From the NCBI GenBank assembly GCA_038889235.1, contig JAWAHN010000003.1:113703-145702 (forward strand): a stretch of 32,000 nt of DNA, given 5' to 3'. The stretch comes from Candidatus Jordarchaeales archaeon. Its GTDB lineage: Archaea; Asgardarchaeota; Jordiarchaeia; Jordiarchaeales; Freyrarchaeaceae. A program made the position numbers and the translations under genes. Below the pieces are notes generated by a model, which made no database searches, was not told the DNA's origin, and saw nothing but the letters and a program-made list of their open reading frames with translations. This document shows positions 1 through 32,000 of this stretch, one piece after another; position 1 is the first letter of the stretch; every line of letters starts with the position of its first letter.

Positions 1-1893
1 TTGGGAAGCGGGTGCGAGGATCCAAGGGTGGTGCTGATCGGCGACAGAATATACATGACGTACACGGCCTATGACGGGTTGAACGCGCGTGTAGCTTTAA
101 CGTCGATAAGCGTGGATGATTTCTTGGCTGGAAGATGGGACAAGTGGGCTTACCCTGTCATAATATCGCCCTACGACGTGTTCGACAAGAACTCGTGCAT
201 ATTCCCCGAGAAATACAAGGGTAACTACATAATAATACACCGCATAGGTGAGTGCATAGACTACGAGCTGCGCGAAGACCTAGACTTCACAGGAAAACCT
301 CTCAAGCACTACCCGTGGATCCTCCCAAGAAAAGGGATGTGGGACAGCAAAAAAGTCGGGATAGGCCCACCGCCTATAAGGATCAAGGAAGGATGGCTCC
401 TGTTCTACCATGGTGTCTCCGAGGAGGGAGTTTACCGCGTGGGAGTGCTTCTCTTGGACCCCGAGAACCCCCTCAAGGTCCTAGCTAGGTCAGAAGAGCC
501 TTTAATGGAGCCTGAAGAATGGTATGAGAGGTGGGGTCAGGTTCCAAACGTGGTCTTCCCGTGCGGTGCAGTGTTGATCGACGACACGATATACATTTAC
601 TATGGGGGTGCGGACACCGTTGTCGGTGTGGCGACTATAAGCGTGAGAGACGTGCTGCGCCACCTTGGAATAGAGCCTGCCCCTGAGTGGACGACGCTGG
701 AAGGCTTTATCCCTGGCGCCCCGCTAACCCTGCCAGCGGTCATAACGACCATCGACGGCAGAACGTTCAGGACGGAGGAAGTATACAGGGCGGTTTACGA
801 GAGGAGGAGGAAGGAGTTCGAAAAATTCCTGTTCGAGAGGCTCAAGGTTCCAAGGGACGCGCCCCCATCAACGATAATTAGCGCTGTGAGATCGGTCATG
901 GAGAAGCTTGAAGCAGAGCTTGGAAAAGTGTTCAAAGGCGACCTTTACACTCGCGAGGGAGTTGAAGAGTTCGTGAAAGTAGTCCTCTCACACTTCCCCC
1001 ACGGTAAAACCTTTGCTTTGAAGACGGAGACCGTTCAGCGGATACTCCAAGAAAACCCGCCCATAAACCTCCCGAGCAAGTTTGCGTGCACATCAATAGA
1101 GGAAGTGCCGTGCGAGCCACGCGACGCCCTAGCTCTCGCAAGCTTCTCTGAGGGAAGAGAGTACGACAACAGGATTTGGAGATGGCTGGAGAGCAACGTG
1201 AAGCCGGAGCACTTTGAAGAAACGGAGATAAAGTGCATCGTGGTGGAGCACGAGTTCCTGCCGACAGTTCTCGAGCTAAGAGAGGGGACGGCGATCTCCA
1301 GGCTTACCGGTAGAATTGTAGTTAGCACCCTTAGGCCAGGTGTTGGAGGAGAGTTTCCGAGGCTGCGTGCCTTCATAAGGATTGTGAAGCACATAGTGGA
1401 ACTTGAGCGGTTCGGCGAAATGTGGAAGAGCTTCGCTGAAAAGAGAAAGTTTGGGGTGAGCGTAGCCAACTCCCTGAGAGAGCACTGGGGGATAGAGCCT
1501 TTATCGGCACACTCAGTGTTCGAAAACAAAAACCACCGAGTAATGGTTGAACGCTTGAAGTCTATGGCTGGAAAGCTCCGGGAGAGCGGGTACACCAGCC
1601 TGGCTGAAGCTCTGGAAGACATGCTTGCATGCTACGCCTTAGCGTCAACGCTTCCGGACGGAACCTTCCTACCGTGCTCAGCGTGGACGTGGACCCTCCA
1701 CAGCTACAGGGGAGGAAAAGGAGTGCCACCCGCGTTCATAGCCTACGTTGAAAGAGACTGGGCGACGCGCGACCTCCTAAACGAGCTCTTCAGGCGCGCG
1801 GGAATAAGCGAGGAAGAGATCGACAGAATGGTAATCGAACTCATAAGGCGAGGAAAAGAGCCGGAGAACATAATCAAGCAGCTCTTTGAATAA
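1..1893 (+). CDS. GH130-family glycoside phosphorylase/hydrolase fused to a ~400-aa C-terminal domain of unknown function; 5'-partial (runs off the window)
   Basis: Beta-propeller GH130 motifs GCEDPRV, DKNSCIFPE, KKVGIGPPPI, WLLFYHGV, YRVGVLLLD, WGQVPNVVFPCGA and IYYGGADT lie in the first ~220 aa. The ORF opens directly at EDPR, which is internal in GH130 proteins, so the true start is upstream of the window. Confidence 0.8.
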   Translation: MGSGCEDPRVVLIGDRIYMTYTAYDGLNARVALTSISVDDFLAGRWDKWAYPVIISPYDVFDKNSCIFPEKYKGNYIIIHRIGECIDYELREDLDFTGKPLKHYPWILPRKGMWDSKKVGIGPPPIRIKEGWLLFYHGVSEEGVYRVGVLLLDPENPLKVLARSEEPLMEPEEWYERWGQVPNVVFPCGAVLIDDTIYIYYGGADTVVGVATISVRDVLRHLGIEPAPEWTTLEGFIPGAPLTLPAVITTIDGRTFRTEEVYRAVYERRRKEFEKFLFERLKVPRDAPPSTIISAVRSVMEKLEAELGKVFKGDLYTREGVEEFVKVVLSHFPHGKTFALKTETVQRILQENPPINLPSKFACTSIEEVPCEPRDALALASFSEGREYDNRIWRWLESNVKPEHFEETEIKCIVVEHEFLPTVLELREGTAISRLTGRIVVSTLRPGVGGEFPRLRAFIRIVKHIVELERFGEMWKSFAEKRKFGVSVANSLREHWGIEPLSAHSVFENKNHRVMVERLKSMAGKLRESGYTSLAEALEDMLACYALASTLPDGTFLPCSAWTWTLHSYRGGKGVPPAFIAYVERDWATRDLLNELFRRAGISEEEIDRMVIELIRRGKEPENIIKQLFE

Positions 1894-2007
1894 CCGCATG
1901 AGACACGTGAAAAAGCAGCCAGCCGGCGGACAAGCCTCTTTTCCCAAACCACCAAAAATTTTTATTAAAAACTTTCAAGGATAGGTTTTTCGAAGTCCCG
2001 TTTTTAG

Positions 2008-2358
2008 CTACCTTTGCGTCGGCTGCTCCTTCCTTGATGCTTGGAATACTTGTGCAGCTACCTCTTTGTCAATATCCCTGTAGTCTATTATCCCCGGGTG
2101 TTGCTCGCAGCCGGAGGAATGCACTATTAGGTAGTAGCTTTCCCCGTTTTTAACTATGTAGTAGCGTATGACGCAGCAGTTCCGCTTCTCGTACTGCACT
2201 ATCTGCATGTACCAGTCACAGTTTATCGTGAAGTAGCTGTACTGCTTCATCCCCTCAAAGGTCTGCCTGTTAATAACGGCTTCTAGTTTGGCAAAACTCG
2301 GGAGGCGGTAATAAACCGGCCCTTCAATCCAGATTTCAAGCTTCACCATATTCACCAT
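2008..2358 (-). CDS. Hypothetical protein (116 aa, Tyr/Cys-rich)
   Basis: Fills the gap between flanking genes without overlap and has an ATG start with protein-like composition. No motif recognised. Confidence 0.55.
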   Translation of the reverse strand: MVNMVKLEIWIEGPVYYRLPSFAKLEAVINRQTFEGMKQYSYFTINCDWYMQIVQYEKRNCCVIRYYIVKNGESYYLIVHSSGCEQHPGIIDYRDIDKEVAAQVFQASRKEQPTQR

Positions 2359-2611
2359 CCAGAGAACATAGAGAAAAACCTTTTTTGTAAACTTTTCGGT
2401 CAGAGTAAACGGAACCCTGAGAGACCGCTAAAAGTGAGAAGACAGGCCTCCACCAGAGTAGTTAAGGCATCAATCTAAGCACATTTGAGGCGGACGCCAA
2501 CTAAGACTCGGGCCCAAGGTTCGTGAGGCAAGCTTTTAGAGGAAGTCTAATAGGAGCCGCGGCGCTAAGTGCTCTTCGCCGCCTGCCGGTTAAACGCGCC
2601 AACACCCTTGC

Positions 2612-3949
2612 TTAGACGCTTATCCTCGCGGCGTAGTTTTGGAGGAACCAGTACTCATAGTACTTCTCCGGCGGCCTCCCTACGGCGTCAACCTTGGCAG
2701 CCCTCTCACACCACTCCTTGTACTTCTCGACCGCCTCCTTGAAACACCGCTCGGTGACCTCTCTGAGCGTTTTCCTCCTCTCGCCCGCCGAGGACCTAAG
2801 ACACTTGTCCCTAGCTTTGTAGGCGTCCTCTAGGAACTTTCTCTGAGTGCTTTCAAGCTCAGAACGCATAATTCCAGCCAGGTTACTGTATCCTTTCAAG
2901 TGGACTGTGCGTACAAATTTTTCGTGAACCCACCACGGTGAATCCGCACTGAAAACACCTTCACCCCTGCCAGCCTCCTCTGGTACGCCAACCCCTCCCA
3001 TGAAAACCGGAATGTAGAGGCTGAGGCACGGCGTTGATGGTGCAAACCAGTGGACTTGCTCTTCAACTGTCAGGTGTCCGACGTAACTCCCAGCAGTGTT
3101 GCTCACAACGCTTGGCCCGGCGTGCATACAGATCGTTGCCTTCGTCTGGCTCCACGGATCCCACTCTCCACCTCCGTGGTCTCTTAAAAAGTCCATCATA
3201 AGCTCTACGCTTATGTTCCCCTTGTTATCCTTGAGAAGCGTCATAGACCTAGAGAATCTTTCCGCGCACATCGCTATCTGTTCCATTTGCGGGTCACCGT
3301 AGCAGCGGGCGAAGTCAAAGTCTTTCCTAGACTCACACCACCCCATCTCCACCGCGTGCTCAACCAGCCCGGGGGACGCCATGTCCCACCTGTCCCTTAT
3401 AGTGTAACCGTTCGAGATGGCGCGTACATCCCTAACTCTCTCAGCTACCCAGAACTTGTCGGCCGTCTCCAGCACCCAAGCTTCCCTAGTGTCAGCTATT
3501 ATGAACGAGTTGTGGTAGAGCAGTTCGAAGTCCTTGTTAGCAGACCCACCTTGGCCGTACTTCTCCAGCATCTCTACTATGACCTGCAAGGCTTTGCGGG
3601 CGCTGTTGGCCCTCTCGAGTGCAAGCCTCAGCAAGTCCATTCCCAGTAGCCCGGTCTTCCTGTAAGGCTCCTTAGACCAGACAGCCTCGTTCCCTATCGC
3701 TACCCCGTACTCGTTGACCCCCATCTCGGCCCCCCAAATCCAATAGGGGGAGGACAAGACCACCTCGTACGTCTCGGGAACCTGCGGAACCTCGATGTAA
3801 GTGCACTTCACCACGGCGCCTTCAGGGTGCTCCATGCGCGGGAAGTACCTCAAAACCTGCGCTTCATTCGGGGGGCGGTCACTGTTCTTGCCAAATATGA
3901 CCGAGCCGTCCTCGGTCGAGTTCCCTAAAGCCACAAGGGTATCACACAT
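2612..3949 (-). CDS. Peptidase C69 family (secernin/dipeptidase-like) Ntn-hydrolase
   Basis: N-terminal MCDTLVA with nucleophile Cys2, plus FGKNSDRPPNEAQ, WGAEMGVNEYGVAIGNEAV, LLGMDLLRLALER, YHNSFIIAD and WVLETA motifs. Confidence 0.9.
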   Translation of the reverse strand: MCDTLVALGNSTEDGSVIFGKNSDRPPNEAQVLRYFPRMEHPEGAVVKCTYIEVPQVPETYEVVLSSPYWIWGAEMGVNEYGVAIGNEAVWSKEPYRKTGLLGMDLLRLALERANSARKALQVIVEMLEKYGQGGSANKDFELLYHNSFIIADTREAWVLETADKFWVAERVRDVRAISNGYTIRDRWDMASPGLVEHAVEMGWCESRKDFDFARCYGDPQMEQIAMCAERFSRSMTLLKDNKGNISVELMMDFLRDHGGGEWDPWSQTKATICMHAGPSVVSNTAGSYVGHLTVEEQVHWFAPSTPCLSLYIPVFMGGVGVPEEAGRGEGVFSADSPWWVHEKFVRTVHLKGYSNLAGIMRSELESTQRKFLEDAYKARDKCLRSSAGERRKTLREVTERCFKEAVEKYKEWCERAAKVDAVGRPPEKYYEYWFLQNYAARISV

Positions 3950-4047
3950 TTACGGCACCCAGAAACTGTGTAAGCCCCATAAAAGCATTTATCACTTTCG
4001 CAGAAAACACTGGAACCCTCGAAGCATAGAGGGTTTTCCTCATTTAC

Positions 4048-4257
4048 CTATTTTTCGTTCACTACGAAGTATACTGTTAACCCTATTATCCCAGCTAGGA
4101 GTACTACTAGGAACCAGAAGGCTGCACTTGCCCCCCTCCCCCTAGCATCCCTATACACCCGAACGGCGATCACAGCGTTAAAAACAATTACGGCCACAAC
4201 GGCGGCAGCCCAAATAGCGGTGAACACCAGGGTCCCCGGCAGCTGGAGCTGAAGCAT
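4048..4257 (-). CDS. Small two-helix membrane protein (PLDc_N-like)
   Basis: Two hydrophobic segments separated by VYRDARGRG, then the W-x-x-V-V-L-L-x-G-I-I-G-L-x-V-Y pattern typical of PLDc N-terminal-like small proteins. Confidence 0.65.
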   Translation of the reverse strand: MLQLQLPGTLVFTAIWAAAVVAVIVFNAVIAVRVYRDARGRGASAAFWFLVVLLAGIIGLTVYFVVNEK

Positions 4258-4398
4258 CCTGCCAACCCCCCTAAGTGACGAGAACTCTCGTTAGATTAAA
4301 CTTTTCCGCCACAACTCGCTTAATTGCGTTCACATTGAAGGAGCCAGCTTCGCTCGTTAGTTGTATGAAGCTGAGAGGCGCGCTCCCGGGGGAGAGGG

Positions 4399-4902
4399 CT
4401 AGTATATTGAGACTTTCGCGACCCCCTTCACCTTCAAGAATTCTGGTACAAGCTCTCCTGGGATCTTTCCGTCGGTTATCACGGTCAGCTTGGGCTCGGG
4501 GCTGAGCTCAGGGTCGTCGGTCAGCACCTGCCTTATGCTTATGCCGTTCCTAGCTATGATGGACGTTATCCCAGCGACTATTCCGACGGTCTTCGGGTCA
4601 TCTGGAGTCACTTCTACTACTCCGAAGTTGAAGAAGCGTGCAACCTCCTTGAGGGAGGCGCCAGCGTTCCTTATCATGGAGAATATGTTCCTCAGTTCCT
4701 CGTCCATGCTTATCATTTTCAGTGTTTCAACAACGGTCCTCCTGTCAACGCCCGCGGCTCTCGCCACTCTCACCGGCGGCACCTCAATCTCGTTGCAGTA
4801 TATTTTGCCATTCCTCACGCTCAGCCCATTCTCCACGAGAACCCTAGCTACGCTGAGCCTTTTAGGGTGGTCACTAAAGTAGCTAGCTATCTTACTCCAC
4901 AC
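4399..4902 (-). CDS. trpY: TrpY-like (COG2150) HTH + ACT-domain amino-acid-sensing regulator
   Basis: N-terminal W-x-KI-x-x-YF-x-x-x-P-x-R and the HTH ARAAGVDRRTVVET, then an ACT domain (DPKTVGIVAGITSIIARNGISIRQV). Divergent from trpB2. GTG at 4902 is preferred (GGTGG SD 5 nt upstream); the ORF track extends to 4920. Confidence 0.75.
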   Translation of the reverse strand: MWSKIASYFSDHPKRLSVARVLVENGLSVRNGKIYCNEIEVPPVRVARAAGVDRRTVVETLKMISMDEELRNIFSMIRNAGASLKEVARFFNFGVVEVTPDDPKTVGIVAGITSIIARNGISIRQVLTDDPELSPEPKLTVITDGKIPGELVPEFLKVKGVAKVSIY

Positions 4903-4913
4903 GTCGACCACCA

Positions 4914-4929
4914 TGCACATTTATGTACA
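4914..4929. promoter_or_regulatory. Tandem TRP-box-like operator TGCACA-N4-TGTACA
   Basis: TGCACA at 4914-4919 and TGTACA at 4924-4929 lie between trpY-like and trpB2. TGTACA is the TRP box bound by TrpY in Methanothermobacter. Confidence 0.65.
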
Positions 4930-4933
4930 CACA

Positions 4934-4966
4934 AGATTTAAATCTAACCTAAAAAACTAATTTAAG
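4934..4966. promoter_or_regulatory. Divergent TATA boxes for trpY-like (-) and trpB2 (+)
   Basis: Palindrome AGATTTAAATCT at 4934-4945 (TTTAAA core) and A-rich BRE + TTTAAG at about 4951-4966, ~30 nt upstream of the trpB2 ATG. Confidence 0.5.
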
Positions 4967-4995
4967 ACATCAACCCCCCTGAAAGGGTGTGAAAA

Positions 4996-6375
4996 ATGCC
5001 TTCGCGAAAAATCGTGCTAGACGAGGATGAGCTGCCCAAGCAGTGGTACAACATAGTTCCAGACCTACCAAAGCCCCTGCCGCCGCCACTAGGCCCAGAC
5101 GGCAACCCCGTGAAACCCGCCATGCTTGAAAGAATATTCGCCAAGGAGCTCGTGAGACAGGAGGTCAGCCAAGAAAGGTGGATAAAGATTCCAGAGGAGG
5201 TAAGAGAAATATACATGATCTGGAGGCCCACCCCGATGTACAGGGCGGTTAGGCTTGAGAGGGCCCTCAAGACGCCGGCGAAAATATACTTCAAGTATGA
5301 AGGGGTGAGCCCTCCGGGAAGCCATAAGCCCAACACTGCTGTCGCTCAAGCTTACTACAACATGAAGGAGGGTGTTGAGAGGCTGACCACCGAGACGGGG
5401 GCAGGGCAGTGGGGTTCGGCGCTGGCGTTCAGCTGCTGTCTTTTCGGCATGAAGGCAACCGTTTACATGGTTAAGGCGAGCTACATGCAGAAGCCGTACA
5501 GGAGGATTCTCATGGAGACGTGGGGGGCTGAAGTGCTCGCCAGTCCAAGTGACAGGACGGAGTTTGGTAGAAACGTTCTTAAGAGTGACCCGAACAACCC
5601 TGGAAGTCTCGGAATAGCGATAAGCGAAGCGATAGAGGATGCGTTGACCAGTGACAACACGAAGTACACGCTTGGAAGCGTCCTCAACCACGTCCTCATG
5701 CACCAAACGGTCATAGGGCTTGAGGCCAGGAAGCAGTTCGAGCTTGTTGACGACTACCCGGACGTGGTTATAGGGTGCATAGGCGGAGGGAGCAGCTTTT
5801 CTGGCACCTTCTGGCCATTCTACTATGATAAGGTGTCAGGGAAAGCACCTAAAGACGTCGAGTTCATAGCAGTTGAGCCAAAGGCTTGTCCATCAGTCAC
5901 TAAGGGCGAGTACATATACGACCACGGGGACTCTGCGAGGCTAACCCCTCTCTTAAAAATGCACACGCTGGGGCACACTTACATCCCACCGCCAATACAC
6001 GCCGGCGGGCTCAGATACCACGGTATGGCGCCGACGCTCAGCTTGCTTAACGTTGAAGGACACGTTAAGGCGGTAGCGTACGACCAGGTTGAAGTATTTG
6101 AAGCTGCAACGCTCTTCGCGCGGACAGAGGGGCTCCTGCCCGCTCCAGAGCCGGCGCACGCTATAAAAGCAGTTATAGACGAGGCGGTTAAGTGCAGGGA
6201 GACAGGTGAGGAGAAAACGATATTCTTCCCACTGTGCGGCCACGGGTTCTTCGACCTCCAGGCTTACGACGCGTATAACCACGGCCAGTTGCAGTCCTAC
6301 GAGTACCCAGAGGAGGAAGTCAAGAAGGCTATAAAGAATTTGAAGGAAATGTATCCATGGGTGGCGTCAAAGTAA
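4996..6375 (+). CDS. trpB2: Tryptophan synthase beta chain, stand-alone TrpB2 type
   Basis: PLP-lysine motif [11 protein letters not shown], plus [44 protein letters not shown] and LCGHG; 459 aa. No trpA adjacent. Confidence 0.95.
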
Positions 6376-6389
6376 ACGTGCGAAAACCG

Positions 6390-6420
6390 TTTTTCCTCAA
6401 ACCACCCGCCCTAATTTTTT
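6390..6420 (+). terminator. Possible oligo-T terminator between convergent trpB2 and mtrH-like genes
   Basis: T5 at 6390-6394 and T6 at 6415-6420 just after the trpB2 stop. Confidence 0.3.
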
Positions 6421-6462
6421 AAAGGCTAGCCTTATTGCTGTTGGGCGCTTGAACCACGCTTG

Positions 6463-7374
6463 CTAAAGGATTTTGTATAGCGGGGTTTCCTTGTTTTCCA
6501 ACTCGTAGCCTTCCACTACGAGGCTGTATGTTAGAACAGCGTCGACTGTTGCGCATGCTGGGAAGACCACCTCAGCTAGGCTCACAGGCCCGTACAGTAT
6601 GAAGTCTGCTCCAAAGCACCGGGCGAAAACGCACAGGGACACTAGAAGTGTCCTCTTGGCATGAGGGGCTATGTTATCTATTTTTCTTGATCCGCCCAGC
6701 GCGTTTGCAGGTGAGCAGCCGCTCGGGAGACCCGTCGACTCCTTAACCGCCGTTATCGACTCGGCCGCGTACGCCATGCTCACCACGTCTAGGAGCGATA
6801 CGTCCACGAGCACGTTTTTAACGCCTGCTTTCTCCGCTTTCGAAAGAAGTGAGTCGCCGTCGCGGAGCAGCTTCAGCTTTTCTTCGGGTGAAAACTCTGA
6901 CTCGCTGAACGTTAGGAGGACGGCGTTCTCAACTCCCAGTTCTCTTAAGGCCTCAATTTCCTTTGGGCTAGAATCTGGAGTTATCGAGTTATACACGACG
7001 CGCTCCTTTAGACCTACCTCGACAGCGTGACTGCACGCTTCGAGCCGGGCCTCAGTTGAAGGGGAGTCGACGAGTATTGGGGCATCAATCACAGTTGACA
7101 CGAAGTCTATGTAGTTGATGAGGGCGTTGCCGGTTCGCCCCACAACGTCAACCATGCACGGGTTACCCGTGGCGTCGGAGAGCTCCTCCTGTTTTAACAG
7201 GAGTGACTCAGCTCTTCCTCGGTCGAAGGCTCCCTTAACTGGGTCTACCACAAGCTTGTCCCCTTCGTAGAATATAGTACCAACAAGCACTGTAGGGTTC
7301 TCTCCAAGCTGTCCTCCGACGCGGACGCCAGCTATCCTGAAAACCTTTTGTTTTGACTTGAAGCGGAGAAGCAT
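6463..7374 (-). CDS. mtrH: MtrH/MtgA-like methylcorrinoid:tetrahydropterin methyltransferase (paralogue 1)
   Basis: F-x-x-x-QKVF-x-IAG-x-x-VGGQ-x-GENPTVL-x-GTIFY, YNSI and GADFILYGP motifs. No other mtr subunits are adjacent. Confidence 0.85.
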   Translation of the reverse strand: MLLRFKSKQKVFRIAGVRVGGQLGENPTVLVGTIFYEGDKLVVDPVKGAFDRGRAESLLLKQEELSDATGNPCMVDVVGRTGNALINYIDFVSTVIDAPILVDSPSTEARLEACSHAVEVGLKERVVYNSITPDSSPKEIEALRELGVENAVLLTFSESEFSPEEKLKLLRDGDSLLSKAEKAGVKNVLVDVSLLDVVSMAYAAESITAVKESTGLPSGCSPANALGGSRKIDNIAPHAKRTLLVSLCVFARCFGADFILYGPVSLAEVVFPACATVDAVLTYSLVVEGYELENKETPLYKIL

Positions 7375-7385
7375 TATCTTGTCTC

Positions 7386-8018
7386 CTAGCTTACTCCCAG
7401 GAGCTTTTTGGCGAGCTCGACTGCGCCCTCCGCGTCGGGCGCCCAGCCGTCTGCCCCAACACTTTCAGCCCATTCCTTCGAGGTCACGGCCCCGCCGACG
7501 ATCACCTTGTACTTGTCTCTAACACCCATCTCCTTAAGTATCCTGATTAGTTCCTCGAACTTGGCTAGGGCCGGGGTGAACACTATTGATACAGCTATTA
7601 GGTCAGCTCCGACCTCTTCAGCCTTCTCGTAGAATGTCCATGGTTCAAGGTTTTCACCCAGATCGTAGACTTCGAAGCCGTTTATCGTTAGAAACATGCT
7701 CACAAGGGTCTTCCCGATGTTGTGCTTGCTGAGGAGTGTTCCTATGACGACTTTTTTCTTAGCTCCAGCCTTCTCCTTCGGCAACACTTTTTCAACGAGG
7801 TCTATGCACTTCTTAGCGATCTTGCTTCCCTTAATTAGGTCAGGGATGAAAGCCTGCCTCTTCTCAAACTTGGCGCCTAAGTCGTAGAGCCCCTTGACAA
7901 CCCCCTCCTCGATTATCTTCACGGGGTTAACCCCCTCCTCCAAAAGCTTCCTCGTTAACTCCTCCGCCTCCTCTCTAATCTCAGCTATCGCCCTTCTAAG
8001 ATCTGAGACTTCAACCAA
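7386..8018 (-). CDS. Methyltransferase cognate corrinoid protein (MtmC/MtbC-like) with variant cobalamin-binding motif
   Basis: Four-helix cap domain (GVNPVKIIEEG...FIPDL) followed by a B12 Rossmann domain (HNIGK, NGFEVYDLG, KVIVGGA, GADGWAPDA). TTG at 8018 is preferred (GGGGTGG SD); the ORF track extends to 8090, overlapping the upstream gene. Confidence 0.88.
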   Translation of the reverse strand: MVEVSDLRRAIAEIREEAEELTRKLLEEGVNPVKIIEEGVVKGLYDLGAKFEKRQAFIPDLIKGSKIAKKCIDLVEKVLPKEKAGAKKKVVIGTLLSKHNIGKTLVSMFLTINGFEVYDLGENLEPWTFYEKAEEVGADLIAVSIVFTPALAKFEELIRILKEMGVRDKYKVIVGGAVTSKEWAESVGADGWAPDAEGAVELAKKLLGVS

Positions 8019-8058
8019 GCAACCACCCCATAATGAAAAGTTTGGGCCACGCTTTTTT

Positions 8059-9744
8059 TCATTTTTTCGCGAGGTCTCTTGTGAGCTCACTCGCCGCTAT
8101 GTAGCCGAAGCATATCCCTGCGCCTATAGTTATGCCGCTGCTCGGGTATCCTCCGCCCGAAACAGCAGCTGTGACGTTGCCAGCCGCGTAGAGCCCTGGT
8201 ATAGGCTTGTCGTTGTAGTCGAGAACTTGCGCCTTCTCGTTTATCTTCAAGCCGCCACACGTGCCAAGGCACCCGGGGTACACTTCAATGGCGTAGAATG
8301 GTGGCTTCTCTAGTGGTCCGAGAGTCGGGTTAGGCTTCCAGTTGGGGTCACCGTAGAACCTGTCGAAGTGGCTCTCCCCGCGGTGGAATTCCGGGTCGAC
8401 GCCCTCCTTGGCGTACTTGTTGAACCTTTCAACGGTCTCTTCAAGCCCGTCGGGGTCTATTCCCGCTTTCTTCGCGAGGTCTCTGATCGTGTCAGCCCAC
8501 TTGAAGGGTGGATCAGTCGGCTTAGCCCCTGGGTAGAGGGTGAATACGGTGTAGCTTTGGTGGACGCGCTCGTCGAAAATCATCCACGCTGGAATGTTTG
8601 TGTACTCGTGCTTATTCGGATCCCAGGTGTGCATAGCCCTTGTGAAGTCAAAGTAGTTTGCGGCCTCGTTAGCGAAGCGCTTGCCGTACTTGTTGACTAT
8701 TATCACTCCGGGCAAAGCCTTCTCGAAGAACACTCCCCTGTAGTAGGGTTTCCCGTCGTAAGTGTCGCCCGTGTAGACCGTCGGGAACCACCACGCCTCA
8801 CTCATAAGGTCAACTTGCGCTCCTACCTCCATCGCCATGCGGTGTCCGTCCCCGGTGTTGTGGGGCGGAGACATGGGCCCCCTCATAGGCCCCCTTAGGA
8901 AGGCTGAGGGCATTTTTTCATGCCACTCGAAGCCACCCGTCGCTAGGACCACTCCTTTCCTAGCACGGATCCTGAGCTCTTTTCCCTCGTGCTCCGCTAT
9001 CACGCCGACAACTCTTCCGTTCTCGACGACAAGCTTCTTGGCTGGAGTTTTGTACTTGATCTCTATACCTCTCTCGTAGCAGGAGTACAGCAGGCGGGCT
9101 ATGAGCGCCGTCCCCCACCCGTAGACCCTTTCTTTAAGTCTCTCGTTTATTAGGTTGAAATCCCACTTGCCGCTCATCATCGTTGCTAGCCCGCCCCACT
9201 CAACGAGCTCTTCGAGCAGTATCGGTAGACTGACGGGGGAAAGCCTTACCCGCTCGGCAACCTCTTTCGGTAGAGAGTTGAAGCTTATAAGTTGTGCCTC
9301 CATCACCCTTCCACCCTTCACTCCTCCCTCCCACTCGGGGAAGTAGTCTGGCATCAGTTTGACATGTGACCACTTGACGTGCGTGTTCTTCTCCAGGTAG
9401 TCGCAAGCCTCGTTTACCGTCCTAAGGTACGTTCTTATCAGCTCGTCGCTCGATCTTCCAGCAGCTATCGCCTTCATGTATTTGAAGGCCTTTTCTTCGG
9501 AGTCGGGAGCCTTAACCCACTCCTTTTTAACGGGATCCCAGAACTCCGGCTGGAACCCCTCCCTGATGAACCTGTTATTCGGCACCCAGACGGCTCCCCC
9601 GGAGACAGCGCTTGCTCCACCAGCCTTATCCGTTTTCTCGAGAACGACGACCTTGGCGCCCCTATCGTGGGCGACTATGGCTGCAGTCAGGGCGCCCGCG
9701 CCGCTGCCGACTACCACAACATCTACTTCAAGATCCCACGGCAA
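8059..9744 (-). CDS. FAD-dependent oxidoreductase, 3-ketosteroid delta-1-dehydrogenase (KstD)-like / FAD_binding_2 family
   Basis: DVVVVGSGAGA, GGASAVSGGAVWVPNN, PDYFPE, VVLATGGFE, NTGDG, G-x-IIVN-x-x-G-x-RFANE, LGTCGGL and IPGLYAAGN..YPSSGITIG motifs. TTG at 9744 is preferred (GGGAGGGG SD); the ORF track extends to 9852, into the promoter region. Confidence 0.8.
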   Translation of the reverse strand: MPWDLEVDVVVVGSGAGALTAAIVAHDRGAKVVVLEKTDKAGGASAVSGGAVWVPNNRFIREGFQPEFWDPVKKEWVKAPDSEEKAFKYMKAIAAGRSSDELIRTYLRTVNEACDYLEKNTHVKWSHVKLMPDYFPEWEGGVKGGRVMEAQLISFNSLPKEVAERVRLSPVSLPILLEELVEWGGLATMMSGKWDFNLINERLKERVYGWGTALIARLLYSCYERGIEIKYKTPAKKLVVENGRVVGVIAEHEGKELRIRARKGVVLATGGFEWHEKMPSAFLRGPMRGPMSPPHNTGDGHRMAMEVGAQVDLMSEAWWFPTVYTGDTYDGKPYYRGVFFEKALPGVIIVNKYGKRFANEAANYFDFTRAMHTWDPNKHEYTNIPAWMIFDERVHQSYTVFTLYPGAKPTDPPFKWADTIRDLAKKAGIDPDGLEETVERFNKYAKEGVDPEFHRGESHFDRFYGDPNWKPNPTLGPLEKPPFYAIEVYPGCLGTCGGLKINEKAQVLDYNDKPIPGLYAAGNVTAAVSGGGYPSSGITIGAGICFGYIAASELTRDLAKK

Positions 9745-9789
9745 CAAACAACCCCTCCCATCCAACTGTAGAAACTGAAAGTTTCTCTC

Positions 9790-9843
9790 TAAAAAAAGTT
9801 TTCCGAGAAAGGATTTTTCAAAAAATGGGAAACGCATATATGC
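9790..9843. promoter_or_regulatory. Divergent promoter region of the KstD-like operon and mtmB-like gene, with palindromes
   Basis: AT-rich gap containing ATTTTT-CA-AAAAAT (9813-9826) and the perfect palindrome GCATATATGC (9834-9843, TATA-like). Confidence 0.45.
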
Positions 9844-9881
9844 TTGGAGCACCTCATTAGAGAGATTCCGGGGGGTTTAGT

Positions 9882-11237
9882 GTGTCTTTGTTATGGGAAG
9901 TTTTGGAGAGGTCTCAAACTGGTCCTCTCATGAAGGAGGAAGAGTTTGAAACTGAGTTTTTCCCGTCAAAGATAAGGGAGATTGTGAAGGAGCACGGGAT
10001 TAAGTATGACCCGGAAGAAGTCGTTATGACTGATGCGAACATGGCTGACGAGATCTTCGAGGCGGGACTTGAGCTACTACTGGAGGTTGGACTATACAAC
10101 AAGGACACGAAGAGGATAGTGAAGTTCACGGAGGAGGAGATCAAGGAGGTTCTCGCTACGAGGAAGAGGGAGCTCGTTCTCGGGGAGGGGAGAGACCAAA
10201 TAGTCCTGAGGCCTAGGAAGCCGGAGGACAGGGAGCCTCCTAAGACTTTCCTGCCCGCCGGCATACTGACCAGTAACATCGAGCTGTACAAGGCCTATGT
10301 GCTCTCAGCGGCAAAGGAGCCTGTTGCAGATGGACTCATAGCCCTCCCCCTCCAGGGGATAGGTGAACTGAAACCTGTGAGCGGGACTCCCAGCGAAACC
10401 CTCCTCGGACTGACTGAAGGCTTCATCCTCAGAGAAGCAGCTGTGCGCGTAGGTAGGCCTGGAATGTTCCTAGGGATCCCCATGAGCGTGTCGAGCGCAA
10501 AGGCTGTGATGGGCTCTTTCCACCCTGCAGGTTACACGAGGTACAACTGTATGTGCCCGGTTCACATAATACAAGACATGAGGATTGACTATGACAGGCT
10601 TAACTTGGCTTTTTTCGCCCAGCAGAACGGGATAAACCCGTGGATCAGCAGCTGCCCCACGATGTACGCCTATATAGGTGGACCGGAAGAGGCGGCGGTT
10701 GAAGGGATAGCTCACGTCCTCGGAATGATGGCCTATTCCGGTGGCTCCTTTGCTCAAGCCATGAGCGCGACTATTCAGGGGAGGTACGAGGGGAGAGATG
10801 TTTTCTGGGCTAACTCGGCTCAAGCACTCGCCGCTGAGAGGAACATTAGGGTTCCATGGATAAGTTTCGGCGGTGGTGTTACGGGGCAGCAGGCGACCGA
10901 AGTGTCCTTCTATTCAATCGCCGCCACAGTTATAACGAACACTATTTCAGGCATGGAGGGGATGTGGCTTACGGGGGGTGTGCCGGGGATTGAGGGAAGG
11001 TGGGGTGGAGAAGTGGCGAGGGCTGCGGCTGGCATAAAAGTAAGTGACGGAGTAGAGATAGTGAAAGAGCTGCTTAAGAGGTACGAGGACAAGGCGAAAG
11101 TCGGGTTGCCGAGCGAGACGCTAATACTAGAAAAGTACGACATGAAAACTCTTACACCGAAGAAGGAGTACGTCGAACTCTACTCGAGGATGAAGAAGGA
11201 ATTACAGGACATGGGCCTAGAGTATGAAGCGTGGTGA
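9882..11237 (+). CDS. mtmB: MtmB-family (monomethylamine methyltransferase-like) corrinoid methyltransferase, pyrrolysine-free
   Basis: N-terminal R-x-x-TGP, GIKYDPE, D-x-x-AD-x-IF-x-AG-x-ELL, RIVKFTEEEI, VLGEGRD, GRPGM and YIGGPE match MtmB. The ORF is uninterrupted (451 aa), and Gly (GGG, 10473-10475) sits at the Pyl-equivalent position. Confidence 0.85.
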   Translation: MSLLWEVLERSQTGPLMKEEEFETEFFPSKIREIVKEHGIKYDPEEVVMTDANMADEIFEAGLELLLEVGLYNKDTKRIVKFTEEEIKEVLATRKRELVLGEGRDQIVLRPRKPEDREPPKTFLPAGILTSNIELYKAYVLSAAKEPVADGLIALPLQGIGELKPVSGTPSETLLGLTEGFILREAAVRVGRPGMFLGIPMSVSSAKAVMGSFHPAGYTRYNCMCPVHIIQDMRIDYDRLNLAFFAQQNGINPWISSCPTMYAYIGGPEEAAVEGIAHVLGMMAYSGGSFAQAMSATIQGRYEGRDVFWANSAQALAAERNIRVPWISFGGGVTGQQATEVSFYSIAATVITNTISGMEGMWLTGGVPGIEGRWGGEVARAAAGIKVSDGVEIVKELLKRYEDKAKVGLPSETLILEKYDMKTLTPKKEYVELYSRMKKELQDMGLEYEAW

Positions 11238-11287
11238 ACTTAAGTAGACAAGTCCATTTCCCCCTTTTTTCTCCCACCTCACCAGCT

Positions 11288-12328
11288 TTAGAGTATTCTG
11301 CGAAGCTCGCGTCTAACGAATGCCTCCCTCTTTTCGTCGTCTAATTTGTTCGTTAATTGTGAAAGACTCTTTACGAGGAGTGTTATGCCATCCACATCGT
11401 CCACGTACCTTTCCAGGGGGTTGTCTTCATGCTCTAGGGCGCGCGCAGCAGCCGTGCCTGTCTCTACGGCGAACCTAATGCCCTCCCCAGAAAACGGGTT
11501 GCAGAAGCCCCCCGCGTCGCCTACGAGGAGCACGTTCCCCTGCCCGTGTAAGACCGTCCCCTGCGGTATAAACCAGTGCTCCCTCCTCAACAATCTACGC
11601 AGCTTAAACCCTAGTCCCTCTAAAACCTCTTTGACCTTCCCGATGCTGGATTTAGCTTCTCTAAGCGTCGACGCCCCAGACCCCACTATGAAAAAGTCTC
11701 CTTTAGGTATCAGGTAACCGTAAAGGGGGGTAATGTTTCTCCCCAGGAGGAGCATGTAGAAGCACTCTTCGAGCTCACCGTCACCCTTCCAGTGCTCTTG
11801 GACAACGGATGCTGTTTTGAAATGAGCCCCGGGGAACAAGGTCCGCCTAGCCTTCGAAAAAACCCCGTCCGCCCCAACCAGGAATCTCGCCTCAATTCTT
11901 TCCACCCGCCCCCCAAGTTTAACCGCGACAGTCACTTCGCCCCCGTGCTGCTTAATGTCCACGAGGCGGGCGCCGTAGAGCAGCTCGACCCCCCTACTCT
12001 CTGCCTCTCTCCTAAGCCATTTGTCGAACGCGTGTCTTTCAATGTTCACAAGCCTGTAACTTTTCACGCGCCCCCTGTAGCCGCTCGGGGAAACATAGAA
12101 TAAGCCTAGCTTGCCGGGCGTGCTTAGAACGCTCTTAGGCAGACTTAGGCCTAGTTCGTGTGCGAGGACGTCTACGCACACCTCGGTTAGCACTCCCCCG
12201 CACGGCTTACACGCCTGAACACTGCCTTTCTCCACTAGCAGGGTGTTGTAGCCTTCCTCAGCCGACTTTATTGCTGCACTCGCCCCCGCTGGGCCAGCTC
12301 CGGCTACTATTAAGTCGTATTTTTTCAA
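11288..12328 (-). CDS. Geranylgeranyl reductase-like NAD(P)/FAD oxidoreductase (LipT-like by context)
   Basis: YDLIVAGAGPAG, KPCGG, R-x-x-FD-x-WL, VGADG and LLVGDAGG..PFSGEGI motifs. TTG start overlaps the ligase stop (TTGA). Last gene of the lipoate assembly operon. Confidence 0.8.
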   Translation of the reverse strand: MKKYDLIVAGAGPAGASAAIKSAEEGYNTLLVEKGSVQACKPCGGVLTEVCVDVLAHELGLSLPKSVLSTPGKLGLFYVSPSGYRGRVKSYRLVNIERHAFDKWLRREAESRGVELLYGARLVDIKQHGGEVTVAVKLGGRVERIEARFLVGADGVFSKARRTLFPGAHFKTASVVQEHWKGDGELEECFYMLLLGRNITPLYGYLIPKGDFFIVGSGASTLREAKSSIGKVKEVLEGLGFKLRRLLRREHWFIPQGTVLHGQGNVLLVGDAGGFCNPFSGEGIRFAVETGTAAARALEHEDNPLERYVDDVDGITLLVKSLSQLTNKLDDEKREAFVRRELRRIL

Positions 12329-13911
12329 CGCTGCTTCTCTCCCTTAAACTTGCAAATACTGCCTATTATCTTGGACAGCGTGTCCAGCTTGAGCCTGGTT
12401 TGAGCCTCAAAGTTCCCCTTGTATGCTTCCTCGCTTTTCCCCAGCTCGTAGCAGGTTTTGTCGTCTATCGTGATTATGAGTCCTGGAACGCCCACTGCTT
12501 CCAGCTCGTCCCTATGTTTCTGGTAGAACGCCTCACAGCAGCACCCTACGAAGCCCCTCGCCCCCTTCTTCTTCATGAAATTAAGGACTTCCATGAGGTG
12601 CTCGAAGTTCTGTATGGTGATCGGGGTTAGCCCGGCTTCCTCAGCCATTCTGTAGGCTTCTCCAACGCTGCAGACGCCGCACTTCTCGCATCCCTCAACT
12701 CTCCTGTAACTGCACTCCACGTGTTTTGCGCAGTAGGGGAGTAGCAGGTAGTCGCATTCTCCTAGTGGCATCATCCAGGCTTTACTTGTTACGGGGAGCA
12801 CGTAGTTTAACTCGTCCCCTCTCAACCCATACTTCTCGTAGTGCAACTTCCCGGCGGCCTCAATTATTAGGTCGGCGACGTCGTCTGGGGAAATGCCGGG
12901 AATACACTCACCCCTCAACTTGAAGAACTCTTTAACCCTTCTGCGTATCTCCTCCTCATCGCATGGTGAAAACTTCAGGGCTGCTTCGAGGTCATATACC
13001 ACTCTGGGTGGGAAGGCGAAGAAGTCTCCTGTTATAAGTACGTGTTTTATGAGGTTTGCCTCTCTATCGACTGTCAGCGCCACTCTTATCAGCCCACCAG
13101 GCTTCTTCGCTATGGAGTAGAGGACCGCCGGTTCATCGGACGACCTCCTGTCCAGGAATACCCAGTCATCGGACTGGAAGTACGGCAGCCTCTCACGTAG
13201 CATTTTCTCCTCCTCTTCGAGGAGGCCTGACTCCTCGAGCTCCACTCCCATCGCTTCCTCGAAGCCGCTTATCAAGCACTCTTTGATCTCCTCGTAGGAT
13301 GGCTTATAGCCGAGCTCCCACGACAAGCAGGTGACCCTCTCCCTCACCGACTGTATCTCCTTGTCCTTAAGCTTGACGACAGGTATTCTTAACGCTTTGA
13401 TCATCGTTTCAACGTCGAAGTCGACGAGCAACGTCCCCTGGAACAGTATCGCCCCACCCCTCTCCGTTCCTCCTGTCCCCGAGATCTTCCTGCCCTCAAC
13501 CTCTATGTCGTTCTTCGGGCGGAATGAGGCCCTAACCCCTAGCTTCTCCAGAGCCTTAATGGCGCCGGCGCACATTATTCTGAAAAGGGACTCGATGCTT
13601 CCATATGGCGGGATATCACTCTTCGAAGCAATTACTTCCCAGCCGACGGACTCCTCGTCGAAGTATATCGCGCCGCCACCAGTGATCCTCCTGTTCACAT
13701 GTATTCCTTTCTCCTTAACGTAGTCCATCCTCACCTCCTGCGTGACATCCTGGTGGTAGCCTACAAGTACGGCTGGGGGCTTGAACCTCAAGAGGCGGAA
13801 GGTGTTCGGGCTAACACCCCTCGCCTTACACTCAAGTAGGACGTCGTCAAGCGCCATGTTCTCCGCGGCTGTTCTGAGCCCGGTATCCAGGAGACGCCAG
13901 ACAGCCCTCAA
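12325..13911 (-). CDS. Lipoate-protein ligase (LplA/LipM catalytic + C-terminal domain) fused to a Cys-rich DUF116-like domain
   Basis: WRLLDTG, NMALD, RRITGGGAIYFD, NDIEVEGRKISGTG, FQGTLL, K-x-PGGLI and ITGDFF motifs, then C-terminal LPYC, C-x-x-C-x-x-C, GCCCE and TCY. TTG at 13911 overlaps the upstream stop (TTGA); the ORF track extends to 13941. Confidence 0.88.
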   Translation of the reverse strand: MRAVWRLLDTGLRTAAENMALDDVLLECKARGVSPNTFRLLRFKPPAVLVGYHQDVTQEVRMDYVKEKGIHVNRRITGGGAIYFDEESVGWEVIASKSDIPPYGSIESLFRIMCAGAIKALEKLGVRASFRPKNDIEVEGRKISGTGGTERGGAILFQGTLLVDFDVETMIKALRIPVVKLKDKEIQSVRERVTCLSWELGYKPSYEEIKECLISGFEEAMGVELEESGLLEEEEKMLRERLPYFQSDDWVFLDRRSSDEPAVLYSIAKKPGGLIRVALTVDREANLIKHVLITGDFFAFPPRVVYDLEAALKFSPCDEEEIRRRVKEFFKLRGECIPGISPDDVADLIIEAAGKLHYEKYGLRGDELNYVLPVTSKAWMMPLGECDYLLLPYCAKHVECSYRRVEGCEKCGVCSVGEAYRMAEEAGLTPITIQNFEHLMEVLNFMKKKGARGFVGCCCEAFYQKHRDELEAVGVPGLIITIDDKTCYELGKSEEAYKGNFEAQTRLKLDTLSKIIGSICKFKGEKQR

Positions 13912-14918
13912 TTTTTCACTCTCCAAGCGAGTGAGCAACATTCATCGTGAAACACAACCGACAAACCCCTCTTGACCGACAAGCGGTAGGCTGCCTCCGA
14001 CGGGTAGGCTATCCCGTTTACCCCGGCTTTCACTCCTAGCACGTCTAAGGCCCCCCCATACCTCCCCCTAGGCCTAGCACATCCTAGGAGCAGCGGGGTT
14101 TTAGGCTTCGCCATCCTAGCGGCGACGACAACCCTCAACACGTCTCTTAAGGGGGGCGGTGGCGTCTTTTCCATCGGAGTGGCCTCGAGGGGCATCAATA
14201 CGACTATGACGAGCGACGCTATCTTTCTCTCGCAGACGGCTTTCAGCGCTTCTCTCTCCCCCCTCAGCCTGCCCCCCTGTAGTCCGACCACCACGTGGGG
14301 AGCTAGCGGGACGCCGTGTTGCTCCAGTAGTTCAAGCGAGTGAACGTAGTCCTCCACGCTCCGGTTCAAATGGAGCACCCCCCTTATGGTTTCATTTGAG
14401 CCGACGACGTCTATCATGGCGCAGTCCACGCCTGCTGAGGCGAGCCCTTCAGCGGTCTCCTCGTCGACCAGTCCCGTGTGAACGACGACGCTCAACCCCA
14501 ACTCCTCCTTGATTCTCCTCATCACTTTGAAAAAGGGTTTCAGTGGAACACTGCCGTCGGCAAGACTTCCACCGCTGACGAGGATACCCGTCCCTCCCTC
14601 CTCCCTCACTTTCAGGGCGACCTCGTAAAGCTTCTCCGGGCTCCCCGCCGGCAACATCCTCCTCAGTAGTCTGCCCCTGCAGTGGTCACAGTTCAGCTGG
14701 CACACCTTTCCCGTCACGGATACAGCGGGGAAGCGGTATGGGTTCATCGCCCTATAGAAACTCGCCTCGAAGTGGACCATTCCCGGGAAGTAGAAGTGGA
14801 TGACGTCTGGGAAGTTTTCAGACCTAACCTTGTAGGCTGACCTCAGTAGGTGCGTCAGCTCTTCGGGGCTGCACTCGAAAGGTCGGTCGACGGCCTGGCT
14901 GCAACGCGGGCTACTCAT
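13908..14918 (-). CDS. lipS1: Radical SAM protein, LipS1-type archaeal lipoyl synthase component
   Basis: CQLNCDHC radical SAM motif plus GCAR and C-terminal CC motifs, which I recall as LipS1 signatures. Clustered with lipoate ligase and a second radical SAM gene. The LipS1/LipS2 labelling relies on recalled motifs. Confidence 0.75.
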   Translation of the reverse strand: MSSPRCSQAVDRPFECSPEELTHLLRSAYKVRSENFPDVIHFYFPGMVHFEASFYRAMNPYRFPAVSVTGKVCQLNCDHCRGRLLRRMLPAGSPEKLYEVALKVREEGGTGILVSGGSLADGSVPLKPFFKVMRRIKEELGLSVVVHTGLVDEETAEGLASAGVDCAMIDVVGSNETIRGVLHLNRSVEDYVHSLELLEQHGVPLAPHVVVGLQGGRLRGEREALKAVCERKIASLVIVVLMPLEATPMEKTPPPPLRDVLRVVVAARMAKPKTPLLLGCARPRGRYGGALDVLGVKAGVNGIAYPSEAAYRLSVKRGLSVVFHDECCSLAWRVKN

Positions 14919-16032
14919 CTATCGCCGCCACCTCTCGCACCCACACTTTGACGGGTGTGTCCGAGTAGTCTCTCAGCTGCAGCTTAATTATTTCCACGTC
15001 CTCCCTTCCCGGTTTGAATGGGTAGTTTCTCATCTCTCCTATGTAAGCTTGGTACGGTGTAAAGTCTGAGAAAGGCCTGTTGCACGCGTTCTCCCTGTTC
15101 TTGCTCGAGCAGCCCGAAGTCATGAAGGGTAGCCCGCTCTCGACGACCTTTTCGTAGACACTGTCGGTGACTCCGAAACCTGTGATTCGCCCCCTTTCGT
15201 CGAACTCCATGTCCTCAAACCTAGAGATACCCTTGTTTATGAGGTACCTTGCAAGTTGAACCCTCCTGTAGCTGCCTATGGGAGGCTGAGGCATTGACTC
15301 TAGAAGGGAGCCTGCTTCCGGGAAGAAGGAGAAGAGGTGTGTTAGCGCGCCCATGTCATAGGCGGCCTGAATCGTCTGAACCGCCTCCCTCTCCGTCTCC
15401 CCTAACCCAACTATCAAGTGGATTCCAACGTTAAATGCGCCGAAAACGTCCACCGACTCCTCTACAGTTTTCCAGTATTTCTCCCACTTGTGCGGTCCCT
15501 TGACGCCGCGCCCCCTAAGCTTCTCGAACAGCTCGGGTGTAGCCGCGTCCACGGCAACGCCTACCTTGTCGACCCCTGCGCTTTTAGCACTCCACAGCCA
15601 ATCCCTGTCCACTATGGTCGGCGAAATTAGGGCTGAGATCTCGTCAATCACCTCTCTAACGGCTTCTACGACTTTCAGCGTGTCCTCCCTAGCCCTCCTG
15701 TGTGTAATCATGGAGACGCAGGCGCGCTCAACGTGCGGACAAGCTCCCTCAGCGACCCTTCTCACAACATCCGCGAGGGGGACCACCGGCCAATCAACAC
15801 GTATAAAGCTGCGCGCACTCCAAGACCAGCCGGAGCTCCTGGACCTTGAAAGTCCGCAGTAGGCACACCTACCGACGCAGCCATCGTTATATGTCAGGAG
15901 CAGGTTCAAGCAGTAGAGCTTCGTCTCCCTAAAAAACCTTCCGCGGCATAGACCCAGTGTGATAGCTGCCGCCAAGCTGACCCTCACGTATTCAGGCGAC
16001 TCGCCAAACAACACTTCGCCGGCTTCACTCAA
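14911..16032 (-). CDS. lipS2: Radical SAM protein, LipS2-type archaeal lipoyl synthase component
   Basis: CVGRCAYC motif and C-terminal TSGC-x8-CNRP (TxGC..CNRP type). TTG start with GGTGA SD. Its stop overlaps the lipS1 ATG by 8 nt. Confidence 0.75.
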   Translation of the reverse strand: MSEAGEVLFGESPEYVRVSLAAAITLGLCRGRFFRETKLYCLNLLLTYNDGCVGRCAYCGLSRSRSSGWSWSARSFIRVDWPVVPLADVVRRVAEGACPHVERACVSMITHRRAREDTLKVVEAVREVIDEISALISPTIVDRDWLWSAKSAGVDKVGVAVDAATPELFEKLRGRGVKGPHKWEKYWKTVEESVDVFGAFNVGIHLIVGLGETEREAVQTIQAAYDMGALTHLFSFFPEAGSLLESMPQPPIGSYRRVQLARYLINKGISRFEDMEFDERGRITGFGVTDSVYEKVVESGLPFMTSGCSSKNRENACNRPFSDFTPYQAYIGEMRNYPFKPGREDVEIIKLQLRDYSDTPVKVWVREVAAIDE

Positions 16033-16384
16033 CGGAGCTCACCGCCATAAAATCGGAGGCGACGAGAAATAAAGATTCCTAGAGGTTTTAGGAGCCGGAT
16101 CCTTGACCGCCGCGATGTACAGATTCGCCGTCAACATGCCGAGAAACCTTTTTCACAGTCACCACGGCTACACCAGGAGACGGGCAACAAGAGAAGGGCA
16201 CAATGCCCTTCAGAGTTGCGTTTCCACGCCAATACCCCCCTTCACGACCCCTGCTATCCGGGGGAGCATAAAACCAGAGGGATTATCCAACCACTTAACC
16301 GGGCAGATTGCCGCCTTAACAAGTGACAGGTGGTTGTCCACGGGTAGAAAGGAATGAGCGTCTTCGATGAAATGGTGGACGCGT

Positions 16385-18037
16385 CTAGCCTAGCACCGCT
16401 CCTGAACTAGCTGACGAAACGCTTTTCAGGTACCTTTTAAGGTAGCCTTTCTTCGCATGCTCCGGCGGGCTCCAGCTCCACTTCTTGCGCCGCTCTTCAA
16501 GCTCCTCGCGTGGCAGCAAGACGTCTAGCCTCCTGTTTGGTAGGTCTATTCTGACTATGTCGCCGTCCCTTAGTAGAGCTATTGGTCCGCCCTCAGCTGC
16601 CTCCGGTGATATGTGGCCGACACTTATGCCTCTCGTAGCCCCCGAGAAGCGCCCGTCTGTGAGCAGTGCTACTTTTTCGCCCAGCCCCATGCCCGAAACA
16701 GCGGCAGTAACAGACAACATTTCCCTCATACCTGGACCGCCACGCGGCCCCTCATACCTTATCACCAGTATGTCTCCTTCCTCTATTCCTCCGCTCATTA
16801 CAGCCTTCATGCAGGGCTCCTCTCCATCGAACACTTTGACTGGCCCCTCCATGACAACATTCTCGTTCTTCAAGCCTGACAACTTTATCACACTTCCTCC
16901 GGGGGCCAGTGTTCCCTTGAGAATCGCTATCGCTCCATGCGCCCGGACGGGGCTACTAGCAGGCCTTATGACGTCCCTTCTTAGGACGTGCGCTTTATCA
17001 ACGGAGTCTCTCAGGGTGCCGTAGACTGTTCTGGCGTCAAGGTTCACGTGGCCCTTTAGCTCTAAGAGCAGTGCTGGTATTCCACCGGCTTCTTCTAAGT
17101 CCTCCATCGTGTGGCTTCCTCCTGGGACAAGCGTGCACAGCTGGGGTGTCGACCTACTCACCTCCTCGAAGACGTCGATCTCAAGTTTCACGCCGGCTTC
17201 CGCGGCTATCGCTGGGAGGTGTAGGACGGTGTTCGTTGAGCCGCCGAGGGCCACGTCAACTGCTATAGCGTTTCTGAACGCTTCCTCGCTCATCACGTCC
17301 CTCGGTTTGACATCCTCCTTTACTAGTTTGACGGCTAGCCTGCCGGTCTCGACAGCTATGCGCTCCTTCTTTGCTGAGCAGGCTGAGGCTGTTGCGCAGC
17401 CCGGGAGGGACATTCCGAGAGCCTCTGTTAGGCATGCCATCGTGTTGGCTGTGAACAAGCCGTTGCACGACCCAGCCCCCGGGCATGCGACGTCCTCCAT
17501 CGCCTTGAGCTCTTCGATCGCAAGTTCCCCTCTCTTAAAACGCCCCACAGCCTCGAACATGCTCGCAACGCCTATTCTTTGCCCCTTGTAGACGCCTGAA
17601 GGCATCGGTCCCCCCGTCAGTACAACTGAGGGTATGTTCACCCTAGCCGCGGCCATAAGCATGCCCGGCGTGATCTTGTCGCAGTTCGTTATGAGCACCA
17701 TCCCGTCAAACCTGTGTGCTTCGACAACGAGCTCCACGGAGTCGGCTATGACTTCCCTTGACGGGAGCGAGTAGCGCATGCCGGCGTGCCCCATGGCTAT
17801 TCCGTCGCATATAGCTATGGTGTTAACTTCGAATGGTACGCCTCCCGCGGCTCTCACGCCCATCTTAACGAGCTCAGCCAGCCTCTTCAAGTGGATGTGT
17901 CCCGGAACTATCTCGCTGTAACTGTTGACCACAGCTATGAACGGCTTTTCGAGGTCTTCATCCGTCACGCCGAGCGCTTTGAGAAGCGCTCTATGAGGGG
18001 CTCTCTCGACGCCCCTTTTAACCTCCTCGCTTCTCAA
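16385..18037 (-). CDS. ilvD: Dihydroxy-acid dehydratase
   Basis: [75 protein letters not shown] and TDGRFSGAT motifs. TTG at 18037 is preferred (GGAGG SD); the track gives 18046. Confidence 0.96.
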
Positions 18038-18088
18038 ACACGACAACCTCCCGAAGGGTAAAAAGAGGGTGAGACGCGTGGAGGGTGG

Positions 18089-19075
18089 CTATTTCTCTAT
18101 CCCGGCTAGCTTTCTCAGGTTTTTCCCGACGACTTCTATTTGGTGGCTCGCCATTTTTTCCATTAACTCTTTGAGCTTCTTCTGCCCCGACCTGTACTCT
18201 TCAACCCACTCCTTGGTGAAGGATCCATCTTTAACCCTTTTCGCCGCCTTCTTCATGTTCTTTTTGACTCTGTCGTCTATCACTTTTGGCCCGACGGTTA
18301 GCCCACCATACTTGGCTGTGTCGCTGACAGCCATCAGCATTCCCGTTATGCCGCCCCTGTATATCATGTCCATTATTAGCTTCGCCTCGTTGAGCACCTC
18401 GAAGTATGCAACCTCCGGCTGGTATCCTTCCTCGACTAGGACCTCGAAGCCCTTCTTTATGAGCTCCATAAGTCCCCCGACGAGGACGCACTGCTCACCT
18501 ATGAGGTCTGTTTCAACCTCCTCCTTGAAAGTTGTCTCTATTGCTCCCGCCCTCGTCGCTCCTATCGCCTTAGCTATTGCTAGGGCTACCTTCATGGCGT
18601 TTCCGGTGTAGTCCTGGTGGACTGCGACCAGTGCTGGCGCCCCGAACCCTTGAAGGTAGAGCTCTCTAACCATGGCGCCCGGGCTCTTGGGGGCTACCAT
18701 GAAGACGTCAACTGTTCTTGGCGGTTTTATTAACCCATAGTAGATGTTGAAGGCGTGGGCAAACCCTAAGGCGGCTCCTTCTTTAAGGTTTGGCGCCACG
18801 TGCTTCTCGTAGACTTCCGGTTGAGCCATGTCGGGGATGAGCATTAAGATTATGTCGGCTCTCCTGACGGCGTCGCTTATTTCGAAAACTTTGAACCCGT
18901 CTGCCGAAGCGGCTTCCCAGGACTTTCCCTTCCTGAGCCCGATTATCACGTTGACGCCACTGTCTCTCAGGTTTAGCGCTTGGGCTCTACCCTGACTCCC
19001 GTAGCCTACTACCGCCACGGTTCGCCCGTCGAGTATTGAGGAGTCGACATCCTTATCCTTGAATATTTTAGCCAT
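18089..19075 (-). CDS. ilvC: Ketol-acid reductoisomerase
   Basis: [52 protein letters not shown] and VSDTAKYG motifs. Confidence 0.97.
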
Positions 19076-19598
19076 TTATACCGACCCCTTTAATTGTGGG
19101 CTCAGCGCCCTTAATGACGGCGGTTATCCCAGTCCTCGCAATCTCAATGATGTTTACTTTTCCTATCTCTCTTATGAAGCTGTCTATTTTTTCGGGTGTC
19201 TCGACGAGCTCGACTGTGACAGTTCTTGGTGTTATGTCTAGTATGTGTCCTCTGTAGCGGCTGATCTTGTCGATTATCTCTGTTTGAAGCCCGTTGTTTG
19301 GCAACGCCACTTTTATGAGGGCGAGCTCCCTCACCACCATGTCGTCCGGTTTAAGGGCAACTATGCTTATCACTTCCACGAGCTTGTCCAGCTGGTAGAT
19401 CACCTGTCTCAGCTCCTGCTCGTTACCGTAAATGGTGAAGGTCATCCGCGATATACCTTCATACTCAGTTGACCCAACGGTTATAGTCGCTATGTTGAAG
19501 TTCCTTCTCCTTATCAGGCTAGTGACCTTGAAGAGCACGCCTGGCTTGTCCTCGACCAGTGTAACTATCACGTGCATCCTATCTTTCTCGCTACTCAT
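19068..19598 (-). CDS. ilvH: Acetolactate synthase small (regulatory) subunit
   Basis: [34 protein letters not shown] and EIARTG motifs; overlaps ilvB and ilvC by 8 nt each. Confidence 0.93.
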
Positions 19599-21273
19599 GG
19601 AGGATCACCTCTTTCAAGCTCTTCCCCGGAGGCACGAACGGGAACACTTTCTCGTCAGGTGAAATCTTCACGTCAATTATGGATGTGACGTCGCTCGCCA
19701 GGCTTTCTTTCACAGCTTTCTCGAAGTCGTCGTACGACTGCACCGTGAAACCTTGGGCTCCATGTATTTCGGCGAACTTAGCGAAGTCGGGGTTTCCTCT
19801 CAGGTTGGTTGCCATGTACCTCTTACCGTAGAAGAGGGATTGCCACTGTCTAACCATACCGAGCCATCCGTTGTTGAGTATTATCGTTATAACGGGCAGG
19901 TCCTCGGCCATCGACGTTACAAGCTCCTGGCTTGTCATCATGAAGCCCCCATCGCCGTCTATGTCTACGACCACTTTGTCTGGGGCTGCCGCCCTAGCGC
20001 CGACAGCCGCTGGGAGCCCGAAGCCCATGGCGCCTAAGCCACCTGAAGTTATAAATGTTCGGGGGTGGTAGACGTCGAAGAAGAGCGCCGCCCACATCTG
20101 GTTTTGACCTACACCCGTCGTAATTATGGCGTCCTCGGGGAGCATTTTTCTCAGCATTTTCATCAGCATTCCAGGCTTGAGGTCGCCTTCCAGGTCGTAA
20201 ACTGACTTGGCCTCCTCTTTCACCTCTTCGACTCTTTTAACCCACTCGGTTCTACCATTCTTCGCAATCTTCTTCTTGGCTTCCTCCAGTATCCTTCTGA
20301 GGCCTATCTTGGCGTCGCATATAACTGGTATATGGGCTGGCACGTTCTTCGATATCTCTGACGGGTCTATGTCGACGTGTATTACTACAGCGTTCTTAGC
20401 GAACTCGTCGAAGCGGCCGGTAGACCTATCGGAGAACCTAGTCCCAACGGCCAGTATCACGTCTGCCTCCGTGACTATCTTGTTCGCCTCATACCTCCCG
20501 TGCATTCCTATCATTCCGAGGCAGAGGGGGTGGTTTTCAGGCATAGCCCCCTTACCCATGAGCGTGGTGACAACGGGGATCATTAGCTGCTCTGAGAGGG
20601 CGCACAGCTCCTGGCTGGCGTTCGAACGTATAACTCCCCCGCCGGCAATTATGACGGGTTTTTCAGCATTCATGAGGGCCTCGACGGCGCGCCTCACTTG
20701 AAGCATGTCAGGCTCCACCTTCACGTTGTATCCCAGCAGCTCCACCTTTTCCGGAAACTCCATTTCACACTCCTCTGTCTGGACGTCCCTTGGGAGGTCT
20801 ATAAGCACAGGCCCCGGCCTCCCCGTCGACGCTATGTGGAACGCTGCTTTAACAGCCTTAGGGACTTCTCTAGCGCGCCTGGGCTGGAATGTTTCCTTGG
20901 TTATCGGGGTCACTATTCCAACTATGTCAGCTTCCTGAAAGGCGTCTCTCCCTATCATATAAGTTGGAACCTGCCCTGTTATGGTGAGCATGGGCGAGCT
21001 GTCCATGTACGCGACAGCGATACCCGTAACGGTGTTTGTTGCCCCAGGGCCTGAGGTAACCATGCAGACTCCAACTCTACCGCTGACCCTTGCGTAGGCG
21101 TCAGCCATGTGGGCTGCTCCCTGCTCGTGTCTCGCTAGGATGTGCCTTATGGCGCCATCGTTATACAGGACGTCGTACACGGGGAGTATTGCGCCCCCCG
21201 GGAGCCCGAACACTATCTTAACATTTTCTTTCTTGAGTGCTTCTACGAGGGCCTTCGCTCCGCTCATCTTCAT
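19591..21273 (-). CDS. ilvB: Acetolactate synthase large (catalytic) subunit
   Basis: MSGAKALVEAL, FGLPGGAILP, RHEQGAAHMADAYAR, TSGPGATN, TGVGQNQMW, SGGLGAMGFGLPAA and the TPP motif GDGG..NN-x-x-LGMVRQWQ. ATG at 21273 with GGAGG SD; the track ORF to 21405 overlaps cimA. Confidence 0.96.
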   Translation of the reverse strand: MKMSGAKALVEALKKENVKIVFGLPGGAILPVYDVLYNDGAIRHILARHEQGAAHMADAYARVSGRVGVCMVTSGPGATNTVTGIAVAYMDSSPMLTITGQVPTYMIGRDAFQEADIVGIVTPITKETFQPRRAREVPKAVKAAFHIASTGRPGPVLIDLPRDVQTEECEMEFPEKVELLGYNVKVEPDMLQVRRAVEALMNAEKPVIIAGGGVIRSNASQELCALSEQLMIPVVTTLMGKGAMPENHPLCLGMIGMHGRYEANKIVTEADVILAVGTRFSDRSTGRFDEFAKNAVVIHVDIDPSEISKNVPAHIPVICDAKIGLRRILEEAKKKIAKNGRTEWVKRVEEVKEEAKSVYDLEGDLKPGMLMKMLRKMLPEDAIITTGVGQNQMWAALFFDVYHPRTFITSGGLGAMGFGLPAAVGARAAAPDKVVVDIDGDGGFMMTSQELVTSMAEDLPVITIILNNGWLGMVRQWQSLFYGKRYMATNLRGNPDFAKFAEIHGAQGFTVQSYDDFEKAVKESLASDVTSIIDVKISPDEKVFPFVPPGKSLKEVILHE

Positions 21274-21290
21274 CTTTCTCAACCCTCCAC

Positions 21291-22895
21291 TTACGCGGCT
21301 CGTTTCAGGCTGGCTCTCCTCTTGTGAATGTAGTAGTAGTAACCGTCGAGGAGCGCCTCCTTCGTGGCTTTCAAAATGTTGGGCGATACTCCAACTGTAG
21401 CCCAAGTTTCCTGGCCGTCGGTGAACTCTATGTAGACGCGTACGGTCGCCCCGGTCCCTGTCTTGTCCTCCACTCTGGGTTTCACGTCGACGGTAGTGAC
21501 TTTGTAGTTTATAAGGCGAACTTTCTCGATCTCCGGGTATGTTTCCACGAGCGCTTTCCTGATAGCCATGTCCTGCGCGTGGACCGGGCCCTCACCTTCA
21601 GATATCTCGTGGAAGACTTTGTCGCCGACTTTGACTCTGACTGTGCTCTCGGAAATGACTTCGCCGTCCTTGCCTTCAACTAGCGTTCGCCAGGATAGGA
21701 GCTTGAACAAGTTCACCTTTAATCCGACTTCCTCTAGCAGCATCATGTAAAACGTCCCATTCGCGTTCTCAAGCTGGTAGCCCATGCTCTCAAGCTGTTT
21801 AACGCGGCTAAGGAGGCGGGCGGCTTCCTCAGAGTCTCTTTCGATCTCAAACCCGAGCTCTCTGGCCTTAGCAACTACGGCGGCCCTGCCAGCGACCTCC
21901 GAGAGCGCTATGATCCTCATATTCCCCACGGATGCCGGGTCGACGTGCTCGTAGCTCCTCTCAACTTTCAGCACAGCGTCTATGTGCACGCCACCCTTGT
22001 GCGCGAAAGCATACTTGCCAACGTACGGCTGGTACGGGTTCGGCTTAATGTTCGTCAGCTCGTACACGTAGCTCGAAACTTCGCTTATCTTCTTAAGCGG
22101 ACCCGAGATGGCCTTTATGCCCATTTTCAACTCCAGTGTCGGTATGATCTGGCAGAGGTCGGCGTTCCCACACCGCTCCCCTATACCGTTGAACGTCCCC
22201 TGAACCTGAAAGACGCCCTCCTTGACTGCAAGGAGACTGTTGGCTACAGCTACCCCGGTATCGTTATGACAGTGTACGCCGAGAGGCACAGTAAACCGCT
22301 TAGCGACCTCGCGTGTTATCTCGATGAACTCCCAGGGAAGCGTGCCGCCGTTCGTGTCACAGAGCACCACGCGGGACGCGCCGGCGCTAACAGCTGTTTC
22401 CACCACTTTCAACGCGTACTCCCTGTTGGCTTTAAAGCCATCGTAGAAGTGTTCTGCGTCGAAGATAACCTTCAACCCGTGCTCCCTAAGGTATTCTATG
22501 GAGTCTGCGACCATCTCTATGTTCTCCTCAAGCGAGGCGCTCAACACGTGTGTGACGTGCAGGTCCCAAGACTTCCCGAAAATAGTGGCCCACTCCACAT
22601 CTGACTCCACTATGGACTGGAGGCTCTCATCCCTGTGCGCTGGGACACCCTTCCTTCTAGTGCTGCCGAAAGCCACAATCTTAGAACAAGAGAGGGATAT
22701 GTCTTTTACGGCTTTAAAATACTCCTTGTCTTTTGGATTAGAACTAGGCCACCCCCCTTCTATGAAGGGGATTCCGAGTTCATCGAGTTTTGCTGTTATT
22801 CGCAGCTTATCCTGGAGCGAGAAGGTGACCTCGCAGGCCTGTGCTCCTTCACGGAGCGTAGCGTCGTAGATCTCGACCCTCCTGAATTTGGCAAT
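21291..22895 (-). CDS. cimA: Citramalate synthase (LeuA/CimA family, DRE-TIM + regulatory domain); start codon non-canonical or frameshifted
   Basis: Manual translation upstream of the track start (22676) gives in-frame VEIYDATLREGAQ..FSLQDKLRITAKLDELGIPFIEGGWP-x-SNPKD..AFGSTRR. Also DAEHFYDG, CDTNGG, HCHND, GERCGNA, FAHKGGVH and EGEGPVHA-x-D-x-A-x-RKAL. The frame is open back to TGA at 22899-22901; from ATT at 22895 the protein is 534 aa. Confidence 0.85.
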   Translation of the reverse strand: MAKFRRVEIYDATLREGAQACEVTFSLQDKLRITAKLDELGIPFIEGGWPSSNPKDKEYFKAVKDISLSCSKIVAFGSTRRKGVPAHRDESLQSIVESDVEWATIFGKSWDLHVTHVLSASLEENIEMVADSIEYLREHGLKVIFDAEHFYDGFKANREYALKVVETAVSAGASRVVLCDTNGGTLPWEFIEITREVAKRFTVPLGVHCHNDTGVAVANSLLAVKEGVFQVQGTFNGIGERCGNADLCQIIPTLELKMGIKAISGPLKKISEVSSYVYELTNIKPNPYQPYVGKYAFAHKGGVHIDAVLKVERSYEHVDPASVGNMRIIALSEVAGRAAVVAKARELGFEIERDSEEAARLLSRVKQLESMGYQLENANGTFYMMLLEEVGLKVNLFKLLSWRTLVEGKDGEVISESTVRVKVGDKVFHEISEGEGPVHAQDMAIRKALVETYPEIEKVRLINYKVTTVDVKPRVEDKTGTGATVRVYIEFTDGQETWATVGVSPNILKATKEALLDGYYYYIHKRRASLKRAA

Positions 22896-22945
22896 CCCTC
22901 ACTTCCGACACCCTTTAAACCATTGTCAAGACTAGAATAGCGGAT

Positions 22946-22960
22946 TATTTATAAGTCTTT
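22946..22960 (-). promoter_or_regulatory. BRE/TATA promoter of the cimA-ilv operon
   Basis: On the minus strand, AAAGAC-TTATAAATA (22960-22946); predicted TSS about 22922-22925. Confidence 0.55.
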
Positions 22961-23099
22961 CGTACCCTCTCCTGAGACTAAGTGTGCTTCCACGGTAAAG
23001 GGGGTCCGGACTGACGGCAACATGCAACGCTTGGCCTGCTTTATGTGGCAAGGGAAAACTTAAAGGAGTGGTGAAGCCGAGTTATAAGGGGTTTTAGCT

Positions 23100-24566
23100 T
23101 TGGCGGAAAGGAGTGGTGCTGTGAAGGCTGCCCTTAGCTCGGTCACAGCGGCATTATTCCTCGTCTCGTTGAAGCTCGCCATAGGGTGGATTTCAGGCAG
23201 CCTAGGCGTGCTTTCTGAAGCCATCCACTCCGGGCTGGATTTGGCTGCAGCAGCTATCACTTTTCTCGCAGTCAGAGCTGCAAGTAAGCCTGCCGATGTT
23301 GACCACCACTATGGGCACGGCAAGATCGAGAACCTCTCCGCGCTGGTTGAGATAGGTCTCCTCTTTGTGGCTTGCAGTTGGATAATCTACGAGGCGGTTG
23401 ACAGGATTCTTTCAGACGAGTTTGTGATCGAGGTAAGCTTGTGGACCTTTCTCGTTATGGCGGTCTCCATCGTTGTCGACTTTTCACGCTCCCGCGTTCT
23501 GTACAGGGCTGCCATGAAATACGGTAGCCAAGCCCTTGAAGCCGACGCGCTCCACTTCAGCACGGACATGCTGAGCTCATCTGTAGTTATCGCGGGCTTA
23601 GCGCTCGTCTGGCTCTATGAGAGGGGGCTAGGCATACCTCTAAAATACCTCGACTACACGGCCTTTTACCCGTTGGTGAAGATGGTTAGTTCTAGCCCGC
23701 TGCGCCACGCCGACTCCGTCGCCGCGCTTCTCGTATCCCTCATGGTGCTTCTCACAGCCTTTAGGCTTGGAAAAAGGGCGGTGGACGCTCTTCTAGATAG
23801 AGCGCCCACAAGGGTTCGTGAGCTTGTGGAAGAAGCTGTGCTAAGCGTGGATGCTGTTAAGGAGTGCAGGAGGGTTAGGGTGAGAGCTGTTGGGCCAACA
23901 CACTTCGTCGACGTTGTCCTAGCAGTCGACCCGTCATGCCCCCTAGCGAAAACACACGAGGTAGCTTCAAGAGTTGAAAGCAGGATTCTGAGCGTGCTGC
24001 CGGGGGCAGACGTCATGGTTCACGTTGAGCCGGCTGAAATTGACGGGGACATTGCTGAGAGAGTCAAAAAGATTGCTTTCTCAAGTGGGTTTGAAGTCCA
24101 CGACGTTCACGTCCACGAGGTGGGCGAGGCGCTCAGCGTGGACCTACACTTAGAGGTCCCTTCATGGATGAACCTCGAGAAGGCGCACGAAGTGGCGGAC
24201 AGGCTGGAGAAAGAGATACAGGCGCGCGTCGAGGAAGTTAGAGAGGTGAACGTCCACATAGAGCCATCCGAGGAGAGAGCGACCAGCTCCACGGACGTCA
24301 AGGGTGATGTGGAACTCGAAGTTAGGGAGGTCGTGGAGCGAATGGTTGGGGAGGGAAGCTGCTGTAAAGTGTCTGTAAGGGAGACCGATGGAAAACTCAA
24401 CATATACGTCGACTGCACGCTTAACGGCTCCACTCCTATAGGGGAGGCGCACAGGCTGGCTGTAGAAGTTGAAAACGAACTTAGGAAAAAGATCCCGAAT
24501 GTTGAGGAAGTTAACGTGCACATGGAGCCCCGGAAGCCACCTGGAGGAGAACGAAGGGATAAGTGA
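23100..24566 (+). CDS. Cation diffusion facilitator (CDF) transporter with three tandem C-terminal dimerisation domains
   Basis: SLGVLSEAIHSGLD, HHYGHGKIENL, SQALEADALHFSTD, then three repeats of the pattern H-x-V-x-V...VD/L-x-L-x-V..AH-x-VA..E...V-x-VH-x-EP. Confidence 0.92.
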   Translation: MAERSGAVKAALSSVTAALFLVSLKLAIGWISGSLGVLSEAIHSGLDLAAAAITFLAVRAASKPADVDHHYGHGKIENLSALVEIGLLFVACSWIIYEAVDRILSDEFVIEVSLWTFLVMAVSIVVDFSRSRVLYRAAMKYGSQALEADALHFSTDMLSSSVVIAGLALVWLYERGLGIPLKYLDYTAFYPLVKMVSSSPLRHADSVAALLVSLMVLLTAFRLGKRAVDALLDRAPTRVRELVEEAVLSVDAVKECRRVRVRAVGPTHFVDVVLAVDPSCPLAKTHEVASRVESRILSVLPGADVMVHVEPAEIDGDIAERVKKIAFSSGFEVHDVHVHEVGEALSVDLHLEVPSWMNLEKAHEVADRLEKEIQARVEEVREVNVHIEPSEERATSSTDVKGDVELEVREVVERMVGEGSCCKVSVRETDGKLNIYVDCTLNGSTPIGEAHRLAVEVENELRKKIPNVEEVNVHMEPRKPPGGERRDK

Positions 24567-24611
24567 AGTATGTGCGGGATCGTAACGCTTTATTCTGAGG
24601 GCGCAGGTAGG

Positions 24612-25625
24612 CTAGTCCTCTATGTGGTCGTAGAACTCGACTGGTTTTAGCTCCGGGAACTCCCCGCTGCTCACCAAGTGTCTTCTTATGTCCAGGCATA
24701 GGTGGCATTTTGACACGTACCCTTCCTCAAGCTCTTTGTACCCATGTTTCCTTCCAAGCTCATAGAGCTCCCTCAGGTCTGAGAGCAGCGCCTTCACCAC
24801 CTGACACTTTTTCAGGCTTAGAGGGCTGCATACCTCGCTCATGTTTCGCGCGTCCCCGAAGGATATCCCGGCGCAGTACCCTGGGATATAGTTGCAGTAG
24901 TTGTCTACGTGAATATGCCAATCCCTTAAAATTTCGCGTCTACACGAGGAGCCGAAGAAGTGTTTCGCAGGGTACTTAACGTAAAGGTCGCCCAGCTTGT
25001 ACGGCGCCCTTCCTGCCGGTATCAGCTCGGCGTAGCGTAGGACGCCGCCTGCCTCCTCGAGGAAGCGCTGGAAGCTCATCGTCCCCCTCAAACCCATAGA
25101 CTTGAAGAGCTCGAAGAACAAGGCCTGGTAGACAATCACGTTTCTACCGAAAACTTCAACCCCAACTCTGACAGCCCTCTCTATTCTCTCGAATGGTACC
25201 GACTCCACTATGAACGGATTGACGCTCACCAGTATCCCCTTCAACCCAGCCCCCTTAAGCTCCTCCATCTTACCCCTCACATCATCGTAGCTCCTGCACC
25301 AAAAACAGTTCGTCTCAACAAAGGTTGAGGGAAGCCCAAGCCTCGACGATGCCTCGACGAGCTCTAAGAGGAGGTCGAACTTGAGAAATGGCTCACCGCC
25401 CGTGAAGTGGAAGCCGTAGTTTATTCCAACTAATTCAGTGTCGGGGTACCTTCCCCTAACTCCCTCAGCAAGCTGGGATAAAACCTTCAAAGCGTCCTCC
25501 TCGGAAATCCAGTCCCCCTTCCAGCGCGGGGAGCAAGCGTACATGCAGTGCCTGCATCTAAGGTTACACTTGTAAGAAAGGAATATGCCACCGGAGAAAG
25601 GCTTGGGGACGCAGGGCTCACTCAC
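24612..25625 (-). CDS. Radical SAM protein of unknown function
   Basis: CNLRCRHC, HFTGGEPFL and VETNCFW motifs, with extra C-terminal Cys residues (CRREIL, YCNYIPGYC, CHLC). GTG at 25625 overlaps the upstream stop by 8 nt; the track gives 25655. Confidence 0.85.
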   Translation of the reverse strand: MSEPCVPKPFSGGIFLSYKCNLRCRHCMYACSPRWKGDWISEEDALKVLSQLAEGVRGRYPDTELVGINYGFHFTGGEPFLKFDLLLELVEASSRLGLPSTFVETNCFWCRSYDDVRGKMEELKGAGLKGILVSVNPFIVESVPFERIERAVRVGVEVFGRNVIVYQALFFELFKSMGLRGTMSFQRFLEEAGGVLRYAELIPAGRAPYKLGDLYVKYPAKHFFGSSCRREILRDWHIHVDNYCNYIPGYCAGISFGDARNMSEVCSPLSLKKCQVVKALLSDLRELYELGRKHGYKELEEGYVSKCHLCLDIRRHLVSSGEFPELKPVEFYDHIED

Positions 25626-26478
25626 CGCCAAGAGCCTCCTCAAGCCTTCTTGCAAAGTCTTCGTCGACGTATGCTTTAAGCCTCATCAGCGTGGTCTCGT
25701 ACATGTCTATCACCTCCTCCTCCAGTGTCTGAGAGTAGTTCGCGGAAGGGTCTATTTCGTCGAGCAAAAAGATTAAGAGGTTCCTCTCCTCCGGCGGCAT
25801 TACCCTTGGATCCGTCATCGCCGCTGCCCTAGCGTAGACCCCTTCATCGAGGAGGTATCTTAAAGCTTTGAAGGGAAGCTCGTAGTACTTGCCGATCGCT
25901 CCCGTCCTGTACGTGAAGCCCTCAGGAGTTGCCGCCTTGAACGAGACCCTAACGTAGAGCATTTCTGAGAACTCGGCAATCCGCTTAACGTAGCCCCTAT
26001 CAGCTCCAAGCAGTATACCATTAGTTTCGAGGTAGAAGGGGTAACCCGACCTTTTAACGTGCTCAAGTAGGCTGAGTAGGTGCTCCTTGCCGAGTGTTGG
26101 CTCGCATCCTGAAAGCCTCAGCTTGTTAACCTTCAAGTTCCTGAATCGCTCCCATCCAGGTGAAGTTATACCCGCCCTAGCCGCCTCGACAAGTCTCCTC
26201 GCAGCCTCACCGGGTGAGTAGAATTCCCCAAAGCGCTCAGGGAAATCCCTCGACCAGTTACTCCAACAGTAAATGCACCTAAGACAGCAGCCGACAGCAT
26301 ACCCTGTAGCTATCCCCCTGTAAACCGGGGCGGAATAGAAGTCAACATACTTCCTCTCAACACCCTCCTCACCCTCCCTGGTAACTATGCCCTCAGTCTC
26401 CTTTGCCAGCTCCAATGGATCAAAGGGCCTAAAGCCAGGCTTCAAAAAACGCTGGTAGCCCAAACCAACCACTCCCAT
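25618..26478 (-). CDS. Radical SAM protein (COG5014-like, MoaA-related)
   Basis: FDPLELA, Y-x-GIATG-x-x-VGCCLRCIYCW, RLSGCEP and LETNGILLG motifs. Start uncertain (ATG 26478, TTG 26463 or GTG 26523); a TATA-like element near 26533-26542 argues against 26523. Confidence 0.8.
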   Translation of the reverse strand: MGVVGLGYQRFLKPGFRPFDPLELAKETEGIVTREGEEGVERKYVDFYSAPVYRGIATGYAVGCCLRCIYCWSNWSRDFPERFGEFYSPGEAARRLVEAARAGITSPGWERFRNLKVNKLRLSGCEPTLGKEHLLSLLEHVKRSGYPFYLETNGILLGADRGYVKRIAEFSEMLYVRVSFKAATPEGFTYRTGAIGKYYELPFKALRYLLDEGVYARAAAMTDPRVMPPEERNLLIFLLDEIDPSANYSQTLEEEVIDMYETTLMRLKAYVDEDFARRLEEALGGE

Positions 26479-26632
26479 GAAAAACAGAGAAAACCCGGAG
26501 TAAATCCGAGTATAACTCGGCACCGCCTAACTATAAATTTAACCGGAAAAGAGGGTCGAAAAAGAGGATAAATGAGGGGGGCCTTTATGGCGAAAAAGGG
26601 GGCGCACTCACGGTCTACGTGCCCTTGAAGCT

Positions 26633-27646
26633 TTAAACTACATATTTATTAAGCCCTTTTATTATGGACTCGGCTTCCTTCACTATTCTCTCTATGAGCT
26701 CTTTCACAGTCGGCAGGTCCTTTACGTTTCCACATGACTGGCCGCAGAGTACTGGACCATTATCTATGTCTCCCTTGTAGACTAACTCGTACTTCTTCAT
26801 GTCCTCAGCTATTTCCTGCGGCGTAAGCCGGGACTCCCTTGCAATCATTTCTTCTTTCGTGAGGAGTTGCGGGTGCTCCATAGCGTACTTGTTCCTAAGG
26901 AGCCTTATTGGGCCGAAGGCGCCCGTGACGACCACAGTGTCCCTATCCTGTGACCGCAGTATGAACTCCTTGTAGGCGGGGTGGAACTCGCACTCCTTGG
27001 TGGCTATGAAGCGCGTCCCCATTTGTACCCCTATAGCTCCCATTGCTAGTGCTGCTGCTAGACCCTTACCGTCGCTAAAGCCGCCGCACGCGACAACCGG
27101 CTTCTTGCAGTTGTTGACCACTTCTGGTATTAAGACCAGCGTTGTGACACCTTCGTAGCTCTGGTGCCCTCCTCCCTCATACCCTGTAGCAATTATCCCG
27201 TCGCACAGCTTGTCAACCTTCATGGCGTGGTACAGTGTTGGGGCCACGTGGAAGTGTAAAAGGTCTGGGTCCTTCTGCTTAAGGAATTTGGCCGGCGGCT
27301 CAGGGTTGCCTGCAGACGTGATCACTAGCTTTAACCTCTCTCTAAGCTCGGGGTCTTTAGAGCGCAGCTCAACTATCTTCTCAAGTATTGCAGGCGCGTC
27401 TATTTGAATTCTCGCAACTCTCACGTTGACACCGAACGGTCCATCGCAGTTCTCCTTTACCTCGAGTATGTTCTTCTCCATTTCCTTAACTGGGTCTACG
27501 CCGAACAGGTTTGTGTGGGAAATCACTCCTAGGGCTCCGGCGTTCGTCACCGCCGCTGCAAGCTTTGTCGTGTAGAACGGCCCCATGGGTGCCTGAATTA
27601 TGGGGTACTTTATGCCGAGCATTTCACATAGGGGAGTTTTTATCAA
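26633..27646 (-). CDS. Nitronate monooxygenase / FabK-like FMN-dependent oxidoreductase
   Basis: LGIKYPIIQAPMG, PFGVN, GYEGGGH, PVVACGGFSDGKGLAAALAMGA-x-GVQMGTRF and GQSCG motifs. TTG at 27646 has a GAGGAGG SD and its own TTTTTAAG TATA near 27693-27700; the track gives 27709. Confidence 0.88.
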   Translation of the reverse strand: MIKTPLCEMLGIKYPIIQAPMGPFYTTKLAAAVTNAGALGVISHTNLFGVDPVKEMEKNILEVKENCDGPFGVNVRVARIQIDAPAILEKIVELRSKDPELRERLKLVITSAGNPEPPAKFLKQKDPDLLHFHVAPTLYHAMKVDKLCDGIIATGYEGGGHQSYEGVTTLVLIPEVVNNCKKPVVACGGFSDGKGLAAALAMGAIGVQMGTRFIATKECEFHPAYKEFILRSQDRDTVVVTGAFGPIRLLRNKYAMEHPQLLTKEEMIARESRLTPQEIAEDMKKYELVYKGDIDNGPVLCGQSCGNVKDLPTVKELIERIVKEAESIIKGLNKYVV

Positions 27647-27760
27647 AGACGCTCCCTCCTCGGCTAGCTCACCAACCTCAAGGAAAGTACTGCTTAAAAA
27701 GGTTTCCACTAGCTCCCAGCTGTCGCCGGGCGGGAAGCCGATAGGAGAGTCTGACCTTTG

Positions 27761-28462
27761 TTAGAATGCATGTTGGAGGTTGACGCTTCTCAACACGTTC
27801 TCCCTAAACTTGTTGGTACGTGCCACGCGTTCAAATCTGCCTGTTTCGCACTTCATGTTCTTCAATGTGGAAATCGTGTGCTCTCTGTAGTCTACGCACG
27901 CCTCCTTCCCTTCAATCCTAGTGTTGTCGTGGAGCCTGGCGCCTAAGTTTTCGTGCGTAAGGGCACGGAAAGAGAAATCCTTGTATATTGAATTGCCCCT
28001 CGTTAGGGAGACTATGAAAAACTGAAGGTTGTCTAGTTTGGGCTGTGAGGCGCGTCTGAGAAAGTCGATAAAGGAAGAAAAGTCGGCGAAGTTCCTATGC
28101 AGGGACACGATGATGTTAGTGGCCAACCCCTCGCCGGCAGAGCAGAAAAGAACATTTGGCAGGCTTGCAAGCCACTTCCTTCCCACAACAAGCTCGTCCT
28201 CGCTCGGATACTCCCTCCAACTCAAGAATATGAACGCGCATATTTCGTAGCCCATCTTGGCTAGGTTGGGAATAACAGTGTACTCTTTGATCAAGCCCTC
28301 CTCTTCCAGCTCTTTCCTCCTCCGGTAAACTGTTGCACGCGTGCAGCCGATAATTTTAGACAGCTCTTTGTCGCTCCTCCTAGAACACTTAATCAGTTCG
28401 AACAGGAGGCGACGTTTTACCTCTTCTTTCTTCTTCTTTCCAATGTTTTTTGCGTCACACAT
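27761..28462 (-). CDS. Lrp/AsnC-type winged-helix transcriptional regulator
   Basis: RRSDKELSKIIGCTRATVYRRRKELEEEGLIKEYTVIPNL-x-K-x-GY, followed by a RAM-like domain and a ~60-aa C-terminal tail. Confidence 0.85.
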   Translation of the reverse strand: MCDAKNIGKKKKEEVKRRLLFELIKCSRRSDKELSKIIGCTRATVYRRRKELEEEGLIKEYTVIPNLAKMGYEICAFIFLSWREYPSEDELVVGRKWLASLPNVLFCSAGEGLATNIIVSLHRNFADFSSFIDFLRRASQPKLDNLQFFIVSLTRGNSIYKDFSFRALTHENLGARLHDNTRIEGKEACVDYREHTISTLKNMKCETGRFERVARTNKFRENVLRSVNLQHAF

Positions 28463-28789
28463 TACTGCCCGCCACCCCTTTTTTCAATATACTTCAAACC
28501 ACTATGAACTTGTATTACAACTACATTTTTTCCTTTCTCCTCACTAGAGGGGCCTTTCTCGTGAATTTCTGGATGTTCTTAAAAGTAGCTTCATTCCTGC
28601 TTTTGGCCCCTTTCTAAAAATGTGCTAGCTGTTTTTGGAGAGTGCAAGTCAAGGAGCTGCCGTGGACTTGTTTCCAGCGTCACCTCTCCTAAATGATTCT
28701 AGAGCGTGCGCGGTCAAACCTTCACTTCACAGGCTCTACAGTTTTCCGAAAAAACTTAAGAGACAAAATTTCCACATGACACAATTACT

Positions 28790-29506
28790 ATGGAGCGTGA
28801 AGCTATGAGCTTCGTGGAAAAGTTTAAAGAGATGGGCTTTAAGGTTTTGGAGAACGAGCCATTAGATCCTGAGACGTTAATTAAGGTGCTTGTTGCTGGG
28901 ATAAAGAGCAACGAGGAAGTTTACGGCCCAATTTTCTCGAAAAGGGCCGTTGATTACGCTTTAAAGTTTATTTCCGGCAAAATCGGTGAGAGCGCGCCAA
29001 GCAATATTGAGACACTAGAACAGCTGACAGAGTACCTAGTATCGATCGTAGAGAAGTATCCTAGGGCATATTGTGCCGTTCTGTACGCTGAAATAATGGT
29101 TGAAGCGGAGCTTCAAGGCAGAATCGGAGCGGCAATTCAGATAAGTGAGATTAAGTGGGCTAGAGGCCTCCTAGGAGGCGCGAAGAAGGATGTTAATGTC
29201 GACGTAGAGAAAATCATTTTGGACATGAATAAGACGACGCGTGCTCTGAAGATCAACCCTAATGATGGAAGCGGTTACAGGGTCAACGAAGACGGGACGC
29301 TGGACATGTTCTTTGTAAATTGCTACTTCATGGATGTTTGCAAGCAGGTGTTGAAAGAAGGCCATAGGAGGGTTGACGGGAGAATGTACTGTCCGTCGTC
29401 CTCCGGAATCTGCAGGTACTTCAGAGGGGTTACAGGGCGCGAGTGGGACTACGACTTGTTGGAGTTTGACAAGCCATATTGCACGTCTAAAATCTACATG
29501 CTCTGA
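28790..29506 (+). CDS. Hypothetical protein, probable V4R-like ligand-binding domain
   Basis: 238-aa ORF with good composition and a BRE/TATA-like CCGAAAAAACTTAAG upstream. The C-terminal NCYFMDVC...YCP....IC....CTSKI Cys pattern resembles V4R/4VR-type folds. Confidence 0.55.
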   Translation: MEREAMSFVEKFKEMGFKVLENEPLDPETLIKVLVAGIKSNEEVYGPIFSKRAVDYALKFISGKIGESAPSNIETLEQLTEYLVSIVEKYPRAYCAVLYAEIMVEAELQGRIGAAIQISEIKWARGLLGGAKKDVNVDVEKIILDMNKTTRALKINPNDGSGYRVNEDGTLDMFFVNCYFMDVCKQVLKEGHRRVDGRMYCPSSSGICRYFRGVTGREWDYDLLEFDKPYCTSKIYML

Positions 29507-29731
29507 AAGAAGAGGCGCACGTCCTTCCCAAGGTTGACACGTTGCCTTTAAGTGCACGCTTTTCTTATGCAGGTGGAACCCATTACGAGGCTGTGCATTC
29601 TAGTTTTGTCAACGCACTACTTTTCCTTTGATCCCAAAATTTATTTGATTCCCCCTCCCTTCCTTGAGGAAGGGCGGTAACAAAATTGGATTTGCAGGGC
29701 TTAGGGAAAAGGGGAGGTGAGGTGGGCTTTT

Positions 29732-30652
29732 ATGTTTAGGTTTACAGCCGAGCAAAAAACGTTCAACATAGCGGGAGTTAAGGTCGGCGGCCAGCCGGGA
29801 CAGGTCCCCACTGTTATGATAGGCACTATTTTCTATCACGGAGACAAGCTTGTTGTAGACGAGCGGGAGGGTGTCTTTAACAGATCGGCTGCCGAGGAAG
29901 TGCTGAGAAAGGAGGAGGAGATTTCCCTCAGGACTGGGAACCCACGCATAGTCGACGTCTGTGCCTCTCATCCTCAAGCGTTCGAGAAGTTCATCGACTT
30001 CGTGGCTGACGTTGTGGAAGGACCTTTCTGCATCGATGGCACCACGGCTGACGTTAGGATAGCGGGAGCGAGGTATGTTATGGAGGTTGGCTTGTCGAAC
30101 CGTGTCATATACAACTCCATAAGCCCAGACGTGAAGGATGCTGAGCTTCAAGCAATCAAGGACGCTGGAATTAAGTCCGCGGTGCTGCTGCTCCTCAACG
30201 TTAGAAATCCGCTTATCAGTGGAAAATTCGAGGTAATCGATGAACTATTGCGAAAGGCTTCGACCGCAGGCGTGGAAAACGTCCTCATAGATACTGCTAC
30301 CATAGACATATTAGACCCCGGCCCCGTATCTAAAGCGATTTACTTGGTGAAAGAGAGGTATGGCTACCCGGCAGGTTGCGGCGCGCACAACGCCATCGAC
30401 ATATGGCGTAAGCGCACGAAGCTGAGCCCAGGCGTAAAGTTCTCAGGGACCATTCTGGCAAACGTCCTACCCGTGGTCATGGGGGCAGACTTCCTCCTCT
30501 ATGGACCCATAGAAAACGCGGCAAAAATATACCCTCCAGTGGCGCTTGCAAATGCGTACGCGGCGTACACTTTGTGGCAGGAGTACGGTGTAAAGCCCCC
30601 GGCGGGGAACCACCCGTTTTACAACCTTAGCAAAATAGCTGCCATAGAGTAG
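29732..30652 (+). CDS. mtrH: MtrH/MtgA-like methylcorrinoid:tetrahydropterin methyltransferase (paralogue 2)
   Basis: MFRFTAEQKTFNIAGVKVGGQPG-x-x-PTVMIGTIFYHG, IYNSI, YGYPAGCGAHNA and MGADFLLYGPIENA motifs. ATG at 29732 with GGAGGTGA SD; the track gives 29717. Confidence 0.88.
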   Translation: MFRFTAEQKTFNIAGVKVGGQPGQVPTVMIGTIFYHGDKLVVDEREGVFNRSAAEEVLRKEEEISLRTGNPRIVDVCASHPQAFEKFIDFVADVVEGPFCIDGTTADVRIAGARYVMEVGLSNRVIYNSISPDVKDAELQAIKDAGIKSAVLLLLNVRNPLISGKFEVIDELLRKASTAGVENVLIDTATIDILDPGPVSKAIYLVKERYGYPAGCGAHNAIDIWRKRTKLSPGVKFSGTILANVLPVVMGADFLLYGPIENAAKIYPPVALANAYAAYTLWQEYGVKPPAGNHPFYNLSKIAAIE

Positions 30653-30666
30653 AAACAGCTATCTCT

Positions 30667-32000
30667 ATGAAGCATCCAACTCTCTTCGAGGGAGTGGACG
30701 TGGAGCTGGGTGGCGGGCTAGCTCATGTTCTTTCTAAGGCTTACAGTAGGCTGGATGACGTCAGGAAAACGAACATTGCAGTCGCAGTGGTTATCTCTGA
30801 GATTTTGAAGACGATGATTGGTCCTAAAGGAATGAGTAAGATGCTGGTTACTGAGACCGGAGACGTGCTAGTGACTAGTAGTGGCAGGGCTATGCTGGAG
30901 AGGCTGAGGGTTTCCCACCCTGTTGCTAGAGGCTTGGTGGATGTTGCTAGGGTCCAGGGCGAGCTCACCGGCGATGGAACGAAAACGGCAGTGGTGGTTG
31001 CAGGGGCGCTGCTGAGGGAGGCGGAGAAGCTCATGGATCAGAAGGTTCACGTTACAACCATAATTGAGGGCTACAGGAAGGCGGCTGTCAAAGCCGTGGA
31101 AGTTCTAGAAAGGCTTGCAATTAGAACGTCTGCTGAAAATGAGGAGGTTATAAGGAGTGTCGCAAGAACGTTCCTTAGAGGACGTTTTAATGAGGACGTC
31201 CAGGACCATGTTGCCGACCTGATGCTAAAAGCGGTCCTTCTCACCCACAAAGGGGGGAAAGATGCATCCATTGAAGATGAAGTCTGCTTCGTCAAAAAAG
31301 CCGGTTCAGACGTGAGCGCTTCCGAATTGATTCGCGGCGTTGTTATATGCAGGGAGAAACCTCACCCGAGGATGCCCAGCAAGATGACTAATGTTAAAGT
31401 TGCACTGCTGAACTGTTCGCTTCAACCCTTCCTGCGTAAAAGCGAAGAGTGGAAGAAGGAGTACTTGATTGGCGAGGAAGGTCGACTGGCGGCTTTCATA
31501 AAAGGTGAAAGCGAGATTTACAGGGAAATTGTGGGGCGGGTTAAGCGAGTGGGTGTGTCCGCCGTCTTTTGCCGCAAAAGAATTAGTGAGAAACTGGTTA
31601 GTTGCTTCGCGAGCGAGGGCCTCCTAGCCTTTGAACTTGTTTCGGAGGAGGACATTGCTAGGCTTACGAGGGCAACCAGGGGGCGGGTGGTTTCGTACGT
31701 AAATGACTTGACAGAGAGAGACTTAGGTGTAGCGAGACTCGTGGAGTTCCGGAAAATCGCTGGTGACGAAGTCTTGGTCGTAGAGGGGGGTGAGGGGTCT
31801 ACCGCTGTTACACTGCTCCTGAGAGGGGGAACTACGGAAGCTGTTGAAGAGCTTGAGAGAATGACGAGAAACGGGCTTAAAGCCTTGTCTCTCGCCCTTA
31901 AGGATGGAAGAATCTTGCCGGGCGGTGGGGCTACAGAGGTCGAGGTCTCTAGGGAGTTGAGAAGTTTTTCGAGAGCATTTACCGGCAAGGAGCAACTAGC
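30667..32000 (+). CDS. Divergent group II chaperonin (thermosome-like) subunit; 3'-partial
   Basis: Not in the ORF track because it runs off the window. Manual translation gives GPKGMSKML, SHPVA, GDGTKTAVV, KVHVTTIIEGYRKA, VKVALLNC, TLLLRGGT and LPGGGATEVE. Start uncertain (ATG 30667 or GTG 30700). Confidence 0.9.
   Translation, partial: MKHPTLFEGVDVELGGGLAHVLSKAYSRLDDVRKTNIAVAVVISEILKTMIGPKGMSKMLVTETGDVLVTSSGRAMLERLRVSHPVARGLVDVARVQGELTGDGTKTAVVVAGALLREAEKLMDQKVHVTTIIEGYRKAAVKAVEVLERLAIRTSAENEEVIRSVARTFLRGRFNEDVQDHVADLMLKAVLLTHKGGKDASIEDEVCFVKKAGSDVSASELIRGVVICREKPHPRMPSKMTNVKVALLNCSLQPFLRKSEEWKKEYLIGEEGRLAAFIKGESEIYREIVGRVKRVGVSAVFCRKRISEKLVSCFASEGLLAFELVSEEDIARLTRATRGRVVSYVNDLTERDLGVARLVEFRKIAGDEVLVVEGGEGSTAVTLLLRGGTTEAVEELERMTRNGLKALSLALKDGRILPGGGATEVEVSRELRSFSRAFTGKEQL

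Follow-up and report, generated by a model that had tools for sequence, protein, structure and literature searches.

Two bacterial systems are known in which a corrinoid protein and a pyrrolysine (Pyl)-free relative of MtmB move a methyl group to or from a steroid ring. In Phosphitispora sp. TUW77, AbeABC and a 3-oxosteroid 1-dehydrogenase carry out anaerobic estrogenesis that feeds the Wood-Ljungdahl pathway (PNAS 2025, PMC11912376). In this route the KstD-made dienone is demethylated by a Pyl-free MtmB-like methyltransferase (MT1), and the methyl group passes via cob(I)alamin and a second methyltransferase (MT2) to a pterin (PMC11912376). EmtABCD is the estradiol methyltransferase of Denitratisoma spp. 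(10.1101/714501; PMC7448270), and AbeA and EmtA, which are about 40% identical, form one lineage. A further Pyl-free MtmB homologue, MtqB of Methanococcoides methylutens, demethylates tetramethylammonium and choline (PMC13044021).

The locus presented here was singled out in an earlier note whose interpretation is partly supported by our analysis. What it said of EmtAB was correct (10.1101/714501), and the chemistry that it suggested (a dienone, an angular methyl passed to cob(I)alamin, a pterin acceptor) is that shown for AbeABC (PMC11912376). The label of a candidate new pathway cannot be kept for the kind of system, because EmtAB and AbeABC/KstD have already been published in bacteria, the bacterial version of the proposed route in 2025 (PMC11912376). 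The note knew of no such system in archaea, and our literature searches likewise found none.

A four-gene cluster in a Jordarchaeales genome

The window, a stretch of 32,000 nucleotides, comes from a genome of the Jordarchaeales (Asgard archaea). The four-gene cluster at 6463-11237 is real, and all of its genes were confirmed at these coordinates:

6463..7374, minus strand: MT2, predicted methylcorrinoid:pterin methyltransferase of the MtrH/MtgA family (PF02007), 303 aa, last gene of the operon
7386..8018, minus strand: corrinoid protein (B12-binding and B12-binding_2), about 208 aa from its probable start; the ORF reaches 8090
8059..9747, minus strand: KstD-subfamily FAD flavoprotein (PF00890), about 562 aa from its probable start; the ORF reaches 9852
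9748..9881, no strand: AT-rich spacer of about 134 bp, from which the flavoprotein operon and the MT1 gene diverge
9882..11237, plus strand: MT1, Pyl-free MtmB-fold methyltransferase (PF05369), 451 aa, GTG start

Three minus-strand genes, for the MtrH-family, corrinoid and KstD-family proteins, face the plus-strand MtmB-family gene, and every gene of the divergently arranged chain of MT1, corrinoid protein and MtrH-family MT2 described in the earlier note is present. The operon is tightly packed, with a gap of 11 nt between the corrinoid protein and MtrH-family genes, and the G+C content of the cluster (0.53-0.54) equals that of its flanks. The probable start of the flavoprotein is the TTG at 9747, which brings its N-terminus into register with Met1 of KstD1 and agrees with the 563 aa of a 97% identical protein (P0302); it is this refined start that gives the divergent region its length of about 134 bp. 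Each start is preceded by A/T-rich runs at a distance of about 35-45 nt, and a G-rich stretch stands immediately 5' of the GTG at 9882; the region may serve as a promoter. The corrinoid protein probably starts near 8009-8018, at LVEVSD. A geranylgeranyl-reductase-family gene at 11288-12328 (64-66% identity) was left out of the module because it is conserved within the genus only.

Profile searches place MT2 in the MtrH family (PF02007, 9e-81; NF002142, 292.8 bits, above the cut-off of 287) and below the equivalog cut-offs of both MtrH proper (236 bits against 271) and MtgA (268 against 550). It is 52% identical to the MtrH of a related module (L061) and 39-41% identical to three paralogues in its own genome. 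These matches suggest a member of the MtrH/MtgA family; in the route proposed below its pterin would be tetrahydromethanopterin (H4MPT). The genome encodes Mch, CdhC and two RACo genes, representing the H4MPT pathway, CODH/ACS and the corrinoid activator; an in-frame TAG suspected in the second RACo gene is just the regular stop codon of that gene, which falls at the match boundary, and the ORF is intact (605 aa). All parts of an Abe-type route (MT1, corrinoid protein, MT2, KstD-type dehydrogenase, Wood-Ljungdahl pathway and activator) are found in this one genome, together with a Pyl-free MttB system, distinct from the module, of a type that handles quaternary amines.

MT1 and its corrinoid partner

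MT1 is the sole MtmB-family protein of the genome (PF05369, 4e-63). Its ORF is free of in-frame TAG codons. The place of Pyl202 in 1L2Q is taken by Gly198, and all 24 clade members that were aligned have Gly there. It sits in a fully supported clade of 26 tips (support 1.0), defined in the present analysis as 'P0136-type', and carries 31 of 40 clade-signature residues at positions defined without Jordarchaeales sequences. Among them are C223, R234 and Y262, which are D, K and G elsewhere in the superfamily. MT1 is 46% identical to P0136 of D. oestradiolicum. P0136 had to be rejected as EmtA, since a second MtmB paralogue of that genome fits the published emtABCD neighbourhood and P0136 is a different gene; all EmtA-clade results given here rest on this true EmtA (L076:6490-7845).

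The P0136-type and EmtA clades are separate, with support of 1.0 each, and are united on a broad branch with support of 0.85. MT1 reaches 206 bits against EmtA, compared with 284-434 bits for EmtA's own clade. The kinship to EmtA that the earlier note expected holds for the broad branch, whereas at closer range MT1 stands apart in its identity (31-33%), in its separate clade and in the type of its corrinoid partner, which in part speaks against the note's reading by its own standard. Judged from these comparisons, MT1 is no EmtA orthologue. It is probably no AbeA orthologue either, AbeA being judged through its published identity to EmtA: with about 40% between AbeA and EmtA, 31-33% between MT1 and EmtA, and a different clade, MT1 and AbeA would be paralogues at best, in a comparison that runs through EmtA and not through direct alignment to AbeA or AbeC.

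Monomethylamine use, as the literature reads the methyltransferases of Jordarchaeia, would agree with the Pfam MtmB match and with the published description of these archaea as users of methylated amines (PMC9723677). We give it almost no credence here: there is no Pyl codon, Gly stands at the Pyl position throughout the clade, MT1 scores just 160 bits against Pyl-MtmB (MtmB1, 1L2Q), below its score against EmtA, and it matched no NCBIfam model. Moreover, among Asgard archaea the Pyl machinery is reported for Sifarchaeia only (PMC9723677). The comparison with Pyl-MtmB was made by matched phmmer scores against 1L2Q instead of tree tips; since gene callers break Pyl-MtmB genes at the TAG, the full-length 50% representatives contained none.

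The corrinoid partner, recognized by its B12-binding and B12-binding_2 domains in a profile search, has an atypical cobalt-ligand loop. This loop, S-K-H-N-I-G-K, is shorter by one residue than the usual D-x-H-x-x-G type and has lost its Asp. All 12 examined corrinoid partners of the MT1 clade, the window's included, have the loop S-x-H-N-I-G-K, while the Asp is retained in the sister lineage, in the outgroups, in true EmtB and in three of the four other corrinoid proteins of the window genome; the remaining one (own_C1_168k) gave no match to the loop regex. The window protein is 36% identical to true EmtB, whose loop reads G-D-L-H-T-I-G-Y, and 52-54% identical to the corrinoid protein of the D. 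oestradiolicum module, which has the same S-x-H-N-I-G loop.

The flavoprotein subfamily and related loci

The first gene of the operon is indeed KstD-like, as had been proposed. The flavoprotein matches PF00890 (2.9e-81), and its best solved relatives are AcmB (7P18; 3e-108, 366 bits) and KstD1 (4C3X; 1e-74, 255 bits), to which it is at most about 45% identical; a 598-aa FAD_binding_2 flavoprotein (8AM8) scores 194 bits. Y170, Y400, Y569 and G573 (ORF numbering) correspond to KstD1 Tyr119, Tyr318, Tyr487 and Gly491. This catalytic tetrad is intact in the window protein and kept in all subfamily sequences that cover the positions, one sequence being gapped at two of them. The scores lie below the equivalog cut-offs for KstD (NF009478, 478.6 bits against 789; NF005882, 442.8 against 788) and for ChcC1 (NF053676, 457.6 against 1000), and the NCBIfam models for 4-oxocyclohexanecarboxylate 2-dehydrogenase and KstD score about equally. 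In a tree with the 110 next-closest KstD-family proteins, the flavoprotein belongs to a clade of 13 sequences (support 1.0). An insertion of about 14-17 residues is private to this clade and lies at ORF residues ~99-112 of the window protein. It is a putative delta-1 desaturase of 3-oxosteroids.

The gene order and orientation of the window recur in four other Asgard MAG loci, three of them from Jordarchaeales and one labelled Freyarchaeota, and rearranged versions of the module occur in Bathyarchaeota and on unassigned contigs; the arrangement is not a chance one. The flavoprotein subfamily is co-inherited with the MT1 clade and strongly linked to it: 10 of its 13 members, from Jordarchaeales, Bathyarchaeota and unassigned contigs, adjoin an MT1 of this clade. 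The conserved synteny that the earlier note proposed as a check is strongly borne out beyond the window. Related loci often add genes for a stand-alone SCP2 lipid carrier, an OYE-type enoate reductase and ETF, none of which is clustered with the module in the window's own genome. The OYE homologues of this genome (32-36% identical) lie on other contigs, and SCP2 genes 4-5 kb upstream of the window lie amid unrelated NrpR, amidase, enoyl-CoA hydratase and mannoside genes; neither was retained as part of the module. The names of the closest MAGs (LHC, JZ-1) presumably indicate hot-spring sources, where steroids are not obviously abundant. Jordarchaeia are known to include thermophilic members (PMC9723677).

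MT1 might instead take a methyl group bound to O, N or S, with a quaternary amine or a methoxylated ring (aromatic or alicyclic) as example donors; the KstD-subfamily enzyme and OYE would then process the demethylated ring (e.g., a phenol/cyclohexenone pair) and not prepare the methyl donor. MtrH-type MT2 enzymes serve methoxydotrophic archaea (MtoA), and the near-equal fit of the flavoprotein to 4-oxocyclohexanecarboxylate 2-dehydrogenase would suit this alternative. The P0136-type clade is also spread across many marine and sediment bacteria, in which the MT1 gene mostly lies in a compact unit with genes for a TetR regulator, a thymidylate-synthase/PterinBD-like protein and a corrinoid protein, with no KstD gene; the ancestral substrate of the clade need therefore not be a steroid. 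MtqB shows that Pyl-free MtmB homologues can be N-demethylases (PMC13044021). We nevertheless regard demethylation of a heteroatom as unlikely, while taking it seriously. No amine or betaine transporter and no amine-pathway gene lies beside any module examined, the genome already owns its MttB-type system, the stand-alone SCP2 carriers indicate a hydrophobic substrate, and the Denitratisoma orthologue is induced by estradiol. The known O-demethylase MT1s are moreover of a different fold.

This orthologue, P0136, is DENOEST_v1_1155 by gene order. Induction by estradiol relative to acetate (log2) is 23.2 for DENOEST_v1_1155, 18.4 for 1153 and 4.1 for 1156. P0136 lies about 13 kb from emtABCD, within the Emt island, and a Binatia MAG likewise carries this module inside an Emt-type island. 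Strain DHT3 and S. denitrificans degrade estrogen, however, and no P0136 homologue is listed for either; in D. oestradiolicum, joint regulation with adjacent B12 salvage genes could account for the induction.

The setting of the bacterial orthologue also bears on the direction of transfer, because EmtAB, within whose islands this estradiol-induced module is found, runs as a methylation (10.1101/714501). Methyl-H4MPT would then charge the corrinoid protein through the MtrH-family enzyme, MT1 would C-methylate a phenol, and the resulting dienone would be reduced by the KstD-subfamily enzyme (with OYE where present), opening the anaerobic degradation of phenolic or estrogen-like compounds. KstD-family enzymes are reversible in principle, and OYE enoate reductases stand beside several archaeal-type modules. 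This direction nevertheless appears improbable: methyl transfer from methylcobalamin to a phenol is endergonic and driven by SAM in Denitratisoma, where methyl-THF failed to replace SAM in cell extracts, and no Emt-type SAM-regeneration island adjoins the archaeal module. Methyl harvesting also suits the published view of Jordarchaeia as methyl-using acetogens (PMC9723677).

Proposed route and comparison with characterised systems

We tentatively favour a demethylating aromatisation of a steroid-like dienone, as in AbeABC/KstD and with paralogous parts, in which the self-contained module would link a hydrophobic cyclic ketone to the C1 pool by exchange of a methyl group. The KstD-subfamily flavoprotein would desaturate a 3-oxo ring to a cross-conjugated 1,4-dien-3-one, from which the Pyl-free MT1 would transfer the quaternary (angular) methyl to the Co(I) corrinoid protein, leaving a phenol. 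The MtrH-family MT2 would then hand the methyl to H4MPT and the archaeal Wood-Ljungdahl pathway, and the cobalt would be kept reduced by a RACo-type activator whose gene lies outside the cluster.

We put this route at somewhat short of an even chance. It is suggested by the intact KstD tetrad with steroid enzymes as best solved relatives, the dedicated flavoprotein subfamily adjoining the MT1 clade, SCP2, OYE and ETF at related loci, and the estradiol-induced P0136 module near or inside Emt islands. The broad branch shared with EmtA and the higher score to EmtA than to Pyl-MtmB point the same way, as do Mch, CdhC, the two RACo genes and the presence of a separate MttB system in the genome, and the complete route has a precedent in the literature (PMC11912376). 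Against it stand the position of MT1 outside the EmtA clade, in an uncharacterised clade and with a different corrinoid partner, the KstD-less bacterial majority of that clade, the two estrogen degraders with no listed P0136 homologue, and the N-demethylase MtqB (PMC13044021). The flavoprotein's scores far below the KstD equivalog cut-offs, about equal to those for 4-oxocyclohexanecarboxylate dehydrogenase, count likewise, as do the own genome's lack of clustered SCP2, OYE and ETF genes and the possible hot-spring origin of the closest MAGs. A more general proposal is that Asgard and Bathyarchaeial archaea use a second corrinoid methyltransferase lineage, independent of EmtA/AbeA and paired with its own KstD subfamily, for an anaerobic C-demethylation that aromatises steroid- or terpenoid-like rings. 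We consider this possibility rather doubtful; if it held, it would be the first pathway of steroid-type ring transformation in Archaea, and the ring-A aromatic steroids and terpenoids of anoxic sediments would gain a biological source.

If the route is correct, archaea, including the Asgard archaea as the closest known relatives of eukaryotes, would harvest methyl groups from steroid-like compounds without oxygen. The estrogenesis without oxygen known from bacteria would extend to a second domain and to a paralogous enzyme lineage. Jordarchaeia would have to be reread, as methylamine use has so far been deduced from their single MtmB-family gene. Irrespective of the substrate, the MT1 clade, its Asp-less corrinoid partner and the dedicated KstD subfamily are now defined precisely enough for bench work, and the estradiol-induced DENOEST_v1_1153/1155/1156 of a cultivable bacterium offer an immediate experimental handle.

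Among characterised systems, MtqB resembles the window's MT1 as a Pyl-free MtmB homologue paired with a cognate corrinoid protein, but, compared by description only, it is an N-demethylase of a methanogen that passes its methyl to coenzyme M via MtbA. AcmB and KstD (7P18, 4C3X) share the FAD_binding_2 fold and all four catalytic residues with the window flavoprotein, which differs in its private insertion and its scores far under the NCBIfam equivalog cut-offs. EmtABCD likewise combines a Pyl-free MtmB-fold MT1, on the same broad branch, with a cognate corrinoid protein; unlike the window module, it is driven by SAM, includes EmtC and EmtD, lacks MtrH and runs as a methylation, and EmtB keeps a canonical G-D-L-H-T-I-G loop. 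DENOEST_v1_1153/1155/1156 belong to the orthologous clade, at the MT1 and corrinoid protein identities given above, but have a thymidylate-synthase/PterinBD-DUF4346 protein in place of MtrH and are TetR-regulated, with no adjacent KstD gene of the clade type. AbeABC shares with the window the KstD-type dehydrogenase, the Pyl-free MtmB-fold MT1, the corrinoid protein, an MT2 leading to a pterin and the Wood-Ljungdahl pathway; it differs in being bacterial and THF-based, and in the window the dehydrogenase gene lies inside the operon.

Gene content of the module and its genome

We detected all four genes of the cluster described in an earlier note on this DNA, with the MtmB-family protein (MT1), the corrinoid protein and the MtrH-family protein (MT2) as its methyl-transfer chain:

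6463-7374, minus strand: MtrH-family methyltransferase
7386-8090 (open reading frame; start probably near 8009-8018), minus strand: corrinoid protein
8059-9852 (open reading frame; start probably TTG 9747), minus strand: KstD-family FAD flavoprotein
9882-11237, plus strand, divergent from the other three genes: MtmB-family protein

With these refined starts, the divergent intergenic DNA is AT-rich and spans about 134 bp. No in-frame TAG interrupts the gene of the MtmB homologue, and Gly198 of the protein aligns opposite Pyl202 of Methanosarcina MtmB1. The nearest loci to the window come from Candidatus Jordarchaeum and Jordarchaeales MAGs, which marks the host as an Asgard archaeon. The other window genes have housekeeping roles (TrpB2/TrpY, lipoate ligase, LipS1-type radical SAM genes, ilv/leu genes, thermosome). 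Convergent to the MT1 gene lies a geranylgeranyl-reductase-family flavoprotein gene (11288-12328, minus strand), whose position is kept within the genus only and whose identity is 64-66%, against 81-94% for its neighbours. The lipoate-protein ligase (12325-13941, minus strand) is a 538-aa fusion with a C-terminal DUF116 domain; LipS1-type and further radical SAM genes follow it.

The host genome (2.14 Mb, 95% complete) encodes one MtmB-family and one KstD-family protein, four MtrH paralogues and five corrinoid proteins. Mch, CdhC and two genes for the corrinoid activator RACo were also found, which gives any methyl passed to H4MPT an onward route. Immediately beyond the window end, in the locus L075 (G000:C3:145000-152500), is a separate Pyl-free MttB/corrinoid/RACo system; it goes with an MtrH paralogue inside the window, and a thermosome gene lies between them:

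Window 29717-30652, plus strand: MtrH paralogue, 311 aa
L075:1144-1833, minus strand: canonical corrinoid protein of the MttB system
L075:1830-3335, minus strand: Pyl-free MttB-family MT1, 501 aa
L075:3524-5458, plus strand: AcsV/RamA-type RACo activator, 644 aa

Position of the window MT1 and signature of its clade

A 167-sequence tree puts the window MT1 in a 26-tip clade (support 1.0) of Jordarchaeales, Bathyarchaeota paralogues, two unassigned contigs, Dehalococcoidia and a proteobacterial/Myxococcota/Binatia crown, with L071/P0146 as sister lineage. The crown includes P0136 (L038:8001-9377; 46% identity to the window MT1), one of two MtmB-family proteins encoded by D. oestradiolicum. We rejected P0136 as EmtA: the other gene (L076:6490-7845) has the exact published emtABCD neighbourhood (luciferase-like oxidoreductase, corrinoid protein, MT1, then serine hydroxymethyltransferase and MetH), and the published numbering agrees (EmtABCD, 1167-1170; RACE, 1164; PMC7448270).

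The true EmtA shares only 31-33% identity with the window MT1 and 25% with P0136. It belongs to a different 8-tip clade (support 1.0), which joins the window clade only within a 48-tip branch (support 0.85); of the checks put forward in the earlier note, grouping with EmtA was not borne out. Matched phmmer scores agree with the tree in setting the window MT1 apart from EmtA's clade (window-EmtA, 206 bits; window-MtmB1, 160; EmtA-MtmB1, 82; EmtA and its own clade, 284-434). AbeA, from the demethylating counterpart of EmtAB, most likely sits in EmtA's branch rather than that of the window MT1, because an identity of about 40% to EmtA has been reported (PMC11912376). The tree thus places the window MT1 as a cousin of EmtA, in a separate clade. 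The sister family of the window's order (L048, L049, L051, L055, L056) has a second MtmB paralogue, also Pyl-free, that shares 37-39% identity with the window MT1; it comes right after a canonical D-x-H-D-I-G corrinoid protein and lies in the branch that also contains EmtA.

Residue patterns mark the window clade as having an identity of its own. The window MT1 carries the clade-specific residue at 31 of 40 positions, which were defined without Jordarchaeales sequences, and residues strongly conserved elsewhere in the superfamily are replaced in the clade (Asp by Cys223, Lys by Arg234, Gly by Tyr262). All 12 corrinoid partners examined for the clade have S-x-H-N-I-G-K; compared with the canonical D-x-H-x-x-G cobalt-ligand motif, this loop has lost the Asp and is one residue shorter. 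True EmtB retains the Asp, as do the sister lineage and more distant lineages; of the four other corrinoid proteins in the host genome, three have it.

Linkage to the KstD-family flavoprotein and module types

Synteny of the KstD-like gene in related genomes, a check put forward earlier, was confirmed: a divergent flavoprotein gene adjoins every close MT1 orthologue in the order. The homologues of this flavoprotein form a group at 52-61% identity; the next hits, generic KstD-family proteins, reach no more than 48%. The 13 cluster-linked flavoproteins are a single clade (support 1.0), outside which the 110 next-closest proteins fall; they keep the four KstD catalytic residues wherever the sequence covers those positions, have a private insertion in common, and in 10 cases adjoin a window-clade MT1. 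The KstD link is real, with gene linkage far beyond chance. Sequence identities also argue that the module moves as one unit, because its MtrH (52% versus 39-41%) and corrinoid protein (66% versus 34-36%) are closer to those of other modules (values for L061) than to their same-genome paralogues.

Among 400 Asgard genomes, close MT1 orthologues were confined to the genus of the window and a single sister family, and the clade occurs in one genome among about 400 from Bathyarchaeia. That genome, the Bathyarchaeota MAG OY970340 (L016, L029, L030, L033, L034, L035), has six paralogues of the clade, half of which adjoin KstD-subfamily genes; the L033 and L035 copies show apparent frameshifts, possibly long-read assembly errors.

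Two module types exist within the clade. In the archaeal type, MT1 adjoins the KstD-like gene, usually with a corrinoid protein and MtrH. The bacterial type consists of TetR, a thymidylate-synthase/PterinBD-DUF4346 protein, MT1 and a corrinoid protein; it lacks a clade-type KstD and, in general, MtrH. In nearly all bacterial modules the PterinBD-DUF4346 protein, often with a thymidylate-synthase domain, is encoded directly upstream of MT1, after TetR:

L038:6937-7866 (D. oestradiolicum, DENOEST_v1_1153, estradiol-induced): PterinBD-DUF4346 protein
L077:7135-8502 (Binatia MAG): PterinBD-DUF4346 protein
L078:8512-9918: PterinBD-DUF4346 protein
L007-L032: homologues

It is probably the pterin-side MT2, in place of the usual pterin-binding MT2.

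Substrate clues and comparison with known pathways

Related loci carry additional genes for stand-alone SCP2 (sterol-carrier fold), OYE-type enoate reductases, and ETF with Fe-S/CCG proteins. AcmB and KstD1, both steroid enzymes, are nearer to the flavoprotein than is the FAD_binding_2 flavoprotein structure 8AM8; in NCBIfam the window flavoprotein scores about equally as KstD and as 4-oxocyclohexanecarboxylate dehydrogenase, well under every equivalog cut-off. By gene order P0136 is DENOEST_v1_1155, which is induced on estradiol versus acetate (log2 23.2; partners 1153, 18.4, and 1156, 4.1) and, like its partners, has no homologues listed in the other two estrogen degraders (PMC7448270). We found no discussion of the P0136-type module in published estrogen-methylation work. 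In the Binatia MAG (L077) such a module lies inside a full Emt-type island. A P0136-type and an EmtAB-type module share a gene island in two unrelated bacteria, with a spacing of 13 kb in Denitratisoma and side by side in the MAG.

We tentatively favour a reading in which a hydrophobic cyclic dienone would be aromatised by Abe-like demethylation and its methyl group passed to H4MPT. The interpretation in the earlier note is supported in part: plausible chemistry with a precedent in bacteria and conserved synteny speak for it, but the MT1 does not group with EmtA. It is unlikely, though conceivable, that a heteroatom is demethylated first and the flavoprotein then works on the ring; a third superfamily function is now represented by MtqB (2026), an MtmB homologue without Pyl whose demethylation substrates are tetramethylammonium and choline (PMC13044021). 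Classical methylamine use has little probability. The paper describing Jordarchaeia took their methyltransferases as a sign of it (PMC9723677); no amine transporters or amine-pathway genes were found beside any module examined.

Methyl transfer in the reverse, Emt-like direction seems improbable. Its model is Denitratisoma, where, in agreement with the earlier note, the methylation of estrogens to 1-dehydro-androgens relies on EmtA, which is MtmB-like and Pyl-free, and on the corrinoid protein EmtB (10.1101/714501; PMC7448270). The favoured demethylating aromatisation has its counterpart in Phosphitispora sp. TUW77; our literature searches found no publication of an Abe-type pathway in archaea. 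In TUW77 a 3-oxosteroid 1-dehydrogenase produces the dienone, AbeB, a corrinoid protein, receives the C-19 methyl group through AbeA, and AbeC hands this methyl to tetrahydrofolate for oxidation by the Wood-Ljungdahl pathway (PMC11912376). Since this forward route is already published, the module, earlier presented as a candidate new pathway, is not a new kind of system.
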